Below are positions 1-48,435 of a stretch of 48,435 nucleotides of DNA, one piece after another. The notes beneath the pieces were generated by a model, which saw only the letters and a list, made by a program, of their open reading frames with translations, made no database searches and had not been told where the DNA came from. Positions within the stretch are counted from its first letter, which is position 1; each line of letters starts with the position of its first letter. A program made the translations under genes and the position numbers. Source of the stretch: Escherichia phage EcoIv28_Lewi; the sequence record OX461087. One strand, 5' to 3'.

Positions 1-300
1 GTGCACTTCAATTGTTGTTGGCAATTCAATCTCGATAGCTGAGCGCGATGCCTGCCACGCCATCCATACAAGGTTTGTTTGATGGCATTTGTACTGCTGG
101 CCATCCCATTCAGTCATTGGATATTCCGTGCGCCATAAATCAAATCCTGTTTCTTCCTTAATCCACTCTTCAAACTGCTCTCTACTCGTCATCTTCACTT
201 CCTCCACTATCCATCCCATCTTTCTACGGTTACTGGCAATAAACTCATCTGATGTTACAAACAGAGTTCTGCCAGATTTATGCTTAATAGCCCATCTCAT
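1..300 (-). CDS. hypothetical protein, C-terminus beyond window start (partial)
   Basis: Minus-strand ORF from ATG ~300 running to position 1 with no stop; GAGGA-like RBS upstream; protein-like composition (MRWAIKHKSGRTLFVTSDEF...). Confidence 0.4.
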   Translation of the reverse strand, partial: MRWAIKHKSGRTLFVTSDEFIASNRRKMGWIVEEVKMTSREQFEEWIKEETGFDLWRTEYPMTEWDGQQYKCHQTNLVWMAWQASRSAIEIELPTTIEVH

Positions 301-425
301 TTAGTACATCCTCAGCAAGTTTGCGGAACATGATTTGCACTCTTGCCACCTTGCGCCACTCAGCCTCGGTGAGAATTACATCTTCCTGCTGCGGCATTCC
401 AGACATTTCGCATGGTGGCAGCAGC

Positions 426-914
426 TCATACTCTTGCTTCTTGCGTTTTGCTTTCCCCATGCTGACCTCTTGCGCTGCGAAGAAGTGAATTAAACAGGTT
501 GCTCACATTTACTTCCTGCTCCTGCCATGAGTAACGCCACAGCTTCTTGTGGTGGTCATAGCTTCGCGTCACGTCACCGTTATGAAACATAATGCGGATG
601 CGGCTTTTCACGATTCGGTAATCAATGCCAGTGGATGCGCTGATTTCCTTCACCTCTGCGCCAGCGTTATCAATCAAGTGGCACTTAATAGCATCATCAA
701 TGCCCGCAGCATCATCAGAGATGAAATACTTGTACTGCCACTTATCACCGCGAATCACTGACTTCTCGCGGCGAATAAAGCCAAGCGCGAGCATCTCATG
801 CAGGCGATGCGTAGTTGTGCTTGAATGCTTCCCTCCGCAATGCTTCTCAATGTATGCACGCGTTGCGCCGGGATGCATCATAATCACGCGCATGATTTGC
901 GATTTATAGTCCAT
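426..914 (-). CDS. hypothetical protein (~162 aa)
   Basis: Track ORF 426..968; start moved to internal ATG (M19) that overlaps the stop of the upstream gene by a few nt. Confidence 0.5.
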   Translation of the reverse strand: MDYKSQIMRVIMMHPGATRAYIEKHCGGKHSSTTTHRLHEMLALGFIRREKSVIRGDKWQYKYFISDDAAGIDDAIKCHLIDNAGAEVKEISASTGIDYRIVKSRIRIMFHNGDVTRSYDHHKKLWRYSWQEQEVNVSNLFNSLLRSARGQHGESKTQEARV

Positions 915-1149
915 AATCACGCTCCTCTGCTGCCTGATTGAAGTCATTGGCGGTGTAGAGGTGTCCACCTCTTGTGTTCCATTGCGTAGCCGCTGCCAAC
1001 TTAGTTACATGAACATCACTTGAGCATCCGCACGCACACATGGCGAAATACATCCCATCATCGTTATATAATTTAACTTCGGTACTACCACAGAATGGGC
1101 ACTCAAGCAGCCCTTCTGTGTTCATCATCGGCATATGTGGCGCTGTCAT
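904..1149 (-). CDS. Lar-family-like zinc-ribbon protein (putative restriction alleviation)
   Basis: Track ORF 904..1158; motif LECPFCG...CACGC...WNTR resembles the Lar restriction-alleviation zinc ribbon; GGGGAG RBS before internal ATG. Confidence 0.5.
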   Translation of the reverse strand: MTAPHMPMMNTEGLLECPFCGSTEVKLYNDDGMYFAMCACGCSSDVHVTKLAAATQWNTRGGHLYTANDFNQAAEERDYGL

Positions 1150-1340
1150 TTTAACCACTCCCCTAGATTATTAAATTTAGGCGCATCACCAGACCAGTCG
1201 ATAACATCTTTCTGCTGACTGCGCTTGCGCTGCAGGCGGTTGCGCACTTCCCGCAGTTCGCATTCCAGCCATTCGCGAGTACGATCAACTTCATTAAGTC
1301 GCTGGATTAGCGAGTTTTCGTACAGTTCGTCATGCGCCAT
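1146..1340 (-). CDS. hypothetical protein (64 aa)
   Basis: Track ORF; ATGA overlap with downstream gene; charged coiled-coil-like sequence. Confidence 0.45.
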   Translation of the reverse strand: MAHDELYENSLIQRLNEVDRTREWLECELREVRNRLQRKRSQQKDVIDWSGDAPKFNNLGEWLK

Positions 1341-1400
1341 TTATAATTTCTCCCGTAGAATTTGATAACAACGTGCTCAACGCACAGATAACCTTCATCC

Positions 1401-1598
1401 TCAACCGTTACTGGTTGAACTATAAACCACCGCAGATATAAGTTCGTCAGCCTTTTCACGACCTGCAACCTCCGCTTCAAGCGCCAGTGAACACATGGCA
1501 GTTTCCACATACTTAATGGTATCTTCGCGAACGTTAAGGATTTCCATAACCTCGCGCACCTCTTTCTGATATCTCGCTGCTATTTCTTTGTATCGCAT
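1401..1598 (-). CDS. hypothetical protein (~65 aa)
   Basis: Track ORF 1401..1628 trimmed to internal ATG (M11) preceded by AAGGTG RBS. Confidence 0.4.
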   Translation of the reverse strand: MRYKEIAARYQKEVREVMEILNVREDTIKYVETAMCSLALEAEVAGREKADELISAVVYSSTSNG

Positions 1599-1625
1599 TT
1601 CCACATCACCTTTTTCGTTGTGGTA

Positions 1626-1664
1626 CAATCTACGTCAATAAGTATTGACTAAATGATGTAGATT
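1626..1664. promoter_or_regulatory. divergent promoter region (TTGACG/TAGATT motifs on both strands)
   Basis: Minus-strand TTGACGTAGATTG and plus-strand TTGACT...TGTAGATTGG sit between divergently oriented gene blocks. Confidence 0.4.
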
Positions 1665-1698
1665 GGTCAACAATAATTTTCTAAAAGGAGTAGTAAAT

Positions 1699-1905
1699 AT
1701 GCCAAGACCACGACGCGAGCCGATGGACATTATCACCAGCATTGTGGAGAAGCGGCAGCCGCTGACACTCCGTGATGTTCGCTACTTTGCCCGTTGCTAT
1801 GTGGCACTGGCTGATATGCCTAAAGATGATATGTATGATTTGATTCGGGCCAATTTTAATGTTGATGAAAATAATCGGGTGACGATGAAGGGGGATGAGA
1901 AATGA
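1699..1905 (+). CDS. hypothetical protein (68 aa)
   Basis: Track ORF 1663..1905 trimmed to ATG preceded by AAAGGAG RBS. Confidence 0.5.
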   Translation: MPRPRREPMDIITSIVEKRQPLTLRDVRYFARCYVALADMPKDDMYDLIRANFNVDENNRVTMKGDEK

Positions 1906-2414
1906 GGCATAGGAGAGATGAGCCGAGCAGGGAGTTTATATTGAGTTACCTTGACTACAATCCACTAACTGGGGAATTTAAATGGCTAAAGACAAGGAAT
2001 AGGATTGCAGAAAAAGGGAGTGTGGCTGGCTACTTAAAGCCAGATGGATATGTGCAAATAATTCTTTGCGGTAGGGCTTTTCTTGCTCACAGATTGGCAT
2101 GGATATGCATTCATGGTGCACCAGCAAGTGAAATGATTGACCACATCAATGGCATTCGCAATGACAACAGGGCATGCAATTTAAGGGAGGCCAGCAAATT
2201 TGAGAATAGCCATAACAAAGCAATGAACAAAAACAACACTAGCGGTATCAAGGGGGTTAACTGGAGTTCATCACACAACAAGTGGCATGCAAGAGTTGGA
2301 GTAAATGGCAAAAGATTCACAGTTGGTTACTTTTCCGACATAAGAGAAGCGGAAGCAAAAATAAAAGAATTCAGGAGAATGCATCACAATGAGTTCACAA
2401 ATCACGGGCGATAA
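1902..2414 (+). CDS. HNH homing endonuclease with C-terminal AP2 domain
   Basis: Motif DHINGIRNDNRACNLRE (HNH) followed by an AP2-like segment (GIKGVNW...WHARV...GYF...EAE); ATGA overlap with upstream gene. Confidence 0.8.
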   Translation: MRHRRDEPSREFILSYLDYNPLTGEFKWLKTRNRIAEKGSVAGYLKPDGYVQIILCGRAFLAHRLAWICIHGAPASEMIDHINGIRNDNRACNLREASKFENSHNKAMNKNNTSGIKGVNWSSSHNKWHARVGVNGKRFTVGYFSDIREAEAKIKEFRRMHHNEFTNHGR

Positions 2415-2691
2415 GAGCCATACTGACACAATAGAGCGGCTCATCACTGATCGCGGTAGCCGCTATGGCAAATTCAAAGATGGCGCTGAAATTATGCAGG
2501 AACTGAAAGATGTGATGCGCGAAGTGGATGGCTGGCACAACCTGACGCCAAGCCAGCGCGAGGCGCTCGACATGATTCAGCACAAGATTGGGCGCATCCT
2601 GAATGGCGACCCGACCTATGATGACAGTTGGAAAGATATTGCTGGCTATGCAACGCTAATTGTTAATGAACTGAATGGAGAGATTAAATAA
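2389..2691 (+). CDS. hypothetical protein (100 aa)
   Basis: Track ORF; overlaps end of HNH gene; ends with TAATG overlap into the next gene. Confidence 0.55.
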   Translation: MSSQITGDKSHTDTIERLITDRGSRYGKFKDGAEIMQELKDVMREVDGWHNLTPSQREALDMIQHKIGRILNGDPTYDDSWKDIAGYATLIVNELNGEIK

Positions 2692-2912
2692 TGTCAATTC
2701 TCAATAATGGGTGTGATGAAGACAAAGTTTGGCTCCACGTTGAAAGAGTCGATGATAAAATTCGCGTTGTTGATCAGGATGGTAGGATCGTTGGTGGTTG
2801 CGTCCGCTTGATTCTTGATGTAGACGCCGAAGAGATTACCAAGTTAACAATCACTGTTGAGTGTGCATCACGCGACGTGGATGGAAAAATCAAATTAAAC
2901 GTAAGAGGCTAA
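2691..2912 (+). CDS. hypothetical protein (73 aa)
   Basis: Track ORF, translationally coupled to neighbours. Confidence 0.5.
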   Translation: MSILNNGCDEDKVWLHVERVDDKIRVVDQDGRIVGGCVRLILDVDAEEITKLTITVECASRDVDGKIKLNVRG

Positions 2913-2913
2913 T

Positions 2914-3219
2914 ATGTTCACAGACATCACCATCGCGCAACGAAACGCGAACTATACCAACATTGCTGACACTTCAGCACAACTGGTATCACTAAACAGC
3001 GACGGCAGCGCAGTGCTGAAAATCGGCACCGAAACGGCGCAATTCATCGTGCAGAATCTGTCACAGGCGAACGCAAAGCAGGTGCTGATTAGCACGGGTA
3101 GCGTGCTGTTTCTGGCAGGTAATTACAATGCACCGAATCTTGAGTGTTCACTGGTGCGCATCGTTGAAGCTACGGTTGAGGAATCTGTTGATGAGCCAAC
3201 AACATTGCCAGCAGAGTGA
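2914..3219 (+). CDS. hypothetical protein (101 aa)
   Basis: Track ORF in the same operon. Confidence 0.5.
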   Translation: MFTDITIAQRNANYTNIADTSAQLVSLNSDGSAVLKIGTETAQFIVQNLSQANAKQVLISTGSVLFLAGNYNAPNLECSLVRIVEATVEESVDEPTTLPAE

Positions 3220-3351
3220 GTCATCAAAACCATCTGCATGGTGTGAGCAAATGGAGCGCAATGCGAAAGATGGTGATGAGGCGTATGCTTATTTTCAGCT
3301 GAAGCAGATGTGGAAGCAGCGAGAAAGTTCTGAGCAGGCCAGTTAAACATA

Positions 3352-3376
3352 AAGCCCCATTGCGGGGCTTTTTTCA
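3352..3376 (+). terminator. rho-independent terminator
   Basis: Hairpin AGCCCC-ATTG-CGGGGCT followed by TTTTTT at the convergence of the plus and minus blocks. Confidence 0.6.
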
Positions 3377-3715
3377 TCCCTTAAACTTTATCCAGCCGAA
3401 CATCCTGACACCAAGCCACATAACGCCAGCCCTCAGCGATGACACTCCGCTATCCTTCAGCGCCTGCCTGAAGCAATCATCAGCGAAATTCCTGTCCGAA
3501 TGGGTGGCGTACAGATAATCATGAACGGCTGCTGCTTTTTGCCCCACGTCACCAATAAAAGCGAACAGGTAAGGAAGTCGCGGGACACTGGCAAAATCAG
3601 TGCGAAATCCTGCTGGCACTTTTATTTCCTGATGCCGAAACTCATAGATTAGCGGGTCAACCAGCGTCCACGTTGAGTTTTTGTTCAGCTTGACGATAAG
3701 GTCGGATTTGAACAT
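3374..3715 (-). CDS. DUF1353-like protein
   Basis: Motif VPAGFRTDFASVPR typical of DUF1353; last gene of the lysis cassette. Confidence 0.55.
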   Translation of the reverse strand: MFKSDLIVKLNKNSTWTLVDPLIYEFRHQEIKVPAGFRTDFASVPRLPYLFAFIGDVGQKAAAVHDYLYATHSDRNFADDCFRQALKDSGVSSLRAGVMWLGVRMFGWIKFKG

Positions 3716-4204
3716 TTATTTTTGTCTCCTTGTCAGTGATTCGTATTGCTTCTGGCAGGTCAATCCTGCTTCTCTTGCCCTGTCAGCGTAATCTGCCAGC
3801 TGTCTATTTCTTTCGATAGACTTTGCGAGCACGTCCGCAAGCAAAACTCCGGTTTCTGCGGCTGGATTGCCAATGGACTCAGCGGTGGAATATCCGACGA
3901 GCTGCTTGCGGATATTTGCGAGCTGTTGCTGCAACCTGCCAGACTTAGCAGCAGCATTAATAGCATCATTGCGCGCAGCATCAATCCTTTGCTGTGCGTC
4001 GGCCTGAATCTTTTGTAGTTCCGCATTGCGTCGTTGCTCCTCTTGTTCGTCTGCGGCCTTCTGTTCTGCAATTGCTTGAGCTTTGCCTTCTGCGTATCGC
4101 TGGTCGCCGTAGCTGATGATTTCGCTGCGCGCCCACAGCGCGCCAGCAGCAACAATTATAATAATTGCCAGCGGTCGCCAGTGTTTAGCGAGAATCGACA
4201 TCAT
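3716..4204 (-). CDS. Rz: i-spanin (Rz-like)
   Basis: N-terminal transmembrane segment then a long charged coiled coil; directly downstream of holin and endolysin. Confidence 0.7.
   Translation of the reverse strand: MMSILAKHWRPLAIIIIVAAGALWARSEIISYGDQRYAEGKAQAIAEQKAADEQEEQRRNAELQKIQADAQQRIDAARNDAINAAAKSGRLQQQLANIRKQLVGYSTAESIGNPAAETGVLLADVLAKSIERNRQLADYADRAREAGLTCQKQYESLTRRQK
3760..3981 (-). CDS. Rz1: o-spanin (Rz1-like lipoprotein) embedded in Rz in another frame
   Basis: Embedded ORF with signal peptide and lipobox (LSLAGC) followed by a proline-rich tail (SDIPPLSPLAIQPQKPEF). Confidence 0.65.
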   Translation of the reverse strand: MLRAMMLLMLLLSLAGCSNSSQISASSSSDIPPLSPLAIQPQKPEFCLRTCSQSLSKEIDSWQITLTGQEKQD

Positions 4205-4424
4205 TGCGCAGCTTCCGGTTTTCCTTTCTCATACCGTGCATTTTGCCGAGAATGCCAACCAGCATGATTGAGTAGCTCACCCCTTTAACCACGATTGGTG
4301 GCAGCGCCGCTTTCAGGTCGTCCGGCATCATTACCCATACATGCATCATTGCATCAGGCCATAGCTGCAACAGCGAGCAGAATGAAATCCATGCCCCGAG
4401 CAGCCAGTTGCTTAGCTTTTTCAT
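4185..4424 (-). CDS. holin
   Basis: 79 aa, two hydrophobic segments, charged C-terminus, sits between endolysin and spanins. Confidence 0.6.
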   Translation of the reverse strand: MKKLSNWLLGAWISFCSLLQLWPDAMMHVWVMMPDDLKAALPPIVVKGVSYSIMLVGILGKMHGMRKENRKLRNDVDSR

Positions 4425-4861
4425 TGCCCCATATACATAGCGCGCTCTGCGTTACGCCTCCGTGTCAGGCCATTCATAACTTTACCAGCAGCGCGATTCC
4501 ATACGAGGAACTGGCTGGCGGCACAGGTGTAGCACTTCTCGTTATGCTTACGTAGCAGGGTTGATTTGCGGAAATTGCCAAGACCAATATTGTATGCCAG
4601 TGACACCATTGCATCGAATTGCGACTGAGTGGTTGGCGCGGTTAACAGCGCCGATACGCCATCCTCAAACTTCTTCACGTCACTATCCAGCCATGCGTTA
4701 GCCATTTCCTGTGTTACCGTCATTCCGGGCTTCACGTCTGCGCCAGTATGACCATAACCGGCGGTCCACGGTGCGCCACCTGTAGCTGGGTCAGGATAAG
4801 CGCGTAGCTCAAGCCCTTCAAACGACTTAATGAGTTCTTTGCCCCGTTGCGATAGTTTCAT
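4421..4861 (-). CDS. endolysin (phage lysozyme)
   Basis: Motif FEGLELRAYPDP...GYGHTG typical of phage lysozymes (GH24-like). Confidence 0.85.
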   Translation of the reverse strand: MKLSQRGKELIKSFEGLELRAYPDPATGGAPWTAGYGHTGADVKPGMTVTQEMANAWLDSDVKKFEDGVSALLTAPTTQSQFDAMVSLAYNIGLGNFRKSTLLRKHNEKCYTCAASQFLVWNRAAGKVMNGLTRRRNAERAMYMGQ

Positions 4862-4905
4862 TCTGCCTCCTGTTCAAATAATGATTAATTCTATCACAAC
4901 AGGTA

Positions 4906-4940
4906 TTGACGTAGATTGAGCGGTGGTGCATAGTATCTAC
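4906..4940. promoter_or_regulatory. divergent promoter/operator region
   Basis: TTGACGTAGATTGAG then TAGTAT; contains inverted repeat GTAGAT-N18-ATCTAC; lies between the lysis cassette (minus) and a plus-strand block. Confidence 0.4.
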
Positions 4941-4966
4941 ATCAAGTTATGAGTGAGGAAGAAAAC

Positions 4967-5110
4967 ATGGTAATGGTCAAATTCAAAGAAAACGGACGCT
5001 GCGGAGTGTTCAACCTTGAGCAAATCAAAATCCGTCCGTGCGGAAAGGTGGTTGCGCCATTTGGTCTGGTGCAGATGCGTGAATGCGAGATTGTGGAGTA
5101 TATCAAATGA
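4967..5110 (+). CDS. small hypothetical protein (47 aa)
   Basis: ATG with GAGTGAGG RBS; stop overlaps next ATG (ATGA); below track size cutoff. Confidence 0.35.
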   Translation: MVMVKFKENGRCGVFNLEQIKIRPCGKVVAPFGLVQMRECEIVEYIK

Positions 5111-5403
5111 CTGACAATAATAATCAGTATTCAGAGCGAGATATAGTGGAACTTGATGAATCTGGTGGCTTTTATTCCCAGCATGTTAGCGCCATGACTT
5201 CTGAATCACTGCATTCTAAATCATCTATTGCTGCTGAGTTAGCATATCGCGACATGCTTATTAACGAGTTAGTTATTGCCATACAACAAGTAATTGAATG
5301 CTACGATTCTGTGGATGGTAAAGTCTGGACAACATCAAGCAAGCGTCGCGCTCTGGATAATGCACGTGCGGCGGTTAATAAGGCGTTAGGGGAAACAAAA
5401 TGA
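5107..5403 (+). CDS. hypothetical protein (98 aa)
   Basis: Track ORF 5083..5403 trimmed to ATG coupled to the upstream small ORF. Confidence 0.5.
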   Translation: MTDNNNQYSERDIVELDESGGFYSQHVSAMTSESLHSKSSIAAELAYRDMLINELVIAIQQVIECYDSVDGKVWTTSSKRRALDNARAAVNKALGETK

Positions 5404-6002
5404 AACTTATCGACCTGTTAGTTCAAGAATTGCCTAAGCGTGGTGGTTGGCCTGATGGTGCGGAATACTGTCATCTAACACAATATGATCGCCACTGCTT
5501 AACTATTGTTTTTTCCCACAGACAAGTTGGCACAGGAAATAATTCAATAACATCAAAGGAAGAAATGGTTTTTTCTGGTATTGGTTTCCTTGGCGATACA
5601 TTGTATGGGTGCATAGTTACAGCTAAAGAATACGAATCAGCGTTATCGGCTTTGCAAAGGCCAGCATGGAACGGCGAAGGCCTACCGCCAGTTGGGTGTG
5701 AGTGTGAGTGCCATGTTGATGAGGGTGTAATTCATTGCATTGTTGTTGGTTATGATTTTGATGGAAAGGCCGTTGTAATGCGCAACGTTCCTGCCCGCAA
5801 ATACTTCTCCATTCAGGCTAACTCAGGGCGCATAAAGCCACTACGCACTGAAGCGGAAAGGAAGCGAGATGCTGCGGCTGAGGCTATTGATTGGTATATG
5901 CCTGAATTTATCCCTGACACACCAAATGATTATTATCACGCAAAGAAAATTTACGACGCCATCGCAGCAGGCAAGATTCCCGGCGTGAAACTGGAGGGTT
6001 AA
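5400..6002 (+). CDS. hypothetical protein (200 aa)
   Basis: Track ORF, ATGA overlap with upstream gene. Confidence 0.55.
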   Translation: MKLIDLLVQELPKRGGWPDGAEYCHLTQYDRHCLTIVFSHRQVGTGNNSITSKEEMVFSGIGFLGDTLYGCIVTAKEYESALSALQRPAWNGEGLPPVGCECECHVDEGVIHCIVVGYDFDGKAVVMRNVPARKYFSIQANSGRIKPLRTEAERKRDAAAEAIDWYMPEFIPDTPNDYYHAKKIYDAIAAGKIPGVKLEG

Positions 6003-6004
6003 TT

Positions 6005-6238
6005 ATGTTTCCTGAGAAAATAAATATTGCTATAACACACTGGAAAACCTCTGACGGCAATGTGTTTACTGACCAGTCTGCAGCAAAGATTCATCAAGCT
6101 GTTATTGATGGTGATGCGCGAATTTGCCCTAAATGTAATGGCACTGGAATGGTTGATCCATATGGTGATGGAAGGACTGAGTTTCCATGCCAAGAATGCA
6201 CAGGAGGATACCAATTTAAAAGTGAGACGTGGCGGTGA
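6005..6238 (+). CDS. small zinc-binding protein (two CxxC pairs)
   Basis: CPKCNG...CQEC motif. Confidence 0.5.
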   Translation: MFPEKINIAITHWKTSDGNVFTDQSAAKIHQAVIDGDARICPKCNGTGMVDPYGDGRTEFPCQECTGGYQFKSETWR

Positions 6239-6318
6239 TTAAAACAATATTCAGCGTCGTAGAGATATTGTGCTATGCGATAATAATATTTGTTCTGTGC
6301 ATGCTGATAAGATAAACC

Positions 6319-6346
6319 AAGCCCTCACTTAGAGGGCTTTTTGTTG
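6319..6346. terminator. bidirectional rho-independent terminator
   Basis: Hairpin AAGCCCTC-ACTT-AGAGGGCTT plus T-run; overlaps the stop of the head morphogenesis gene. Confidence 0.55.
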
Positions 6347-7290
6347 TGAGCTGAAAGCCACTTATCTCTTGCTGATATCATCCTTTCAAGAGAGGATTCA
6401 AGCATGATTACATTGCCATTTTCATCTAACATGCATGGTGTTTGCGCACAGTGGCAGCGATAGCGATTTCCGTCCTTTGAGTAAAACTCCTCTACTTCCT
6501 CTGGGCTAAAAGCGCGTGCGTGTCTGGCTGAGTGTGTGGCGCGGGTGGTTTTTAATAATGCCGAAACCCAAAAGAGCGCACTATTTAGCCCCAAAATAAT
6601 CTTTGATTCCTGAACTTCGTCAGACTGCGACTTGCGTAAAATTCCTGTAAGCTCGGTTTGGGCAATATTTTTTGCTCGTGATTCACTTACACCGACGCGC
6701 TTAATGATGTCTGACTCAATATCTCTCGGATTAGAACCAACGGCGATAGCATTCATGATCACTTGAGACAAATCATTTCTCGCCGCATCGCCAATGCCAA
6801 CCCAATCACTGTAAGTGGTGGCATTGGCAATAGATAGCCGCTGCAAATATGGCTCCGAGTAAATAATGTCTGCAATTGAACGGCGCTCAGCATATAGTGG
6901 AGACATGGCTGCCAGTTGTTGTTGCGCCTCGACCGTACCAGCTGAATAGGCGTCAGAGACATAAATTGACATCCAGAACTGACCTGCATTCATCGGCTGT
7001 GTGTCGTCAAGCAGGATTTCATCAATTAGCTGTTGTAATGCCTCATTGAATTGAGCTGCCCGAGCAGCTGAAAAATCATACCTGTAACCATAGGCATCAA
7101 TGGAGTTAATTGCGGCAAATGGGATTGACCTGAATAAGTCTATGACTGACGATTTAAGGCGCTTGTATCGCGCCTCAATCTGTTTGTTTGCCTTGCTTAG
7201 TCTCCTGTTAGCTCCAACAGGGTCTGTTTTGCTGGTTGGTATTTTCGGACCAACCAGTCTGGCACTAACCTTAAAGATTTTGATTTTCAT
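6325..7290 (-). CDS. head morphogenesis protein (SPP1 gp7 / Mu F-like minor capsid protein)
   Basis: Resemblance to the phage head morphogenesis family; directly downstream of portal; start trimmed to ATG overlapping the portal 3' end. Confidence 0.7.
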
Positions 7291-8674
7291 CGTCAGGATT
7301 ACCCTCAGTGACGATCTGAAGTTCTTCAATCGGCTCCATACCAACCATGCCTCTGGCTTCATCCACGGTCAGCAACGCAGATTGACCAGCATCAAAGAAC
7401 GACTTGTTCGCAGTGGCGAGCTTAGTCAGCAACTCGGCTTTATCCAGTTCAGATGGGGCAAGAAGGTCATCCCACTTAACCTTGTAGCCGTTTGCCGGGG
7501 CTTTATCGACAATGCCGAACTGAATCATGCGCTCAACAAACATTGAAATGACATAATCAACCCACGTCTCGCGGCGCTGTTTGGCAGTCATCGCCTCCTG
7601 CATCTTGTCTTCATCGCTCGCAAGGCGTCCAGTTTGCTGGCCAAAAATGACGGTGAACGGAAGTGCCATTGATGCAGCGAACTGATTGGCAGCCACTTCC
7701 CATGTTGGTTTCGGGTCAGCTGGCGTTACGGATAACACCTGAGTCTCTGCGCCCATGCTAAATAGTGCGGCGTCAATGCCAGAATTCAGCATCTCGATGT
7801 TATCGTTCATGATATCAATAAGTTCATCCTGAGATACACCCATCGACTGCGCAAGGCTTGCTGGTGTTACGTTGTCCTTCGTATAGTTAACGGCAAGTTG
7901 ACGGCTTGCGTTCTTCAGGAAGCCTTCCGCAGAACTACCGGAAACTTTAGCCATGTCGATAAGGCTGTTGTAGCCAGCGCGTAGCATCGGGATGCCACTG
8001 AACATACTGCCATCGAAGCTGCCCTCTGCCAGAATGATAATGCGGTCAGGATGAATCTGCACGGAACGCTCAGGTTTACCATCGCTGTCGAAGTCTTCCA
8101 CGGCGCTTTCCTGATATTCGTACATCTCAGGCATTCCGTAGTCTTCGCTGGTTTCGTCGTTATTCCACGCGCTAACGCGGAGCTGTTCTTCCCATACCGG
8201 AATGAAGCGAACGATGGATTTATCTTTAATGCGGCGGGTTTTGGTGACGTCTACAGGCTCACTCCACTGCTTACCATCGCGGATTTGCAGGATGACAGCA
8301 GAGTAACGGTTGATGGCGTTGCGCTTGTCAGCTTCCTTGATGAACGGGTATGCGCGCTTCATCATGTCATTGATGGACAATTCCCACGGCGTTGAGTTCT
8401 TGTCATCCTCTCCATCTTCGACAACTTCTGGGTATTTCTGCCAGCATTTATTAATAATGCGGTTAATGCCAGCGGCGGCGGCTGGGTGTCGCTCGTATGC
8501 ATAGCGGAACATCTCGGCGGTGATTTCCTGCGGGTAGCCCAGCTCCTTCCACATGAACTCACGTTTCTGGTCCAAGTTCTTCCCACCAGCACAAAGCCGT
8601 TGTTGCTGAAGCGCCCGGTTATTGTTCGCCACGCGGTCGCGTATGTAGGCGTTTAGTGCATCAATTTTTGACAT
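7271..8674 (-). CDS. portal protein
   Basis: 467 aa, acidic C-terminus, position upstream of head morphogenesis gene. Confidence 0.8.
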
Positions 8675-8679
8675 ATGTC

Positions 8680-8709
8680 ACCAATAAAAATCCCTCACGA
8701 TGGAGGGAT
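8680..8709 (-). terminator. rho-independent terminator-like hairpin just upstream of portal
   Basis: On minus strand ATCCCTCC-loop-GAGGGAT followed by TTTTATT. Confidence 0.45.
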
Positions 8710-8729
8710 TATAGCATGGGGATAGTGCC

Positions 8730-9107
8730 TTATTTTGATTTGCCTGATGACTTGGATATGAAATCCTCTAACTCTCCATCGCTAGTCTTCTGACGGTTAA
8801 GGAAAAATCTATCTGCTCCGAACTTACCCCGCTCCCTTTCATGTATCAGGTTACCGGTTTCGCGGATGGTTTCAGGCAATCCCTGCATGAATATGGCGGG
8901 AATGAACATGACCAAAATCAGAATTACTTTCCACCAGACTGAACAGAAATACTGAGCCTCGAGAATGTTTTTCTCTGGATGCCAGTAATATTCAATCTTT
9001 GCGCCAAATCTCTGCTTCCTCCTTGGTAGCATTTTGTTATGCTGCCTCCGCGTGACTGGTATTCTTATGAACCCATCATTACATGGATTTTTATATTTAT
9101 AAACCAT
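8730..9107 (-). CDS. hypothetical membrane-associated protein
   Basis: Track ORF 8730..9155 trimmed to ATG with GAGGTG RBS; hydrophobic segment. Confidence 0.45.
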   Translation of the reverse strand: MVYKYKNPCNDGFIRIPVTRRQHNKMLPRRKQRFGAKIEYYWHPEKNILEAQYFCSVWWKVILILVMFIPAIFMQGLPETIRETGNLIHERERGKFGADRFFLNRQKTSDGELEDFISKSSGKSK

Positions 9108-9281
9108 AATCACACCTCTATTTAAAACATTGATAAAGCAAGCATGGAACAACACCAGCTACCACAGCGAAAAATGAACCAACTATAAAGTGAATCCATC
9201 TTGGTTCATTCACTCCGGCAGCCATAGCCCACCAGAACATAAAGTTAAATGGAATCCAGAACGACCAGAATAGCGCCATCA

Positions 9282-9500
9282 CTACACCTCATCATCAACG
9301 AGCGATCTGAACCATGCGGGATATGACTTCGACCCGAGTTTATGGTCAATCTTCTGAATGTAACGCGCCGCGTCATCCAGTTTGTCGGAAATATAATAAA
9401 GCGACTTTCTTGCGCCAATAAGCATGACAGCGAATATCAGCATCACAATCAGGTGCGGGTTGATGATGCAGAACAGTATTGTTTTGACAGCTTTCATCAC
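9282..9500 (-). CDS. small membrane protein (72 aa)
   Basis: Track ORF; one hydrophobic helix. Confidence 0.4.
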   Translation of the reverse strand: MMKAVKTILFCIINPHLIVMLIFAVMLIGARKSLYYISDKLDDAARYIQKIDHKLGSKSYPAWFRSLVDDEV

Positions 9501-10010
9501 TCAACCTCCACTAATCATGTGTGATAGTCTCTCGCGTCCGGATATTGCAGCAATCTCCGCCTCTTCAATCGTCTTGTAGTAACCAAGTGAGTGTTGCTTC
9601 TTGTTAAAGAAAATTGTTGCGCGATACAGCCCTGACGGCCTATGTAGTGAGACTCCTTTAATTCCTGTGTGATTATTCTTGTATGGTCCTCGCGTTTTTG
9701 CATGATTAATTTTGCAATCAGTCATTTTCCTGCACCCGGCTGGCGTTATAGATAAATCACTCCATTTAGCACTAAATGGGTTTTGTGAAATAGAATAAAC
9801 ACTCTGTCCTTCAGGCGGAAATTCTCCAGTCATATAAAGCCACGCCAGTCGTCTTGCGGTGTATTGTTTTCCCAGGATTGTTATTAAGTAACAATACTTA
9901 GTTATGCTCCCAGCTAATTTCCCGACTCTGCCACCACGCAACCAGATGAAATCACCAGACTCAGGATAATACCTTAACCATGCCTTTAATTCTTTCTGGG
10001 TAAGCATCAC
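9501..10010 (-). CDS. degenerate HNH-AP2 homing-endonuclease paralog
   Basis: N-terminus and AP2-like C-terminus match the other HNH genes, but the DHING..DNR..NLR motif is absent. Confidence 0.6.
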   Translation of the reverse strand: MMLTQKELKAWLRYYPESGDFIWLRGGRVGKLAGSITKYCYLITILGKQYTARRLAWLYMTGEFPPEGQSVYSISQNPFSAKWSDLSITPAGCRKMTDCKINHAKTRGPYKNNHTGIKGVSLHRPSGLYRATIFFNKKQHSLGYYKTIEEAEIAAISGRERLSHMISGG

Positions 10011-10176
10011 TCAATCTCCTCACCATTAACCCAGCGTTGCAGGACTTCGATTAGTTGCGCGGCTTGTCGCTTGTCAAGCTGAACCCAGTCGTCACATTGC
10101 CTTAAATTTATTACTAGTTCTGTATTTATATACAGACTGTGGCATTCATTTGTTTTTTCAATAATCATCACTCACC

Positions 10177-10584
10177 TCAACAAAGTTCACCATCAGTTAT
10201 CATCAACAACCTCTGCCATTTAGCTACCGGCTTACACAGTTCAGATTTCAATCTGCTTAACGAGACTGTGATATCAGGCCACTCGGTAAACGGAACAAAT
10301 CGCACAAATCTATAATCAGCACCAGCCCAGTGCCAGCCAAGCGTATAGTCGATGTATGTGCCGTCTTGCTGCATATTGATGTAATGCGCCGTTGCGCCAT
10401 CATCATTAATCATAACCACCTCAACCACTGCGCACGAACTACCATCCCGTGCACGGTTCACTGCATTCAGGTGACAGGCATGATTGTACAGTCCAGTTCC
10501 GTCTATGAATGATATATCAATCTTTTTGCTGTATTTCTTATCAGCAGCATCGCGGATTATTTTCTTTAATTTATTCCTGAACAT
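10177..10584 (-). CDS. hypothetical protein (~135 aa)
   Basis: Track ORF 10177..10629 trimmed to ATG overlapping upstream gene stop. Confidence 0.45.
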   Translation of the reverse strand: MFRNKLKKIIRDAADKKYSKKIDISFIDGTGLYNHACHLNAVNRARDGSSCAVVEVVMINDDGATAHYINMQQDGTYIDYTLGWHWAGADYRFVRFVPFTEWPDITVSLSRLKSELCKPVAKWQRLLMITDGELC

Positions 10585-10780
10585 AATTAATCCACCATGC
10601 GGCAATTGCTGAGAAAATCCACAGGGCAATAAAAAGACGGAAAACCTGCCAATTTAGAATGTCATCAACACTTGGCGCTTCCCATCTAATCAACCAGATA
10701 AGTGGGAAAGCAAGCGCAAGCGCAATGGTGTACTTAATACCAATAAACAGAAAATCCCTTGCAAAACCTCTCATAATCAC
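10571..10780 (-). CDS. small membrane protein (69 aa)
   Basis: Track ORF, two hydrophobic segments. Confidence 0.4.
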   Translation of the reverse strand: MIMRGFARDFLFIGIKYTIALALAFPLIWLIRWEAPSVDDILNWQVFRLFIALWIFSAIAAWWINYVQE

Positions 10781-10983
10781 CCTCTCAAAAAATCATTCTT
10801 GCAGCAGATACCCTTGTAACCGCGCTTCTCTTGCAGGTTAACGAAAACATCATCAATTACGCGCAGCAGGAAATCCTCGTCGATATCATACCGACGGCAA
10901 ATCACATCATCAGGCACACCAGCCCGCGCCAGTGAATAAACCTGCTCTTTCTCCTCCTGTGTGAATCCTGCATAGCTGCGCAT
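10777..10983 (-). CDS. hypothetical protein (~68 aa)
   Basis: Track ORF 10777..11043 trimmed to ATG with GGAGAT RBS. Confidence 0.45.
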   Translation of the reverse strand: MRSYAGFTQEEKEQVYSLARAGVPDDVICRRYDIDEDFLLRVIDDVFVNLQEKRGYKGICCKNDFLRG

Positions 10984-11014
10984 AGTGATATCTCCGGTAA
11001 GCCTGATGTAGATT

Positions 11015-11110
11015 ATACTATGCGCTCGGTGTAGATTGGTCAAGTGTGGTGATGCAGGTTTATCAACATTAATAATAAATATTGACGTAGAAATGGTGGT
11101 GATGTAGATT
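11015..11110. promoter_or_regulatory. divergent promoters
   Basis: Minus: TTGACC-N17-TAGTAT (11043..11015); plus: TTGACG-N17-TAGATT (11082..11110); extra TGTAGATT copies nearby. Confidence 0.45.
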
Positions 11111-11145
11111 TAACTAAACCGGAAATTCTTATGTGAGGTGATGAG

Positions 11146-11321
11146 ATGTTTGAAGCATACAAATCAAAAATAACTGGCAGCACATACCTGTTTGCGCCAG
11201 CAAATGGTCTGGTTTTTGTTTGTCGTGGCAAAGACAACACCGATGAAACGAGAATGACAAAAGACGACATAGATATGTATGTCAGAAATGGAGTTATGGA
11301 AGAAGCGGAGTGTCCAGCATG
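11146..11321 (+). CDS. small hypothetical protein (58 aa)
   Basis: ATG after GAGGTGATGAG RBS; coupled by ATGA overlap to next gene. Confidence 0.4.
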
Positions 11322-11501
11322 AGCCATACAAGACCAAGAGTTAACAAAAAAGTAAGAGAAGAGGCAATAGAGCACTTTAAAAGCCACCATGGAAATCACT
11401 CACACGAGGTGATTGTTGGTATAGATGTAGAGAAGATGAAAGAAACCGCAAAACACTACAAAGGAAGGGTTAATCTTGCGGATTATGGAATAGCGGAATA
11501 A
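11319..11501 (+). CDS. small hypothetical protein (60 aa)
   Basis: Track ORF 11310..11501, ATG at 11319. Confidence 0.45.
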   Translation: MSHTRPRVNKKVREEAIEHFKSHHGNHSHEVIVGIDVEKMKETAKHYKGRVNLADYGIAE

Positions 11502-11505
11502 GCAT

Positions 11506-11536
11506 AAGCCCTCGAATGAGGGCTTTATTTTTATCT
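11506..11536. terminator. bidirectional rho-independent terminator
   Basis: Hairpin AAGCCCTC-GAAT-GAGGGCTT plus T-run between convergent genes. Confidence 0.6.
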
Positions 11537-12955
11537 CCTGCGACGGATTAGCATTCCGCTACCGCGTTGAACGATGTGGTCTCCAAGTCCATAGCGTAAA
11601 CTATCAATCGCGTGATTGTATTTATCAACTATGTCAGGGAGTATGTTGCCTGTTAACTTATCAACCTTATAGCTATACATTGTCATCTCTTCAATGACGT
11701 GTTTACATCTTGAGTGTACGTAAATCCTGTCGCACCCACGAAGCCACGTAATCCCGTCCTCAATGCTCCCAGGCCATTTTGCGCACGGATGAATATCGAA
11801 TCCAGATCGGCGTATATGGCTTATTGTTTCAGGCCTTGCGCAATCCCCATACCATCTGTACTTCTCTGAATTTGGGAATGCTGAGCGCATCGCTTCTGGC
11901 GTGTCAGTTATCTCAAGGCCAACCTTTGCAAAGTCACGATAGATATATAGATTTCTGCGCCCATCTCCCAAATCTTCTACATATGATTCTGTTGCTGCGG
12001 TTGCATCCTGAGAAAAACCAAAGTCAATGCCATAATATGGACCTCCCCATTCTGGAGATGGCTCGAAGTCCAGCGTTTGCCATTTTCCGCCAAGCACGGC
12101 CTCTTCGGAACGCTTGTTGAATAACCCTTCATACACCCACAGATAGCGATCATAATCCACCGCCTTCATCTGGTTCATGTGCTGTTTAAGTTCTTCCGTG
12201 AACCACGGGTTGTGGACGTAGTTAACATTAACAACAACGATGTCATCATCCTGATATATGCCATCAACCATCTTGTCGATGTAAGGCTCAACAAAGTTAG
12301 TCCACGTTGGGTCCGTCTCTTTATTAGGGTTAAAAACAATGATAATTTCAGAGCCAGCCGCACGGACTGTTGGGATAAGCGTATCCCATGACACCTGACT
12401 GATGTTTTCGGATTCTTCACAGAAGACATCCGTAAGGCCAGCCATGCCCTTGATTGCGGTTATGTTTCGCCAAAGGCCACGAAAAACAAACTTTGATCTC
12501 GTTGTGTGGTGTGTTATCTCGCCATCCACGCAACGATATTCCTGAGTGTGCCCCTTCCTGTTTATCTCATCGACCAGCTCGGCATAGCTTGATTCTTTGA
12601 TTGAGTTCTGTATCTCACGGAAGCATCCGACGCGGCTGTTGCGGAATCTTGCCTTTTCTATCAGGTAAGACACGACGTTAGCCGTCTTTCCGCTTCCCCT
12701 ACCACCATAGAACACTTTGAAGCGACGAGGGTAAAGCAATAGCTCCATCCGCTTTGGTATCAGAATTGTTGGCTCTTCGTTTGTTTCCGAGACACCTGTT
12801 GCTGTCATTTTCAGGCGCTTTATAACATTAGGCGTTCCATCAGCAAGAAGTTTATCAACAATGCCAAACACAGCAGACTCAGGCTTTGCAGTTGAGTTGC
12901 CAACTACCTGTTCAAGTTTTTCGATTGCCACACTTGAGAGTCTTTTTCTAGCCAT
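11531..12955 (-). CDS. terminase large subunit
   Basis: 474 aa; Walker A-like GGRGSGKT; ATPase plus nuclease architecture. Confidence 0.9.
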   Translation of the reverse strand: MARKRLSSVAIEKLEQVVGNSTAKPESAVFGIVDKLLADGTPNVIKRLKMTATGVSETNEEPTILIPKRMELLLYPRRFKVFYGGRGSGKTANVVSYLIEKARFRNSRVGCFREIQNSIKESSYAELVDEINRKGHTQEYRCVDGEITHHTTRSKFVFRGLWRNITAIKGMAGLTDVFCEESENISQVSWDTLIPTVRAAGSEIIIVFNPNKETDPTWTNFVEPYIDKMVDGIYQDDDIVVVNVNYVHNPWFTEELKQHMNQMKAVDYDRYLWVYEGLFNKRSEEAVLGGKWQTLDFEPSPEWGGPYYGIDFGFSQDATAATESYVEDLGDGRRNLYIYRDFAKVGLEITDTPEAMRSAFPNSEKYRWYGDCARPETISHIRRSGFDIHPCAKWPGSIEDGITWLRGCDRIYVHSRCKHVIEEMTMYSYKVDKLTGNILPDIVDKYNHAIDSLRYGLGDHIVQRGSGMLIRRRR

Positions 12956-13463
12956 GATTACAAAACTCCCCGTGATTTTTCTCTCTTTCTTCCATTATCT
13001 TTTTGACTGCATCTTCAATGTTGGCGAACCGGCCAAGGTTAACCATCCTGCCATTTATATTTAATCTTGCCATCCACTTGCATCTTGATTTATCCCAATA
13101 CACACCCTTAACCCCTGATGTGTTGTTTGCCTGTAGCTTTTTGTTGTAACCATTTTGCTGATGGTCAGCCTCTCGCAGATTAACAAAACGATTATCAAGC
13201 GTATTGTTGTTTATGTGGTCTATTTCTTTTTCAGGCCAACTACCAGTCATGTAAAGCCAAGCCAGCCTGTGCGATCTATACCACTTTCTTCCAAAATGAA
13301 TATAGTGATACGGTCGCTTGCTACCAACGGAGCCGCATAATTTTATTGTTCCTGCCGGCTTCCCGGGTTTAGCCCTTCCCTGCTTGTGTGGGTTTTTCCA
13401 TGTAAAAATTCCGGTTTCAGGATTGTAATCAAGGATGTGTTTTAATTCTGCTTGCGTAAGCAT
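12948..13463 (-). CDS. HNH-AP2 homing endonuclease between terS and terL
   Basis: Motif EIDHINNNTLDNRFVNLRE plus AP2-like C-terminus; stop overlaps terL start (ATGGCTAG). Confidence 0.8.
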   Translation of the reverse strand: MLTQAELKHILDYNPETGIFTWKNPHKQGRAKPGKPAGTIKLCGSVGSKRPYHYIHFGRKWYRSHRLAWLYMTGSWPEKEIDHINNNTLDNRFVNLREADHQQNGYNKKLQANNTSGVKGVYWDKSRCKWMARLNINGRMVNLGRFANIEDAVKKIMEEREKNHGEFCNHG

Positions 13464-13562
13464 ATATAGATTCCTCATCAGGGCATCATTGAAGTGAATG
13501 CGGCAGGCGGTGATGAGTCGCTTTTCGGGTGCCCCCTAGCCGCATTGATTATTATAAATCAG

Positions 13563-14006
13563 TTACTGTTGCTGCTCCAGTAATTTCTCCAGCCGCTCAA
13601 GTCTCGCGGCGAGTTCGGTTAACTCTTTCACGTCAAGACCAACCTTAATCATAGACACAACCTGAGACGCAACATCAATTGGTAGTTCTCCACTGGAGAC
13701 AGATTGAATGACGTCCTCTATCTGCTCAACTGGAGTGGCATCTTTGCGGTATTTAAAATTAACCGGAGGTGCCATGCTTTTTTGCACGGGGCTGATGCGC
13801 AGGAATATCTCCTTCAGCATCTGCACGCCTTGAGTCGGGTTTTCCTCAGTCATCCTGATTGACGTCCTGATGAATGCGTCAAGGAATTCCTCCTCTCCAA
13901 GCCCGCATCGCTTTAATGCTTCAATAAGCCTGTTTCTGTAGCTTAATCCTCTGCCAGCAGGCTGGTATTCAGAGGAAAATTTCATTACAGGGTTTGGATT
14001 AGCCAT
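13563..14006 (-). CDS. terminase small subunit (putative)
   Basis: 147 aa immediately upstream of terL, coiled-coil C-terminus. Confidence 0.55.
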   Translation of the reverse strand: MANPNPVMKFSSEYQPAGRGLSYRNRLIEALKRCGLGEEEFLDAFIRTSIRMTEENPTQGVQMLKEIFLRISPVQKSMAPPVNFKYRKDATPVEQIEDVIQSVSSGELPIDVASQVVSMIKVGLDVKELTELAARLERLEKLLEQQQ

Positions 14007-14051
14007 TCTGTTTTCGTCTTTTCGTATTTCGATATCGTTAGTTTAACACAG

Positions 14052-14079
14052 ATAAAAAAGAACCCGCACAAGGCGGGTT
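14052..14079 (-). terminator. rho-independent terminator
   Basis: On minus strand AACCCGCC-loop-GCGGGTT followed by CTTTTTTATC. Confidence 0.5.
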
Positions 14080-14123
14080 AAAGGTTTGGTGATGATATGA
14101 GTGAAGCAATGGTGGTTATGCGC

Positions 14124-14297
14124 TTATTGTACACCATCATTATCGCGCTTGCCAGCATAGCACCATGCATTTTCTGTTCGCGTCTGCACATGAACGATTT
14201 CAAGCGCATCAGGGAATGTCTTTGCAACCTTTGCGATGAAGTCATCCAGTTCGTGCTGTTTGGCAAGTTGCCAGACTTTCTGTTTAGTTGTTTGCAT
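14124..14297 (-). CDS. small hypothetical protein
   Basis: Track ORF 14124..14363 trimmed to internal ATG; start uncertain. Confidence 0.3.
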   Translation of the reverse strand: MQTTKQKVWQLAKQHELDDFIAKVAKTFPDALEIVHVQTRTENAWCYAGKRDNDGVQ

Positions 14298-14455
14298 TAG
14301 CGAAAGCTCTCGTAGAGCACATGCACTTAATGTCGTGCACACCATTATCAGGAACAACCTCAATGTAATTACCTATTTGTACCATCATGTAGTGACACGC
14401 CTTCATGCTGTTCCAGTGTCGTTCCCACATGTTTTGCATTTCGTCGCTTATATCG

Positions 14456-14776
14456 TTAAACATAATGCTGCCACTCCCTTTTAACCCATGCTACGCGATT
14501 CTTGTTGGTGTGAATTGCCCCGTCAATACATTCCAAATGGTATGAGTTATCTGCGTTATTAAGCGGGTAATCACGGCTTAGTCCGGCCTTAATGAATTGC
14601 GATTTCATTAACTGCAATGCCATATCCCTTACCGGGAATCTGCAACCTTTGCTTGCAAGGTATGAAAATAAAGAACCGCAAAGCCCGACGCGACGACTAA
14701 ATGGCTCACCTTCTGGTGCGCCAGCATCAATCCAGTCGGAATATGCTTCATAAAACTCAGCTAATTGATTAAACAT
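14456..14776 (-). CDS. hypothetical protein (~106 aa)
   Basis: Track ORF trimmed to ATG with AGGAG RBS. Confidence 0.45.
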   Translation of the reverse strand: MFNQLAEFYEAYSDWIDAGAPEGEPFSRRVGLCGSLFSYLASKGCRFPVRDMALQLMKSQFIKAGLSRDYPLNNADNSYHLECIDGAIHTNKNRVAWVKREWQHYV

Positions 14777-14938
14777 AATGCACAACTCCTGCAATGGCAG
14801 CAACCAGTGCCAGCATATAAACAGCAAGGAATATTTTAGCGCCAGTGGTGTATCGGCGTCGTTTGTGTTTGGTCATAATATGCCTCCACTAAAGCGTGCG
14901 CCACATATAGCGCACTGATAATTAATATGAACGGGTAG

Positions 14939-15220
14939 CTATTCACTTTTAGCCAGGCTTTCGAATTGCTGGTTGGCGGTGTCGTACTCATCAGGAATTA
15001 GTGCCTGCTTATCTCGCAAAGATTCTTCAAGCTCTGCAATTCGACACCCATAATCAAGGGCTTGGTCCTGCATGTTTTTGATTTCTTCAAGTAGCTCATC
15101 GCATTTAGCTTGAAGAACTGCGTAATCAGCATACTTAACATATGAGCCAGAGATGTCATCACCCTCTGTATTAAGCCACGCGTCGTTGCAGTTTACTGCG
15201 TATGTTTTAACTTTACTCAT
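14939..15220 (-). CDS. hypothetical protein (93 aa)
   Basis: Track ORF, GGGGG RBS; N-terminus MSKVKTY shared with neighbour. Confidence 0.45.
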   Translation of the reverse strand: MSKVKTYAVNCNDAWLNTEGDDISGSYVKYADYAVLQAKCDELLEEIKNMQDQALDYGCRIAELEESLRDKQALIPDEYDTANQQFESLAKSE

Positions 15221-15237
15221 ACCATAACCCCCATAAT

Positions 15238-15450
15238 TTATTCGTGATAACCATCTTCTTCAAACTCAATCTTTGCGATTTTCAGCGCATCATCATCGGT
15301 GATGTCAACCGCTTTGAATTTGCACTTTGCAAGCACCAGACACCCCGACAGCAAAAGCCACTTATTCCACCAGTGTGCTCGCTTGATTGTTCTGGATTCG
15401 TACATTTTGTTTTGTACAAACCAGAACTCGTATGTTTTCACTTTTGCCAT
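15238..15450 (-). CDS. hypothetical protein (70 aa), N-terminal paralog of 14939..15220
   Basis: Track ORF; N-terminus MAKVKTY. Confidence 0.45.
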   Translation of the reverse strand: MAKVKTYEFWFVQNKMYESRTIKRAHWWNKWLLLSGCLVLAKCKFKAVDITDDDALKIAKIEFEEDGYHE

Positions 15451-15848
15451 ATCATCACCATTAGAAATAAACCTGCTGAATCGATGTCAAAATACGATAA
15501 TCAGCTCATCCATTACTCTACGCTTACAATCACCATTAAACACACGCACAACGCGATTTACGCGTATAGATTCCATTGCGTTGCGTGCCTGCTTGCTCAT
15601 AAAGTTCTGCGCGCCAACGTGACCGAGTTCTTGTTCCAGATTTTCGCGGCGATAGATAGTTTTGCCATGTGTTAAACCTCACAAGAGTTAATGATTGCCT
15701 TAATGCGGCGACGATACCACTGCATGATGTGTTCGTTATGCCAGCTACTCATTTTGTTACTCCTTATACCCTGATTTAGAAACTGCCACTGCGATAATGA
15801 TGAACGCCACGACAACAAGACTGGCGATAAGTTCGAATGCTGCGCCTG

Positions 15849-16043
15849 TCATTTCTTCACCAACTCCCATTTAACGCCATGTGCGTCTTTTTCGTTGGAA
15901 ATCTTACCAATGACTTCGTACCCTCTATCTCCGGTTAAAAATACAATCCCTTGCTCAGGTAAGTAATCGTGGCAATCATATTCTTTACCAACCGTCACAT
16001 AACGGCATGACTCTTCTACCTCGATGGCTTTAACTCTTGTCAT
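15849..16043 (-). CDS. hypothetical protein (64 aa)
   Basis: Track ORF. Confidence 0.45.
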   Translation of the reverse strand: MTRVKAIEVEESCRYVTVGKEYDCHDYLPEQGIVFLTGDRGYEVIGKISNEKDAHGVKWELVKK

Positions 16044-16186
16044 TTGCTGAGTCCATACGCTGAGATTAAAGCCTGCATTGCTGCGTTCCAGAATGCTTCT
16101 GCAGGAATGCTGTTGTTTGTGCGGTCAACTGCAATGCGCGCCATAGCTTGTGCATCTTCCAATTCTTCACGGTCTTTGATTTTCAT
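16040..16186 (-). CDS. small hypothetical protein (~48 aa)
   Basis: ATG...TGA ORF with ATGA overlap to downstream gene; below track cutoff. Confidence 0.35.
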   Translation of the reverse strand: MKIKDREELEDAQAMARIAVDRTNNSIPAEAFWNAAMQALISAYGLSK

Positions 16187-16341
16187 TATGCGTACCTGTT
16201 ATATGAAAGTTTTTTACATGCGTAATATTGTTTTTCTGCATATGCAAAGGTCTTTCCAGTTTTCATCATCGCATCAATGAATTTGTGCGCGTCACCCTTT
16301 GCCTCGCAATACAGAGCTATTGCATATTTGGTAGGTTTCAT
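16186..16341 (-). CDS. small hypothetical protein (~51 aa), first gene of minus-strand small-gene operon
   Basis: ATG preceded by GAGGGTGAAGAG RBS, just downstream of a consensus promoter. Confidence 0.35.
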   Translation of the reverse strand: MKPTKYAIALYCEAKGDAHKFIDAMMKTGKTFAYAEKQYYACKKLSYNRYA

Positions 16342-16371
16342 CTCTTCACCCTCGGTTGTTCCGATGAACTC

Positions 16372-16400
16372 AATCTACATCAGTTGCGATTCTACGTCAA
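16372..16400 (-). promoter_or_regulatory. sigma70-like promoter TTGACG-N17-TAGATT
   Basis: Minus-strand -35 TTGACG (16400..16395) and -10 TAGATT (16377..16372), 17-nt spacer, ~30 nt upstream of first ORF. Confidence 0.5.
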
Positions 16401-16419
16401 CAGGAATGCGTTAAAAACG

Positions 16420-16740
16420 TGCTCGTGGGGTAAATTTTTGCCCGTGGGGCAGGTCGTGGGGCAGGTTGGTTGCCCCACGTTTTTCATCGTAAATCATTGA
16501 TTTGAATGTTTTTATTTTTCGTGGGTAAAAAGGGGCAGATTTCATACCCATCCCCTTATAAATATATTCAAATAATCCATTTGTTAATATTATGTTAATT
16601 ACTATCTATAATATGAATAATAATATTACCCATTAACCCAAATAATAATAATTTTATTATATTACATATACTTAGATGAAGTTTTCGTGGGGCAGGTTGG
16701 TTGCCCCACGTTAACCCAATTTACCCCTTTTGCAGATTTT
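16420..16740. repeat. iteron-like repeats, paired 25-bp palindromes and AT-rich spacer (putative replication origin)
   Basis: CGTGGGG(C/T)A repeated at least 5 times; identical CGTGGGGCAGGTTGGTTGCCCCACG at 16455..16479 and 16686..16710; ~180 bp of very AT-rich DNA between. Confidence 0.4.
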
Positions 16741-16747
16741 AGTTGTG

Positions 16748-16776
16748 TTGCAATGCTGGGGAGTAGGTGGTAGTAT
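16748..16776 (+). promoter_or_regulatory. sigma70-like promoter TTGCAA-N17-TAGTAT
   Basis: Read directly from sequence upstream of the plus-strand replication block. Confidence 0.45.
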
Positions 16777-16806
16777 TTTGGGGAAATACTTGATTGAGGA
16801 GCGGAA

Positions 16807-17079
16807 ATGAGCAATCACGGTGTATTATTAAAGCGCAAATTAAACAAACATGGTCGTGGTGCTGGGTGGGTTGCATCATCAAAGTCAACCACTGGGTACT
16901 ACGGTGTTGATTACCACAAGGCATCAAAAAAATTCAGAGCGAGAGTGATGGTACTCAAGAAGAGATATGAGCTTGGCATGTTTGAAACGGCAGAGGAAGC
17001 AAACGCTGCAGTTTTGAGAGCCAAGGAATGGTTATCAGAAAATCCTCATGAGAAATTTGAAACAGAGTACGAGGTTTAA
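16807..17079 (+). CDS. stand-alone AP2-domain DNA-binding protein
   Basis: GYYGV...FRARV...LGMFETAEEANAA pattern like the AP2 tail of the HNH genes, with no nuclease part. Confidence 0.6.
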   Translation: MSNHGVLLKRKLNKHGRGAGWVASSKSTTGYYGVDYHKASKKFRARVMVLKKRYELGMFETAEEANAAVLRAKEWLSENPHEKFETEYEV

Positions 17080-18633
17080 ATGATTACAGCTCAAGATATA
17101 TTCAACGAAGCAAGGGAGTTAAAAGTATCTCCGGCTCGCGTTGCCTTCCATCATGGCATGATACCAAGCTCAAATATGTGGCTTGACATCAAGGAAGGCA
17201 AGGAGCGTGATGTAACGTACTCAGAAACAGAACTCACCAGTGAGCACCGGACTGATTTGCTGTCTCGTTATGCAATCGCTGCAGCTCGTGCCGTTCAGTT
17301 CCCAATAAATACATCGTTCATGCATTTACTTGGGTGCGTTGCCAGCGCAATGACGAGAAACTTTAGCGTTGAGTATTACCATTCAGAACTTCCAGTTTCT
17401 CTTTACGTGGTTACTTCTCAGCCTCCATCAGCAGGGAAAACCGCCATCAACTCAATGCACATGAATCCGGTGAAGATTGAATATGACAACCTTTCCAAAA
17501 AGATGGAAAAGCAGATCATAAAAATAAATCTTCGCATTGAAGAGTTGATGAAGGCATACAAAGAGGCAAGCAACCAAAATGCAAAGGCACTAATCGGCGA
17601 TGATATTGCTCGCGAAAAAGAGAAGTTGGAGGAGCTTTATACAATTACATATCCACTGACGGACGCAACGCCGGAGGCTGTTCAGCATCAAGCCATTCAT
17701 GAAGGTGGATTTTTTAATCTGATAAGTGACGAGGCAAGCGTTCTTAACACATGTCTTGGCCTCTCTTACGGAAAGGAAGGTGGAAAGGCAAACGCAGAAG
17801 TCATCCTGAAGGGATGGGATGGAGGATTCATTGGTTCTGCTCGTGTTGGTCGTGGCGTTTCATCTGGTTACGTGCTTGGAAATATAAGTGTGATTGCTCA
17901 GGATGAAAGTATTGATGCCATTCTTGCCGCTGGCGACAGGGGTAACGGTCTTTCTGAACGTTTCCTGATGTTGCGAGAGCAATCAATGCTTGGCTATCGC
18001 GAACACTGGGACATGGTTAATGACTGCCCTGTAAGCAAGCCAATGCCAGACAGCTTGAGGTCGGAATATGCAAGATTTATACATAATGTTGTGTCAGCAG
18101 AAAAAACAAAACTGACGCTTCACAATGACTCAGCAAGAATGATCGGCCTGTTACGAAATCAGTGGGAGAAAAACTTCCTTCCCGGTGGTAAGTGGGACCA
18201 CGTTCTTCTTCGTGGCGCGATGGGTAAAGCTGATAAGCAAATAATCCGTCTGGCAGCAATATTTCACGCTGCTGAAAACTGGTGCGATGGAGGAAGGCGT
18301 TCAAAGATTATCGGTGAAAATGAAATTAGTCGCGCCATCAGTGTTTATGATGCACTGACAAAAACGTTCACTGATGCTGTTGAATCAAATGGATATGCTG
18401 GTGAGCGTTCTGAATTTGATGTTGTTGCAGAAAAGCTACGCTCTGCCGCTCAGAAAGGGAAAAATAGCGTAACGGTGAAGTGGCTTTATGATTCACTTAA
18501 AAACGTACGACCATTCAAAGGGATACCTAAAATTTACGACCGACTCAGGTCAAGTGTATTACCATCTCTGGAGGAGGATGGTTACTGCGTATTTATCGGA
18601 AATACTGTTCACATAAATCCGAGGTTGAAATGA
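17080..18633 (+). CDS. P-loop NTPase, putative replication protein
   Basis: 517 aa, Walker A-like PPSAGKT; first large gene of the replication block. Confidence 0.5.
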   Translation: MITAQDIFNEARELKVSPARVAFHHGMIPSSNMWLDIKEGKERDVTYSETELTSEHRTDLLSRYAIAAARAVQFPINTSFMHLLGCVASAMTRNFSVEYYHSELPVSLYVVTSQPPSAGKTAINSMHMNPVKIEYDNLSKKMEKQIIKINLRIEELMKAYKEASNQNAKALIGDDIAREKEKLEELYTITYPLTDATPEAVQHQAIHEGGFFNLISDEASVLNTCLGLSYGKEGGKANAEVILKGWDGGFIGSARVGRGVSSGYVLGNISVIAQDESIDAILAAGDRGNGLSERFLMLREQSMLGYREHWDMVNDCPVSKPMPDSLRSEYARFIHNVVSAEKTKLTLHNDSARMIGLLRNQWEKNFLPGGKWDHVLLRGAMGKADKQIIRLAAIFHAAENWCDGGRRSKIIGENEISRAISVYDALTKTFTDAVESNGYAGERSEFDVVAEKLRSAAQKGKNSVTVKWLYDSLKNVRPFKGIPKIYDRLRSSVLPSLEEDGYCVFIGNTVHINPRLK

Positions 18634-18827
18634 GTCCAGAAGATAATTGGTATGATGTTGAATGGTTTGATTGCTATCTGTGGCGTCCGCAGATAGGAAG
18701 AAATGTTATGGCATTAACTGTTGATGGTGAAAGAATTCACGCAATTTATGATGGTAATAAATTTTTATCATCAAATGATTTGGTTGAAATAATTCGCGTT
18801 GCATATTGGTGTTATGATGAGGATTGA
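18630..18827 (+). CDS. hypothetical protein (65 aa)
   Basis: Track ORF, ATGA overlap. Confidence 0.4.
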   Translation: MSPEDNWYDVEWFDCYLWRPQIGRNVMALTVDGERIHAIYDGNKFLSSNDLVEIIRVAYWCYDED

Positions 18828-18828
18828 A

Positions 18829-19245
18829 ATGAGCAAAACACACGAACTTAAAATTTTACCTGAGCACTTCTGGCCTGTCGTTACCGGGCACAAGAAATCA
18901 GAGTTAAGAAAGAATGACCGTGATTTTAAGGTTGGAGACACGATTATTCTTTATGAGTGGAATGTAGACTACACAGGAGAGAGAACAGAGAGAACCATAG
19001 TTCACATTGCTGATGTTGGCGCTTATCTTCCCGGTTATGTGCTTCTTTCCCTTAATGAGATTGCTAACTGGAAAGATGCGCGTCTTTTCGACCCTAAAGA
19101 TGGACAGGAGGTTGTTATTATTGATGCTGATCGCGTTAAGGTTACTGCGAAGTATGACGACTCAGGAATATACTGGTGCAATCACACTGGTAAGTCGCTG
19201 CGAAATGTAGCCTTCTGGACTGAGGCGCCAGAGTTCAATGAATGA
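18829..19245 (+). CDS. DUF3850 (ASCH/PUA-like) domain protein
   Basis: Motif HELKILPEHF...GHKKSELRKNDRDFKVGDTIILYEW; start trimmed to ATG after GAGGA RBS. Confidence 0.55.
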   Translation: MSKTHELKILPEHFWPVVTGHKKSELRKNDRDFKVGDTIILYEWNVDYTGERTERTIVHIADVGAYLPGYVLLSLNEIANWKDARLFDPKDGQEVVIIDADRVKVTAKYDDSGIYWCNHTGKSLRNVAFWTEAPEFNE

Positions 19246-19246
19246 C

Positions 19247-19278
19247 AAAAACCCTCCAGATGGAGGGTTTCTTTTATC
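19247..19278. terminator. bidirectional rho-independent terminator
   Basis: Hairpin AAACCCTCC-AGAT-GGAGGGTTT plus T-run. Confidence 0.6.
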
Positions 19279-20227
19279 TGCTAACTGACATTTTCTCTAT
19301 CAACTCGCCAGCATCATAAATCTTTCTTCTGATTCTCTTCGCCATCCTGATTGTGTCCGCATCATCAGGCAGCATCACCGTAAGCCCTGCGTTTTCCGCA
19401 GCGCAAAGTTCGTCAAATTTATAATTAACTATGCAGCGTAACCGTGCTTTCGTCTCATCACTAACAGAACGCACCACTTCCCACATGTTTTCCGGCGACC
19501 AGCAGCACCAGACATGTGCGCCAGTGAAGTAATGGCATTTCCACGCATCGGCATAATCGGACACCAGATAAATGAACTTCCCGTTATCTTCTCCGATTGG
19601 GCTTATCGCGCCACGAGTGAGTTTTCCGTTGATGGCTGAGTCCTTGTTGTATCCTGCGCGGAAAAAAGTTCTGAATGAATCATCATCCATGCCAATGAAT
19701 GCCACGTTGCACGGCTTCATTGTGTCAGCGCGCATCATCTCAACCGCAATAAGCTCTCCAGATTTCCCTCTGACGACGTTAACGTCGCAACCAATACCAT
19801 TTATCAATGTCCACTCATTCATCGCGACACGCGTCGTTTTATCCATGATTGCGGCGACTTCCTGCTCGGTGATGAAGTCGTCGTTATAATTTATCTTCGG
19901 TAACTCCTTCCTGATTGCCTCCAGCTTTTCGCGTGGATGCATATTCAGGAATCCTCCCAGAGCCTCCAGTGCTTCTGGAAAGCTCATGCCAGAGAGTTTC
20001 ATCAGCCAGTTCATGCCGCTACCGGAACCGCACTGATTGCAGATTGCACCGCCATCGCCTTTTGTTTCGAAGTTGTCATCAAAGCGATACCTGTCTTTTC
20101 CTGAGCATGATGGGCATGGCTGGTGCTTGCCATTGAAAACTCTGCTATCCACATTGACGATGGACATGATGGCAGCCTGCCAGTTTCTGAGCATTTTTTG
20201 CTCGATTTCCTTCCAGTCGTATCTCAT
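19274..20227 (-). CDS. DNA primase (zinc-ribbon plus TOPRIM-like)
   Basis: Motif HQPCPSCSGKDRYRF...CNQCG typical of the primase zinc ribbon; start trimmed to ATG with AGGAAG RBS. Confidence 0.7.
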   Translation of the reverse strand: MRYDWKEIEQKMLRNWQAAIMSIVNVDSRVFNGKHQPCPSCSGKDRYRFDDNFETKGDGGAICNQCGSGSGMNWLMKLSGMSFPEALEALGGFLNMHPREKLEAIRKELPKINYNDDFITEQEVAAIMDKTTRVAMNEWTLINGIGCDVNVVRGKSGELIAVEMMRADTMKPCNVAFIGMDDDSFRTFFRAGYNKDSAINGKLTRGAISPIGEDNGKFIYLVSDYADAWKCHYFTGAHVWCCWSPENMWEVVRSVSDETKARLRCIVNYKFDELCAAENAGLTVMLPDDADTIRMAKRIRRKIYDAGELIEKMSVSR

Positions 20228-20239
20228 AAAATCTTCCTG

Positions 20240-20287
20240 TTGACGATGGTGTAGATTCATTGTAATTTACTCGCATGAAACAATCAA
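20240..20287. promoter_or_regulatory. divergent promoters (primase, minus; HNH/helicase block, plus)
   Basis: Plus: TTGACG...TGTAGATT...TAATTT; minus: TTGATT-N17-TACAAT. Confidence 0.45.
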
Positions 20288-20299
20288 TCGTTACTCGCA

Positions 20300-20947
20300 A
20301 TGAAACAATTAATCGTTACAATAGAGGGTAAGAAATGGCTATCACCATCAAGAAGTGCGAGGTTTGCGGAAATGAGTTTATCGGAACTGCAAAAGCAAAA
20401 TGTTGCTCAGGAAAGTGCAGGGTTAAAAAATGCAGGAACCAAAAGAAAGTCACACATTTCACAGGAGAGGTTAAGGGAGGTTCTTGATTACAACCCTGAT
20501 ACTGGTTATTTCACTTGGATTGTCAGGCTTGGAGCAAGGACTCAGATAGGTGGAAAGCCAGGTACTGTTGATGCTGGTGGTTACCTTAAAATAGCGGTTG
20601 ACGGAAAGGCTTTTATGGCGCATCGCCTTGCTTGGATTTACTTTTATGGAGGAGATATATCAAATTCAGAAATTGACCATATTAACGGCAACAGGATGGA
20701 TAACAGGATATCTAACCTTAGGTTAGCTAACAGAAGTGAAAACAATTGGAACCAAAAGATAAAAAATAGCAACAACTCAGGGGTCAAGGGTGTTAGTTGG
20801 GATAAGGGAGCCAAAAAATGGAGAGCTCAATGTATGGTTAATGGAGTGAAGTATTTCATTGGGAGATTCAATAATATTTCAGATGCAGAGCAGGCTGTGG
20901 TTTCTTTTTGTAGAAAATTCCATGGTAAATTCGTAAACAACGGGTGA
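20300..20947 (+). CDS. HNH-AP2 homing endonuclease (start uncertain; possible frameshift with upstream zinc ribbon)
   Basis: Motif EIDHINGNRMDNRISNLR plus AP2-like C-terminus; conserved LDYNPDTG begins ~57 codons into the track ORF. Confidence 0.65.
   Translation: MKQLIVTIEGKKWLSPSRSARFAEMSLSELQKQNVAQESAGLKNAGTKRKSHISQERLREVLDYNPDTGYFTWIVRLGARTQIGGKPGTVDAGGYLKIAVDGKAFMAHRLAWIYFYGGDISNSEIDHINGNRMDNRISNLRLANRSENNWNQKIKNSNNSGVKGVSWDKGAKKWRAQCMVNGVKYFIGRFNNISDAEQAVVSFCRKFHGKFVNNG
20335..20487 (+). CDS. small zinc-ribbon ORF (~50 aa) out of frame with the downstream HNH domain
   Basis: ATG after GAGGG RBS; CEVCGN...CCSGKC pattern; ends where the conserved HNH N-terminus begins in another frame. 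Confidence 0.35.
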   Translation: MAITIKKCEVCGNEFIGTAKAKCCSGKCRVKKCRNQKKVTHFTGEVKGGS

Positions 20948-20951
20948 TGAA

Positions 20952-22886
20952 ATGCACAAAATAGACAAAATGATTTCAGAGATTGACATTGAGAAGTTAA
21001 AGAAATCAATAAAATTAGGTTCAATAGAGCCATATGATTACCAATGGCTTGTTTACGCAAAGTGCGCTGAGGTTATTCGTAATTTTGGCAAGAAACCTGA
21101 ACCAAGCTATGTTACAGCGTCGGTTTCATCAGGGAAGACGGTGATGATTTCAATGCTTTGCAGTAGATTTCAGGATATGGGGTGGGATGGTCTTGTGATT
21201 TCAAGGCAGGGGGAAATAGCCGAGCAGAATGCTGAAATGATGTGGGAGTGCGGTGTAAAAAACTCTCTTTATAGTGCATCTCTTGGCAGGAAAAGCACAG
21301 CATATCCTATTATATGCGGCACTGAAGGAACAATCGTGAACGCACTTTTTGATAAAAAAGATGAATCAAATGGTGACGTTAAGAAAGGTGGGTTGAGTGA
21401 TTTTACCCCAAGATTTTGCCTTTGCGATGAAGGGCACCAAGTACCGTGGCAGGACATTGTCGGTGGTGAACCAACAACACAGTATGGCGTTATACTTACC
21501 GAGTTAAATCGGCGCTGTAAGGCAAAGTATGGACATGACATGATAACTATCGGATTCACTGGAAGCCCTTTCCGTGGCACCGAGTCAATGAAAGGTGCGT
21601 ATTGGAAGAATGAAATAATAAACATTGACACAAAGTACATGGTAGATCGCGGATTTGTTGTTCCAACAATCTTTGGACTTCATGATGTTGATGATTTGCA
21701 ATACGACCTTTCATCATTTCATGGCTCTGATATTGACGGGACGCAGGATTTCACTGCTGAACAACTTAAGCAGATGCAGGAAGAAATACTTGAACAAGGC
21801 ACTCTCACACAGAAAATCATGCTTAAAGTGATGGAGCTTACAAAAGATAGAAATGGAGTGTTAATTACCTGTGCAGGCAAGAAGCATTGTTTAGAAGCTG
21901 CTAAATATCTGCCAGAAGGAAGCTACGCCATTGTCACTGAAGATATGGGGCAAAAAGCAAGACGTAAGGCACTAAAGGATGCATACACTGGAAAAATAAA
22001 ATACACATTCCAGATCGCCGCGCTTACGACAGGAGTCAACATTCCGCTTTGGGATACAAGCGTGATATTACGAAAAATAATGTCGCTCACCCTTCTTGTT
22101 CAGTTGCTTGGTCGCGGTATGCGACTGCTGAAGAAAGAGCAAATTGATGCCGGGTATCATAAAGAAGACCATCTGGTTCTTGATTTCTCAGGCACGATGT
22201 TTGAGCTTGGTCAGTTGTATGAAGACCCAATTCTGGAAGAGGCCGAAGCGCAACGCTCAAAACGCAGTGGAGAACAGGTTCCGTGCCCGAAATGCGGAAC
22301 GATGAACAGCCCATATGCGCGTCGCTGCATTGGCAAAGATGCGCTATCGCCAGATGGTCGTTGCGAAGAGTTTTTCAGTTATATCCGCTGTGGATTTGAT
22401 AAGCACGGTATCCGCATTTTTGATGATGGTTGCGGAACTAAAAACGACCCTACGGCGCGCTATTGCCGACATTGCGATCATGTTTTGCGCGACCCTAATG
22501 CGGCTCTTAATGAACGTGCCTATACGGATAACGAATGGGCTGATGTTATGGATTTCAAGGTTCAGTTAACGAAGGACGGAGAAGGTATTTTGTATCGCTA
22601 CTGGATTAATCGTTGTGATGGCAAAGAGGGCTGGGCTAACGAGGTTTTCTACCCTTACGGCGGAGCAACCCACATGAAAAACATGTTCAAGGCAAAGGCC
22701 ATCTTCCCTCACCTTGATGATAAATCAATAGCTGGGAAAATCCTGAAATGCCAGAACGCCAAGCAGTTCATGATGTATGCGGGGTTGATTAAAGCGCCAA
22801 AACGCATCACACATCGTATTAACGATAAAGGCCGTGACATAATACACAGAAAAGATTTTGCAGGTGAGCAAAGTGAAGCAGCTTGA
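20952..22886 (+). CDS. SF2 (DEAH-type) helicase with C-terminal zinc ribbon
   Basis: Walker A SSGKT, motif II DEGHQ, C-terminal CPKCG...CRHCDH. Confidence 0.85.
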   Translation: MHKIDKMISEIDIEKLKKSIKLGSIEPYDYQWLVYAKCAEVIRNFGKKPEPSYVTASVSSGKTVMISMLCSRFQDMGWDGLVISRQGEIAEQNAEMMWECGVKNSLYSASLGRKSTAYPIICGTEGTIVNALFDKKDESNGDVKKGGLSDFTPRFCLCDEGHQVPWQDIVGGEPTTQYGVILTELNRRCKAKYGHDMITIGFTGSPFRGTESMKGAYWKNEIINIDTKYMVDRGFVVPTIFGLHDVDDLQYDLSSFHGSDIDGTQDFTAEQLKQMQEEILEQGTLTQKIMLKVMELTKDRNGVLITCAGKKHCLEAAKYLPEGSYAIVTEDMGQKARRKALKDAYTGKIKYTFQIAALTTGVNIPLWDTSVILRKIMSLTLLVQLLGRGMRLLKKEQIDAGYHKEDHLVLDFSGTMFELGQLYEDPILEEAEAQRSKRSGEQVPCPKCGTMNSPYARRCIGKDALSPDGRCEEFFSYIRCGFDKHGIRIFDDGCGTKNDPTARYCRHCDHVLRDPNAALNERAYTDNEWADVMDFKVQLTKDGEGILYRYWINRCDGKEGWANEVFYPYGGATHMKNMFKAKAIFPHLDDKSIAGKILKCQNAKQFMMYAGLIKAPKRITHRINDKGRDIIHRKDFAGEQSEAA

Positions 22887-23298
22887 TAGCGGTATATGGG
22901 TATTTGATAGCGGATATCGCGGAGAATGCCCGAAAGAGGAGACTGACCAGATGGGTTACGGCACATGGATGCAATACCGCTTCCCTGATGTTCTGTGGTT
23001 TCATGTACCCAATGAAACTGGTACATCAAGTAGGGTGCAGTTTGTGCTTAAGCGCCAGAAGATGGGGGTTAAGACTGGAATAGGCGACAATGTGATAATG
23101 ACGCCGGGAGTGAAGCACAGCTGCGGAATGATTGAGGCAAAGCGCCGTGATAAAAGCAAAAGCAGAGTGAGCAAAGAGCAATTGTCTGTTTTAACTGAGA
23201 TGTGCAGGCTCGGTCATTATGCCGCCATCGCTTACGGTCTTGATGAACTAAAAAAAGCCACGCTTTTCTATTTTGGCTTGCCTTTTGATTTGGGTTGA
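22858..23298 (+). CDS. VRR-NUC domain nuclease (start uncertain)
   Basis: Small nuclease-like protein after the helicase; track start is TTG, a GTG or ATG further in is possible. Confidence 0.55.
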   Translation: MQVSKVKQLDSGIWVFDSGYRGECPKEETDQMGYGTWMQYRFPDVLWFHVPNETGTSSRVQFVLKRQKMGVKTGIGDNVIMTPGVKHSCGMIEAKRRDKSKSRVSKEQLSVLTEMCRLGHYAAIAYGLDELKKATLFYFGLPFDLG

Positions 23299-23335
23299 TG
23301 TAGATTCATTTACGTGATGATGAGTGAGGTTAACA

Positions 23336-24274
23336 ATGAAAGTCTATTTCAATAATGAATTAAGCAATCAGGATTATCATGCTGACACAGAGCACATTAA
23401 TGGTTCTGGATTATGGAATATACTTGACAGATGCCCAGCAGCATGGCGCTACAAAGATGAAGAAGATGAGCAGTCAAAAGCACTTATCTTCGGAACAGGA
23501 AGCCACACAGCACTGCTTGAACCTGAGCGTTTCGATGCAGAATATGCACGGATGCCGACAAAAGAAGATTTTGGTGATGACCTGCTTGTTACTGTAAGTG
23601 ACATGAACTCATGGGCGAAAGAGCGCGGGATTAAAGGACTTTCAGGAAAGTCGAAAGCTGATGTGATCAAAATAATTCGTGCAACTGGCGAGCCAGTGAA
23701 GATTTACGATGTTATCCGTGAAGAAGCTGAAAAAGCCGCAGCGGGAAAGCAAATGCTGGAAGGTGGTGATTATGATGCCATTCAGCAAATGCGTGCTGTA
23801 ATCCACGCAAACAGCTATTACAGCAGCCTTCTTTCTGGTGCTTATGCTGAAGTATCAATCCTCGGTGAGCTTAACGGAGAAAAAGCAAAGGTTCGTTTTG
23901 ACTGTCTTACAAAAGGTGGAGACATCATTGACTACAAGACAGCAGTAAGCGCCAAGCCTGAAGAGTTTTTCCGTCATGCTGCGAGACTTGGGTACTTTAT
24001 GAAAATGGCGATGCAGCACGACATGTTTGTTGCGGCATACGGTAATGCACCGCGTTCGGTAAACCTTTTAGTTCAGGAAAAGAAAGCGCCGTTTATTCCT
24101 GCGTTAATTCGCTTGACTGAAGAGCAATTACGAATCGGTCGCATTCAGTTGCATGGTGCAATGGAAATTTACAAGGCGTGCAAAAAAGCCAATTCGTGGC
24201 CGGGTTATTCAATGGGCAATCCTGTTATCGAAATGGAAACGCCTGAATGGTTCAAGAAGCAATTTAATTTATAA
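23336..24274 (+). CDS. PD-(D/E)XK-family recombination exonuclease
   Basis: Motif FDCLTKGGDIIDYKT; immediately upstream of erf and ssb. Confidence 0.6.
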   Translation: MKVYFNNELSNQDYHADTEHINGSGLWNILDRCPAAWRYKDEEDEQSKALIFGTGSHTALLEPERFDAEYARMPTKEDFGDDLLVTVSDMNSWAKERGIKGLSGKSKADVIKIIRATGEPVKIYDVIREEAEKAAAGKQMLEGGDYDAIQQMRAVIHANSYYSSLLSGAYAEVSILGELNGEKAKVRFDCLTKGGDIIDYKTAVSAKPEEFFRHAARLGYFMKMAMQHDMFVAAYGNAPRSVNLLVQEKKAPFIPALIRLTEEQLRIGRIQLHGAMEIYKACKKANSWPGYSMGNPVIEMETPEWFKKQFNL

Positions 24275-24285
24275 TTAGTGAGGTG

Positions 24286-24951
24286 ATGAAAATGATTTTC
24301 TCGGAACAGAAAGCAAATCTGATTAAGGCTCTGGTTGAGGCTCGCAAGGTGATGAGCAGCGGCGCAAAGAAAAACGCCAATAACCCACACCTGAAAAGCA
24401 ATTACGCAAACCTTGAGTCATTTCTTGACGCGATACGTCCAGCTCTTGAGGCAAACGGCCTCATAATCATCCAGAATGCCATTGATGGCGATTCAATGGA
24501 TGTGCTTAAACTTGAAACCACCATCATGCATGAATCTGGCGAGTACATGTCATCCGTTATGCCAATGCCAGTTGCTAAGAAGGATGCGCAGGGTTACGGC
24601 TCTGCAATGACGTATGCGCGCAGATATTCAATCGCTGCAATGTTTGGTATTGCTCAGGCTGATGATGACGGTAATGCTGCTCGCAAATCGCCAAAGGATG
24701 CTGTTGCATTAATTCGAAATGCAGCCAGCATGGAAGAGTTAGCCTCAATCTATGGAGAGGAATACAAGGCGTTTCGTGGCGATGATGCGGCAACTCGCGT
24801 GATTGTTGGCGCTTATCAGGAGATGAAGGCAAAATTCATGGTATCAGGAGAATCATTCAACCCTGCGAAACTGGCTAAACCGCAACCACAACAACCAGAA
24901 CCGCAGGAAGAAAAAACCGAACACAAACCAACTCCAATTGAAGGATTTTAA
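24286..24951 (+). CDS. erf: Erf-family single-strand annealing protein
   Basis: Motif GSAMTYARRYSIAAMFGIAQADDDGN closely resembles the P22 Erf core. Confidence 0.7.
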   Translation: MKMIFSEQKANLIKALVEARKVMSSGAKKNANNPHLKSNYANLESFLDAIRPALEANGLIIIQNAIDGDSMDVLKLETTIMHESGEYMSSVMPMPVAKKDAQGYGSAMTYARRYSIAAMFGIAQADDDGNAARKSPKDAVALIRNAASMEELASIYGEEYKAFRGDDAATRVIVGAYQEMKAKFMVSGESFNPAKLAKPQPQQPEPQEEKTEHKPTPIEGF

Positions 24952-24954
24952 TAA

Positions 24955-25461
24955 ATGGCTCGAGGCGTAAATAAAGTAATTATTGTCGGCACTCTCGGAA
25001 ATGACCCTGAAGTAAAATATTCAGCATCAGGCTCTGCAATTGCCAACCTTTCTGTTGCAACATCTGAGCAGTGGAAAGATAAGCAGACAGGAGAAAAGAA
25101 AGAGCAGACTGAATGGCATCGTGTAGTCATCTTCGGGAAACTTGCTGAAGTTGCAGGAGAATACCTTCGTAAAGGTTCGCAGGTTTATATCGAAGGCCAG
25201 CTGCGCACTCGTAAATGGTCTGACAGCAACGGCGTGGATAAATACACCACTGAGATTGTCATTCCACAGATGGGCGGCGTTATGCAAATGCTTGGTGGTA
25301 AGCGTGATGATTCTTGTCAGCAACAACCACGACAGCAATCAGGCCAACAACCTCAAAGCGGATGGGGAACAAATAAGCAACAGCAGCAGCAATCAAAACA
25401 ACAAAGCCCACAAGGAGGCAATGAGCCCCCTATGGACTTCGACGATTCAATACCCTTCTGA
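24955..25461 (+). CDS. ssb: single-stranded DNA-binding protein
   Basis: Near-identical to the E. coli SSB OB-fold ([35 protein letters not shown]) with acidic C-terminal DDSIPF tail. Confidence 0.9.
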
Positions 25462-25479
25462 TACCATCAACCACTTCTA

Positions 25480-25512
25480 AAAACTAACCCCGCAGAAGCG
25501 GGGTTAGTTTTA
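25480..25512. terminator. bidirectional rho-independent terminator
   Basis: Hairpin CTAACCCCGC-AGAA-GCGGGGTTAG plus T-run between convergent blocks. Confidence 0.6.
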
Positions 25513-26289
25513 CGAGTAAGCACTCTCGAACTTACAAAACCAGGTTGCTCCTCCATCAGTTGTTGATAGCCTAAAAACTTGCGTTCCAGATGATGTCAAA
25601 GATGGAGTATTGCTTGCTAACTTAACATTTGCACCAAATGTTATTGTTTTAGATACTAATGAGTAAATAGATAAAATAACCTCAACATAACCAATTAGTA
25701 TGTTTGTTAATAGCGCAGGGGTTATTGTTACATTTCCTGTAACTGTAGCTGAGATGTAAGACGCGTCTGAAAAGTTAGGTGCATAACTTGCTGTTGGCGT
25801 TTCAAACTTTGAAGCTCTTACTAATACAGGAACACCAACATTTTTCCTGAAAATTGTACTATTGCAAATAGTATCATACTCTATGCCGACAAAGTTCTTA
25901 GCTGCAAGTATATTGGTAAATGACTGATCTATAGAGTAAATATGATTTATCAATCTTGCTACCCATGCTGGTGAGTCTGAGTTTTCACACTCAATGAATG
26001 AACAGTTGATACTACCAACAGCGAATGGCATTAATGATGCCGTATATGAAGATAGCCCTGCGTCATTGAATGCATTCATATTCACAAAAGTCTGGCATTG
26101 AGAGAACGTATTACCTGTGGCTCCACCATCAATAAAAAAGCCAATCCCACCGTTGATATAACCATCTACAGCATCTAAATTTGCTTTCGTATAATCCCAT
26201 TTTGACGGTGAATCAGCAAAGCACTGATTGAAGGAATTGTTTATTGAGTTCTGTACAACAAAGTTGAGAAAAAGTTCATATAATAACAA
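25510..26289 (-). CDS. putative tail fibre / receptor-binding accessory protein
   Basis: 259 aa, Gly/Ser/Thr/Asn-rich; last gene of tail block; no in-frame ATG near the 5' end, so start is unclear. Confidence 0.4.
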   Translation of the reverse strand: MLLYELFLNFVVQNSINNSFNQCFADSPSKWDYTKANLDAVDGYINGGIGFFIDGGATGNTFSQCQTFVNMNAFNDAGLSSYTASLMPFAVGSINCSFIECENSDSPAWVARLINHIYSIDQSFTNILAAKNFVGIEYDTICNSTIFRKNVGVPVLVRASKFETPTASYAPNFSDASYISATVTGNVTITPALLTNILIGYVEVILSIYSLVSKTITFGANVKLASNTPSLTSSGTQVFRLSTTDGGATWFCKFESAYS

Positions 26290-26311
26290 GGCCCATTATC
26301 GGGCCTTATGT

Positions 26312-28162
26312 TTATAGCTGGCAAGTAAAGCTCAAGTCTATTGTTGCATTACCTGTTATCAGATCTGTTATCTGAACATCAACAGGTGAGCCTGACCTAT
26401 AGATTCTGCGGAAGAAAATTTTACCTCCCGTAATGTAACCATTTACCTCCAATAAATTAGTGTCAGTCCTTATTGCACTACTTAATATTGTAAGTATAGA
26501 ACCCATGCAATCACCCTTGAATGAGCTTAGGTAATGGGGAAGAGATATTGAAAACGCACCGGATCCAACGTTGCTTGTTATGTTGCATTCAATAGTTAAC
26601 CTTCCTGATACGCTGCGCTGAGTCAATTCATGTCTGTATATTTGTGAAGTATATGTGCAAGGTGCGTTTATGGTTGGGTTGAATCCAGTGGACTGAGGGA
26701 AAACGTAGAAGCTTTGTAAGTTACCACCAGATACATTATTATTGATTGGCGTTGCTGACCCTGTGAAAACATAAACACCATTATTCTCAATACCTGATGA
26801 GTCAGAAGTTATAGGTTCCTTTATGCTGTTTTCAGTTCCGCTTATTAAAAATGCTTTACCATATTCAGGCCCATCATTTGAGTGGAAAAGAATTCTTGGG
26901 CCTATCAGGTTATTATTGTAGCCAGATATAATATAACCGACACCACCATTTTCTAAACTTGCAGGCTGAGTTTCGTCAAGCTTATGTGGAGTATCAGAAT
27001 AGAAATTAATTATGTTGTTTAAACTTCCGCTAAGCTTTAATCCAATTAACATTACACGAGTGCTTCTATCTCCATCCAACCCCCATACATGCGTGTTGAC
27101 TATGTCGTTCGCTCCGCCTGTAATTTCCATTCCTACAGGATAACCAACTACAGTTGTGTTAGAGTACATACTATCAGAAGTTCGGTGTAGTATACCGCTG
27201 ATAGCAGAAGTCCCTAGTTGATCCTCTGGGGCTACGACTGATAAATTATTGAATTTCCATTCATATCCTTTCTCTATGTTAACACCACCGTTTAACATAT
27301 TGAAAATTCTTGCATTATTTATTACAGTTCCAACTCCATCAGTACCATAAATTCCAACAGCAGATATTGATGATTCAGGCTCAATATAAAGATTGTCAAT
27401 AAGAACTCTATTTCCTGTTTGTATAGCTGTTATACCATCATTATAAGGAGATCTCCATTTATCATCCTTAACTTCTATAACAACAGTATCAGTAAAGTCC
27501 TTTGGCACGATAGAACCGATATTATGCATTCTTGCCCCACTGTTTAAAACAAGACGTGATGTTATGCATGTTTTACCAATAAACAATACGGTTCTTTCAT
27601 TTGTTGCTGACCAATCTAAAGCTTGCTGATTAGGAATGGTATCATCATCAATACCATTACATTTAGCGCCAAATGATCGATTTGTAATGCAATCAGTCAA
27701 TACATCTTCAACAATTCTGGTTGAAAAACCTGTTGGCCCAAATCCTATCAATCCTGCCCCTGTAGGCTCAGCAAGATTTGCTCTTAATGATGCATCCCCG
27801 ACACTAACCCACGCACCAATACCAACCCCACCAGTTGTTGCTGGAGTTGAACCGGCAGATACGGTTTTAGGTAATTCACCATCCCAGCGGTAGTATTCTC
27901 CTGTTGCTTCGTAACGTAGCACCTGATTTGGTAGCGTCAATGTCGCGCCATCTTCAAAGCTATCCATTGTGATATATCCATAAGCACGAATGGCCTCTTC
28001 CGCAGTGTACTGGAATCCCGCAATTGTCCAGCGGCGAACTCCGAATCGGTCGGTGTAGTAATGTGCGTCAGATGTCACCACCTCGTCGATCTTACCGGCA
28101 TTAAATTTCAGGTCGCGCGGATCTTCTGACGGAATTGGTTTATTAGTTGGTGTGGTAGCCAT
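26312..28162 (-). CDS. tail fibre / tailspike protein
   Basis: 616 aa, repetitive Gly/Asn/Ser/Thr-rich beta-type body after a conserved-looking N-terminal anchor. Confidence 0.6.
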   Translation of the reverse strand: MATTPTNKPIPSEDPRDLKFNAGKIDEVVTSDAHYYTDRFGVRRWTIAGFQYTAEEAIRAYGYITMDSFEDGATLTLPNQVLRYEATGEYYRWDGELPKTVSAGSTPATTGGVGIGAWVSVGDASLRANLAEPTGAGLIGFGPTGFSTRIVEDVLTDCITNRSFGAKCNGIDDDTIPNQQALDWSATNERTVLFIGKTCITSRLVLNSGARMHNIGSIVPKDFTDTVVIEVKDDKWRSPYNDGITAIQTGNRVLIDNLYIEPESSISAVGIYGTDGVGTVINNARIFNMLNGGVNIEKGYEWKFNNLSVVAPEDQLGTSAISGILHRTSDSMYSNTTVVGYPVGMEITGGANDIVNTHVWGLDGDRSTRVMLIGLKLSGSLNNIINFYSDTPHKLDETQPASLENGGVGYIISGYNNNLIGPRILFHSNDGPEYGKAFLISGTENSIKEPITSDSSGIENNGVYVFTGSATPINNNVSGGNLQSFYVFPQSTGFNPTINAPCTYTSQIYRHELTQRSVSGRLTIECNITSNVGSGAFSISLPHYLSSFKGDCMGSILTILSSAIRTDTNLLEVNGYITGGKIFFRRIYRSGSPVDVQITDLITGNATIDLSFTCQL

Positions 28163-28201
28163 TATAATAAATGCTCCTTTGTGAATTTGATGTATATTGT
28201 A

Positions 28202-31539
<3,338 letters not shown>

Positions 31540-31545
31540 TTACTG

Positions 31546-32925
31546 TCAGACGTTGAATTTTATTGTTGTGATGTATTTGCTGCCCCACGCAGAATCTGCT
31601 TGGGGGATGGTGGCGTAATCTCCAACCGCCTGAACGTTTACCACGGATCCGTCTGAATAGGTAATGTCGATGCTTGTTGCGCCATTCATTGCTACTTTTG
31701 CGGATGCTGATGGTCGTGTAGTTAAATTTTCTTCTGTTTTAATATAAGATGATGAATTGGTAGACTTCTCCATTTGAGCGCCAAAAACTGATATGGAACT
31801 AACGCCGTCACCAGTAAATGAAGTGTTACCATTTTCATCTGTTAACCAAACTGACCCGTTTATAGTTGATACAGAACTTCTGGTGGTTATTCTTGACCAC
31901 ACCCTGTACCATCCATTGCCAATTGACATTATTCCGCATCTTGAATAGTCATTAGCGGATGTTATTTTTCCACTGGAAAGGTCTACATAAACAGGATTGC
32001 TTGCCACCTGACTAGCAAATACTCCGACCTGAACAAGAGCATTATTGTATCCGTTTGCTTTCACAAAAACAGAATATGTATAAGTGGCAGACACATCAGG
32101 ATTCAGGAGTTGCAGAACGTGATGCGAGCCATCTGTAATCGTCGGGATAATATCAGATGATGAAAGCTCTCCTGTGGGGGATATTGCATCCCCGTAATTG
32201 ACTGTAATTCTCGTCTTACTCCATGATTGATCGGTTAAGTTCTCAGACATTTTTAGCAAATTCAAACTTGCAATCTCAGGAGGCTCGCGCCCAACAGCAC
32301 TACCATCAATAAACGTGAGAGGCCATTCATTGATAGCGGACTGCACAAGATTACCATTGCGGTTGATGTAATAAATCTGTGGTCCATCATAAACAATGCG
32401 ACTATCAAGCGTAGATGACAGCATGTTAATCGGCATGTGCAATATCGGCGTCATATAGACTTGCGGTAGTTCACGGTTAACAACTTCATCCAGCCAGCTA
32501 TACCATCTGTAATCCAGCTCGACCAGAACATCGTCGAACTCATCCATCGTGTTATTGAGTTTTTTGGCGATGATGTTTCCAGTCCACGTCACCACGCCAC
32601 CATCAATGCTTGTCTGCACCGGGTAATCGGTGAAATGCAGGGTCTGCTCCTGCAATCCACTGCCGCCGAGGTCAATCATCATGGTGAACCAGTTGTTTGC
32701 TTTGTTGAGGTAACTCGGACTACGCAACCACTGGATAAATGCGCGCTCCTCTGCCAGCGTAAACTTCCATGTCAGGCTCCATGTCGATGCAATGTCAGTT
32801 GTCAGTTTCTGGAAAATCGGCACCCCGACCGCAGGCTGGTCACTGCGGAACGGGGTTTGCTGTGTCATGTTTTTACTGGCGCGTTGTGCGAGTGGAAGCC
32901 AGTCAGGGTATTTGATGATAGCCAT
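31546..32925 (-). CDS. minor / distal tail protein
   Basis: 459 aa directly after tape measure (ATGA overlap). Confidence 0.5.
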   Translation of the reverse strand: MAIIKYPDWLPLAQRASKNMTQQTPFRSDQPAVGVPIFQKLTTDIASTWSLTWKFTLAEERAFIQWLRSPSYLNKANNWFTMMIDLGGSGLQEQTLHFTDYPVQTSIDGGVVTWTGNIIAKKLNNTMDEFDDVLVELDYRWYSWLDEVVNRELPQVYMTPILHMPINMLSSTLDSRIVYDGPQIYYINRNGNLVQSAINEWPLTFIDGSAVGREPPEIASLNLLKMSENLTDQSWSKTRITVNYGDAISPTGELSSSDIIPTITDGSHHVLQLLNPDVSATYTYSVFVKANGYNNALVQVGVFASQVASNPVYVDLSSGKITSANDYSRCGIMSIGNGWYRVWSRITTRSSVSTINGSVWLTDENGNTSFTGDGVSSISVFGAQMEKSTNSSSYIKTEENLTTRPSASAKVAMNGATSIDITYSDGSVVNVQAVGDYATIPQADSAWGSKYITTIKFNV

Positions 32926-35267
32926 TATTCTGTTGCTCTCCGGTTTGTTGAGTAATTTCTTGAAATAGCCTGCCCTATCGCGCCATTGTTCTCAATATCA
33001 CTAACGATAGTCTCAATTGTTACGCTGCCATCACCGTTATCTCTGGCGCTGCTGCTAACCTGCGCTGAGCTGTTATTGATGACGTTATTATAAACCACAA
33101 CGCCACTACCACCTCCGGTAATGTCTTTGTTGCTGATAACACGACCACTATCGCCCGGTATCATGTACTGATGACCGTTTGATGCCTGGAATATCTCAGG
33201 GAGGTTATTCTCTCCGACTCGGTACATTGAGCCTTCCTGCGCTGGCCCACCATTTTTCAGCGCGCCAGCAATAGACATTGTCTTTGCGAGGCCAACCGTT
33301 GCCCCAATTCCTGCCATAGCAGGGGCTGAGTTTGCGCCAGCGGTTGCAAGAGATGTCATTGCTGCTGCTGGAGCCATCGCCGCTGATATTGCCGCAGCCT
33401 GAGCTATCGTCGCAGCAGAAGCTGCGCTCATTCCTGCTGTACCCATGATAGCTGATTTGGCCCAATCTATACCCATTTGCACAAACGCATTGATAACACT
33501 GGACAGAATATTTGAACCAATTGAGCGTAGAGCCTCTGATACAGACATTGAACCAGTAAGGATGCCAGTAAGCGCATTTCCAGCAGTCTGCCCAAAAGCA
33601 TCAAACGCAGCAGCCGCCGCTTGTGTGGCTGCGCTTTGCTGACTCCATTCCTGCCACATTGCTTCAATTCTTTGCTGTCTGTACTGCTCTTCAATTGTAG
33701 CTCTGGTTTGCTGTATCTCTGCCATCTTTTGCGGGTACGCTTTGGCATAAGCATCCAAATCAGCCATATCCTTCTGATAGGATGTTTCTACAGCAAACAT
33801 TGGTGAGGTTTGCGATTTTAGTGCGCTGTATCCTTTTACGGCATCTATTCTTTTCTTCTCCGCAGTCGCCTGTTCCTTCAGTGCATTCTTCTGGTCCCAA
33901 ATCTTCGCAGCGTACTGGCCAGCCAGTTTTATTTGCTCCTGAGTTGCGTCCTTGCCAAGCGATTGCTGCGCGTTGAGAATGGCTTGCTCGCGGGATAGTT
34001 CGCTGGTTGATGTGGCGTTAAGCATGGTTTGCTGGCGTAACTTCTCCAGCTTTTCAGCAACTGACTCAGCTTGCCGTTCTTCGGCGCTTTTGCCTGTTGC
34101 TTTTTTCTTTTTCTCTTTTTCTGCTGCCTTTGGTACTGTCAAATGAGCCTGCGCCTTTGCCGCCTCTCCTGTCGATTTGGTGACAGCATCCATATCTGCG
34201 ACCAATGTGGCAGCCTGATTTGCTACCGCCGCTATAGCCTGATTCTGCGCAGCCCAACCATCAATACCAATCCATGACCATGTTCTTGCTCTGCGACTGA
34301 ACATTTCTGCTGTTGATGTCAAATCAGAAATAACCTCTGCCGCACCTATAGTCTGACCAGTTAGTCTGTTGATTGCTGAGGTAATAGAGTCAATAACAGA
34401 AACAAAAGTGGAACTGGCTCCTGTTGCTTCGTTTATGCTTGCTATCATTTTTGCAAATGATGTTTCAAGACTGCCAGTAGCCTGAGATATAGAGCGCGGT
34501 AGTTTTGCGAACTCAGCATTGACGACGCTAGTCCTGTCCTGAATGGCGTTCAGGGCATCTTCCGCCGTCAGTTTACCGTCGAGCATTCTGGCACGAAGCT
34601 CACCCATTGAAATGCCAAGACCCGCCGCTATCTGACGCGCAAGTTCAGGCATCTGCTCAAGGATAGAGTTAAATTCTTCGGCGCGGATTGTGCCAGATGC
34701 GATTGACTGACCGAACTGACGTAATGCGTTCGCCATTTCTTCAGTTGATGACCCACCGATTCTACCTATTTTTTGCAGGGTATCTGTGAGGTTAAGAACC
34801 TGCGCATTTGTCGCTCCAGCCTCTTTCAGTGATGATGTTAATGTCTCCCACAACTTCGTGGTGTCACTGAGGCTTGCGCCAGTGGTAGAGGCGATATTTG
34901 TCAGCGAATTGAAGGTTTCCTTCGCGGTCTCAGCATCTCCTGTTAACCTTTTTATCCTTGCCTGTAGCTGTGTCATGTTGTCAGCTATCTCAAGGAAAGC
35001 CTTACCCCATCCAATGATTAACGACACTGAGATTGCACCAGCCAGCATCGACATGCTGGTCTTGAGTCCTGAAGCTGCGCCGCCAGCATTCTTCATTCCG
35101 CTGCCAGCATTTCTGGCGTTTTTATCCAACTTGCCAAGCGCATTTGTGGTTTTGTTGGTTGATGATTCAAGGTCATCTAAAGTCTTATTGGCTGTTGTCG
35201 CGCCAGCTTTCAGGCCTTTAACATCCATCCCGACTTCATATACAATTCCGCCGACTTCTTCAGCCAT
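32925..35267 (-). CDS. tail tape measure protein
   Basis: 780 aa, Ala/Gly/Ser-rich with long coiled coils and hydrophobic stretch. Confidence 0.85.
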   Translation of the reverse strand: MAEEVGGIVYEVGMDVKGLKAGATTANKTLDDLESSTNKTTNALGKLDKNARNAGSGMKNAGGAASGLKTSMSMLAGAISVSLIIGWGKAFLEIADNMTQLQARIKRLTGDAETAKETFNSLTNIASTTGASLSDTTKLWETLTSSLKEAGATNAQVLNLTDTLQKIGRIGGSSTEEMANALRQFGQSIASGTIRAEEFNSILEQMPELARQIAAGLGISMGELRARMLDGKLTAEDALNAIQDRTSVVNAEFAKLPRSISQATGSLETSFAKMIASINEATGASSTFVSVIDSITSAINRLTGQTIGAAEVISDLTSTAEMFSRRARTWSWIGIDGWAAQNQAIAAVANQAATLVADMDAVTKSTGEAAKAQAHLTVPKAAEKEKKKKATGKSAEERQAESVAEKLEKLRQQTMLNATSTSELSREQAILNAQQSLGKDATQEQIKLAGQYAAKIWDQKNALKEQATAEKKRIDAVKGYSALKSQTSPMFAVETSYQKDMADLDAYAKAYPQKMAEIQQTRATIEEQYRQQRIEAMWQEWSQQSAATQAAAAAFDAFGQTAGNALTGILTGSMSVSEALRSIGSNILSSVINAFVQMGIDWAKSAIMGTAGMSAASAATIAQAAAISAAMAPAAAMTSLATAGANSAPAMAGIGATVGLAKTMSIAGALKNGGPAQEGSMYRVGENNLPEIFQASNGHQYMIPGDSGRVISNKDITGGGSGVVVYNNVINNSSAQVSSSARDNGDGSVTIETIVSDIENNGAIGQAISRNYSTNRRATE

Positions 35268-35974
35268 TATGTATTCCTCGCTTTTTTCGCTTTGCGTTCA
35301 GCCAGTGCCTTCATGCGCTCGCGGTCTGCTTTAGCCTGATCGTACTCTGCCGCGCGCTCTTCTTTCGTTAACCCTTTCGGCTCTGGATATTTATTCTTAA
35401 TCATCATCTGAAACTCTGTCATGGACAGGTTTTCGGCCTCATCACGAGTCATATCGAAGTGCGTGCGTGCTGAGATGATGTATTGCGACGCATGAAACTC
35501 GTTTGTGGTTTTCTTGCCCTGCTCTTCCAGACGTTCGGGCACTTTGAGTGGCGACTTGCCAATGATGCCATGCTGCATCAGGTTGCGCGCAATAATAATA
35601 ATGTCGCTCACTGGTATGATGCCGGGAACGTATCGCACGCCGCGCGGCGTTGGCTTCCATCCGCCAATCAGCACAGAAATATCATCTTCACAGCATGACT
35701 GCATTACGATATAGGCCGCACTCAGCACATGACGACCATACACAGGCTTGCTGATGGTCTTCATAACCTGCATCTGAGCGCCAAATGGCAGGTATTCGAC
35801 GTGCTGCAAGGGCGCGACATAATCAATGCCATTGAGTTTAGCGTACACCTCGACGATTTCTTTTGGTGTGCCAATTTCATTCATGGCGCGGAATGATGGC
35901 TTGAAGAAAAAACTCCTGTCGGAAAGCGAGATGCGCATCTCCCCGATTTCTGTTAGTGGCGTGCGATTTTTCAT
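35267..35974 (-). CDS. tail assembly chaperone (putative)
   Basis: 235 aa immediately upstream of the tape measure with ATGA overlap; charged C-terminus. Confidence 0.5.
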   Translation of the reverse strand: MKNRTPLTEIGEMRISLSDRSFFFKPSFRAMNEIGTPKEIVEVYAKLNGIDYVAPLQHVEYLPFGAQMQVMKTISKPVYGRHVLSAAYIVMQSCCEDDISVLIGGWKPTPRGVRYVPGIIPVSDIIIIARNLMQHGIIGKSPLKVPERLEEQGKKTTNEFHASQYIISARTHFDMTRDEAENLSMTEFQMMIKNKYPEPKGLTKEERAAEYDQAKADRERMKALAERKAKKARNT

Positions 35975-36003
35975 TGCGTAACCCTGTCTGTGTAATGGTG
36001 TGA

Positions 36004-36042
36004 TTATACCATTTGACAGGTTGCGCAGACTTGGTGTAGATT
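36004..36042. promoter_or_regulatory. divergent promoters
   Basis: Minus: extended -10 TGGTATAAT; plus: TTGACA-N18-TAGATT (36013..36042). Confidence 0.45.
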
Positions 36043-36074
36043 TAAGTCATGTTGATGTAGATTGAGGTTCGAGT

Positions 36075-36350
36075 ATGAAAATGGAGAGTAAAAACTGGAA
36101 TGTCGTAGGTAGCTTCAAAACGGGATGTAGAGTAGAAAATCCGTGGGATGTGGTAACTGAAGATGATGGCACTGGATGGAGATTTGATGGTGATCTGCCG
36201 CATGAAGCTAATGTGAATAGCTTTTTAACTGATGGTTTTGGCGCAGGTGGATGGATTCATTGTTTCGGAGACACTCCTACTAAAACAGCGTCATTCCCAT
36301 ATTTAATTGTGGCTATTTTCTTGCTGCTGCTTATTTTAAAGATTATTTGA
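36075..36350 (+). CDS. tail-anchored membrane protein (moron)
   Basis: 91 aa, soluble N-terminus and C-terminal transmembrane helix, antisense to the tail operon. Confidence 0.5.
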   Translation: MKMESKNWNVVGSFKTGCRVENPWDVVTEDDGTGWRFDGDLPHEANVNSFLTDGFGAGGWIHCFGDTPTKTASFPYLIVAIFLLLLILKII

Positions 36351-36455
36351 GATAACAACCATTAACGAGACAATGCGATGAAACGACGCAACATAACCAA
36401 TGCCATTGATCTTAGCGCACGCCTTGACGTTTTCTTTTGGCGTGCGATTGCTCAT
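36336..36455 (-). pseudogene. duplicated 5' fragment of the tail assembly chaperone gene
   Basis: Minus-strand ORF MSNRTPKENVKACAKINGIGYVAS matches the chaperone N-terminus MKNRTP...AKLNGIDYVAP; shared AATCGCACGCCA and GCTAA.ATCAATGGCATTG. Confidence 0.35.
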
Positions 36456-36504
36456 GTTTTGCATCCTGAATTTGACTGATGTTGATTATATCATCTCAGT
36501 GGTG

Positions 36505-36533
36505 TTGACACCTGCGAGGTGGTGATGTAGATT
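36505..36533 (+). promoter_or_regulatory. sigma70-like promoter TTGACA-N17-TAGATT
   Basis: Consensus -35, 17-nt spacer, -10 TAGATT. Confidence 0.55.
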
Positions 36534-36572
36534 CAATTCATCGAAACGAGTGATGAATAAATGAGGTGAGTT

Positions 36573-36866
36573 ATGAAAATTAAAATGTTGGTTGCATCTG
36601 TGCTGTTAGCTTCCTCTTTCTCTGCTATCGCAACATCAGAGGTGTGCAAGAATATTGGCGATATTGCATTAAACACGGCCGATGCTCGCGATAACGGTAT
36701 CAGCAAGAATCTTGCCGAGGTGGTAGTTAAGGGTTCCACAAAAAACAACGAATCAGCAGAAATAATTGGTATTGCTATCGTAGAAATGGTTTATGCACGC
36801 AAGGATATGACTAAAGAGCAATTGCGTGATGTATCTGTTGCTTTGTGCGAAAAGAATGGCATGTAA
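36573..36866 (+). CDS. secreted/periplasmic small protein
   Basis: N-terminal signal peptide MKIKMLVASVLLASSFSAIA. Confidence 0.5.
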   Translation: MKIKMLVASVLLASSFSAIATSEVCKNIGDIALNTADARDNGISKNLAEVVVKGSTKNNESAEIIGIAIVEMVYARKDMTKEQLRDVSVALCEKNGM

Positions 36867-36898
36867 TATAAACAAGTTATTAACAGTTGAGGTTAGCT

Positions 36899-37093
36899 AT
36901 GGACGTTGTTATTTTGTTGTTTTTCGTTGGTTTGGTGGTATTTGCCTATCTTCTCCCGTCATTTGTGGCATTGCAAAGAAAGCATACAAATACTACCGCA
37001 ATCTGTGTGCTGAATATTCTTGTAGGGTGGAGTTTTATTGGGTGGGTTGCGGCACTTGTTTGGGCATTAGTTAACAGTGGCGACAAGAAATGA
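36899..37093 (+). CDS. superinfection-immunity-like small membrane protein
   Basis: Two transmembrane helices; motif YLLPSFVA..RKH.N...GWSFIGWVAALVWAL. Confidence 0.45.
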   Translation: MDVVILLFFVGLVVFAYLLPSFVALQRKHTNTTAICVLNILVGWSFIGWVAALVWALVNSGDKK

Positions 37094-37233
37094 ACGAGCA
37101 AACAAAAGCTGACCTGATTTTCTACACTGAACTGTATGTTGATGCGGGTTACGATTACGAAGAAGCTGAACGCATGGCGAAAGACTTGCTTCGTGTGATT
37201 GGTGTGATTTTTGATGAGGATAAGGTGATATGA
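37090..37233 (+). CDS. small hypothetical protein (47 aa)
   Basis: ATGA-coupled ORF between the two neighbouring genes. Confidence 0.35.
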   Translation: MNEQTKADLIFYTELYVDAGYDYEEAERMAKDLLRVIGVIFDEDKVI

Positions 37234-37430
37234 GCCGGTGGATTAGGTGTAGTGAGCGGATGCCTGAAGGTGACGAGATGGTTCTTACAGCATTTCGTGG
37301 TGTCGTTAGAACTGCGATATGTAAAGTTGTCGACAACATTGGCAGCAAGATATTTGTTAGTGAATTAGACCGCTGTCACGGAATTCCAGCCACCCATTGG
37401 TCTAAATCACCACAACCACCACAACAATAA
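37230..37430 (+). CDS. DUF551-like protein
   Basis: W.RCSERMPE ... THWSKSPQPP pattern. Confidence 0.5.
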   Translation: MSRWIRCSERMPEGDEMVLTAFRGVVRTAICKVVDNIGSKIFVSELDRCHGIPATHWSKSPQPPQQ

Positions 37431-37432
37431 AA

Positions 37433-37459
37433 CAAAGCCCCTTTCGGGGCTTTTTCTTT
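37433..37459. terminator. bidirectional rho-independent terminator
   Basis: Hairpin AAAGCCCC-TTTC-GGGGCTTT plus T-run. Confidence 0.6.
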
Positions 37460-37460
37460 A

Positions 37461-38177
37461 TCACGATACAGTGCAAGCTGTACTGATGATAATTTCCGGG
37501 TCAGTAGACGAGTCAGTCACCGTTACGGTGTATACGCCAGCGGTCGGGCTTGCTAGTGAAGCGCCAGATTCGCCACCAACAACTACACCATCTTTGCGCC
37601 ACACGTAGGTGTAAGGAGCAACACCACCTTCAACAGCAACAGTTAACGGGCTGCCAGTCGTGCCAGTTGATTGCAGGTCGGTAGTGAATGCCAGAGGCTC
37701 AAGGCTTTCGACGGTAACGCTGTCAGAATCGTAAACCTTGAACTCAAGGCTGCCAGTCACAATGTCGTTTGTGCCGCCTTCGTAGCTGATGCTGGTGATG
37801 TTGCAGTATGCGGTAACGATAGTTGCACCAGTTACCTGACGCACCCACAAAGAAGGCTGGCGACGCGCTTTCAGTTCAGTAGCGTAAATCTCAACCAGAC
37901 GATGGAAGCCAAACTCATCGCTCGGGTCATTCTTGCGGATTTCCACCTCTGCACTGATGGTCATATCAGAGCTGGTAACGAGAGTGGAAACAAAACCGCC
38001 AGCGGTATCCGCTTCAGACGTAGTGGTCTGCGGCGAGTAGTCAACACCTTTACTGGTGGTTGATCCTAAATATTTCCAGTCTTCTGCATCCGGAACTGCG
38101 TCACCGCACCCTTCAGCAAGGAACAGTCGTGTCATGCGACCGACCAGAACGCCTTTATCATTTGCACAAATAGCCAT
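37461..38177 (-). CDS. major tail protein with C-terminal Ig-like domain
   Basis: 238 aa; C-terminus (GVAPYTYVWRKDGVVVGG...YTVTVTD) looks like a bacterial Ig-like domain; own extended -10 TGATATAAT upstream. Confidence 0.7.
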   Translation of the reverse strand: MAICANDKGVLVGRMTRLFLAEGCGDAVPDAEDWKYLGSTTSKGVDYSPQTTTSEADTAGGFVSTLVTSSDMTISAEVEIRKNDPSDEFGFHRLVEIYATELKARRQPSLWVRQVTGATIVTAYCNITSISYEGGTNDIVTGSLEFKVYDSDSVTVESLEPLAFTTDLQSTGTTGSPLTVAVEGGVAPYTYVWRKDGVVVGGESGASLASPTAGVYTVTVTDSSTDPEIIISTACTVS

Positions 38178-38228
38178 TTCGATCTCCGAATTGTGTTAGC
38201 TGCTAACGTGGTGATTATATCACAGGTG

Positions 38229-38257
38229 TTGACAGTGATTATTTTGTGGTGTAGATT
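38229..38257 (+). promoter_or_regulatory. sigma70-like promoter TTGACA-N17-TAGATT driving the non-coding region and tRNA
   Basis: Consensus hexamers with 17-nt spacer. Confidence 0.55.
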
Positions 38258-38261
38258 GTAT

Positions 38262-38686
38262 TTCAGATAGTTTTCGTGAGCGACTTTGCGGACTTTTTAG
38301 AAACTGACCACAAAGATAAATGCAAACGATGATGTTGTTCTGATGGCGGCGTAATAGCCTAAAATTAGCGGGGTATTCCAGTTCCCTGTAACAGAATCTG
38401 GCGCAGTGGCCCGCTGTGATTAATAATGGGCACACAACAGGTAAGAGTACTGAGTCGGTAATCGTGAAGAGTCGGCGTGCCTGGTTAGCCAGTGCTCTTA
38501 CCGTTGTGGTAATGCCATCTTGATTATTTGGATAGGTTTGCATCCATTATTATGCCAGTTTCAGTTAATCGCGAAACGCCACAACACTTAATATCCAGCA
38601 TTATCGCAATCATATGTAGGGGTATGTATGGGTTACGGGGCTGGATATTAAGAAAGCACGCTGGCAATGCTTAAACCAGCACTTAT
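38262..38686 (+). ncRNA. candidate structured non-coding RNA / tRNA leader
   Basis: ~425 nt with no credible ORF; 13-bp perfect inverted repeat (38587..38599 with 38640..38652) and a second long-range stem. Confidence 0.3.
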
Positions 38687-38763
38687 GGACGCGTAGCTTA
38701 ATTGGTTAAAGCAACCGACTCATAATCGGCTGATTGAAGGTTCAAATCCGTCCGTGTCCACCA
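38687..38763 (+). tRNA. tRNA, anticodon CAT (Met, or Ile if lysidine-modified)
   Basis: Hand-folded cloverleaf: acceptor GGACGCG/CGTGTCC, anticodon loop CTCATAA, T-loop TTCAAAT, encoded 3' CCA. Confidence 0.8.
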
Positions 38764-38767
38764 AATT

Positions 38768-38797
38768 AAAAGCCGCTTCACGCGGCTTTATTTATTT
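38768..38797. terminator. bidirectional rho-independent terminator
   Basis: Hairpin AAAGCCGC-TTCA-CGCGGCTTT plus T-run. Confidence 0.6.
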
Positions 38798-39166
38798 CAC
38801 GACCCGCAAAAGCAACTCATGAACAGGCCGTTTTTCTTCCGTTAACATCGGCCTTCCGAGTGGCGCTTGCAACTGGATGTAGTTAACGCATGAATCAATC
38901 GGATGCGTCTTGATGTATTCGATAATCTCATTGGCTTTCGCATCAACATCCGCAACGTTGTACTGTCCTTGTTTCCCAACAACATACAACGAGAAATAGA
39001 AATCCCCACCTAGACCATCCATAACCTGCGTGCCACCATTGGATTGCAGAACAATAAATTGCTCGTTGCCGTCTTCGGTGTCATTCCAGAACTGCAACTG
39101 CGAATTCCAGCCATCATATAATCCGGCATCCTGAAGATATGCATCAACCAGTTCAAGCATGTTCAC
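38792..39166 (-). CDS. tail terminator / neck protein (putative)
   Basis: 124 aa; position between connector genes and major tail. Confidence 0.4.
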   Translation of the reverse strand: MNMLELVDAYLQDAGLYDGWNSQLQFWNDTEDGNEQFIVLQSNGGTQVMDGLGGDFYFSLYVVGKQGQYNVADVDAKANEIIEYIKTHPIDSCVNYIQLQAPLGRPMLTEEKRPVHELLLRVVK

Positions 39167-39561
39167 AGTTTCATCTCCTTCTTAATCACGCTATCTACAA
39201 GGTCTTTTGTGCGTTGCGCTGCTTTGGTCAGGAATTGCGGCTCACCACCCGGACTCCAGTATGTGCCGTTACCATTGCTGCGTGGTTTACCTGCAAGTTT
39301 ACCGCTGGCATTGTGGACGTACAGCGCATATTTCGCAGAGTAGCCAACCTTGCCAGTGATTCGCGTCCCGCTAACTTCCACAGTATCAAACTGGCTGTTA
39401 ATCAGCGTTGATGTGTCAATAGGCGTCAAAGTGGCTGATTCAGTGCGGATGATGTATGTCGCTGACTTGATTGCCCTCACCGCTTTTTCTGCCGTGATAG
39501 TGCCGACTATCTGCTCAGTTTTCCGAATCGCCTCCTGAATGCCTCTTAATTTCGCTGGCAT
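39163..39561 (-). CDS. tail completion protein (HK97 gp10-like, putative)
   Basis: 132 aa; pattern ...YSAKYALYVHN...; positional. Confidence 0.45.
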   Translation of the reverse strand: MPAKLRGIQEAIRKTEQIVGTITAEKAVRAIKSATYIIRTESATLTPIDTSTLINSQFDTVEVSGTRITGKVGYSAKYALYVHNASGKLAGKPRSNGNGTYWSPGGEPQFLTKAAQRTKDLVDSVIKKEMKL

Positions 39562-39908
39562 TATGTCACCAGTGCGAAATCAGGTGGCTCAGCTCGATTG
39601 AACGTATTGCCATAATTAATCACATTCAGAACCTGATTTGCGCCAGCCACCAGCGGGTCAGCTTCTGTCACCGTTCCAATCATGATGTAATCACCCACCT
39701 TAGCGCCAGTGTATTCTGTCCAGAAAGTATTCTTCTGCACAATCTCATTGCCTTTCGCGTCAGTCGATACATCATCGTTAAAGCCATAATCGCACATGAT
39801 GCTCACTGGCGCATCAAAAGTCGGCTTGCCGTACTTGTCAGTTCCGCTTTTGTGCCAGATTGTGCATGGTTGCGTATAGCTCCAGTTAGCCAGCGAAGTC
39901 ATTTGCAC
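39561..39908 (-). CDS. head closure / head-tail joining protein (putative)
   Basis: 115 aa; positional. Confidence 0.45.
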   Translation of the reverse strand: MQMTSLANWSYTQPCTIWHKSGTDKYGKPTFDAPVSIMCDYGFNDDVSTDAKGNEIVQKNTFWTEYTGAKVGDYIMIGTVTEADPLVAGANQVLNVINYGNTFNRAEPPDFALVT

Positions 39909-40291
39909 TTACTCCCACGCACAACCGCAAACCACGGCTTGCCGCTTCCGTCAGGGTCTTCCACCAAATCGCCAGTGCATCCGGCTGTATCCAGTAGTTT
40001 CATCTGATTGTACAGCGCCACCCACGGCTTGCTGCCATAGGCGAATGATTGTGATGCGCCAGACGGTGCGCTCTGACTGGTAACGTAGCGACCAGCAGTA
40101 TTTGCGCTAATCAGGATGGAAGCCCACAGCATGATCGCATTTTGTCGGCATTCATCATTTGGGTAGTTCAGTTCAAGGCATTCACTGATTGACGCCACAA
40201 GACACAGAATGCCAGACGCATCCGTTGTGGTGATGGTCATCCCGCGCGACGCCATCTGACTGACCAGTTCTTCAGGTGTTGGTGCTGTCAT
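39899..40291 (-). CDS. head-tail connector (adaptor) protein (putative)
   Basis: Track ORF 39899..40327 trimmed to ATG; positional. Confidence 0.45.
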   Translation of the reverse strand: MTAPTPEELVSQMASRGMTITTTDASGILCLVASISECLELNYPNDECRQNAIMLWASILISANTAGRYVTSQSAPSGASQSFAYGSKPWVALYNQMKLLDTAGCTGDLVEDPDGSGKPWFAVVRGSKCK

Positions 40292-40556
40292 TTCTCTTTG
40301 ACTCCCGTACTTTCCACCACATCTCAAACAGGTTCTTTATTACCAGTGACAGCGCGCCAAGTATTGATGCTACTGCCGCCCACTCTGTCAGGCTGTGTGG
40401 AATCATAGCCTCAAAATAAGATTGCGTGACAGGTGTTTGTTCTGCAACTTTTAAGCCGATACCAGTTCCAATAGAGGCATACCCGGCCTTATCAATCACC
40501 TGCCCCGTCGTCCCGCTTATAACTTGCTCTGCGACCTGTCTTAGTGTTTCGTTCAT
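40272..40556 (-). CDS. hypothetical protein with C-terminal transmembrane helix
   Basis: Track ORF. Confidence 0.4.
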   Translation of the reverse strand: MNETLRQVAEQVISGTTGQVIDKAGYASIGTGIGLKVAEQTPVTQSYFEAMIPHSLTEWAAVASILGALSLVIKNLFEMWWKVRESKRNDSTNT

Positions 40557-40588
40557 TGCGAGTCTCGCTGATGATATGTTTCCAGCAC

Positions 40589-41029
40589 TTATAGATTTGA
40601 ATCAGCGAAAAAACGATGGCAACCACGCCAAGAATAATGTCCAATTTCGCCGCCCCATTTAAAAGTGATGGAAAGGATGAACAGATGGATGCCGATAATA
40701 ATAAATGCGTACTGCGCATGAAGCGGCGTTTCTACAGGCGTGATAAATTCCCATACGAATGACTCTATCGCTACCAGCCATTCATAAAGGCTCATCGTCA
40801 GCACGCAGAGCGCCATCTTTGTACTTTTGCGCAGCGCAATAGCCGAAAACAACCAGACCATAGACTGCGCAAGGTAATACAGATATTCGGCGGGAAATGA
40901 ATCAACAAGCACCCATCCAAGATACACAGACATCACCATTGCCGGAATGAACACCAGAAACGCGACCATGCCCGTACAGGCAAAACCCAGCACATACATG
41001 ATCATGATGGCAATATCTGCGCCGAACAT
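40589..41029 (-). CDS. multi-pass membrane protein
   Basis: 146 aa with ~4 hydrophobic helices; preceded by a 39-aa basic Ser/Thr/Gly-rich ORF (~41026..41147) with AGGAGA RBS. Confidence 0.45.
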   Translation of the reverse strand: MFGADIAIMIMYVLGFACTGMVAFLVFIPAMVMSVYLGWVLVDSFPAEYLYYLAQSMVWLFSAIALRKSTKMALCVLTMSLYEWLVAIESFVWEFITPVETPLHAQYAFIIIGIHLFILSITFKWGGEIGHYSWRGCHRFFADSNL

Positions 41030-41195
41030 TATTTTTTACCGCGCGATGGTGAACGAGTGGAACCGTTTGGCTTCACTGCGCCAGTTTTGCCGCCAGTTTT
41101 GGTGTTGCCAGTAGCGCGTGAACGAGACGGCGAATTGGTGGACCCCATGTTTAAATCTCCTGTTGTTTGATTAGCATGATTTTAGCATATTCCTG

Positions 41196-41224
41196 TTGAC
41201 GTAGATTGATGGCGTGTTTATAGT
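41196..41224 (+). promoter_or_regulatory. sigma70-like promoter TTGACG-N17-TATAGT for the accessory island
   Basis: Consensus hexamers; TAGATT motif inside the spacer. Confidence 0.5.
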
Positions 41225-41264
41225 AATGACGTAGAAACAACAATAAATGTTAGAGGTGAGTGAT

Positions 41265-41603
41265 ATGAAAGATGAGTTCAAAGGTACAAAAGGTCCGTGG
41301 CAGGTTTTACCAGAAGAGGTTGATAAGCCATACATCCGAATCAGAGGCACAATTCCTGGTCACAGATACAAGGTGGCAAACGTATTAACTCCTGTTTATG
41401 AAAATGTTCATGCCAGAGAGGCTAATGAAACACGCGCAAACGCAAAGTTAATAGTTGCAGCGCCAGAATTACTCGAAGCACTTCGCCAGCTTCGCGATTA
41501 CGTTGAGGATGTTTGCGCAGTATCGCCTGATGATTGCCATGAAGACCATCCATTAAATCTGGCAAACAAAGCAATCAAGAAAGCATTAGGGAAGAAACAA
41601 TGA
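41265..41603 (+). CDS. hypothetical protein (112 aa), first gene of accessory island
   Basis: Track ORF 41247..41603 trimmed to ATG after GAGGTGAG RBS. Confidence 0.5.
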   Translation: MKDEFKGTKGPWQVLPEEVDKPYIRIRGTIPGHRYKVANVLTPVYENVHAREANETRANAKLIVAAPELLEALRQLRDYVEDVCAVSPDDCHEDHPLNLANKAIKKALGKKQ

Positions 41604-42409
41604 AAACACTAAGCAAAATCTATTCAGACAAAGAAACGCGAAACGGCATCGCTGTTAACAAAACCTATCTCGTGCCAGTGGAGCAAATCTATCTGGAGCC
41701 GGGCTACAACATCCGCGAAGCCGATGAGCAACACGTTGAATATTTCGCGCAGTGCTGGGAATCAGGGCAGCCGTTACCAGCATTAACAGTTATTCCAGAC
41801 GAGAAGGGAATCCGCATTCTTGATGGTCAGCATCGCTACCTCGGCGCACTGCGTGCCATTGAGCGTGGCGCACCAATCGTTCGTATTGAGTGCAAGGACT
41901 TTACTGGAGATGAGGCGGATAAAATCGCCTTCATGGTGTCATCCAGTCAGGGTAAGCAGCTCGACCCATTTGAACGAGCAAAGGCTTATACGCGACTGAA
42001 AGGCTTTGGCTGGACGAATGAAGAAATCGCCAAGAAGGTAGGTCGCTCAGTATCTGACGTGCAAATGCACCTGTCGCTGGGTGATGTGCCAGTGGAAGTA
42101 AAAGCGCGCATCAGTGCGGGACAAATAAGCTATGCAAATGCCGTAGCAGTAACGCGTGAGCATGGTGACGATGCGGTTAAAGTTATCGACGAGGCCGTGG
42201 AAGAGGCGAAGGTGCGAGGCAAGGATAAAGTTACAGCGAAGGTACTAAAGTCGAAAAAGATTAAGCCAGTAGACCGTCTGATTGAGTTATTGAAGCCAGC
42301 AGACCACGTGATTCTTCCTGCCGGTCATGTGGTGGCAGAAGATGAGGAATTTATTCAGATTCCTGTTACTGATATTCACGAGGTTATGGCAATTCTGGAG
42401 AAGATGTGA
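41600..42409 (+). CDS. ParB-like protein (ParB/Srx N-terminal domain plus HTH)
   Basis: Motifs YNIRE and ILDGQHRYLGALRA; HTH-like WTNEEIAKKVGRSVSDV. Confidence 0.75.
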   Translation: MKTLSKIYSDKETRNGIAVNKTYLVPVEQIYLEPGYNIREADEQHVEYFAQCWESGQPLPALTVIPDEKGIRILDGQHRYLGALRAIERGAPIVRIECKDFTGDEADKIAFMVSSSQGKQLDPFERAKAYTRLKGFGWTNEEIAKKVGRSVSDVQMHLSLGDVPVEVKARISAGQISYANAVAVTREHGDDAVKVIDEAVEEAKVRGKDKVTAKVLKSKKIKPVDRLIELLKPADHVILPAGHVVAEDEEFIQIPVTDIHEVMAILEKM

Positions 42410-42600
42410 TGAGTAAGTATGAAGAGTTGGACTTGAAGATATTGCACATGCTTTCCGTTAAACCAACTCTTGTTTTTGATATATGGCTTAAGTTTCGTGA
42501 TGATGTTAGAAACATTACGGTTATTGACAGGAGGATGCAGGCACTGAAAAAGAAAGGTTTTGTTTATAACGTTCGCGGATGTGGTTGGGTTAAGCTATGA
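42406..42600 (+). CDS. hypothetical protein (64 aa)
   Basis: Track ORF, ATGA-coupled. Confidence 0.4.
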   Translation: MMSKYEELDLKILHMLSVKPTLVFDIWLKFRDDVRNITVIDRRMQALKKKGFVYNVRGCGWVKL

Positions 42601-42770
42601 CACCAGAACAATTCATCGAAAAACAACTTCGCATCAAGCTGCCTGACATCGACCAGATGGCAATTGATGCGGCTATTCAGTATTACAAGCGCAATCAGAG
42701 CGCAAAGAAGGGTGGCATTTTTGAAGAATGCCTGAAGGTTGCAAAACAACATATGATTAAGGTGAAGTGA
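42597..42770 (+). CDS. small hypothetical protein (57 aa)
   Basis: ATG..TGA ORF filling the gap, coupled at both ends. Confidence 0.35.
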   Translation: MTPEQFIEKQLRIKLPDIDQMAIDAAIQYYKRNQSAKKGGIFEECLKVAKQHMIKVK

Positions 42771-43306
42771 TGAAACTAAAAATAAGCAAACTATTACTTG
42801 AATCAGCATTAATCTTTCAGGCGCGCAATGATGTGCGTTACTACCTGAACGGCATCTGCTTCATGGCTGATGGTCGCGTAGCATCAACTGACGGGCATCG
42901 CGCATTTATTGGTGGCAGCCATGATAATAAGCTGACAGAAAATGTGATCATCAAGATTAGCAAGTCGCCAACAAAACGCTATGAGTACGCCATCATTGAT
43001 ACCAAGTCGAAAATTGCAACGTATCATGATGAAGCTGGCGCGATGGTTGGTGCTGGTATCTGCGAAGAGATTGATGGTCGATTCCCTGATATTGATCGCG
43101 TGATACCAAAGGAGACGAAAGCAGCAGAGGAAATTGGTTTCAATGCTGGCTATCTGGTTGATATTGAGAAAGTGGCGAAGCTGTTTAATCCTAAATTCTG
43201 TGGTGTTAAATTTGAGCTGAATGGAAATACAAATGCCGCAGTTTGCTGCCTTAGTGCGCCAACAGGCGAGACTGCGAAGATTGTTGTTATGCCTATGCGT
43301 CTGTAG
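42770..43306 (+). CDS. truncated DnaN-like protein (mini beta sliding clamp)
   Basis: Segments NDVRYYLNG, TDGHR, DGRFPD..RVIPK, EIGFN..Y and C-terminal VVMPMRL match E. coli DnaN domain II/III elements as recalled; only 178 aa versus 366. Confidence 0.6.
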   Translation: MKLKISKLLLESALIFQARNDVRYYLNGICFMADGRVASTDGHRAFIGGSHDNKLTENVIIKISKSPTKRYEYAIIDTKSKIATYHDEAGAMVGAGICEEIDGRFPDIDRVIPKETKAAEEIGFNAGYLVDIEKVAKLFNPKFCGVKFELNGNTNAAVCCLSAPTGETAKIVVMPMRL

Positions 43307-43348
43307 CAATCAAAAGACCCTGACTAGGTGTCTTGTTTATAATAAATG

Positions 43349-43377
43349 TTGAAGTAGATACCTAATGACCGCAATAT
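43349..43377 (+). promoter_or_regulatory. candidate internal promoter TTGAAG-N17-CAATAT
   Basis: Read from sequence ~35 nt upstream of the PP-loop gene. Confidence 0.3.
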
Positions 43378-43410
43378 GAGTGATGAAGATATAAGAAAGG
43401 AGCGACGGAC

Positions 43411-44223
43411 ATGAATCAAGTTATTAGCTTTTCAGGCGGTAGAACTTCAGCGTTTATGACGCTGGAGGTACTAAAGATACACCCAGAAGCCGAAATTATC
43501 TTTATGGATACTGGAGCTGAGCACCCAAAAACGTATGAGTTTGTTCGCAACTTCGCAAAGCACTTCAATATCGCTATAACATGTATTCGCGTGGTTCCAA
43601 ATATGCAAATGCGTAAGGCAAGTACGTATGAGCAGCTAACCGTCGATGAGATTGGTCCAGACCTTGAGCCGTGGCGGAGAATGTTGCGTAAGTATGGTCA
43701 TCCATACGTTGGTGGAGCATTCTGCACCGACAGAATGAAGACCGTGCCATTCACTAAATACTGTAATGAAAAATACGGGAAAGGAAACTACGAAAGATGG
43801 CTTGGCATCAGGTCCGATGAACCAAACCGGTTGAAGAACCGAGGTGACGGTTTTCATTACCTTGCAGACATTAGCGACTTTGAAAAGCAGGATATCCTTG
43901 ACTGGTGGTCAATGCAACCATTCGACCTTGGTATTCAGGAGCATCTTGGTAATTGCGTTTTCTGCATCAAGAAGAGCCTGCAGAAAGTTGCACTTGCTGC
44001 AAAGGATGAGCCGGAACTTGCTGCTGAGTTTTGGAAGATGATTCAGGATGAAGATAAAAAATCAGACAAGATAATGTATCGCTCAAACAGAAGTCTTGGC
44101 GACGTTATAGTTTTATTTAACGATGTAAGCAGGGATGAACTGGCATCACGAATGACGTCAATGCGCCAGTACGATACTGGTTCATGCAGCGAGAGTTGCG
44201 AAGCATTTTCTAATGAGAATTAA
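43411..44223 (+). CDS. PAPS-reductase-like PP-loop ATP pyrophosphatase
   Basis: PP-loop SFSGGRTS, CTDRMKTVPF motif, C-terminal Cys cluster. Confidence 0.75.
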   Translation: MNQVISFSGGRTSAFMTLEVLKIHPEAEIIFMDTGAEHPKTYEFVRNFAKHFNIAITCIRVVPNMQMRKASTYEQLTVDEIGPDLEPWRRMLRKYGHPYVGGAFCTDRMKTVPFTKYCNEKYGKGNYERWLGIRSDEPNRLKNRGDGFHYLADISDFEKQDILDWWSMQPFDLGIQEHLGNCVFCIKKSLQKVALAAKDEPELAAEFWKMIQDEDKKSDKIMYRSNRSLGDVIVLFNDVSRDELASRMTSMRQYDTGSCSESCEAFSNEN

Positions 44224-44226
44224 TGA

Positions 44227-44256
44227 CAAGCCCTCAATCGAGGGCTTTATTTATTC
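44227..44256. terminator. bidirectional rho-independent terminator
   Basis: Hairpin AAGCCCTC-AATC-GAGGGCTT plus T-run. Confidence 0.6.
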
Positions 44257-44472
44257 ATCTTCGCTACCTGCGTGACGACGGCGTTTTTGTTTGCTGTCAC
44301 CTTCTTTTGTATGCGTGGCAACCTCAAACGTCTTTGGCAGGTCAGGCATAATGCGCAGCTTTGGTAGCAGATGCTCGTCTGGTTCGGTAATCACCTCGCC
44401 AAGCTGCAATTCACGAATCTTGCCTTTCTCTTTAACAAAGATTCCGCGAGCGATGACTTCGTATTTAGCCAT
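44251..44472 (-). CDS. hypothetical protein (73 aa)
   Basis: Track ORF downstream of major capsid gene. Confidence 0.45.
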   Translation of the reverse strand: MAKYEVIARGIFVKEKGKIRELQLGEVITEPDEHLLPKLRIMPDLPKTFEVATHTKEGDSKQKRRRHAGSEDE

Positions 44473-44514
44473 TATTCACCTCAAATTCACAAAGGGGCTT
44501 TCGCCCCTTTTCTA

Positions 44515-45588
44515 TTACACCGGAGTTTGCGTGCCGTAGCCGTTGAATACTCTGGACTTGCCAGTGGCATCCTTGCGAATTTGCAGACCAAAAGCAGACC
44601 ACACGAGGAAATTGAAGTTATCGTGCGGGTTTGCGCGGGCTGCGGCGTAGGTGGAAACAGGTTGAGCAACGCGCGGACGGATGTACATGTCGTTGCGAAC
44701 GTAACCAACGAAATGGTTGCCGGTCAGCAGGAAGTTGGTGCCAATCTTGCCGATGCGACCATTGCCGAACTGCGTGATGTACTGCTCAACTGTGCCGCCT
44801 TTGAAGCCTGCCGCATCAGAATACGGGCGCATGAAGCTACGACGCACTGCCGGGGAAACCCACAGAGTCACCTGCTCAAATACGTTCTGCGCATCAAGAA
44901 TAGCCTGGAAATCCTGATTGAAGAATTTCACGATTTGGTCAGGCGTTGCGGTTTGCAGGTCGATATTCAGGCCGCCACCGGAAACGTTCAGGTTAACCTG
45001 AATAGTGTTCGGGTGGTTGGTGATACCGTAACCAGTGTAAACGCCGTTTACGTTAAGAGTCTGGTCGCCAGTCAGCAGGTACTGCGCCATATCGGAACGC
45101 AGGTTAAAGGTGACGTTAGCCTGATCGTCCAGCAGTGGGTCGAAGCCTTCAGACTGCATACCCAGCAGTTCGCGCCATTCGCGGCTGTAGCCAGTCTTGA
45201 AGATTGGAATCACATCGCCAGTGTAATCGTAGCGAGTTTTATCCAGATCTTCCGGCTCCTGACCAGACAGGGTGCGGACAACCTTGCCAGCATCGGAAGC
45301 AATGCGACTGATTGCCACAGTCTTACCGATATTGATGTTTGCCGCGATACCCATCAGGTCGGCCATCATGTCCTGACCAGCTTCGTTACGGAAAACGCGG
45401 GTGGTCACGTTATCCACGTCACGCCAGTAATCTTTCGTTACCAGTGCGGTGGCGTTAACACCATAGGTTTTCGCCAGTTCAGCTTCGGCATTGCAGAACA
45501 CCTTGCGGTCGATGGTGAGATGTTTCCACTGGTCAGCCACTACTGCGGAGTTGGCTACCAAGTCTTTGGTAAAAATAATCTTTTCCAT
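44515..45588 (-). CDS. major capsid protein (putative)
   Basis: 357 aa with GGAGC RBS; positional (after scaffold-like and decoration-like genes); the 407-aa plus-strand ORF is antisense. Confidence 0.65.
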   Translation of the reverse strand: MEKIIFTKDLVANSAVVADQWKHLTIDRKVFCNAEAELAKTYGVNATALVTKDYWRDVDNVTTRVFRNEAGQDMMADLMGIAANINIGKTVAISRIASDAGKVVRTLSGQEPEDLDKTRYDYTGDVIPIFKTGYSREWRELLGMQSEGFDPLLDDQANVTFNLRSDMAQYLLTGDQTLNVNGVYTGYGITNHPNTIQVNLNVSGGGLNIDLQTATPDQIVKFFNQDFQAILDAQNVFEQVTLWVSPAVRRSFMRPYSDAAGFKGGTVEQYITQFGNGRIGKIGTNFLLTGNHFVGYVRNDMYIRPRVAQPVSTYAAARANPHDNFNFLVWSAFGLQIRKDATGKSRVFNGYGTQTPV

Positions 45589-45590
45589 TA

Positions 45591-47470
<1,880 letters not shown>

Positions 47471-47807
47471 GGTTAACTCTCCACGGTTAGTTTGTGGTCG
47501 AATTATAACACAGGGAGATATAGCACCATGAGGCGGTAGCCAGTGCAAATAATGGCGAGTCAGTGAGTGCGTAGAGCGTGAGAAAGTAAGTAATAGGGAT
47601 TATGTTCATGGGCCACCTCCTGATTAAAGGATAGCAGCCCATGATGAACAAAAGATATACGGTGTTAGTCTGAAATCACATCATCCATGAATGCAAGCGC
47701 AGCACCTGACAGGCAGAACAGAGCGCTATAGCAAATCATTTGGTACAGAGTGTCAGCCTCAAATACCCGAGCGAATGCGTATGCTGATAATATCCAAAGC
47801 AATGGAA

Positions 47808-47996
47808 TCATAATCTACCTCTGTTTTCTTTGTAGAGTGCATCGCAGATTTTTTGGTACTCCCTCTGAAACCAGTCTATGTTCCTGTTGTAATCACTACC
47901 TATTGCCTCAATCTTCTTTGTCGCCATTGCACTTGCTGCATTAATCAATGCAACCTGAACCTCAACAGGCAGCTCTGGAAATTTTGGCTCACTCAT
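47808..47996 (-). CDS. hypothetical protein (62 aa)
   Basis: Track ORF, ATGA-coupled. Confidence 0.4.
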   Translation of the reverse strand: MSEPKFPELPVEVQVALINAASAMATKKIEAIGSDYNRNIDWFQREYQKICDALYKENRGRL

Positions 47997-48319
47997 AACC
48001 CAGCCTCCTGTTTTGCCCGATGCACGTATGTCATAAACTTACCAATCGGCATTTCCTTGCGTATTTGCGCCAGTATCGCGCCATGCAACATCCTTTCCTC
48101 ACCAAAATACAGCTTATCAAGACGAGTTTTAATAAGTGCTCGCGTGCGCTTCATGTGGTCACGCGCCTTAAGTGCTTTCTCATGCCAGACGCGGTCGTTC
48201 TTTTTATCTGCATATTGCAGTTGACGCTCAACGGTTTCGATTTCAAATGCCAGTTGCATGTCATAATCTTCAAGCTGAATGATGTCTGCCTTCATAATAT
48301 CGTTTAATGGGATAATCAT
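47993..48319 (-). CDS. hypothetical protein (108 aa)
   Basis: Track ORF with AAAGGAGAAAAA RBS. Confidence 0.45.
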   Translation of the reverse strand: MIIPLNDIMKADIIQLEDYDMQLAFEIETVERQLQYADKKNDRVWHEKALKARDHMKRTRALIKTRLDKLYFGEERMLHGAILAQIRKEMPIGKFMTYVHRAKQEAGL

Positions 48320-48329
48320 TTTTTCTCCT

Positions 48330-48435
48330 TTAGCTTTTAACTTTCAGACCTGCGGCGAGGATGGACTTTGCGCATTCTGCGACGGTGTTTTTATGCAGCT
48401 CACAAAACATTTTTGCTGCGCTCGGGCCGAATGGG
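48330..48435 (-). CDS. hypothetical protein, N-terminus beyond window end (partial)
   Basis: Minus-strand frame open from the window edge to a TAA at ~48330. Confidence 0.35.
   Translation of the reverse strand, partial: PFGPSAAKMFCELHKNTVAECAKSILAAGLKVKS

Follow-up and report, generated by a model that had tools for sequence, protein, structure and literature searches.

A probable replication origin paired with a DUF3987 helicase gene in Escherichia phage EcoIv28_Lewi

Introduction

Two gene blocks diverge from a short non-coding region in Escherichia phage EcoIv28_Lewi, one of small genes that starts at position 16341 and is read leftward, and one of replication genes that starts at 16807 and is read rightward. 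What is the region between them for? Positions refer to the stretch of DNA that was analyzed as a whole (48,435 nucleotides, sequence record OX461087; hereafter the window). An initial annotation, made from the sequence alone, had correctly placed an array of repeats (iterons) between these two blocks and had read it, together with an AT-rich spacer, as a candidate replication origin, on the grounds that iterons and an unwinding element next to replication genes are classic origin architecture.

The window is related to Salmonella phage Vi II-E1 (Macdonaldcampvirus), IME207, DS8, Akira, Escherichia phages C1 and HC6, and Bas78/79. Two GenBank records of these relatives mark part of the region. 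In AM491472 (Vi II-E1) both palindromes are entered as repeat_region (GTGGGGCAACCAACCTGCCCCACGA, twice) with no function given, and in MK599416 (Akira), a record opened in the middle of the region, both palindromes are also marked; neither record has the non-palindromic copies, the AT-rich core or the link to the helicase that are described here. The fp01 and Macdonaldcampvirus publications make no mention of an origin. The replication gene of most interest in this setting belongs to the DUF3987 family, whose members are MCM-related superfamily 6 replicative helicases with a C-terminal winged helix (PMC4889955); one member is a 5'-3' helicase that unwinds DNA and binds its primase (PMC11724360). 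We found no description in the literature of a replication origin for phages that use these MCM-like helicases.

Results

Repeats and palindromes surround the least stable DNA of the window

The features of the region are collected in Table 1. The leftward block reaches a putative terS gene, an HNH endonuclease gene and then the gene for the large terminase subunit (11531-12955). The first product of the rightward block is a stand-alone AP2 protein, as initially annotated, though its match to AP2 is weak. The helicase gene is followed by a 65-aa gene, at whose equivalent place phage Akira has a DUF551 gene, and then by a DUF3850/ASCH gene; beyond the primase gene lie an HNH-AP2 endonuclease gene and an SF2 helicase gene. 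A GC-skew minimum near 16 kb coincides with the switch of gene strand, and because transcription direction switches there it is not independent evidence of an origin.

Table 1. Features of the candidate origin and its surroundings (positions in the window).
Feature	Position	Strand	Remarks
Putative small terminase subunit	13563-14006		Assigned by position only
P_L, sigma-70-type promoter-like TTGACG-N17-TAGATT	16372-16400	-	Promoter scan; small-gene/terminase operon
Candidate origin-helicase cassette, exchangeable	16401-19240		2.84 kb; array, core, small gene, helicase, DUF551, DUF3850/ASCH
Iteron L1, CGTGGGGTA	16424-16432	+	Outermost left copy; TGGGGTA here in all 87-99% relatives
Iteron L2, CGTGGGGCA	16443-16451	+	Direct repeat of L3, 12-bp period
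Palindrome 1	16455-16479		L3 (+, 16455-16463), 7-nt spacer, L4 (-, 16471-16479)
Degenerate middle iteron pair, CGTGGGTAA-aaa-GGGGCA	16520-16537	+	
AT-rich core, proposed unwinding element	16558-16680		GC 14.6%, against 45.5% for the window
Promoter-like TTAATA-N17-TATAAT	16584-16612	+	10/12; inside the core, rightward; promoter scan
Palindrome 2	16686-16710		Iteron R1 (+, 16686-16694), 7-nt spacer, iteron R2 (-, 16702-16710)
Degenerate minus copies, TTAACCCAA then TACCCCT	16711-16728	-	Outermost right arm, pairs with L1
Weak promoter-like TTGCAA-N17-TAGTAT	16748-16776	+	8/12; before the AP2 gene; below scan threshold
Stand-alone protein, 90 aa	16807-17079	+	First of the rightward block; weak Pfam AP2 match, below cut-off
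DUF3987 P-loop helicase, 517 aa	17080-18633	+	Starts 370 bp from palindrome 2
Primase	19274-20260	-	T7 gp4 primase-helicase-type zinc ribbon (Pfam PF08273)

The motif CGTGGGG(C/T)A, which had been noticed at least five times, occurs six times within 16424-16710, with starts at 16424(+), 16443(+), 16455(+), 16471(-), 16686(+) and 16702(-). The entire window holds eight copies where 0.31 are expected, a count reached by 0 of 100 shuffled sequences, and the only copies outside the array are at 3540 and 31581. While this recurrence held up, the choice of motif did not entirely: the conserved unit is the 7-mer TGGGG(C/A/T)A, and the CG prefix is found only in the closest relatives. Seven of the window's 21 copies of TGGGG[ACT]A lie inside 16400-16800, and the other 14 are at chance level (about 13 expected for the entire window). 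The identical 25-bp elements were confirmed as described, each with a 9-bp stem and a 7-nt loop and 231 bp apart from start to start. The 25-mer CGTGGGGCAGGTTGGTTGCCCCACG has exactly two copies in the window, 16455-16479 and 16686-16710 (0 expected), and their identity extends to 28 nt, TCGTGGGGCAGGTTGGTTGCCCCACGTT. In addition, the outermost copies of the array, L1 and 16718-16727, form an imperfect inverted pair (GGGGTAAATT / AATTTACCCC).

The palindromes enclose 206 bp (16480-16685) with a GC content of 22%, so that the spacer is indeed very AT-rich, but longer than the roughly 180 bp first given. By nearest-neighbor energy, no 100-bp duplex in the window is less stable than 16570-16669 (GC 14%), which is more than 5 SD off the window mean (z > 5). 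The core contains short (AAT)n tracts and two weak C-run copies of the repeat, TACCCAT at 16627-16633 and TTAACCCAA at 16633-16641. It is also more than an AT-rich spacer, considering that it is conserved like coding DNA and holds a conserved promoter-like site. Between the 99% group and the 87% group of relatives, 16580-16640 shows 80-89% identity, which is at least the level of coding DNA, and the TATAAT of the core site is kept with its surroundings in all 87-99% relatives.

Other kinds of element were also considered for this region. An Rfam search of 16200-16900 gave three sub-threshold matches and none at gathering score. There is no cluster of DnaA boxes (TTATNCACA); the region has one match with one mismatch (16612-16620), and the whole window has 49 matches against 56 expected, which is chance level. 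The idea of a G-quadruplex was dropped, as neither the window nor Pectobacterium phage Ymer has four closely spaced G-runs (judged by eye); the G-runs of the 61% group are dense. Antitermination hairpins of the lambda nut type were rejected as well. The two palindrome copies are direct repeats, so divergent transcripts would have different loops, and the loops differ freely among relatives and between both copies of one genome.

The same layout adjoins DUF3987 helicase genes in other phages

For a close comparison, we used 26 related loci with helicases 86-99% identical to that of the window. These share one order of elements: P_L, a TGGGGTA with further plus-strand copies, palindrome 1, an AT-rich stretch, the tandem middle pair, the AT-rich core, palindrome 2 and then one to three minus-strand copies (for example TGCCCCAaggcTGCCCCAtaTGCCCCA in L013). 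The degenerate middle pair of the window has tandem counterparts in the 87% group (TGGGGCAgTGGGGCA), the 61% group (TGGGGtaaTGGGG) and Vibrio phage D81 (cgTGGGTAAaaaTGGGGTA). Only TGGGG(C/A/T)A is constant among the 26 loci, while loop sequences differ and the arms often show no compensating change at the C/A position, which suggests that the heptamer acts as the recognition unit and not the stem.

The layout adjoins DUF3987 helicase genes in about eight lineages, with protein identity down to 36%. It is present in the 61% group (repeat TGGGGTA), in Ymer (helicase 49%, repeat TGGGGAA), in the Vibrio myophage D81 (79 kb, helicase 39.5%, repeat TGGGGGTA) and in three further loci, L122, L123 and L124 (helicases 36-42%). 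In L122 and L124 the element lies directly downstream of the helicase gene and between same-strand genes (in L123 it is about 1 kb downstream), which argues that divergent promoters are not required. L125 retains the layout with the repeat altered to TGGGCG/CGCCCA. D81 is the most informative of the distant cases. The only proteins that it has in common with the window are the DUF3987 helicase, the primase, the SF2 helicase, a RecE-like exonuclease and SSB, with no terminase or virion protein in common. Here too, the 100 bp of lowest stability in the genome lie at the center of the element (z 5.5), and the element is the densest TGGGG cluster of that genome.

The repeats also show a bias in orientation. 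In 12 elements, the repeats left of the core are 34 plus and 18 minus and the repeats right of it are 24 plus and 36 minus (Fisher p = 0.008, for lineages that are not independent). One comparison counts against an origin: T1-like phages, whose DUF3987 helicases are 35-39% identical, have no TGGGG array nearby. Their divergent intergenic regions have other repeats.

Transcription control may account for part of the region

Could the region serve only transcription? The TGGGG repeats would then be operators for a regulator of the cassette, possibly the helicase acting on its own operon, the palindromes would be terminators, insulators or 5' RNA hairpins of the early divergent promoters, and replication would start elsewhere. 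P_L lies just left of the array, the TTAATA-N17-TATAAT site in the core is conserved, and the conservation of the core, being equal to that of coding DNA, could in part or in full reflect transcription. The promoter-like site at 16748-16776 is found only in relatives with the AP2 gene. In relatives without that gene, the space between palindrome 2 and the first gene is too short for a further promoter, which means that the rightward transcript probably runs through palindrome 2. The core site may be the rightward promoter of these AP2-less relatives, or a promoter that activates the origin. The element of L124 precedes an operon as well. Palindrome 1 resembles a terminator, on the plus strand only, because five T residues (16480-16484) come next.

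Several observations do not fit so well. The ORF map has no plus-strand gene that ends upstream of palindrome 1, and palindrome 2 is not followed by a T-run on either strand. The repeats do not overlap the -35 and -10 hexamers of P_L. Hairpins alone are insufficient, as many of the copies are non-palindromic. Counted by eye, about a third of the palindromes have arms whose C/A position lacks a compensating change. Phages with the same repeats encode different small proteins beside the array. Finally, transcription control fails to account for the position of the array at the least stable DNA of the genome, in the window and in D81, or for its pairing with the helicase. Overall, we consider it unlikely that the region acts in transcription and in nothing else. 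Transcription control may well exist alongside origin function, as it does in iteron plasmids, whose initiator binds inverted repeats to repress its own promoter, and since both roles often coexist in iteron replicons, this explanation competes with an origin mainly in its exclusive form.

An exchange in VSt472 points to the helicase as the partner of the repeats

Salmonella virus VSt472 (Skatevirus) has nearly all genes in common with the window, and the genes flanking the cassette have 84-98% protein identity. VSt472 is 96.8% identical to the window in TerL, 98.4% in the putative TerS, 93.9% in the primase, 92% in the exonuclease, 86% in SSB and 84% in the SF2 helicase. Nucleotide homology ends at 16400, in the -35 hexamer of P_L (TTGACG), and restarts at 19241. 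This hexamer, which is kept in the 87% group, the 61% group and VSt472, is the left edge of the exchangeable cassette. Within the cassette, BLASTP detects no similarity between the 495-aa helicase of VSt472 and the 517-aa protein; the VSt472 protein matches primase-helicase fusion families in their helicase part. The array of VSt472 consists of eight TTATCC/GGATAA repeats around an AT-rich core and has no TGGGGNA. The partners in this exchange are otherwise near-identical Salmonella and E. coli siphophages. Judging from these sequences, repeat type and helicase type are exchanged together: both differ in VSt472, the repeat is TGGGCG in L125, and the T1-like phages are without a TGGGG array. 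The exchange in VSt472 and the altered repeat of L125 imply specificity.

The same exchange bears on whether the element is a pac site, at which the repeats would be binding sites of the small terminase subunit and headful packaging would begin with a cut in the AT-rich center. Repeats that flank a cut site are typical of pac sites, such as those of P1 and SPP1. The GenBank records of the Ymer genus begin inside the homologous element, just past the tandem middle repeats and 240 bp from a gene annotated as 'terminase', and this start site was PhageTerm-predicted for two of seven phages, according to its authors. Furthermore, the element of the window heads an operon that contains the terminase. 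However, TerL and the putative TerS of VSt472 are nearly the same as those of the window while the repeats are wholly different, and conversely the window, Ymer and D81 all have TGGGG repeats with terminases that lack detectable similarity. The distances are also unfavorable, with the element of D81 about 24 kb from its terL gene and that of the window about 2.4 kb from the putative terS gene. Breaks in the element, seen in only one of about 17 metagenomic contigs, are by a rough estimate not significant. We therefore regard a pac site as very improbable.

Least credible of all is the stand-alone AP2 protein as reader of the repeats, whether as initiator or as repressor: AP2 domains bind DNA and its gene is the first of the rightward block, and the protein was an initial candidate for binding the CGTGGGG repeats, as was the P-loop protein, but the gene is replaced by unrelated ones for proteins of 66-79 aa where the helicase is 99% identical and the TGGGG arrays are intact, the 90-aa protein matches the DNA-binding region of an HNH homing endonuclease family (phrog_99), and tblastn found no AP2 ORF in the genomes of Ymer and D81, both of which have TGGGG arrays. 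The AP2 protein is probably not part of the origin mechanism. Its gene occupies a mosaic slot before the helicase gene that holds either AP2 or one of two unrelated types of 66-79 aa, and the window has no copy of these alternative genes. The small pre-helicase proteins (AP2, types B and C, an 87-aa protein in L037, a 76-aa protein in Ymer and a 103-aa YdaS-like protein in D81) have no clear family assignment and no mutual similarity.

The exchange in VSt472 thus excludes the terminase, the primase, the SF2 helicase, SSB and the leftward genes as specific readers. With these and the variable small gene eliminated, the helicase is the sole consistent partner of the repeats. The primase probably takes part at the origin but does not determine its specificity. 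We also considered the heptamers as primase start sites, giving leading-strand primers outward. This would agree with the orientation bias, but is probably not the main explanation, because the VSt472 primase is 94% identical and the repeats are different.

In the predicted structure of the 517-aa protein, the fold is closest to MCM, and the MCM-like core is followed by a helix-strand-helix-helix-hairpin at residues 442-512. The winged-helix domain of the window is 46% identical to that of D81 and 32-34% identical to those of T1-like phages. The presumed recognition helix is poorly conserved among the lineages that bear TGGGG repeats, which counts against the helicase as reader; the comparison of co-variation between repeat and winged helix was weakly informative.

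Discussion

We conclude that 16401-16740 is probably an origin of phage replication that forms a pair with the DUF3987 helicase gene downstream. The initial proposal of an origin gains its support from the comparison with relatives, in which the array travels with the DUF3987 gene and, in VSt472, is exchanged along with the helicase while terminase and primase are unchanged. In the mechanism that we infer, replication would start at the array. The 517-aa helicase, an MCM-like AAA+ protein, would bind the TGGGG(C/A/T)A repeats in two clusters of opposite orientation bias that flank the core (16558-16680), this binding would melt the core, and two helicase rings would load themselves there, after which the phage primase would prime synthesis in both directions. 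The two palindromes are inverted repeat pairs, and could also be operators or boundary elements for the divergent promoters. More tentatively, and with distinctly less conviction than for the origin itself, we suggest that DUF3987 helicases in general might be self-loading initiators that recognize TGGG-type heptamers and, independently of any loader, assemble on an AT-rich core as two opposed rings, and that origin and helicase might jointly be a discrete, exchangeable 2.8-kb cassette.

If this is correct, it would provide a defined DNA site paired with an MCM-type helicase able to work without a separate loader, and with it a simple bacterial model for how such a helicase recognizes and opens an origin alone. 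It would explain a repeat that was left unexplained in GenBank records. Origin and helicase would move between phages as one exchangeable unit, and each version of this unit would represent a replication specificity type, much like the matched pairs of origin and initiator in lambdoid phages. This would bear on phage mosaicism, on predicting cross-replication of co-infecting phages and on engineering therapeutic Salmonella and E. coli phages. Among the phages with DUF3987 helicases are the Vi II-E1 relatives and, at a greater distance, the T1-like phages, which are very common.

By analogy, the closest described system is the Rep-ori pair of the SaPIs (Staphylococcus aureus pathogenicity islands), which the element matches on every feature compared. 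SaPI Rep is a self-loading AAA+ helicase that is encoded beside its origin and reads iterons of 5-6 nt with a C-terminal winged helix (PMC9371898). The SaPI ori has 6-12 island-specific iterons, in two sets around an AT-rich center that run in opposite directions on each side (PMC9371898). Similarly, the AT-rich core here is surrounded by 8-10 heptamers, and the adjacent gene encodes a helicase whose C-terminal part is predicted to form a winged helix; the six exact CGTGGGGYA and the degenerate copies lie in one non-coding region (16424-16728), with plus and minus copies on both sides of an easily melted core. Unlike in the SaPIs, the helicase of the window falls outside the Rep family, and it has no detectable sequence relationship or close structural relationship to SaPI Rep or PriRep.

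Other known systems share parts of this design. In phage P4 (alpha with ori and crr) and in lambda (O with ori-lambda), the initiator binds short repeats near an AT-rich stretch, and related phages inherit and swap origin and initiator as matched partners. In P4, kilobases separate ori from crr, and alpha combines a primase and an SF3 helicase in one fusion protein; in lambda, the origin is located within gene O, whose product brings in the host DnaB helicase through P. The window differs from both in that its candidate initiator is an MCM-like helicase, its primase is a separate gene and its candidate origin is intergenic. For SV40 large T antigen, papillomavirus E1 and the MCM double hexamer, an AAA+ helicase reads the origin, short inverted G-rich sites flank easily melted DNA and two rings are opposed. 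The 517-aa protein has its closest fold in MCM, while the rest of this likeness is analogy, and there is no homology between the DNA-binding domains. No gene for an ORC/Cdc6-type loader was recognized among the annotated genes near the helicase. An iteron origin beside its initiator helicase is most likely a familiar design, in which the new elements would be the MCM-like DUF3987 family and the discrete 2.84-kb cassette.

Alternative cassettes and the gene ahead of the helicase

In Salmonella virus VSt472, the locus corresponding to the window's proposed origin-plus-helicase unit holds an alternative cassette, with an AT-rich core lying amid eight TTATCC/GGATAA repeats, along with a 73-aa gene. 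The helicase encoded there, 495 aa long, matches primase-helicase fusions over their helicase part. As approximately 100 of the 131 matching phage records have only the left flank in common with the window, these may carry either a VSt472-type or a different alternative cassette.

The gene slot directly ahead of the helicase, AP2 in the window, also varies. Since D81 and L125 (a distant DUF3987 lineage) encode YdaS-like helix-turn-helix proteins at this position, the slot is often filled by a small, putative DNA-binding protein of variable fold, for which regulation of the replication operon is one possibility. The window contains three HNH homing-endonuclease-like genes, and its own 90-aa stand-alone AP2 protein resembles a DNA-binding module split off from an enzyme of that kind. 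In the Vi II-E1 record, the AP2 gene is annotated as a pseudogene.

Features of the window and of the compared loci
Feature	Source	Coordinates	Remarks
Trinucleotide tract (AAT)4	Window	within 16615-16652	
Trinucleotide tract (ACT)3(ATT)3	87% group		
Trinucleotide tract (ACT)5	L124		
Trinucleotide tract (TAG)4	L122		
Trinucleotide tract (AGT)4	L123		
Trinucleotide tract (AAT)7	Sd1 (L033)		T1-like phage
Stretch TTTCATACCCATCCCC	Window	16540-16557	Directly right of middle repeats
Terminator-like hairpin	Window	16549-16533	- strand
AP2 gene	Window	16807-17079	
HNH homing-endonuclease-like gene	Window	12948-13478	Between putative terS and terL
HNH homing-endonuclease-like gene	Window	20300-20947	Between primase and SF2 helicase
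HNH homing-endonuclease-like gene	Window	1902-2414	Indirect assignment: similarity to VSt472 homing endonuclease plus AP2-like segment
YdaS-like gene	D81 (L035)	3148-3459	Directly ahead of helicase; weak match
YdaS-like gene	L125	4718-4996	Directly ahead of helicase
Alternative cassette	VSt472, MH424446.1 (L126/L127)	~41550-44473	Same locus as window 16401-19240
Ymer-genus homologous element	Pectobacterium phage Ymer, OP748252	L036 1-260; L038 1-130	
Ymer-genus homologous element	Amona, PQ008971		
Ymer-genus homologous element	Pappous, PQ008973		
Origin-like element	L125, Logan SRR21285553 contig	4340-4680	
Divergent intergenic region	Shigella phage Sd1 (L033; Drexlerviridae, T1-like)	950-1240	~2 kb upstream of DUF3987 helicase

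Conserved stretches and tracts within the element

Between the groups of relatives whose helicases are 99% and 87% identical to that of the window, the stretch TTTCATACCCATCCCC is 82% conserved; with GGGGCAGA as its partner, it makes up a small terminator-like hairpin. Separately, the window's AT-rich core was compared, in its right half, with the equivalent place in a relative (L013), three distant DUF3987 lineages (L122, L123, L124), Sd1 and VSt472 (L126), and a short trinucleotide tract was present in nearly every lineage. After the tract, immediately ahead of the second palindrome, comes a conserved 'ATACATATACTTAGA'-like stretch.

Record ends in the Ymer genus

The homologous element of the Ymer genus, with TGGGGAA repeats, holds both the start and the end of the records, which break directly behind the tandem middle repeats, at a distance of 240 bp from the gene annotated as 'terminase'. 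In this genus, pac may lie at the same place as the candidate origin, or the break may reflect a read-start bias of AT-rich DNA.

Other repeat types beside DUF3987 helicases

The L125 DUF3987 helicase is 39% identical to that of the window and has the same origin-like layout upstream, with TGGGCG/CGCCCA repeats in place of TGGGGNA. In Sd1, inverted CGTATCC/GGATACG and GTATAC repeats flank an (AAT)n-rich core, which is the least stable 100 bp within the 6.4-kb locus compared. The Sd1 region may be the equivalent origin for T1-like phages, built on a different repeat.

Follow-up and report, generated by a model that had tools for sequence, protein, structure and literature searches.

What does a small AP2-domain protein with no nuclease domain do beside the replicative helicase of a virulent phage, and where does such a protein come from? 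The gene in question lies in the genome sequence of Escherichia phage EcoIv28_Lewi (record OX461087), and the whole stretch analyzed, 48,435 nucleotides in length, is referred to here as the window. An initial annotation of the window, made from its sequence, had suggested that the gene could be a domesticated DNA-binding module of a homing endonuclease, acting as an origin-binding or regulatory protein.

Genomic setting

The host phage is a virulent siphophage of approximately 48 kb, from the Skatevirus/Macdonaldcampvirus/Akiravirus cluster, and the DNA around the AP2 gene is 94–97% identical to that of the Salmonella phages IME207, Vi II-E1, and Akira, and the Shigella phage DS8. The genes are directed leftward to the left of about position 16341 and rightward from 16807, where the AP2 gene is followed by the gene of a DUF3987 helicase and those of DUF551 and DUF3850 proteins, and then by a leftward primase and RadD-like helicase (Table 1). 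The bounds of the reading frame are exactly those of the initial annotation, which had also placed the gene first after an origin-like region; it is indeed the first rightward gene beyond a divergent intergenic region of 465 nt, and a promoter is predicted ahead of it. The TAA of the AP2 gene abuts the ATG, at 17080, of the helicase gene (517 amino acids), and this synteny is retained in distant Klebsiella phages. The open reading frame is a genuine gene. A PDB sequence search recovered no solved relative of the helicase, and an NCBIfam search was also empty.

Table 1. Features of the window that are discussed in the text, in order of position.
Feature	Position	Strand	Details
HNH_3 + AP2 paralog	1902–2414	+	Domain search
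AP2 paralog, degenerate HNH region	9501–10010	-	169 aa; AP2 Pfam E = 3.7e-6
HNH_3 + AP2 paralog	12948–13478	-	Domain search
Predicted leftward promoter, TTGACG-17-TAGATT	16372–16400	-	Divergent early operon; outward-facing
Left iteron cluster	16424–16481	.	CGTGGGGTA (16424), CGTGGGGCA (16443), left palindrome 16454–16481
AT-rich core	16500–16680	.	18–26% GC; conserved promoter-like hexamers
Promoter-like TTAATA-17-TATAAT	16584–16612	+	Inside the AT-rich core
Right 28-bp palindrome, TCGTGGGGCAGGTTGGTTGCCCCACGTT	16685–16712	.	Followed by degenerate inverted half-sites, 16713–16728
Predicted sigma-70 promoter, AP2-helicase operon	16748–16776	+	-35 TTGCAA 16748–16753; 17-nt spacer; -10 TAGTAT 16771–16776
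Direct heptamers TGGGGAG (16757–16763) and TGGGGAA (16779–16785)	16757–16785	+	Putative operators of the AP2 protein
Shine-Dalgarno sequence GAGGAG	16796–16801	+	5 nt before the ATG of the AP2 gene
Stand-alone AP2-domain gene	16807–17079	+	90 aa, pI 9.65, no Cys
Layout of the AP2 protein			Basic N-terminal arm, residues 1–28; AP2 core, about 29–77; acidic tail, 78–90
Dyad-like stretch GGTCGTGGTGCTGGGTGGGTTGC	16852–16874	+	Inside the AP2 gene; encodes GRGAGWVA
DUF3987 (SF6/MCM-like) replicative helicase	17080–18633	+	Shine-Dalgarno sequence GAGG within the last AP2 codons
HNH_3 + AP2 paralog	20300–20947	+	Domain search

Identity and fold of the protein

The AP2 pattern, reported in the initial annotation together with the lack of a nuclease, is borne out by the profile matches, the predicted structure, and its comparison with known folds. 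The Pfam AP2 family (PF00847) matches the 90-amino-acid protein at E = 6.7e-4 (20.4 bits, under the gathering score of 33.3), and a profile built from seven orthologs leads to AP2 proteins rather than to an unrelated family, reaching WRI1, an AP2 factor in the PDB, at E = 0.0023. The protein has a PHROG family of its own (phrog_35306; full-length profile match, E = 1.1e-56), and it is also matched by the C-terminal parts of PHROG families labeled “HNH endonuclease”, down to E = 1.7e-13. An exhaustive search of 1.84 billion representatives with the seven-ortholog profile returned 5341 matches, and among those listed, eight of the nine checked from outside the family were AP2-domain proteins, with seven of the nine over the Pfam gathering score. 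At the level of sequence, this provides strong transitive support for the membership of the protein in the AP2 family. The Pfam search found no nuclease domain, that is, no HNH_3 match, in the 90 amino acids.

The AF2 model, with a pLDDT of about 80 across the domain (residues 31–80), contains three strands (34–37, 42–49, and 52–59) and a helix (62–78), which reproduce the three-stranded antiparallel sheet and C-terminal helix of the Pfam AP2 architecture. In Foldseek, the AP2 domains of WRI1 and TEM1 rank highest (probability 0.99–1.0, rmsd 1.7 Å over 47 columns). The AP2 signature residues of strand 1 (G33-V34), of strand 2 (F43-R-A45-R-V47), and of strand 3 with the helix (L56-G-M-F59-E-T61-A-E-E-A65) are all present, line up with those of the paralogs and of WRI1, and vary little or not at all from one ortholog to another. 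As modeled, then, the protein has an AP2 fold without a nuclease motif. The plant and apicomplexan AP2/ERF factors (WRI1, TEM1, and AtERF1) have the same fold, share an LGxFxTAEEAAxAY-like helix with the phage protein, and provide its best PDB matches in both sequence and structure, whereas the phage protein is a single minimal domain, in which the DNA-contacting sheet residues are YYGVDYH and FRARV, where these factors have YRGVRQR and WAAEI.

Descent from a homing endonuclease

Residues 2–72 of the protein pair without gaps with residues 85–155 of the HNH_3-AP2 endonuclease of Felix O1 (BLASTP), in an alignment that begins in SNNHISNL, the final element of the HNH motif, beyond the catalytic D-H. 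In the HNH_3-AP2-AP2 proteins, in turn, profile positions 8–15 map to the final residues matched by Pfam HNH_3. Given this collinear, ungapped alignment from the end of the HNH motif, the protein equates to an HNH_3-AP2 endonuclease reduced to its C-terminal half, with the break within the catalytic motif. Judged by these alignments, which agree with the homing-endonuclease module without a nuclease of the initial annotation, the gene descends from that of an HNH_3-AP2 homing endonuclease by truncation at the 5′ end, with loss of the catalytic His/Asn core. The end of the HNH motif has been retained as the basic N-terminal arm, and the AP2 domain is complete and is followed by an invariant acidic C-terminal tail.

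The existence of HNH paralogs, on which the initial annotation had drawn, is evident in the window, where four other open reading frames have AP2 domains, three of them in combination with HNH_3 (Table 1), and the C-terminal H..F motif is common to the 90-amino-acid protein and these paralogs. The AP2 domain, the linker, and the H..F motif are homologous to those of the free-standing HNH_3-AP2 (HNN-AP2 or IPA-HNH-like) endonucleases, such as ORF95 of Felix O1 and the paralogs in the window, and the gene resembles those of the endonucleases in its location at a mosaic junction beside a replication gene. It differs from them in lacking the N-terminal 80–120 residues, including the catalytic D/H-N core, and the protein therefore cannot cleave DNA. 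It also differs in its additions, an invariant acidic tail and a (predicted) promoter of its own.

The fourth paralog (9501–10010, minus strand) has no HNH_3 match, and in the alignment its catalytic IDHI..N..NL core is replaced by VYSISQNPFSAKWSDL. This is the closest paralog of the stand-alone AP2 gene (41% over 49 amino acids), and it encodes a second AP2 protein in the genome, full-length but probably nuclease-dead.

Purifying selection and the question of decay

A truncated gene of this type may be a remnant of a homing endonuclease, in decay and with no function of its own, like the truncated HNN-AP2 genes of the Xanthomonas phages. Remnants with the AP2 domain only are documented elsewhere (PMC2248197; ICP1 gp115/116, PMC10448857), the gene is dispensable in related phages, and the public record of Vi II-E1 (NC_010495, 3241–3542) calls the ortholog a pseudogene. 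In this last case, however, an undisrupted frame of 90 amino acids, with 97.8% identity, runs from the ATG at 3270, so the label is wrong. In pairs with measurable dS (Nei-Gojobori), the AP2 gene has an omega of 0.03–0.14, with dS of up to about 2 and many synonymous changes, which is similar to the omega of the adjacent helicase (0.025–0.036). The frame is intact and of fixed length in 17 loci, across two allele types, and the gene has its own Shine-Dalgarno sequence and (predicted) promoter. Among orthologs with 62–97% identity, both extensions are invariant, namely MSNHGxLLKxK at the N-terminus and WLSENPHExFxTEYEV in the acidic tail. The AP2 gene is maintained by purifying selection, and is not decaying, which is the sense in which the module can be called domesticated, as first proposed; an explanation based on decay is highly improbable. 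The Xp10 p53-type remnants and ICP1 gp116 have the same domain content, with the HNH part lost (PMC10448857, PMC2248197), but have been read as decay products, whereas the AP2 gene described here is under purifying selection and has a complete AP2 domain.

The intergenic control region

The divergent intergenic region (16342–16806) is roughly two-fold symmetric. The left palindrome is perfect and is identical to the right one over all 28 bp. In these 465 nt, TGGGG/CCCCA occurs eight times, in comparison with 0.39 occurrences expected, and six of the eight CGTGGGG sites of the window are found here. The minimum of the cumulative GC skew and the switch in the direction of transcription also coincide with this region, for which “origin-like” is a fair label, making it a candidate origin. 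The AT-rich core could be a DNA-unwinding element, the core of a promoter, or both. The papers that describe KlebP_265 and the BASEL phages do not mention this locus.

One possible role for the AP2 protein is the binding of the TGGGG dyads and iterons of this origin-like region, with the acidic tail delivering the co-translated DUF3987 helicase. The iterons are phased on both sides of a core with 18% GC, at the GC-skew minimum, and their TGGGG core resembles the heptamers found in the promoter of the AP2 gene, which itself abuts the helicase gene. AP2 domains prefer G-rich sites (PMC10448857), and the acidic tail is invariant. The arms of each dyad are 16 bp apart from center to center, however, and therefore lie on opposite faces of the helix, which is atypical for a small dimer. 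Further evidence against the binding of the origin comes from related phages, as described in the following section.

The dyads were also considered as terminators or 5′ RNA hairpins. A T-run on the plus strand is present at the left copy only, and the pairing of the arms is broken in several relatives (GGGGAA / TGCCCC). Because the copies are repeated directly, the loops in the two divergent transcripts would differ, contrary to an RNA hairpin, and a half-site at the level of the DNA fits better than either a terminator or a hairpin. The Rfam search of the region (E ≤ 1) recovered only a spurious snoRNA match of 19.7 bits, where the gathering score is 47.

A third dyad-like stretch, GGTCGTGGTGCTGGGTGGGTTGC, lies within the AP2 gene. 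Its local alignment with the 28-bp palindrome scores 14, whereas the highest null score in 345 segments is 13, and none of 500 shuffles reached this score. The resemblance is above chance, yet the segment varies synonymously among the relatives and is missing from the AP2-B allele described below, and it was rejected as a functional third dyad. Judged by its sequence, the stretch is probably left over from recombination at a dyad.

A slot for alternative cassettes upstream of the helicase

Of the IMG/VR loci encoding a helicase with 85–99% amino acid identity, 29 were fetched, and 27 include the start of the helicase gene. The gene directly upstream was read in these 27 loci (L009–L035), of which 24 have a complete upstream region. 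Four unrelated types of small gene occupy the slot, which is equivalent to 16713–17079 of the window: AP2-A (90 amino acids) in 11 loci, AP2-B (82–85 amino acids) in six, and the alternatives alt1 (72–78 amino acids) in eight and alt2 (63–70 amino acids) in two. An unrelated small gene replaces the AP2 gene in 10 of the 27 loci, although the helicase is 86–99% identical. Phages in GenBank follow this pattern as well; Bas78, C1, and STGO-35-1, for example, have alt1 and a helicase with approximately 95% DNA identity. Every cassette has its own sigma-70-like promoter and a 3′ end located exactly at the start codon of the helicase. In the case of KlebP_265 and ZX4, the dN is 0.001 in the helicase and 0.30 in the AP2 allele, and this combination of near-identical helicases with different AP2 alleles indicates that the slot recombines. 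The AP2 gene is one of at least four interchangeable cassettes, each made up of a promoter and a small gene, and is therefore an accessory gene and not a core component of the replication machinery. Judged by gene content, it is dispensable for the phage group as a whole.

The control region is constant across these exchanges. All 24 complete loci have exactly two TGGGG-N10-11-CCCCA dyads and 6–10 copies of TGGGG, whatever the cassette, so the array of iterons and dyads does not need the AP2 protein in order to function. The GGGGCA and GGGGAA variants of the dyad are distributed without regard to the type of cassette, and the flanks of the dyads follow the helicase clade, with CGTGGGG in Escherichia/Salmonella and (T/C)TGGGG in Klebsiella. 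Co-variation of the right dyad with the type of AP2 gene had been seen in six genomes, and is broken by two alt1 loci with GGGGCA (L019 and L024) and by an AP2-A locus with GGGGAA (L033). The DUF3987 proteins are SF6/MCM-like replicative helicases that bring a C-terminal winged-helix domain of their own (PMC4889955). The persistence of the dyads where the gene is missing, and the lack of any co-variation between the dyads and the cassette, count against the origin-binding role put forward in the initial annotation, which is quite improbable. The TGGGG dyad and AT-rich module of the Skatevirus-like phages is independent of the AP2 gene, which makes the winged-helix domain of the helicase, or another conserved factor, the likely candidate for the reader of the iterons.

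The nature of the alternative cassettes bears on the meaning of the slot. Neither alt1 nor alt2 has a family in Pfam or PHROG (both are ORFans), and the AF2 model of alt1, an alpha/beta fold with a pLDDT of 80.5, had no informative match in the PDB. A “regulator slot” of swappable DNA-binding proteins was rejected for this reason: as the alternative cassettes have no recognizable DNA-binding fold, the slot is not demonstrably one for regulators, and its occupants may differ in function.

On the other side of the control region, the first leftward gene (16186–16341, minus strand; 51 amino acids) is replaced by an unrelated gene in the Bas78-type relatives, in which the homology picks up exactly at the start codon of this gene. 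As this gene is also replaced, the conserved control region has variable small genes on both sides.

Promoters and G-run heptamers

The predicted promoter of the AP2-helicase operon was read by eye and scores 8/12, under the threshold of the scan tool. It has an extended -10 element, with TG at 16768–16769 (-15/-14), and its position is conserved in the AP2-A relatives. The -35 element of the predicted leftward promoter is conserved in the Klebsiella phages. The strong promoter-like site within the AT-rich core is conserved even in Klebsiella phages with helicase DNA that is only 77% identical, and could be an early promoter that reads through the right dyad, or part of the unwinding element.

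The two direct heptamers of the AP2 promoter are 22 bp apart, one in the spacer and the other at the predicted start of transcription, near 16783. Of the eight T[GA]GGGA[AG] sites in the window, only those at 16757 and 16779 lie close together as a pair. This pair is kept at fixed positions around the -10 element in three diverged lineages of AP2-A, while the surrounding bases vary. In the AP2-B promoters, the spacer contains two G-runs at a distance of 11 bp, and the AP2-B protein differs in the sheet residues Y32R, K41G, K42Y, and L50N; the alt1 and alt2 promoters have no G-runs. The location of the heptamer pair in the promoter of the AP2 gene itself suggests autoregulation, perhaps of a Cro-like kind. 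The pair was spotted post hoc, in only about five semi-independent lineages, and its conservation could reflect the architecture of the promoter or linkage within the cassette, given that the motifs are physically tied to the gene.

Possible functions of the AP2 protein

Our preferred reading, which we hold tentatively, as possible rather than probable, is that the AP2 protein is an early accessory protein, which binds DNA sequence-specifically and regulates the AP2-helicase operon to which its own gene belongs; from the data at hand we infer its binding of DNA, its target sites, and the regulatory outcome. The gene would be the promoter-proximal member of a rightward early/replication operon, with its own extended -10 promoter and the helicase gene next in line. 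The AP2 sheet would read G-run motifs, and the protein would sit on both TGGGGA(G/A) heptamers, to either side of the -10 element and the transcription start of its own promoter, with the operon being down-regulated once the protein has accumulated. It may possibly also touch the neighboring TGGGG(C/A)A iterons. AP2 domains are reported to favor G/C-rich sites, and the DNA-binding domains of homing endonucleases have been co-opted repeatedly as repressors, CapR being one example (PMC10448857). The CasPRs, which are also repressors of homing-endonuclease ancestry, need their AP2 domain (CasPR preprint). A protein–protein role would also fit, given that the acidic tail is invariant and the gene is tightly coupled with that of the helicase.

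The CasPRs also bring in a second possibility, that of an accessory gene of early takeover or anti-defense, whose product would be directed at the DNA of the host or of a competitor, silencing or shielding genes of host defense or of other host functions, or the cleavage sites of competing homing endonucleases. Phage proteins that contain an AP2 domain silence cas genes by binding their coding sequence (CasPR preprint), and a hypervariable slot with four unrelated small open reading frames is typical of accessory early genes. The absence of any regulator signature in alt1 and alt2, both ORFans, points in the same direction, as does the location of the gene at a boundary of genetic exchange, like those of homing endonucleases (PMC10448857). 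The likeness to the CasPRs (CapR + AP2) lies in the phage-encoded, nuclease-free DNA-binding domain of a homing endonuclease, and the CasPRs act by site-specific DNA binding. They are encoded by prophages of the Bacillota, however, whereas the AP2 gene is that of a virulent enterobacterial phage; the 90-amino-acid protein is far shorter, with only 28 residues on the N-terminal side of the AP2 domain, and its gene is not in an acr locus. It has no CapR zinc finger, and zero cysteines, and is not a CasPR for this reason. The type of cassette is also uncorrelated with the host genus. A host- or competitor-directed effector seems somewhat unlikely. It is unlikely, too, that a homing-endonuclease module has been domesticated in virulent enterobacterial siphophages as a stand-alone, G-run-reading repressor, forming one allele of a four-way slot coupled to the helicase and acting either by autoregulation of the operon or by CasPR-like silencing of host or competitor genes.

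If the DNA-binding role is borne out, the AP2 gene would represent a minimal transition from endonuclease to regulator in the virulent phages of Gram-negative bacteria. This route is thought to be the source of the plant AP2/ERF factors, and also gave rise to CapR and the CasPRs.

Related entries in public databases

The AP2-only family and its annotation are already known. The ortholog in Salmonella phage Akira is annotated as “hypothetical protein; AP2 domain, DNA binding domain”, and this protein (gp01; PHROG 35306) has 98.9% identity and the same position, with no substantive difference from the protein described here. In addition to the intact “pseudogene” of Vi II-E1, a second public annotation is corrected by the present analysis. 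PHROGs 33760 and 24751 are labeled “HNH endonuclease” and match the AP2 part only; with profiles of 58 and 65 positions, respectively, they are too short to contain an HNH domain, and the label is therefore mistaken. Stand-alone AP2 proteins are probably more common in phages than the annotations imply. In BUCT610, the annotated open reading frame is an alternative frame of 124 amino acids, instead of the AP2-B frame.

Follow-up and report, generated by a model that had tools for sequence, protein, structure and literature searches.

Out-of-frame embedded or overlapping genes are familiar in phages, examples being lambda Rz/Rz1, the phiX174 overlaps, and the MS2 lysis gene. In the insertion sequence IS1, a zinc-finger regulator (InsA) is encoded together with a frameshift-fused transposase (InsAB'), the -1 shift taking place on a defined slippery sequence (A6C).

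Outside T4, little is known about what keeps free-standing homing endonucleases at low, non-toxic levels. In T4, five of the twelve free-standing homing endonuclease ORFs overlap the upstream gene by 1 to 23 bp, and a start buried in the upstream ORF is thought to limit translation of the endonuclease (PMC2988022). For I-TevI, the operator overlaps the promoter of the endonuclease gene itself, and control involves a DNA-binding part that contains a zinc finger (PMC2988022). Phage HNH enzymes commonly carry additional zinc-ribbon domains, N-terminal or C-terminal (PMC3592412).

Here we analyzed a 48,435-nucleotide stretch of DNA from Escherichia phage EcoIv28_Lewi (record OX461087), called the window below, in which an HNH endonuclease ORF is preceded by a zinc-finger-coding ORF in another frame. 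The initial annotation of this single sequence had offered three readings of the locus: a frameshift, pseudogenisation, and two genes. Literature searches returned no description of this zinc ORF/endonuclease arrangement. Comparison with related loci indicates that the two ORFs are most probably genuine overlapping genes that belong to a mobile phage cassette, and not the result of a frameshift or a sequencing error.

Results

Two overlapping ORFs in different frames

The features of the coding region are as follows.

20335..20487, + strand: zinc ORF, gene for a small Cys4 zinc-finger protein of 50 aa, intact in at least 42 loci
20323..20328, + strand: Shine-Dalgarno-like AGAGGG, 6 nt 5' of the zinc ORF ATG; AGAGG or AGGAG is found there in most clades
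20372..20947, + strand: coding sequence of the HNH_3 + AP2-like homing endonuclease, 191 aa, in the +1 frame relative to the zinc ORF, overlap 116 nt
20359..20363, + strand: GAGGT, putative Shine-Dalgarno of the endonuclease within the zinc ORF, 8 nt 5' of ATG 20372
20300..20371, + strand: spurious 5' extension of the maximal endonuclease ORF; its ATG 20300 lies in the operator-like repeat, 5' of the -10, and relatives have stop codons in it

The zinc ORF runs from ATG 20335 to the stop TGA at 20485-20487, and its product, taken from the sequence and the ORF list, is MAITIKKCEVCGNEFIGTAKAKCCSGKCRVKKCRNQKKVTHFTGEVKGGS. The initial annotation had placed a well-formed zinc-ribbon ORF with a good ribosome binding site here, and both the ATG and the AGAGGG at 20323-20328 agree with that. 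It had also noted that this ORF ends where the conserved LDYNPDTG segment begins in another frame; codon L62 occupies 20483-20485 and D63 20486-20488, and the zinc TGA sits on the L-D of this segment. The maximal endonuclease ORF (20300-20947, 215 aa) is offset from the zinc frame by one base to the right, and a +1 shift would therefore join the two, as had been pointed out.

The endonuclease ORF matched Pfam HNH_3 (PF13392; E 2.9e-15, 56 bits against a cut-off of 24.8, profile positions 2-45 of 46) and phrog_99 (E 1.5e-67). AP2 (PF00847) scored 20 bits, below its cut-off of 33.3, and most close homologs carry a precomputed PF00847 match. Typical homologs are 160 to 170 aa long and start 3 to 10 aa before L.Y..(E/D)TG. 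Since they are shorter and start near the core, the first 25 to 29 or so residues of the 191-aa endonuclease would be an unconstrained leader.

The out-of-frame layout is conserved among distant phages

Alignment to homologs, proposed in the initial annotation as a way to locate an indel, yielded no intact in-frame homolog. Instead, the same out-of-frame arrangement recurred in at least 42 distinct loci from phages and metagenomes, the nuclease being in +1 in each of them, with no case of an in-frame fusion or of +2; the arrangement was kept in all 13 annotated phage loci inspected. Likeness of the zinc protein runs down to 50-55% amino acid identity and the layout still holds there, as it does in Vibrio and Klebsiella phages. 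Such persistence excludes assembly error and pseudogenisation. A sequencing or assembly indel, or a recent frameshift that made a pseudogene of a once-fused gene, is suggested only by the superficial look of a single sequence, in which a 1-nt change in the A6 run would join the ORFs. However, the loci were sequenced independently, from isolates and metagenomes, down to about 50% zinc-protein identity; both ORFs are intact in most of them and both frames bear the selection signatures of working genes. In our judgment the comparative data already refute this explanation, and its probability is negligible.

Among 5.8 billion clustered proteins, there was no in-frame fusion of the zinc and endonuclease parts. 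A word-indexed search for fusions of the zinc ORF gave only three matches, all of 50 aa or less, and with the conceptual fusion protein as query no match covered the zinc part. One protein matched the latter query with 96% coverage (P0077) and was rejected, as it is a tandem duplication of the HNH_3 unit.

The zinc ORF evolves as a protein-coding gene

The zinc ORF is open in every one of the at least 42 distinct loci, which is, on this sampling, far beyond chance, and all four Cys residues are retained despite TGC/TGT codon changes. Its pN/pS ratio is 0.27 for codons 1-16 and 0.44 for codons 17-36, while the same bases read in the +1 and +2 frames give about 1; for the tail (codons 39-50) the ratio is 2.05. 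By these ratios, the zinc frame is under purifying selection and the overlapping +1 reading is neutral. The functional part of the protein, judged in the same way, is roughly residues 1-38 with C8, C11, C24, C28, and the basic helix R29...R34..KK, and the tail is unconstrained.

An alternative, which we consider improbable, is that the zinc ORF is a mere translated leader whose translation, and not its peptide, controls the endonuclease, or else that the endonuclease starts at ATG 20300. The overlap and the proximity of the starts fit purely translational control, and several records annotate the long ORF. The first version is opposed by the strong conservation of the peptide: the four Cys, K6, K7, F15, G17, T18, A21, R29, and R34 are invariant over synonymous variation, and at R29 and R34 the codons vary synonymously (AGG/AGA/CGA/CGT), which switches the +1 frame from G to D/E. 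Moreover, the zinc ORF survives without any endonuclease, since it outlasts the nuclease in two loci (L057 and L058), where it lies 5' of a TAGT glycosyltransferase gene, and related zinc modules constitute families of their own. In three further loci (L007, L039, and L052) the nuclease ORF is truncated and the zinc gene is kept. The GenBank record LPST10 annotates both genes, the zinc gene as LPST10_00001. That the zinc ORF is a separate conserved gene in homologs, LPST10_00001 included, tells against both the frameshift and the pseudogene readings.

The probable endonuclease start lies within the zinc gene

The second version of this alternative fares no better, as ATG 20300 forms the first three bases of an operator repeat, 5' of the -10, and the stretch equivalent to 20300-20371 contains stop codons in 12 of the 23 lineages. 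These stops and a pN/pS of about 1 bear out the earlier remark that the upstream extension of the HNH ORF is less protein-like. ATG 20300 is almost certainly not the endonuclease start, to judge from these comparisons.

The start at 20372 was also chosen by independent annotators in phages Vi II-E1, SB28, DS8, and Skate, and in Skate the bases equivalent to 20359-20363 are annotated as the ribosome binding site. An ATG in the +1 frame was found in all 23 lineages (11 clades), at zinc codon 9, 11, 13, or 15/16; where Y16 is encoded by TAC, which destroys that ATG (L055, L062, and L068), another upstream ATG is present. The product of the per-clade chance probabilities is about 1.5e-3 for the presence of this ATG and about 2e-3 for the absence, in every lineage, of a +1-frame stop from the internal ATG to the nuclease core, although the clades are only partly independent and such products overstate significance. 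Codon choice shows the same avoidance: the [V/L]30-K31 dipeptide uses only GTT, GTC, CTT, or CTC, whereas a dipeptide of the same type at codons 5-6 takes the stop-making TTG, CTG, GTA, or ATG. Shine-Dalgarno-like 4-mers lie 4 to 11 nt before the +1-frame ATG in 8 of the 11 clades and are built from different zinc-ORF residues in each, while the other three have no clear Shine-Dalgarno there. The 4-mer, the ATG, and the open frame occur jointly in 8 of 11 clades compared with about 1.2 expected. From these selection signatures and the annotations, we infer that the start at 20372 is in use.

Frameshift signals are not conserved

The +1 relation raises the question of recoding. The zinc finger could be fused to the endonuclease by a programmed +1 ribosomal frameshift, or by slippage during transcription of the A-rich Lys codons, in the manner of IS1 InsA/InsAB'. 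In keeping with this, no locus departs from the +1 relation, and the nuclease core begins within a few codons of where the conserved zinc-frame segment ends; A-rich Lys runs occur in nearly all loci, here as A6 at 20425-20430 and CAAAAGAAAG at about 20440-20449. In addition, EcoIv28_Lewi has no nuclease start near its core, one locus (L034) has no ATG, GTG, or TTG in the +1 frame from the zinc start to the nuclease core and hence no internal start, and a zinc module stands in cis with an HNH motif in P0260, with related modules weakly matching the N terminus of NinG. On the other hand, a selected internal Shine-Dalgarno and ATG and the avoidance of +1-frame stops 5' of any shift site would be unnecessary if a shift made the product, and in two loci (L068 and L036) an ATG lies near the core of the nuclease.

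We took slippery codons or an A/T run of about 8 or more at the frame junction as marking a shift-prone site. The junctions of the 23 lineages held only Lys-codon A runs of 4 to 7, as Lys codons give, and no conserved slippery site, shift heptamer, stop context, or rare-codon context. No RNA structure, stimulatory or other, was detected at the starts or the junction (z = -0.54 for the fold of 20326-20500), and the 5.8 billion clustered proteins include no fused product. The zinc-ORF stop is not fixed in position or context and differs even between the near-identical loci L008 and L011.

Two specific mechanisms were considered and rejected. The string GGGAGG-T-TCT-TGA resembles the RF2 (prfB) shift at a stop codon, but the stop site and context vary by nuclease type and between L008 and L011, and the GGGAGG before the zinc stop is absent from the other nuclease types. 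Slippage by -1 on strings like A-AAA-AAG would lead into a frame crowded with stops.

Nothing points specifically to a frameshift, which is not supported by these comparisons and is quite unlikely, and the apparently selected +1-frame internal start argues against it. Among the three readings first offered, the two-gene reading is the one with support from these data.

A putative promoter overlaps an operator-like palindrome

The features upstream of the zinc gene and the approximate limits of the cassette are as follows.

20294..20322, + strand: sigma-70-type cassette promoter with -35-like CTCGCA/TCGCAA and -10 TACAAT at 20317-20322, from the sequence and a 13-clade alignment; function putative
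20275..20294, + strand: operator-like 20-mer copy 1, ATGAAACAATCAATCGTTAC, direct repeat D1, overlapping the -35 of a divergent minus-strand promoter
20300..20319, + strand: operator-like 20-mer copy 2, with a palindromic core, TGAAACAATTAATCGTTACA at 20301-20320, that takes up the promoter spacer and extends into the -10
20231..20951, + strand: variable (mobile) cassette, approximate extent, between the primase and helicase genes, from the ends of matches in cassette-less relatives

The -35 of the EcoIv28_Lewi cassette promoter is weak, and the promoter failed a simple scan; in relatives this element is TTGCAA or TTGACA, and Klebsiella-type relatives have TTGACA-17-TAATAT. The divergent minus-strand promoter, TTGATT-17-TACAAT at 20287-20259, is that of the primase gene. 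Since the -10 of the cassette promoter lies so near the zinc-ORF Shine-Dalgarno, the transcript 5' end and the mode of zinc-ORF translation are uncertain, and this Shine-Dalgarno may lie at or beyond the transcript 5' end.

The palindrome TG(T/A)AACG-N6-CGTTACA occupies the promoter spacer and -10 in 13 clades. Its left half-site, TG(T/A)AAC, is invariant or near-invariant in these diverged clades despite its position in a promoter spacer, and 25 nt farther upstream a second copy of the palindrome sits on the divergent primase promoter. The operator 20-mer occurs twice in the 48 kb window, both times in the cassette, compared with 0.02 expected. Since no protein other than the zinc protein is shared by all cassettes, it is the proposed palindrome binder and autoregulator; through the palindrome, it would regulate the cassette promoter.

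The zinc protein and its relatives

The four invariant cysteines of the zinc protein form the pattern C-x2-C-x12-C-x3-C (C8, C11, C24, and C28). In a low-confidence AF2 model (pLDDT 60), a hairpin at residues 5-16 is followed by a helix at 26-39 and a disordered tail, with the last Cys pair at the N terminus of the helix. The Cys4 module had been labeled a zinc ribbon; this model makes a treble clef, with a Cys knuckle and Cys residues at the helix N terminus, more likely than the classical ribbon fold.

The protein matched no Pfam family at E <= 0.1, had no significant match of its own in Pfam, NCBIfam, or the solved structures of the PDB, and gave only weak matches in PHROG. DUF2116 (PF09889), a 'probable treble clef', was matched only by remote relatives retrieved with the zinc profile (P0124, E 1e-12), and module relatives weakly matched the N terminus of the NinG profile as well as DUF2116. 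An exhaustive profile search identified 218 proteins with the zinc module, as standalone ORFs of 40 to 55 aa, tandem repeats, or N-terminal domains, and none of the 218 was a close fusion of the module to HNH_3. In P0260, the HNH motif in cis with the module was read from the sequence and has no Pfam match. A scan of a genome collection for the module gave no confirmed locus.

The cassette varies in presence and in nuclease content

The match of the cassette-less seszw group ends at about 20230 of the window, and that of another relative resumes at about 20954. Seszw_1 and phage 6947 have an unrelated 87-aa gene at the cassette site, with no zinc ORF and no repeats, and in these empty-site phages the whole 5' module is absent. 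Relatives carry different nuclease bodies at the same genome site, and the zinc module is also present at a second one. Nucleases of at least four families follow the 5' module, and in one case the gene behind it is not for a nuclease (the TAGT glycosyltransferase gene). The locus thus shows mobile-gene behavior, being present or absent at one site in close relatives and replaced by other nucleases. By this distribution, it behaves as a free-standing homing-endonuclease cassette, with cleavage of the cassette-less allele putative.

Discussion

Taken together, these results make it probable that the locus is a homing-endonuclease cassette with two genuinely overlapping, independently started genes, its own promoter and operator, and a portable 5' module. 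The recipient of the insertion would be a Jersey-like/Skatevirus-type siphophage, with the cassette placed between its primase and helicase genes. Gene 1 (20335-20487) would encode a 50-aa Cys4 zinc-finger protein with a basic helix, and gene 2 (20372-20947) an HNH_3 + AP2 endonuclease translated, with no recoding, from its own Shine-Dalgarno and ATG inside gene 1; the N-terminal leader of the endonuclease would be an alternative-frame reading of the zinc gene. With a spacing of just 37 nt, the two starts should not allow initiation at both, and the endonuclease start would be traversed by ribosomes that began at the zinc start. Such competition and read-over would hold endonuclease output low. 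The cassette would supply its own sigma-70-type promoter with the palindrome in the spacer and -10, to which the zinc protein would bind, autoregulating the cassette. Promoter, operator, zinc gene, and embedded start would form a portable 5' module that recombination has joined to several nuclease bodies.

More tentatively, we hypothesize that this module is a self-regulating expression platform, in which the passenger starts in the +1 frame of the zinc gene, serving at least four nuclease families and at least once a DNA-modification gene, with the zinc protein as a dedicated repressor or targeting factor for homing cassettes across enterobacterial and Vibrio phages; this is possible, but the odds are somewhat against it. 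Less likely still, a small share of the ribosomes or transcripts might in addition slip by +1 on the Lys/A run and give a zinc finger-nuclease fusion.

In most public records a single long ORF is called, frequently from a wrong start such as 20300, and the 50-aa gene is missing. LPST10 is the only record with both genes; the correct calls here would be 20335-20487 and 20372-20947. The dual-coding start region, with a candidate regulator and operator borne by the cassette, offers a concrete, testable model for endonuclease control, and the cassette shows how unrelated nuclease bodies can swap behind one expression module. For recoding surveys it is a useful negative example, since a universal +1 relation mimics recoding but is better explained by an embedded start.

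The cassette is a variant of known endonuclease-gene overlaps. Like the T4 seg and mob genes, it has a free-standing nuclease between conserved replication genes, variably present and with its start in the upstream ORF. Here, however, the upstream ORF does not belong to the host phage but is a small, dedicated zinc-finger gene moving together with the nuclease, the overlap is 116 nt, and at least four nuclease families share one 5' module. With I-TevI it shares a promoter-overlapping operator and a zinc-finger DNA-binding part in control, both putative here. In that system the endonuclease itself binds the operator, whereas the candidate binder here is a separate 50-aa protein, and the operator-like palindrome is unrelated to any demonstrated homing site.

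The zinc-ribbon HNH endonucleases and lambda NinG (Rap) likewise place a CxxC...CSxxC module next to an HNH nuclease, but there the Cys4 module is fused in cis, and here it is a separate polypeptide in another frame. As in Rz/Rz1, phiX174, and the MS2 lysis gene, a second gene lies in the +1 frame from an internal start, with one frame constrained and the other mostly kept open; those overlaps are fixed parts of one genome, whereas this one is the joint of a recombining mobile cassette. IS1 is likewise a mobile element with a small upstream ORF for a zinc-finger DNA-binding protein overlapping the enzyme ORF, DNA binding being a prediction in our case. It differs in that a shift here would be +1, at no conserved site, and that an independent start appears to have been selected.

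Two out-of-frame ORFs between the primase and helicase genes

The window belongs to a Jersey-like/Skatevirus-Macdonaldcampvirus-type siphophage, with Salmonella phages Vi II-E1 and Skate and Shigella phage DS8 as top nucleotide matches. The features of the primase-helicase stretch are as follows.

19274-20260, minus strand: primase with P4-type zinc domain, cassette neighbour
20287-20259, minus strand: promoter facing the primase, TTGATT-17-TACAAT
20275-20294 and 20300-20319: palindromic element, two copies 25 nt apart, absent elsewhere in the 48 kb
20317-20322, plus strand: -10 (TACAAT) of the cassette promoter, whose -35 is weakened (CTCGCA)
20300-20947, plus strand: maximal nuclease ORF, 215 codons, one base out of register with the zinc ORF
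20335-20487, plus strand: zinc ORF, 50 codons, AGAGGG in front, TGA at 20485-20487
20372-20947, plus strand: nuclease CDS as placed below, 191 aa, 116-nt overlap with the zinc gene
20952-22886: DEAD-type helicase, cassette neighbour

The zinc ORF product, MAITIKKCEVCGNEFIGTAKAKCCSGKCRVKKCRNQKK..., contains Cys-x2-Cys and Cys-x3-Cys pairs followed by a basic stretch and was assigned no Pfam family, while the long ORF matches HNH_3 (E 2.9e-15) and, below threshold, AP2. The zinc TGA spans the L-D codon pair of LDYNPDTG in the long ORF. The out-of-frame layout described in the initial annotation was confirmed both in the sequence and in the ORF list.

Two observations concern the neighbours. The helicase carries C-terminal zinc-ribbon-like motifs (residues ~445-512) with weak, sub-threshold matches to DUF7577, Zn_Ribbon_1 and RanBP-type domains. 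The listed primase ORF begins at ATG 20260, which is covered by the promoter-like minus-strand -10, and several relatives are annotated with a primase 11 codons shorter (954 nt, MRYDWKEIE start, equivalent to ~20227); this shorter start seems the likelier one.

The +1 relation is conserved in all loci

All 13 annotated loci that were translated in three frames have an intact zinc ORF and a +1-frame nuclease ORF; among them are a Klebsiella phage (72% nucleotide identity) and Vibrio phages with a different passenger protein. Viral and metagenome contigs were also scanned, which raised the number of distinct homologous loci to at least 42 (L-numbers below), all with the +1 relation and none with an in-frame fusion or a +2 frame. 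Because all of them share this relation, sequence comparison indicates that the layout is ancient and maintained. Pseudogenisation, raised initially, and sequencing error are excluded by the intact zinc ORF and the same layout throughout these loci.

No phage record in the nucleotide search matched the entire primase-to-helicase stretch or the entire 20261-20951. Over the initial ~160 nt (20261-20420, which hold the promoter region and the zinc core), many phages with quite different nuclease bodies show 95-97% identity, and a smaller phage set shares the initial ~245-261 nt of 20261-20951. Similarity to relatives breaks off at two recurrent points, ~20420 (end of the zinc core) and ~20505-20521 (LDYNPDTG motif), which points to conserved motifs as the joints at which recombination shuffles nuclease bodies.

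Selection switches from the zinc frame to the nuclease frame

We computed pN/pS in three frames across nine diverged clades.

pN/pS by reading frame
Zinc codons 1-16: zinc frame 0.27; +1 frame 1.05; +2 frame 1.39
Zinc codons 17-36: zinc frame 0.44; +1 frame 1.03; +2 frame 0.88

The four Cys, F15, G17, T18, A21, R29 and R34 are invariant despite synonymous changes, and the AGG/AGA/CGA/CGT swaps at R29 and R34 turn G into D or E in the +1 frame. Because of the low zinc-frame pN/pS and these invariant residues, we conclude from the substitution pattern that the zinc ORF encodes a real protein, at least to about residue 38. Past codon 38, the tail varies in sequence and length (41-59 codons total), with a pN/pS of 2.05 within the LDYNP group. 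The nuclease frame is constrained from about ISQERL onward, where E and L changes between the window and the Klebsiella phage are synonymous in the nuclease frame and radical in the zinc frame. Typical HNH_3+AP2 homologs have 160-170 aa and start 3-10 residues ahead of L.Y..(E/D)TG, e.g. MITQNRLKELLLYRPETG.

An internal +1-frame start is favoured over a frameshift

A programmed frameshift that fuses the zinc ORF to the nuclease, a shift being one of the readings in the initial annotation, predicts a switch of the constrained frame near codons 34-42, and so does an internal start; what separates the two models is the requirement each places on the +1 frame farther upstream. The frame junctions have only short Lys-codon A runs in common, and the zinc stop context is variable (TCT-TGA in the LDYNP group; ACG-TGA, GGA-TAG, GCA-TGA and others elsewhere), differing even between the near-identical L008 and L011. 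RNA folding of the region did not exceed that of shuffled sequences (z = -0.54), stops close the -1 frame, and no zinc-nuclease fusion was found in large protein collections. We regard a frameshift as unsupported and improbable.

The upstream +1 frame, by sequence comparison, favours the internal start. A +1-frame ATG lies within the zinc ORF in all 23 lineages (11 clades), at varying positions.

Position of the +1-frame ATG in the zinc ORF
Codon 9: made by CAT-G
Codon 11: made by AAT-G
Codon 13: made by AAT-G (window, 20372)
Codon 15/16: made by TAT-G or CAT-G

Three clades with Y16 encoded by TAC, which removes the codon-16 ATG, each have an alternative ATG upstream. No +1-frame stop separates ATG and nuclease core in the 23 lineages, while 12 have +1-frame stops upstream of the ATG. 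Stop avoidance is clearest at [V/L]30-K31, where only GTT, GTC, CTT and CTC are used; a similar dipeptide at codons 5-6 freely takes TTG, CTG, GTA and ATG, giving +1-frame TGA or TAA. An SD-like 4-mer lies 4-11 nt ahead of the ATG in 8 of 11 clades, made from clade-specific zinc-frame residues (C-E-V, G-R-E, G-E, K-E, E-E, K-R-E). The probability of a +1-frame ATG, calculated for the peptide of each clade and the codon usage of this phage, is 0.47-0.74 per clade (product over 11 clades ~1.5e-3); that of an open frame is 0.35-1.0 (product ~2e-3), and SD, ATG and open frame together have 0.02-0.28 (expectation ~1.2 clades), figures that overstate independence as the clades share ancestry. The shifting of ATG and SD positions between clades argues for repeated selection.

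In the wider locus set, L013, L031 and L032 have GTG at the codon-13 position, and L036 and L068 have an additional ATG near the nuclease core. Only L034 (IMGVR_UViG_3300045988_097715) combines an apparently intact nuclease (208 codons) with the lack of any +1-frame ATG, GTG or TTG after the zinc ATG, because N13-E14 became N-K; its sole candidate start is an ATG within the -10 region.

ATG 20300 was rejected as the nuclease start. It forms the first bases of the 20-nt repeat within the promoter spacer, ahead of the -10, and the equivalent extension has stops in many relatives; we therefore place the nuclease CDS at 20372-20947. The Skate, Vi II-E1, DS8 and SB28 records use the start equivalent to 20372, the Skate record with an RBS equivalent to 20359-20363, and the LPST10 record annotates both genes. 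Two overlapping genes is the supported reading of the three offered, with clade comparison favouring the internal start. With starts 37 nt apart, zinc and nuclease initiation complexes would be mutually exclusive, and ribosomes coming from the zinc start would sweep the nuclease start and keep nuclease output low.

A mobile cassette with a conserved promoter and palindrome

Seszw_1 and phage 6947, which lack the insert, diverge from the window at ~20230 and have an unrelated 87-aa gene before the helicase; the zinc ORF and repeats were not found at this site in either. From this divergence, we take ~20231-20951 to be a mobile unit. Its sigma-70-like promoter upstream of the zinc ATG is common to all clades, with a -35 of TTGACA or TTGCAA in relatives (TTGACA-17-TAATAT in Klebsiella-type loci). 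Promoter spacers are not normally conserved; this one contains the palindrome TG(T/A)AACG-N6-CGTTACA, whose left half varies little or not at all across 13 clades. The upstream copy (20275-20294) overlaps the -35 of the minus-strand promoter. At 20294-20300, CTCGCA in the window corresponds to CTTGCA (TTGCAA) in close relatives; this single change makes the -35 weaker, and the cassette may be expressed at a lower level in this phage.

One front end (promoter, palindrome and zinc gene) precedes different nuclease bodies.

Passengers behind the front end
phrog_99 (HNH_3+AP2): window
phrog_1035-type HNH: Bas78, L063
phrog_953/2081: Vibrio phages L009/L010 (annotated records), viral contigs L035/L036
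phrog_20046-type protein: L055

In Bas78 and HC6, the front end is also present at a second site in the genome. There, L008 (Bas78 37197-37823) and L011 (HC6) have a second module copy with another HNH_3-type nuclease, flanked by a small gene that lies downstream of the helicase gene and by an exonuclease VIII-like gene. This copy contains two GTAAC-N8-GTTAC palindromes at a spacing of 25 nt, and Bas78 thus has a total of two cassettes of this kind. In metagenome contigs Ga0233411_10000693 and Ga0233410_10000104 (L057/L058, 1201-2514), the promoter, a perfect copy of the palindrome (GTAACG-AATAAC-CGTTAC) and the zinc ORF lie ahead of a TET-associated glycosyltransferase (TAGT) gene (Pfam E 5e-54) with its own SD and ATG. 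No nuclease remnant was detectable there, and the +1 frame runs into a stop after 63 codons; judged from its translated ORF, the upstream neighbour resembles a helicase-type protein. Stops cut the nuclease ORF to 102, 107 and 88 codons in L007 (Escherichia phage Bas81, whose record has no annotation here), L039 and L052, whose zinc ORFs are unbroken; all three resemble homing endonucleases in decay that have kept their leader gene.

The zinc protein as candidate palindrome binder

Because the zinc protein is the sole protein common to all cassettes and co-occurs with the palindrome, it is a candidate to bind it. It would thereby repress or time the cassette promoter, and at this site the divergent primase promoter could be a further target. 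A weak AF2 model (pLDDT 60) has a Cys knuckle hairpin, a helix (26-39) with basic residues and a disordered tail, which suggests a treble-clef-like arrangement. Among 1.84 billion representatives, a profile of the zinc ORF matched 218 proteins at E <= 1e-3, many of them standalone 40-55-aa ORFs starting MAI..K.C, others with up to a dozen tandem copies; some fit Pfam DUF2116 ("probable treble clef") and, weakly, the lambda NinG N-terminus. The structure sequence search returned no solved structure related to it by sequence.

Comparison with known systems

The outcome is mostly a clarification, with a by-product of moderate interest: a portable module of promoter, operator and zinc-finger gene in which a +1-frame start is embedded. 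Our literature search, incomplete in coverage, found no paper describing this zinc gene/nuclease arrangement. Among T4 free-standing homing endonuclease genes, the start is buried in the upstream ORF in 5 of 12, with overlaps of 1-23 bp interpreted as limiting translation, and I-TevI acts as repressor of its own promoter via an operator (PMC2988022). Phage HNH enzymes commonly carry zinc-ribbon domains as fusions in cis (PMC3592412). Unlike in the T4 buried-start genes, the upstream ORF here is a dedicated cassette gene and the overlap is long and dual-coding; in contrast to the known systems, the entire front end is common to unrelated nucleases.

What the first reader, a model, noticed from the sequence alone, without database searches (positions are those of the whole stretch)
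35975..37459. Moron cluster in the tail operon, flanked by a duplicated fragment of the tail-chaperone gene
Five plus-strand genes with two consensus promoters and a terminator sit antisense between the major tail gene and the chaperone/tape-measure genes. They encode a tail-anchored membrane protein, a signal-peptide protein, a superinfection-immunity-like two-helix membrane protein, a 47-aa protein and a DUF551-like protein. At 36336..36455 the minus strand carries a short ORF that repeats the first codons of the chaperone gene (MSNRTP...AKINGIGYVA versus MKNRTP...AKLNGIDYVA), as if the insertion duplicated the target. The content suggests host-envelope modification or superinfection exclusion.
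Basis: partly seen in the sequence, partly recalled or inferred. Interest (0 to 1): 0.55.

Follow-up and report, generated by a model that had tools for sequence, protein, structure and literature searches.

The report
Accessory gene island inside tail operon
A block of five small, mostly membrane-targeted genes (one a T4 Imm-type superinfection-immunity gene) sits backwards between the tail-tube and tape-measure genes of this Skate-like virulent phage, as in all its close relatives. This genome gained one extra promoter-plus-gene cassette by sloppy recombination that left a decaying copy of the neighbouring gene's start. That is ordinary phage mosaicism, except that the extra gene is a membrane-anchored copy of a tailspike domain.

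Summary
Five plus-strand genes, two TTGACA-N17/18-TAGATT promoters, a bidirectional terminator and a fragment of the neighbouring DUF6246 ('chaperone') gene are all present. The fragment's similarity to the gene scores z=27.6 against shuffles.

The interpretation needs correcting in three ways:
- **The island is not a recent insertion.** All 44 close Skatevirus-like relatives examined carry it, as an ordered array of optional slots around an almost always present 47-aa gene. More distant relatives have the tail-tube gene directly next to the chaperone gene.
- **The fragment lies inside the island.** It brackets only the first gene (g1) and its promoter P1.
- **The fragment plus P2 is the ancestral junction.** P1+g1 was captured from a related phage by illegitimate recombination. 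The fragment now evolves neutrally (pN/pS 0.79, against 0.035 for real copies).

The most likely function is early-expressed protection of the infected cell against secondary infection. This rests mainly on the PF14373 Imm homolog, because T4 Imm binds the tape measure protein. It is positionally analogous to the HK97 gp15 moron. No function was tested here.

One unexpected result: g1 is a diverged homolog of the tailspike D2 subdomain (PF18668), including this phage's own tailspike, fused to a C-terminal membrane anchor. Overall this is a new member of a known kind, of moderate-to-low interest.

The parts
32925..35267 (-). Tape measure protein gene (780 aa). Context only; it is the presumed target class of Imm-type proteins.
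   Evidence: Pfam TMP_3 at E=3e-58. The Sf11 ortholog gp18 is found in the virion.
35267..35974 (-). DUF6246 gene (235 aa), the presumed tail assembly chaperone. This is the intact copy whose 5' end is duplicated. It starts MKNRTP, whereas almost all relatives start MSNRTP.
   Evidence: PF19759 at E=5e-73 and phrog_791. It lies between the tube and tape-measure genes. The Sf11 ortholog gp19 is absent from the virion mass-spectrometry table. No homology to a characterised chaperone was found.
36003..36011 (-). Extended -10 element (TGGTATAAT) on the minus strand. It is the predicted promoter for the chaperone/tape-measure genes and sits back to back with P1.
   Evidence: Read from the sequence. 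The motif ATTATAYCA lies 24-30 nt from the chaperone start in all 44 island-bearing loci. ASO78B's annotators marked divergent promoters at this position.
36013..36042 (+). Promoter P1 (TTGACA-N18-TAGATT), which travels with g1.
   Evidence: P1-type sequence is found upstream of every g1 homolog examined: L063, L064, L065, L066, ECO95 and BS5.
36075..36350 (+). g1 (91 aa): a beta domain homologous to the tailspike D2 subdomain (Tail_spike_N) plus a C-terminal transmembrane helix. This is the newly acquired cassette gene.
   Evidence: AF2 model with pLDDT 80, six strands and helix 73-90. Profile against window ORFs hits the phage's own tailspike at E=5e-10. Profile against PDB: all 10 hits are tailspikes or tail fibres, best 5.6e-6. 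hhalign probability 96.7%. Foldseek top hits are tailspikes. The family has only 5 clusters among 1.8 billion representatives.
36361..36371 (+). ATTAACGAGAC, a probable relic of the donor phage's 47-aa gene start (ATGAACGAGAC). It marks the right end of the captured segment.
   Evidence: It differs by one base from the start found in L066 and at the BS5 junction. There are only 3 matches with at most 1 mismatch in the whole window, counting both strands. This is an inference.
36374..36455 (-). Remnant of the recipient's chaperone gene: codons 1-6 joined to about codons 37-62, with 93 nt deleted in frame. The open frame is 36336-36464. It is a pseudogene fragment.
   Evidence: 12 nonsynonymous against 2 synonymous codon changes, pN/pS 0.79. 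The same deletion junction is present in L063 and L064. The first 18 nt are 100% identical to the chaperone start of relatives.
36485..36493 (-). Second copy of the minus-strand extended -10 (TGATATAAT). It now reads into the remnant and runs antisense through g1.
   Evidence: No terminator is predicted between this element and the chaperone gene.
36505..36533 (+). Promoter P2 (TTGACA-N17-TAGATT), the ancestral island promoter.
   Evidence: P2 is 96-100% identical to the region next to the chaperone start in nearly all relatives (91-93% in two loci).
36573..36866 (+). g2 (97 aa): an exported protein with a Sec signal peptide (predicted cleavage after AIA). The mature part is a four-helix bundle with invariant Cys25 and Cys92.
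   Evidence: phrog_2315. 132 homologs, those with long contigs all on about 45-49 kb phage-sized contigs. Alignment. AF2 model with pLDDT 81. No PDB match. BFVD matches to exported proteins and lipoproteins of diverse phages.
36899..37093 (+). g3 (64 aa from the ATG; the ORF opens at TTG 36887): a two-helix inner-membrane protein of the T4 Imm family.
   Evidence: PF14373 at E=3.5e-18, 65.7 bits against a cut-off of 27.9. phrog_1039 'immunity to superinfection'. Relatives annotate the 64-aa form.
37090..37233 (+). g4 (47 aa, acidic, cytoplasmic), the nearly universal core gene of the island.
   Evidence: phrog_17424 at E=8e-37. Detected in 43 of 44 island-bearing loci, the exception being L039 by ORF calling. 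dN/dS 0.049.
37230..37430 (+). g5 (66 aa), a DUF551 protein.
   Evidence: PF04448 at E=8e-10, 39.8 bits against a cut-off of 22.
37434..37453 (.). Bidirectional intrinsic terminator shared by the island (+) and the tail-tube gene (-).
   Evidence: A GC hairpin is present at the same place in 42 of 44 loci. It is annotated in Skate and ASO78B.
37461..38177 (-). Major tail (tube) protein gene; context only.
   Evidence: phrog_853 at E=3e-86. Sf11 gp24 is the tail tube protein.
27800..27982 (-). D2-like (Tail_spike_N) subdomain, residues 61-121, of this phage's tailspike (gene 26312-28162). It is the paralog of g1's soluble domain.
   Evidence: PF18668 at E=8e-20. BLASTP against g1 gives 35% identity over 52 aa, E=2e-5.

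Best explanation
**What it is.** This is the lineage-wide accessory gene island of Skatevirus-like virulent siphoviruses. It is inserted antisense between the tail-tube gene and the DUF6246 (chaperone) / tape-measure genes.

**Layout.**
- A compact divergent promoter sits at the chaperone end. A consensus sigma-70 promoter faces into the island, and an extended -10 faces the chaperone/tape-measure genes. Those genes lost co-transcription with the tube gene when the island arrived.
- A bidirectional terminator closes the other end.
- Between them is an ordered array of optional slots: [HNH] - [g1] - [exported 97 aa] - [Imm] - 47 aa - [DUF2591/NinX] - DUF551-like.

**How the extra cassette arrived (inferred).**
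- A donor relative had the arrangement chaperone-P1-g1-47aa, as in contig L065.
- It recombined with a recipient of the common type, chaperone-P2-(97aa)-Imm-47aa.
- The left crossover was homologous, in the chaperone gene.
- The right crossover was illegitimate. It joined the first ~11 nt of the donor's 47-aa gene to about codon 62 of the recipient's chaperone gene.
- This added P1+g1 without losing anything. It left the recipient's chaperone 5' end and P2 as an internal duplicate.
- The fragment then lost 93 nt and has since drifted neutrally.

**What it does (inferred).** The island is probably transcribed early by host RNA polymerase. It probably places proteins in the envelope that protect the infected cell from secondary infection. 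The Imm homolog would block tape-measure-mediated genome translocation at the inner membrane, as T4 Imm does. The roles of g1, g2, g4 and g5 are unknown.
For: **The island is clade-wide and modular**
- All 44 loci whose chaperone is at least 65% identical carry it. All have the same divergent promoter, and 42 of 44 have the terminator hairpin.
- Six relatives at about 41-46% chaperone identity (L045, L047, L051-L053, L055) have the tube and chaperone genes only 55-57 nt apart. Several other distant loci have a gap of roughly 200-330 nt with no detectable island gene.
- G+C falls to 0.39-0.44 inside the island.
- The island genes measured (g2-g5) are under purifying selection, dN/dS 0.05-0.19.
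- None of the Sf11 orthologs gp19-gp23 is among the virion proteins.

**Remnant + P2 is the ancestral junction**
- P2 is 96-100% identical to the region next to the chaperone start in nearly all relatives (91-93% in two loci).
- The remnant's first 18 nt equal the start codon region of those relatives, MSNRTP.

**P1+g1 is the newcomer**
- No GenBank phage has this g1. Only 9 of 153 related records carry a homolog, at 41-44% identity.
- P1-type sequence accompanies g1 homologs in every context seen, including a 'clean' chaperone-P1-g1-47aa arrangement in L065.

**It was a single event**
- The same deletion junction is present in two other g1-bearing contigs, and those differ from each other downstream.

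**An independent parallel**
- BS5 and LPST10 carry a different g1 subtype flanked by a 21-bp duplication of P2.
- The junction there is at an 8-nt microhomology, GACTGATG, just after the 47-aa gene start of an L066-type donor.

**The remnant is decaying**
- It shows 12 nonsynonymous against 2 synonymous codon changes, pN/pS 0.79. Real chaperones show dN/dS 0.035.

**Function**
- g3 passes the PF14373 gathering score.
- T4 Imm binds the tape measure protein, and HK97 gp15 is thought to act similarly (bioRxiv 10.64898/2026.03.06.709160).
- HK97 gene 15 lies between the tail chaperone and tape-measure genes (PMC3594210).
Against: - There are no expression data. The promoters are consensus matches only, so early timing is inferred.
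- No exclusion phenotype has been tested for any gene here or, as far as I found, in any relative.
- PF14373 membership does not prove the function. The family is large and mostly uncharacterised.
- The actual donor genome was not found.
- The right-hand junction is only approximately placed. It shows a 3-nt microhomology with 3 unexplained extra bases.
- The 11-nt relic is short.
- P1 and P2 are only weakly similar by formal local alignment (z=2.9; 33 of 2000 shuffles reach the score). Their homology rests on collinear blocks and shared position.
- The 'chaperone' role of DUF6246 rests on position and its absence from virions. No frameshift signal or homology to a known chaperone was found.
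Confidence: 0.62

Rival explanations
1. The short minus-strand ORF (39-42 aa) or its transcript is itself functional. It could be a small protein derived from the chaperone's N-terminus. Alternatively, it could be an antisense RNA that starts at the duplicated extended -10 promoter and down-regulates g1 by convergent transcription.
For: The duplicated copy keeps an intact TGATATAAT, a ribosome-binding context, an ATG and an open frame in all three genomes that carry it. The 93-nt deletion is in frame. No terminator is predicted between it and g1, so antisense transcription through g1 is physically plausible.
Against: The coding pattern is neutral: pN/pS is 0.79, with differences spread over all three codon positions. 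All four differences between the window copy and the L063/L064 copies change the amino acid. The fragment occurs only with this one g1 subtype. An in-frame deletion has a one-in-three chance of arising anyway. Antisense transcription would be a side effect of the duplication rather than a selected function.
Confidence: 0.07
2. The cassette was inserted by a mobile-element mechanism, either transposition or homing-endonuclease-driven gene conversion, and the repeat is the footprint of that mechanism.
For: A relative (ECO95 1-6-1) carries an HNH-AP2 endonuclease gene exactly between the chaperone gene and its P1-g1 homolog. The first ~100 nt of its chaperone gene are recoded, as is often seen next to homing sites. 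L063 has an HNH_3 gene about 3 kb away.
Against: There is no transposase, integrase, inverted repeat or endonuclease gene in 35975-37459 of this window. The duplication is long, imperfect and includes coding sequence, unlike a target-site duplication. BS5/LPST10 junctions fall at different positions with microhomology. That fits illegitimate recombination better than site-specific insertion.
Confidence: 0.1
3. The island is not about superinfection. It is an early host-takeover or anti-defence module, or chiefly a transcriptional device. Its divergent promoter and bidirectional terminator would uncouple high tail-tube expression from low chaperone/tape-measure expression, with the small genes as passengers.
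For: The only near-universal gene is the 47-aa acidic cytoplasmic protein, not Imm. Imm is missing from about a third of relatives and the exported protein from a similar share. DUF551, DUF2591 and NinX-like genes are typical of early or nin regions. The regulatory elements are conserved in 44 of 44 loci. No island gene matches a known defence or anti-defence model.
Against: Three of the five proteins in this genome are envelope-targeted. One belongs to the only characterised family in the island, and that family is an entry blocker. Distant relatives manage tail gene expression without any island. This rival is not exclusive of the main explanation.
Confidence: 0.2
4. The structure arose in situ. 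A tandem duplication of the chaperone 5' end plus promoter came first, and a later event dropped g1 between the copies.
For: The end product, two copies of chaperone-5'/promoter with a gene between them, is also what this route would give.
Against: It needs two events instead of one. It does not explain why P1 and the MKN start are of the type that accompanies g1 in other lineages. It does not explain why a relic of a 47-aa gene start follows g1. No genome with a bare duplication was seen among 44 loci.
Confidence: 0.06

Closest known systems
HK97 gene 15 moron (Juhala et al. 2000; Cumby et al. 2012; reviewed in PMC3594210)
   Same: It is an independently transcribed accessory unit inside the tail operon, next to the tail chaperone and tape-measure genes. 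It encodes a small inner-membrane protein that blocks genome entry of superinfecting phages, with specificity mapping to the tail.
   Different: HK97 is temperate, and gp15 is a single YebO-like gene expressed from the prophage. Here the phage is virulent. The unit holds five genes in modular slots, lies antisense to the tail genes and sits on the other side of the chaperone gene. Its membrane protein belongs to a different family (PF14373). No phenotype is known.
T4 Imm (superinfection immunity protein, PF14373)
   Same: g3 matches the family model well above threshold and has the same small, helical, inner-membrane character. T4 Imm binds the tape measure protein and blocks genome translocation.
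   Different: g3 is 64 aa, whereas the T4 protein is 83-94 aa. The phage is a siphovirus with an unrelated tape measure protein (TMP_3). Neither binding nor exclusion was tested.
PeSL mobile regulatory cassettes of T4-type phages (Arbiol et al. 2010, PMC2839356)
   Same: Repeated strong sigma-70-like promoters lie in a hyperplastic region of non-essential genes. They appear to serve as recombination joints for gain, loss and replacement of gene cassettes. In BS5 the left crossover lies in the shared promoter core.
   Different: No stem-loop terminator is attached to each promoter. There are only one or two promoter copies per genome. The right-hand junctions are microhomology or illegitimate joins rather than promoter-promoter exchanges. 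No mini-circles are known.
CBA120 TSP1 subdomain D2 / Pfam Tail_spike_N (PF18668)
   Same: g1 residues ~6-63 align to this subdomain in solved tailspikes and in this phage's own tailspike. Conserved motifs are F-x-x-G, RWDG-x-LP and GG-x-G-x-G-x-W. The fold is the same small beta sandwich that resembles the chitin-binding domain 1ED7.
   Different: g1 lacks the N-terminal anchor helices that dock the spike on the distal tail protein. It also lacks the neck and the beta-helix, and instead carries a C-terminal transmembrane helix. The Pfam model itself does not reach E<=0.1 on g1. The function of D2 is unknown even in tailspikes.
T5 Llp / T1 Cor receptor-blocking proteins of virulent siphoviruses
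   Same: These are small envelope-targeted proteins made by a virulent siphovirus during infection, encoded among tail genes, and they prevent adsorption or entry of further phages (as summarised).
   Different: Llp and Cor are lipoproteins that block porin receptors, and they are encoded next to the receptor-binding protein. These phages use O-antigen or Vi via a tailspike. g2 has no lipobox, and the island is far from the tailspike gene.

Membership tests
Imm_superinfect (PF14373, T4 Imm family), for g3 | Match to the family HMM above the curated gathering score | tested here: met
   65.7 bits against a cut-off of 27.9, E=3.5e-18, covering profile positions 2-42 of 42. Also phrog_1039 at E=8.5e-25.
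Imm_superinfect (PF14373, T4 Imm family), for g3 | Small inner-membrane protein with hydrophobic helices | tested here: met
   Read from the sequence: two hydrophobic stretches (about residues 3-22 and 34-58 of the 64-aa form) separated by QRKHTNTT. No dedicated topology predictor was available.
Imm_superinfect (PF14373, T4 Imm family), for g3 | Blocks genome injection of superinfecting phage and binds the tape measure protein | not testable with these tools
   Known for T4 Imm only. Testing needs plating-efficiency and co-purification experiments.
Moron (Hendrix/Juhala sense), for the whole island | Own promoter and own terminator, forming an independent transcription unit | tested here: met
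   Consensus promoter(s) and a hairpin terminator bound the island and are conserved in relatives. These are sequence matches only, with no transcript data.
Moron (Hendrix/Juhala sense), for the whole island | Nucleotide composition different from the neighbouring genes | tested here: met
   G+C is 0.39-0.44 against about 0.50 in the flanks.
Moron (Hendrix/Juhala sense), for the whole island | Present in one genome and absent from the same place in related genomes | tested here: met
   Absent in relatives at about 41-46% chaperone identity, where the tube-chaperone gap is 55-57 nt in six loci. Present in all 44 closer ones.
Moron (Hendrix/Juhala sense), for the whole island | Expressed from a repressed prophage to benefit the lysogen | tested here: not met
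   The group is described as virulent small siphoviruses. There is no match in 5,426 complete E. coli genomes. The word 'moron' therefore fits only in its structural sense.
Moron, for the P1+g1 cassette alone | Promoter + gene + terminator | tested here: not met
   The promoter is present and travels with the gene. No terminator is predicted between g1 and g2, so P1 transcripts would read on into g2-g5.
Tail_spike_N (PF18668), for the g1 soluble domain | Match to the Pfam HMM | tested here: not met
   No Pfam family at E<=0.1 for g1. The phage's own tailspike matches at 8.2e-20.
Tail_spike_N (PF18668), for the g1 soluble domain | Homology to the domain by profile methods | tested here: met
   g1-family profile against PDB: all 10 hits are tailspikes or tail fibres at this domain, 9 of them with E<1e-3. 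Against window ORFs: own tailspike at E=5e-10. hhalign gives probability 96.7%, E=3.8e-10.
Tail_spike_N (PF18668), for the g1 soluble domain | Same fold | tested here: inconclusive
   Foldseek top hits are tailspikes 9d84_A and 6nw9 (probability 0.96-0.99, TM 0.48) but with E=0.09-0.2. Only one of the five AF2 models reached pLDDT 80.
Transposon-type target-site duplication | Short exact direct repeats flanking an element with terminal inverted repeats and a transposase | tested here: not met
   The repeat is 67+18 nt at 82-89% identity with an internal 93-nt deletion. There are no terminal inverted repeats and no transposase.
Tail assembly chaperone, for the DUF6246 gene | Encoded between the tail tube and tape-measure genes, and absent from the virion | tested here: met
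   Gene order. The Sf11 ortholog gp19 is not in the virion mass-spectrometry table.
Tail assembly chaperone, for the DUF6246 gene | Programmed -1 frameshift product, or homology to a characterised chaperone | tested here: inconclusive
   It is a single 235-aa ORF. The only sizeable alternative-frame ORF (72 aa) has an unprotein-like composition. There is no significant PDB or NCBIfam match. The PHROG annotation is 'unknown function'.
DUF551 (PF04448), for g5 | Match above the gathering score | tested here: met
   39.8 bits against a cut-off of 22.

The most novel reading that the evidence does not exclude
g1 may be a new kind of phage-encoded interference protein: a tailspike D2 subdomain detached from the spike and tethered to the inner membrane.

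It could act as a decoy in one of two ways:
- **In the periplasm.** It would engage whatever the D2 subdomain of incoming spikes touches during tail-tip docking, or a glycan intermediate. This would block secondary infection, or block adsorption of progeny to debris.
- **In the cytoplasm.** It would co-assemble with and sequester tailspike subunits of a co-infecting competitor. That would be tail-assembly interference, as described for the prophage proteins Tab and Tai.

Under this reading, the front slots of the island (g1, g2, Imm) form a swappable toolkit of entry or assembly blockers, genetically linked to the tail genes they are matched to.
Probability: 0.15. Interest if true: 0.7.

Novelty: new member of a known kind. 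Interest (0 to 1): 0.36.

Why it matters
This gives a clean, sequence-level reconstruction of how a virulent phage adds an accessory gene without losing any. The mechanism was one homologous and one illegitimate crossover with a relative, and the scar is still readable.

It shows that a whole group of therapeutically used Salmonella, E. coli and Shigella phages carries a modular early island next to the tape-measure gene. Its best-identified member belongs to the family of a tape-measure-binding entry blocker. That makes the island a natural place to look for determinants of mutual exclusion in phage cocktails.

The link between g1 and the tailspike D2 subdomain gives a first experimental handle on a subdomain whose role is still unknown even in solved tailspikes.

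Tried and rejected
**Prophage or E. coli chromosomal origin.** No match in 5,426 complete E. coli genomes.

**Whole-cluster insertion with target duplication.** Rejected, because the four-gene core is clade-wide and the remnant is internal to the cluster.

**Remnant as a conserved small gene.** Rejected on the neutral substitution pattern.

**Function of g2**
- Not in Pfam, NCBIfam or PADLOC.
- Foldseek against PDB gave nothing below E=1. A saposin-like resemblance (TM about 0.5, E about 3) is not significant.
- BFVD shows only that similar small exported helical proteins are common in phages.

**Function of g4.** No informative match in any library.

**Wider distribution of g1**
- Nothing in IMG/VR.
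- One 98% cluster in 5.8 billion proteins.
- Five small clusters in 1.8 billion representatives, plus one repetitive 314-aa hit that looks spurious.

**DUF6246 as a known chaperone.** No PDB or NCBIfam support.

**Structured RNA in or beside the island**
- Only the tRNA passes Rfam thresholds.
- The tmRNA-like hits at 38225-38405 are far below gathering scores, and the region folds no better than shuffles (z=-0.71).

**P1 against P2 similarity.** By local alignment alone it is weak (z=2.9). It was accepted only as collinear, position-equivalent alleles.


Full report
**What the window is**

The region 35200-38200 matches 153 GenBank phage records. 143 of them match at 90-95% identity. All are about 45-48 kb siphoviruses of Salmonella, E. 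coli and Shigella: Skate, Sf11, C1, LPST10, BS5, KFS-SE2 and Bas77-81. No complete E. coli genome matches. The BASEL study treats this cluster as virulent 'Skatevirus' small siphoviruses that use O-antigen through a single tailspike. None of the records is the window itself. The best cover 84-85% of the query, and the uncovered part is 36000-36376.

**Checking the observation**

The ORF list and the sequence show this layout:

| Element | Coordinates | Strand |
|---|---|---|
| Tape measure gene | 32925-35267 | - |
| DUF6246 gene | 35267-35974 | - |
| Five small genes | 36075-37430 | + |
| Hairpin terminator | 37434-37453 | both |
| Tail-tube gene | 37461-38177 | - |

- Two exact TTGACA-N17/18-TAGATT sites lie at 36013-36042 and 36505-36533. 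The pattern occurs three times in the window, against 0.05 expected.
- The repeat is real. A 67-nt block is 82% identical between 35805-35871 and 36379-36445. An 18-nt block is 89% identical between 35957-35974 and 36438-36455.
- The local alignment score is 37, against 8.7 +/- 1.0 for 2000 dinucleotide shuffles.
- At protein level the match is 13/24 identical, E=5e-7.
- The two blocks have offsets of 574 and 481 nt. The copy therefore lacks 93 nt (31 codons), and the deletion is in frame.

**The island is old, and the fragment is inside it**

I fetched 54 loci around homologs of the DUF6246 protein from IMG/VR, plus annotated GenBank regions. I then mapped the window's proteins on them.

- Every locus with a chaperone at least 65% identical has plus-strand genes between the chaperone and the tube gene.
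- Six loci at about 41-46% identity (L045, L047, L051-L053, L055) have the tube gene only 55-57 nt from the chaperone gene, with no island. Several other distant loci have a gap of roughly 200-330 nt with no detectable island gene.
- Clustering the ORFs gave an ordered array of optional slots: [HNH] - [g1] - [exported 97 aa] - [Imm] - 47 aa - [DUF2591/NinX-like] - DUF551-like. About 30 different combinations occur among 44 loci. The 47-aa gene is present in nearly all, including loci with only 65% chaperone identity.
- All 44 loci keep ATTATAYCA 24-30 nt from the chaperone start. On the minus strand this reads TGrTATAAT, an extended -10. All 44 keep the TTGACA-N17/18-TAGATT promoter on the plus strand. 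42 keep the terminal GC hairpin.
- The island has lower G+C than its flanks, 0.39-0.44 against about 0.50.
- Its genes are under purifying selection. dN/dS is 0.049 for the 47-aa gene, 0.071 for Imm, 0.115 for the exported protein and 0.185 for DUF551. The chaperone is 0.035 and the tube protein 0.053.
- In Sf11 the virion mass-spectrometry table lists gp13, 14, 16, 17, 18 and 24, but none of gp19-gp23. The DUF6246 protein and the island proteins are therefore non-structural.

**Which copy is the original**

Short-word BLAST of four pieces of the window against all loci gave the key result.

- In nearly every relative, the sequence next to the chaperone start codon is the window's P2 region (96-100% identical in almost all loci).
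- The relatives' first 18 nt (MSNRTP) are 100% identical to the start of the window's remnant, not to the window's functional gene (MKNRTP).
- 'Remnant start + P2 + next gene' is therefore the ordinary, ancestral junction. The newcomers are the MKN start, P1 and g1 (alignment).
- P1-type sequence accompanies g1 homologs wherever they occur: the Logan contigs L063 and L064 (98% g1), L065, L066, ECO95 1-6-1 and BS5/LPST10.
- In L065 the arrangement is a clean chaperone-P1-g1-47aa with no remnant. This is the donor type.
- Directly after the g1 stop the window reads ATTAACGAGAC (36361-36371). That is one base away from ATGAACGAGAC, the start of the 47-aa gene in L066-type genomes. Only three matches with at most one mismatch exist in the whole window, counting both strands.
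- Homology to chaperone codons of about 62 downward begins a few bases later.

I infer one recombination event. The left crossover was homologous, within or beyond the chaperone gene. The right crossover was illegitimate and joined the first ~11 nt of the donor's 47-aa gene to codon ~62 of the recipient's chaperone gene. This adds P1+g1 and keeps everything the recipient had.

Further points support this:
- The same 93-nt deletion junction occurs in L063 and L064. Those two differ downstream: L063 goes straight to Imm, and L064 has the exported protein. So the event happened once and the product has since recombined with other relatives.
- BS5 and LPST10 show an independent event of the same kind. 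A different g1 subtype (41-43% identical) carries a P1-type promoter. It is flanked by a 21-bp duplication of P2. Its right junction is at the 8-nt microhomology GACTGATG, just after ATGAACGAGACTGATG of the donor's 47-aa gene. Its left junction is in the shared promoter core.

**The fragment is a scar**

- Over the 24 aligned codons the remnant differs from the functional gene at 17 of 72 nt. This gives 12 nonsynonymous and 2 synonymous codon changes, spread over codon positions 4:6:7.
- pN/pS is 0.79.
- In the same stretch, real chaperone genes of relatives differ from the window's by 4.7 synonymous and 0.75 nonsynonymous codons on average.
- The window's copy differs from the L063/L064 copies at four positions, and all four change the amino acid.
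- The fragment does keep an intact extended -10, ribosome-binding context and ATG. It would therefore probably be transcribed, running antisense through g1 into the chaperone gene, since no terminator is predicted in between. I regard this as a by-product.

**The proteins**

- **g3** belongs to the T4 Imm family. It scores 65.7 bits on PF14373 against a cut-off of 27.9, and matches phrog_1039. A 2026 preprint shows that T4 Imm binds the tape measure protein and so blocks formation of the genome translocation channel. It notes a similar proposal for HK97 gp15. HK97 gene 15, the original 'moron', lies between the tail chaperone and tape-measure genes.
- **g5** is DUF551.
- **g4** is phrog_17424 of unknown function.
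- **g2** has a classical signal peptide. Its confidently modelled mature part is a four-helix bundle with two invariant cysteines near its ends. It has no significant PDB analog. It resembles many ~100-aa exported or lipoprotein phage proteins in BFVD, including the 'exported phage protein' of Vi phage E1.
- **PADLOC and NCBIfam** add nothing.

**An unexpected result for g1**

- Its family is tiny. There is one 98% cluster in 5.8 billion proteins and five clusters in 1.8 billion representatives. Every member sits at this same locus.
- The AF2 model has a six-stranded beta domain and a C-terminal helix at 73-90. The best model has pLDDT 80 and the others are near 60.
- Foldseek against PDB put phage tailspikes first: 9d84_A and CBA120 TSP3 6nw9, probability 0.96-0.99 but E about 0.1. 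The chitin-binding domain 1ED7 ranked lower.
- Sequence profiles settle the matter. A profile of the six family members searched against the window's 174 ORFs finds the phage's own tailspike (26312-28162), residues 61-121, at E=5e-10. BLASTP gives 35% identity, E=2e-5.
- The same profile against all PDB sequences returns ten hits. All are tailspikes or tail fibres at the same subdomain, and nine have E<1e-3. hhalign gives probability 96.7%, E=3.8e-10.
- In the tailspike this stretch is Pfam Tail_spike_N (E=8e-20). It corresponds to subdomain D2 of CBA120 TSP1, whose fold resembles a chitin-binding domain and whose role is unknown.
- In Sf11 the spike docks on the distal tail protein through residues 4-59. 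D2 lies just after that anchor.
- g1 is therefore a D2-like domain without anchor or beta-helix, fused to a membrane helix.
- Its topology is unresolved. A tail-anchor predicts a cytoplasmic domain. The acidic N-domain, the Lys after the helix and the conserved Cys18 (and mostly Cys63) would also fit a periplasmic domain.

**Most likely mechanism**

Steps shown by sequence:
- The layout of the island.
- The conservation of promoters, terminator and genes.
- Family membership of g3, g5 and g1.
- The ancestral status of remnant + P2.
- The neutral drift of the remnant.

Steps inferred:
- Host RNA polymerase transcribes the island early from P1 and P2 through to the shared terminator.
- The minus-strand extended -10 drives the chaperone/tape-measure genes.
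- The Imm homolog prevents genome entry of later-arriving related phages by acting on their tape measure protein.
- g1 and g2 act in the envelope in the same general cause.

I put about 0.6 on this package. That breaks down as high confidence in the evolutionary reconstruction, about 0.5 for Imm-type exclusion, and low confidence for any specific role of g1, g2, g4 or g5.

**Comparison and verdict**

Structurally this is a moron-like island. It is the virulent-phage counterpart of the HK97 gp15 moron, built around a T4 Imm-family gene. Cassette turnover is reminiscent of PeSL-mediated shuffling in T4-type phages. It fails the prophage-expression part of the moron definition, and the g1 cassette lacks its own terminator.

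The Imm and DUF551 genes are already annotated in many GenBank relatives, so the island itself is not new. New here are:
- the slot structure of the island;
- the reading of the scar;
- the homology between g1 and the tailspike D2 subdomain.

Interest is moderate to low. The one reading that would raise it is g1 acting as a membrane-tethered tailspike-domain decoy.

Noticed in passing
window 38229-38257 (+) and 38687-38763 (+): A third exact TTGACA-N17-TAGATT promoter lies just beyond the start of the tail-tube gene. It points into a ~600-bp plus-strand gap that holds a tRNA-Met (CAT anticodon; Rfam 63 bits). The structural module therefore has a second antisense unit driven by the same promoter type.
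   Followed up: partly
window 38225-38405 (+): There are sub-threshold Rfam hits to alpha_tmRNA (30.4 bits against a gathering score of 50) and permuted tmRNA (27.3 against 47), starting at the promoter. ARAGORN finds no tmRNA. The 157 nt after the promoter fold no better than shuffles (z=-0.71). This is probably chance, but the transcribed spacer has no assigned function.
   Followed up: partly
window 41196-42409 (+) and 43411-44223 (+): Further plus-strand islands lie inside the minus-strand structural module. One holds a 118-aa ORF and a 269-aa ParB-HTH/KorB-like protein behind TTGACG-N17-TATAGT. Another holds a 270-aa PAPS-reductase-domain protein. Of eight strong sigma-70-type matches in the genome, four sit at the start of such antisense units.
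   Followed up: partly
L007 (Escherichia phage ECO95 1-6-1, OR845258) about 1420-1920: A 166-aa HNH-AP2 homing-endonuclease-like gene sits between the chaperone gene and the P1-g1 homolog. The first ~100 nt of that phage's chaperone gene are heavily recoded compared with all relatives. This could be a homing-site or co-conversion signature.
   Followed up: no
window 36059-36074, 36557-36572, 36884-36898: g1, g2 and g3 each begin behind nearly the same 15-nt translation-initiation stretch: TTGAGGTTCGAGT-ATG, ATGAGGTGAGTT-ATG and TTGAGGTTAGCT-ATG. In relatives the presence or absence of the 97-aa gene is bounded by these stretches, so they may serve as microhomology joints for cassette gain and loss.
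   Followed up: partly
L041 (IMGVR_UViG_3300045988_054408), island region: In a relative with 65% chaperone identity, the island holds the 47-aa gene followed by a 222-aa protein whose N-terminus looks like a DNA cytosine methyltransferase. The island can therefore carry anti-restriction-type cargo as well.
   Followed up: no
L066 (ENA VALL22-1 scaffold_307) 3001-3210: One g1 family member (P0125, 69 aa) ends before the transmembrane helix. It is either a decaying copy, or the soluble D2-like domain can act without the anchor.
   Followed up: no
window 35846-35868 and 35936-35958: The chaperone gene contains two 23-nt imperfect direct repeats (78% identical) 90 nt apart. They lie close to the end points of the 93-nt deletion in the remnant, which suggests repeat-mediated slippage as the cause of that deletion.
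   Followed up: partly

Follow-up and report, generated by a model that had tools for sequence, protein, structure and literature searches.

A putative mobile module of enterobacterial phages related to the coding piece of tmRNA

The window, that is, the whole stretch of 48,435 nt of Escherichia phage EcoIv28_Lewi DNA analysed here (record OX461087), carries on its plus strand a predicted phage RNA operon composed of a putative promoter, a structured RNA of ~420 nt, a tRNA(CAU) and a terminator. The first 178 nt of the RNA are, as judged by covariance models and alignment, homologous to the mRNA-like coding portion of tmRNA and form a horizontally mobile module, present in hundreds of unrelated enterobacterial phages. 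Its nearest relatives are the coding pieces of permuted two-piece tmRNAs. Neither a tRNA-like domain (TLD) nor SmpB was found in the module, its flanks or the rest of the phage genome. The function of tmRNA is thought to require a tRNA half joined to the messenger half, covalently or by base pairing. The present family appears to be a translated messenger half without a tRNA half, and its carriers include well-studied phages (P1, HK620, Felix-O1-like, Vi1-like and BASEL phages). No description of this RNA was found in the literature on phage tmRNA-like RNAs, TLD-less forms and tag strings; in the tmRNA database papers, the only phages listed with ssrA are mycobacteriophages, Bacillus phage G and DS6A.

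Organization of the RNA locus

The sigma-70 promoter reported by the first-pass annotation is present on the plus strand at 38229..38257 (TTGACA at 38229-34, 17-nt spacer, TAGATT at 38252-57; 10/12 match in the promoter scan) and is unchanged in five of five relatives compared. Promoter-like matches around the region are no commoner than chance (2 found vs 3.1 expected in the promoter scan). Independent sigma-70-like promoters occur at an equal distance from the conserved 5' motif of the RNA in Klebsiella phages ZX4 and ZCKP8 and Mooglevirus 3HA14. Judged from the promoter position, transcription would start at ~38264-38265. Upstream of the promoter lies the start of a minus-strand major tail gene.

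The stretch of about 425 nt described earlier as having no credible ORF measures ~423 nt and has no conserved ORF on either strand; a minus-strand ORF of 107 aa varies in length, start and frame among 15 relatives. Segment 38265-38686 has a minimum free energy of -134.4 kcal/mol (z=-2.78), and none of 100 shuffles folds as well.

The tRNA and the terminator also stood up. The tRNA(CAU), Met or Ile2, occupies 38687..38763 on the plus strand (ARAGORN tRNA-Met(CAT); Rfam RF00005, 63.4 bits vs gathering score 29) and has the acceptor, D, anticodon and T arms of the cloverleaf. Position 3 pairs as A3-U70, read from the sequence, and the tRNA is therefore without the alanine identity pair. It is predicted to be transcribed together with the module but does not belong to it. 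The intrinsic terminator, found by terminator scan at 38769..38789 (plus strand), is conserved in relatives; in phage C1 there is no tRNA, and the terminator lies directly 3' of the RNA. The suggestion of a long tRNA leader is contradicted by phages C1 and HK620, which carry the RNA without a tRNA, and by the differing identities of the tRNAs elsewhere. A canonical same-strand tRNA lies within 1 kb of the module in only 38 of 104 contexts. An obligatory association with one particular tRNA was rejected.

The long-range stem seen at first pass, in which 38440-38452 pairs with 38490-38502, proved to be part of a recurrent hairpin cassette. Cassette 1 (38433..38508, plus strand) has the form CACAAC-A-GGUAAGAGUACUG ... 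CAGUGCUCUUACC-GUUGUG, with conserved arms and a hypervariable apical insert; inserts differ even between close relatives. The cassette pattern gave 134 matches on both strands, reduced to 52 arm variants, the arms being quasi-palindromic and some of the 134 matches being the reverse complement of one cassette. The variable 8 bp of the 39 distinct tag-strand arm pairs comprise 239 Watson-Crick, 55 G.U and 5 A.C pairs. Because G.U is tolerated but A.C is not (55 vs 5), the cassette is best read as a plus-strand RNA helix, not a DNA cruciform, and the proposal of cis-acting DNA hairpins is not supported.

The mid cassette (38503..38586, plus strand), with arms GUUGUGG ... CCACAAC-A, is a degenerate tRNA-like element. 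In the Akira-type relatives (loci L189 and L199) the segment between the corresponding arms has an acceptor-like stem, a D arm, an insert of ~75 nt and a T arm (GCAGG-UUCGAUU-CCUGU); in the window, GUUUC-AGUUAAUCGC-GAAAC stands at the T-arm position. The earlier suggestion of decayed tRNA genes thus holds for 38503-38586 only, where relatives have a tRNA-like domain, and fails for the remainder of the region.

The 13-bp inverted repeat with a 40-nt loop was borne out and covaries among relatives. The helix (38587..38652, plus strand; 38587-38599 paired with 38640-38652) occurs in the minimum-free-energy fold and encloses a conserved loop. In a comparison of 15 relatives, two double changes in the helix are compensatory (U-A to C-G, G-C to U-A), three single changes are compatible with wobble pairing, and no change is disruptive. 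A possible 3' pseudoknot is seen in the sequence at 38655..38680 (plus strand; AGCA/UGCU and GCUGG/CCAGC). Of its two helices, the minimum-free-energy fold contains the GCUGG/CCAGC hairpin; 38655-38680 is invariant in relatives and hence gives no covariation signal.

Structure and tag frame of the core module

The core module, a tmRNA-type mRNA-like domain or 'headless' coding piece, lies at 38269..38446 on the plus strand (189 bits with family covariance model R1), the only copy found by R1 in the window. Rfam models matching at 38225-38405 were alpha_tmRNA at E=8e-7 (30.4 bits vs gathering 50) and tmRNA_permuted at E=0.002 (27.3 bits vs gathering 47); the bit scores are below the Rfam gathering thresholds for tmRNA membership, and the E-values are nonetheless significant. 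Comparable matches to the Rfam tmRNA models occur at seven other loci. With Rfam 15, large phage-associated RNAs included, only the tRNA is above threshold, the 5' part of the region matches the tmRNA models below threshold, and other non-tmRNA matches have E>=2. Conversely, R1 at default matches the tag regions of the ARAGORN-called tmRNAs L108, L018, L027, L094, L122 and L025, and detects that of L038 at a relaxed threshold only (E=5e-7 to 3e-5 against these ARAGORN-called tmRNAs). Against E. coli ssrA, R1 gives E=0.06, and blastn does not pick the gene up. Alignment of the module with permuted tmRNAs L038, L025 and L108 reveals in common UAAAU-GCAAACGA, UGAUGGCGGCGUAA, the pseudoknot 2 loop AACAGAAUC and the 5' motif (A/G)GUUU(U)CG. 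Of the four options first offered for the region, that of a phage small or structured RNA was upheld; the tmRNA-type domain with its tag frame had been missed.

The module begins with the 5' motif AGUUUUCGU (38269..38277, plus strand), retained as (N)GUUUUCG in every collected member, a constancy that is partly a selection criterion, members having been partly collected by a GTTTTCG anchor. The motif resembles (A/U)(A/G)GUUUCGAC, which permuted tmRNAs carry in their 5' tRNA domain, and could serve as an analogue of the D-loop or as a site for SmpB or for RNase E. It is kept in loci L040 and L089, where a hairpin replaces pseudoknot 1.

The pseudoknot 1 analogue (38269..38315, plus strand) consists of stem A (38269-74/38300-05), formable in 59 of 63 members with one-sided changes only and none compensatory, and stem B (38284-91/38308-15), 92% paired with compensatory changes in 3/7 pairs. 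The helix-5 analogue around the stop codons (38340..38368, plus strand) has an outer stem (38340-44/38364-68; 100% paired, 3/4 pairs compensatory) and an inner stem (38348-50/38357-59; 80% paired). Pseudoknot 2 (38369..38401, plus strand) is built of S1 (38369-73/38384-88; 99.7% paired, 4/5 pairs compensatory) and S2 (38378-81/38398-401; 93.7% paired, 4/4 compensatory), S2 not being in the covariance model; its loop UAACAGAAU is common to permuted tmRNAs L038, L025 and L108. A hairpin with the conserved loop GUGAUUAAUAA follows at 38409..38431 (plus strand; 98.8% paired, 4/4 pairs compensatory). As in tmRNA, a pseudoknot lies 5' of the tag, and helix 5 and a pseudoknot lie 3' of it.

Overall, 93.1% of cells in the module helices are paired vs 82.5% in shuffles (0/500 reach the observed value), and compensatory changes occur in 19/28 module pairs. 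When the 3' partner was shifted by 1-3 columns as a control, the figure was 31-50%; a sequence-only alignment gives a similar result for the module. The comparison of related phages thus shows helices conserved with compensatory changes, and covariation supports stem B, helix 5, both S1 and S2 of pseudoknot 2, and the hairpin.

The tag frame (38322..38357, plus strand) reads GCA AAC GAT GAT GTT GTT CTG ATG GCG GCG (ANDDVVLMAA), followed by TAA TAG. There is no in-frame start codon; as in tmRNA, a frame without start codon or Shine-Dalgarno sequence opens at a resume codon and runs to a stop, and its product is a degron-like peptide with AA at the end. The upstream U(-5)A(-4) (38317..38318, plus strand) corresponds to U85/A86 of E. 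coli tmRNA, the frame-setting element. Among the members inspected, Serratia phage 2050H1, with C(-5)A(-4), is the one exception to it; AUA or GUA at -6 is not universal among members. A role of A86 of E. coli tmRNA in frame setting is described in PMC2481249.

All 36 distinct tag sequences have 10 codons and a stop (TAA, TGA or TAG), as do 157 of the 158 collected instances; one further regex match, without a stop, is a false positive. The tag pattern is AN[DE]x xx[LMR][AMV][AV]A, with conserved N-terminal AND and C-terminal AA or VA, presumably as expected of SspB and ClpX determinants. The tag reads ANDDLMMVAA in P1 and ANEEMYLAVA in HK620. Among the 36 tag variants, changes at codon positions 1/2/3 number 24/19/47. 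The synonymous share is 48% in the tag frame, where 23% is expected (p=2.8e-7); the other frames have 13% and 22%. Each of the four bases occurs at the third position of codon 10, which is GCN, and changes in the stop remain stops. From the synonymous excess and the third-position changes the tag appears therefore to be translated; the pattern points to translation by ribosomes and to purifying selection at the protein level. An ordinary small ORF was rejected, the tag frame being startless and the overlapping AUG frame having only 5-12 residues of variable sequence.

Distribution and relation to known tmRNAs

By blastn, the module occurs in 843 phage records belonging to at least nine families or genera, and in 656 of 5426 complete E. 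coli genomes (12%). A scan of bacterial genomes gave three true matches, all in Enterobacterales prophages, and four chance matches.

The module order is identical to that of permuted two-piece tmRNA of the betaproteobacterial type (RF01850, RF04321; IMG/VR L038, L025, L108): pseudoknot 1, UAAAU-GCA, tag, stops in a hairpin, pseudoknot 2. Both have tags of ~10 codons with an AND or ANE start and an LMAA end, both have the pseudoknot 2 loop and the (A/G)GUUU(U)CG near the 5' end, and each is detected from the other, by the Rfam models and by R1. Unlike permuted tmRNA, the module has neither the 7-nt 5' acceptor strand nor the acceptor piece (T arm, 3' acceptor strand, CCA), and 3' of it stand hairpin cassettes, where permuted tmRNA has a tail pairing with the acceptor piece. 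The hosts of the module-bearing phages, Enterobacterales, have one-piece tmRNA, whereas the nearest relatives of the module are two-piece tmRNAs of the betaproteobacterial type.

With E. coli tmRNA (SsrA, RF00023) the module has in common the GCA resume codon without a start, U(-5)A(-4), a 10-residue ANDxxxxxAA tag (ANDENYALAA in E. coli), the pseudoknot before the tag and the stop codons in helix 5. It differs from E. coli tmRNA in having no tRNA-like domain, no P2 helix and fewer pseudoknots, and the sequence likeness is weak (the R1 value given above). Antisense action on the host tmRNA was rejected: leader segment GCGACUUUGCGG is complementary to E. coli CCGCAAA..GUCGC, but a covarying internal stem lies there. 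The segment is absent from Felix-O1-like copies, and in global duplexfold with E. coli tmRNA the module does no better than shuffled sequence.

Mycobacteriophage DS6A offers another phage-borne partial tmRNA with one functional half (PMC4131195, PMC11915505). DS6A keeps the tRNA-like domain without a tag; the module is the opposite half, a tag without a tRNA-like domain. The TLD-only molecule of the DS6A type inhibits tmRNA, perhaps by titrating SmpB (PMC4131195, PMC11915505). Complete phage tmRNAs are those of the mycobacteriophage Bxz1 group, Bacillus phage G and, in two pieces, the OM43 methylophage (PMC4131195, PMC9004378). They have the full tRNA-like domain and are detectable by ARAGORN, unlike the module (0/158 instances).

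The missing half was sought at several levels. Default ARAGORN finds 43 tmRNAs in the same set of loci and none in the module instances or the window. Calls of 'tmRNAp' made by relaxed ARAGORN were rejected; they join unrelated neighbouring tRNAs or T arms, and lineages disagree. A systematic search for a T arm with a strand complementary to the module 5' end gave chance-level matches only. The promoters place the 5' end at most ~5 nt before AGUUUUCG in three lineages. The tRNA-like domain of tmRNA (G3.U70 acceptor stem, T arm, 3' CCA) is absent, as is the upstream acceptor piece of two-piece tmRNA, the promoter abutting the module. The window contains no other T arm with CCACCA, no other tRNA-like element and no acceptor piece, and no SmpB was found in the phage genome with an SmpB sequence as query. 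A tRNA-like element with G3.U70, A73 and CCA occurs near the module in Felixounavirus Si3 only.

Possible modes of action

That the module is a 'headless' tmRNA coding piece needing a tRNA-like partner in trans is the likeliest of the readings, put forward at about even odds, with the partner and the mechanism inferred. RNase P acting at the tRNA would free the RNA from the primary transcript, and the long hairpins of the cassettes, like the RG|UUUU 5' motif, would probably be cut by RNase III or RNase E. The released RNA would then play the messenger part in a split tmRNA. A stalled ribosome entered by an alanyl tRNA-like partner and host SmpB would resume on the phage GCA codon, and the phage tag would be added instead of host ANDENYALAA. 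The most probable partner would be host Ala-tmRNA-SmpB, compatibility with host SmpB and TLD being assumed, and docking would proceed via the retained D-loop-like 5' motif and the SmpB-binding upstream sequence. The phage might gain control of the fate of rescued proteins, whose SspB and ClpX determinants would differ, or additional capacity for rescue in the infected cell. To our knowledge, no mechanism is known by which an RNA without an aminoacylated tRNA-like domain enters a stalled ribosome.

The wider reading, that a mobile 'tag cassette' RNA of enterobacterial phages, P1-type plasmid prophages and lambdoid prophages reprograms ribosome rescue, is plausible and is held tentatively, with slightly more doubt than belief. 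The cassette would be loaded onto stalled ribosomes in trans, with host Ala-tmRNA-SmpB hijacked for the purpose or with no tRNA-like domain involved. If this reading is true, translation has a new mode of template switching, and the conflict between phage and host a new layer. If the module is used in trans, phages rewrite the degradation tag on the products of stalled ribosomes, and trans-translation accepts a foreign template.

An untranslated tmRNA mimic or decoy, which would inhibit or divert host trans-translation through binding to SmpB, ribosomal protein S1, RNase R or the empty mRNA channel, mirroring the TLD-only tmRNA of DS6A, is unlikely. It would accord with the absence of a tRNA-like domain, with the retention of SmpB-related elements (D-loop-like 5' motif, U(-5)A(-4)) and with the precedent of a TLD-only tmRNA inhibitor (PMC4131195, PMC11915505). 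A decoy, however, needs no reading frame, yet the frame has three-base periodicity and the synonymous excess of p=2.8e-7, and the constant 10-codon length and stop-preserving changes point to translation. Were it true, the RNA would be a new kind of anti-rescue factor; use in trans and decoy action alike bear on the ssrA dependence of some phages.

That the RNA is translated with no tRNA-like domain at all, to give a free decapeptide or a tag, is distinctly improbable. Pseudoknot 1 and the upstream sequence would put GCA in the A site, to be decoded by ordinary Ala-tRNA; entry would resemble that of an IRES, or the RNA would be loaded into a stalled ribosome whose channel is empty. ClpXP or SspB could be saturated by a free ssrA-like peptide. 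A translated tag with neither tRNA-like domain nor start codon, a pseudoknot 6 nt before the Ala codon and conserved AND and AA/VA ends (which we take to be SspB/ClpX determinants) are consistent with such a route, but it has no known bacterial precedent, and pseudoknot 1 is a simple hairpin in L040 and L089 and so not a precise anticodon mimic.

A relic, left by the decay of an ancestral two-piece tmRNA of phages, carried along in tRNA/small-RNA islands and functionless today, is very improbable. The lack of an acceptor strand and acceptor piece and the position in hypervariable RNA islands fit decay, but purifying selection is visible inside the headless family, four helices are maintained by compensatory changes, and the module has kept its boundaries while spreading to P1 plasmids and to phage families that are unrelated.

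A tRNA precursor leader, DNA-level hairpins (origin, packaging or recombination site) or minus-strand genes as in phage Bas80 are hardly to be credited: the downstream tRNA, the perfect inverted repeats and the minus-strand CDSs of Bas80 suggest them, but the RNA occurs without a tRNA in C1 and HK620, the cassette arms tolerate G.U and not A.C (55 vs 5), and minus-strand genes were rejected, the ORFs being unconserved in length, frame and sequence.

In current genome annotation the locus is blank or filled with spurious minus-strand ORFs; that of Bas80 places hypothetical CDSs on the minus strand at the RNA locus.

Messenger module and tag

The 5' ~180 nt of the RNA (38269-38446) form a tmRNA-like messenger half with a 10-codon tag, termed headless. 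The element order is 5' pseudoknot (pseudoknot 1, stems A and B), tag, helix-5-like hairpin with the stop codons, pseudoknot 2, and hairpin with loop GUGAUUAAUAA. The fold is supported by both alignments, of 36 sequences (MAFFT) and of 63 sequences (covariance model). In the latter, 93.1% of cells are paired vs 82.5% in shuffles (observed value reached by 0/500), and compensatory changes occur at 19 of 28 pairs. With the 3' partner slid by 1-3 columns as a control, pairing falls to 31-50%. In pseudoknot 2, the second strand lay outside the covariance model; it reaches 93.7% pairing, and each of its four pairs has compensatory changes. Stem B shows covariation; the conserved stem A can be formed by 59/63 members. 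The alignments indicate that the module structure is maintained by selection. Two variants (L040, L089; L-numbers are loci collected from GenBank or IMG/VR, with local coordinates) carry a hairpin instead of pseudoknot 1 and still retain AGUUUUCGU, which points to a separate function of this motif, possibly as D-loop analogue, SmpB site or RNase E site (RN|WUU).

The matched sequence, AUAAAU-GCA AAC GAU GAU GUU GUU CUG AUG GCG GCG UAA UAG, encodes ANDDVVLMAA, whereas the tag of E. coli tmRNA is ANDENYALAA. From IMG/VR pattern scans and GenBank loci, 158 regex matches were obtained; one is a false positive, and the 157 with a 10-codon tag represent 36 distinct tag sequences. Tag length is constant: each tag begins with GCA or GCU and reaches the stop (TAA, TGA or TAG) after exactly 10 codons. 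Further tag peptides include ANDDLMMVAA, ANDDLMLMAA, ANEEMYLAVA, ANDEQFLAVA, ANDNTFLAVA, ANDNVFLAVA, ANDNAYLMVA, ANDNEMRAAA and ANDNAVRVAA; six tag strings were checked and none occurs in the searchable literature. Changes counted on a minimum spanning tree of the 36 distinct tags number 24/19/47 at codon positions 1/2/3. Synonymous changes amount to 43/90 vs 23% expected (binomial p=2.8e-7); the other two frames give 13% and 22%. At codon 10 (GCN) every one of the four bases occurs in the third position. The tag frame has no in-frame start codon, and the AUG frame overlapping it specifies a peptide of varying length among members. U(-5)A(-4), the frame-setting pair of E. coli tmRNA, is retained in all inspected members but one. 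Judged from these sequences, the tag is translated and kept at the protein level.

Kinship with tmRNA and absence of the tRNA-like domain

In an Rfam scan of 38225-38405 at relaxed threshold, two-piece tmRNA models were matched (alpha_tmRNA, E=8e-7; tmRNA_permuted, E=0.002), each under its gathering score. The family model, a covariance model built from module members, matched the tag regions of tmRNAs with E-values between 5e-7 and 3e-5; for E. coli ssrA the value is E=0.06. The best matches of the model are permuted two-piece tmRNAs on viral contigs, L038 (ANEDAFLMAA), L025 (ANDERFLMAA) and L108 (ANDESAYLMAA); L025 and L108 are called by ARAGORN at default, L038 at relaxed threshold only. 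These share with the family the LMAA tag end and the pseudoknot 2 loop AACAGAAUC, and their 5' tRNA-domain motif (A/U)(A/G)GUUUCGAC resembles the family's AGUUUUCGU. Because of these common features, the family looks like a coding piece that lost the 7-nt acceptor strand and the acceptor piece; the three tmRNAs are candidates for the lineage giving rise to the headless module. By sequence comparison, the module is homologous to the tmRNA messenger domain.

The tRNA-like domain (TLD) is absent in cis. ARAGORN at default called 43 tmRNAs among the fetched loci and none in the family; relaxed calls on the family were inconsistent from lineage to lineage. A T arm followed by a strand pairing with the module's 5' end was not found beyond chance, and the rest of the window contains no other tRNA-like element and no SmpB. 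Promoters leave at most ~5 nt ahead of the (N)GUUUUCG 5' motif. The tmRNA database papers place phage ssrA only in mycobacteriophages, in Bacillus phage G and, as TLD alone, in DS6A, and the database categories include 'no CDS' forms and no TLD-less form (PMC4131195, PMC11915505).

In Salmonella phage Si3 (Felixounavirus; L139, ~865-948), an unannotated D-arm-less tRNA-Arg(UCU) derivative directly follows the tag module. Its acceptor stem, CGGGGCG/CGCCUCG, creates G3.U70, and it also has A73 and a CCA encoded in the gene; together these make up the alanine identity set. Among the loci, such an element adjoins the module in Si3 only. In Ackermannviridae (L143, phage dinky, ~870-1100; L009, ~1190-1460; L014), conserved elements not called as tRNAs lie 3' of the module. 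One is a ~125-nt RNA, GCCGUU.../...AACGGC-U-CCA, with a T arm; another is a 16-18-bp stem (CACAUCU...) around a T-loop hairpin, with compensatory changes between genera.

Distribution and proposed function

In blastn with the window RNA alone as query, the first ~190 nt were matched in 843 phage records of unrelated groups. The module has spread horizontally. It occurs between pR'/qut and the late terminator in Lederbergvirus HK620; in the leader of the ban operon in P1 and P7, beside the annotated 'dicF-like region' and ahead of trnA and trnT; in Felixounavirus and Mooglevirus within tRNA arrays; in Ackermannviridae (Kuttervirus, Taipeivirus, Miltonvirus); in Gamaleyavirus, Kyungwonvirus, Loessnervirus and Grimontviridae; and in Klebsiella siphoviruses and the Skatevirus/Caminolopintovirus/Deseoctovirus group, to which the window belongs. 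Among complete E. coli genomes, 656/5426 carry it, at 150 chromosomal places (in the two inspected, Q and the holin gene of a lambdoid prophage flank it) and 554 plasmid places (among the matches listed, plasmids of ~80-145 kb at the P1-type identity level), with no annotation there. The P1 module (L007, 1093-1380; ANDDLMMVAA) begins right behind the 'dicF-like region' and its terminator-like hairpin. Since the ban operon leader, with the module 5' of trnA/trnT, is under C1 control, expression of the module upon induction is expected.

At stalled ribosomes the RNA would provide the tagging template and would depend on a TLD partner in trans, most probably host Ala-tmRNA-SmpB. A trans partner was sought and not found. 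Global duplex prediction against E. coli tmRNA is no better than with shuffled sequence. As a rival, the RNA could be loaded without any TLD, in an IRES-like manner, using ordinary Ala-tRNA. An untranslated decoy is contradicted by the codon periodicity of the tag, and an evolutionary relic by the selection on the module and its spread.

Gene layout and 3' hairpin cassettes

Two minus-strand genes flank the RNA gene: the major tail gene at 37461-38177 and, at 38792-39166, a head-tail or minor capsid gene. All elements listed in the first-pass annotation are found in the window sequence: promoter TTGACA, 17-nt spacer, TAGATT (38229-38257, plus strand), long-range stem (38440-38452 with 38490-38502), 13-bp perfect inverted repeat (38587-38599 with 38640-38652, 40-nt loop), tRNA(CAU) (38687-38763, plus strand; ARAGORN; Rfam 63 bits) and terminator (38769-38789, plus strand; terminator scan). 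In the promoter scan the promoter-like match by itself is not above chance; the promoter is invariant among relatives, and ZX4/ZCKP8 and Mooglevirus 3HA14 have unrelated promoters at the same place relative to the RNA. The region is structured, as had been proposed: the fold of the 422-nt RNA beats 100/100 shuffles (z=-2.78). It has no conserved ORF; ORFs on the minus strand, of which phage Bas80 has some annotated as hypothetical proteins, were rejected as genes because length, frame and sequence are unconserved in 15 relatives. Hypothetical minus-strand CDSs annotated over the RNA gene in several GenBank records (L001, Bas80, 1541-2044; L141, 587-1232; L140, 693-782) are probably spurious. 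The suggestion of a long tRNA leader fails. The whole RNA occurs in phage C1 without the tRNA, a same-strand tRNA lies within 1 kb in only 38 of 104 well-flanked contexts, and tRNA identities differ; the RNA is therefore an independent gene.

In the 3' part (38433-38686), hairpin 'cassettes' follow one another; their basal arms are conserved and their tips hypervariable. Cassette 1 (38433-38508, plus strand; CACAAC-A-GGUAAG...CUUWCC-GUUGUG) contains the long-range stem and is built of CACAAC-A-GGUAAG, an 8-bp variable stem enclosing a 27-209-nt insert, and CUU(U/A)CC-GUUGUG. Its pattern has 134 matches, both strands counted, in P1, lambdoid prophages and siphoviruses, where copies flank tag modules and tRNAs; copies outside the window lie in L007 (P1; 1366, 1805, 2307), L017 (2420-2480, 2839-2925) and L011. 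Covariation is seen between the arms, which keep a U.U or A.A mismatch. G.U exceeds A.C in its helices (55 vs 5), which indicates an RNA helix on the tag strand. The hairpin may serve in RNase III processing or in RNA stability. The mid cassette, GUUGUGG...CCACAAC (38503-38586, plus strand), encloses a degenerate tRNA-like domain. At the homologous position in Akira-type relatives (L189, L199), GUUGUGG/CCACAAC arms surround a tRNA-like domain that has D and T arms and an acceptor-like stem of 9 bp; a ~75-nt insert replaces the anticodon arm. GUUGUGG has two possible partners, one upstream that closes cassette 1 and one downstream, suggesting alternative structures. The helix of the 13-bp inverted repeat covaries among relatives; a putative 3' pseudoknot-like element is invariant. 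The long helices of 38433-38686 are plausible RNase III substrates.

The orthologous tRNA of phage ZCEC08 (L005, 1377-1453) has anticodon AAU (Ile), so the window tRNA(CAU) may be Ile2-type (lysidine) rather than Met. In the relative KFS-SE2 (L003, 1422-2062), tRNA(CAU) is directly followed by an insertion of two further genes, for tRNA-Arg(UCU) and for an HNH endonuclease, which marks this locus as a mobile-insertion hot spot. A bidirectional terminator-like hairpin, AAAGCCCC-TTTC-GGGGCTTT (37434-37453), separates small ORFs of the plus strand from the major tail gene on the minus strand.
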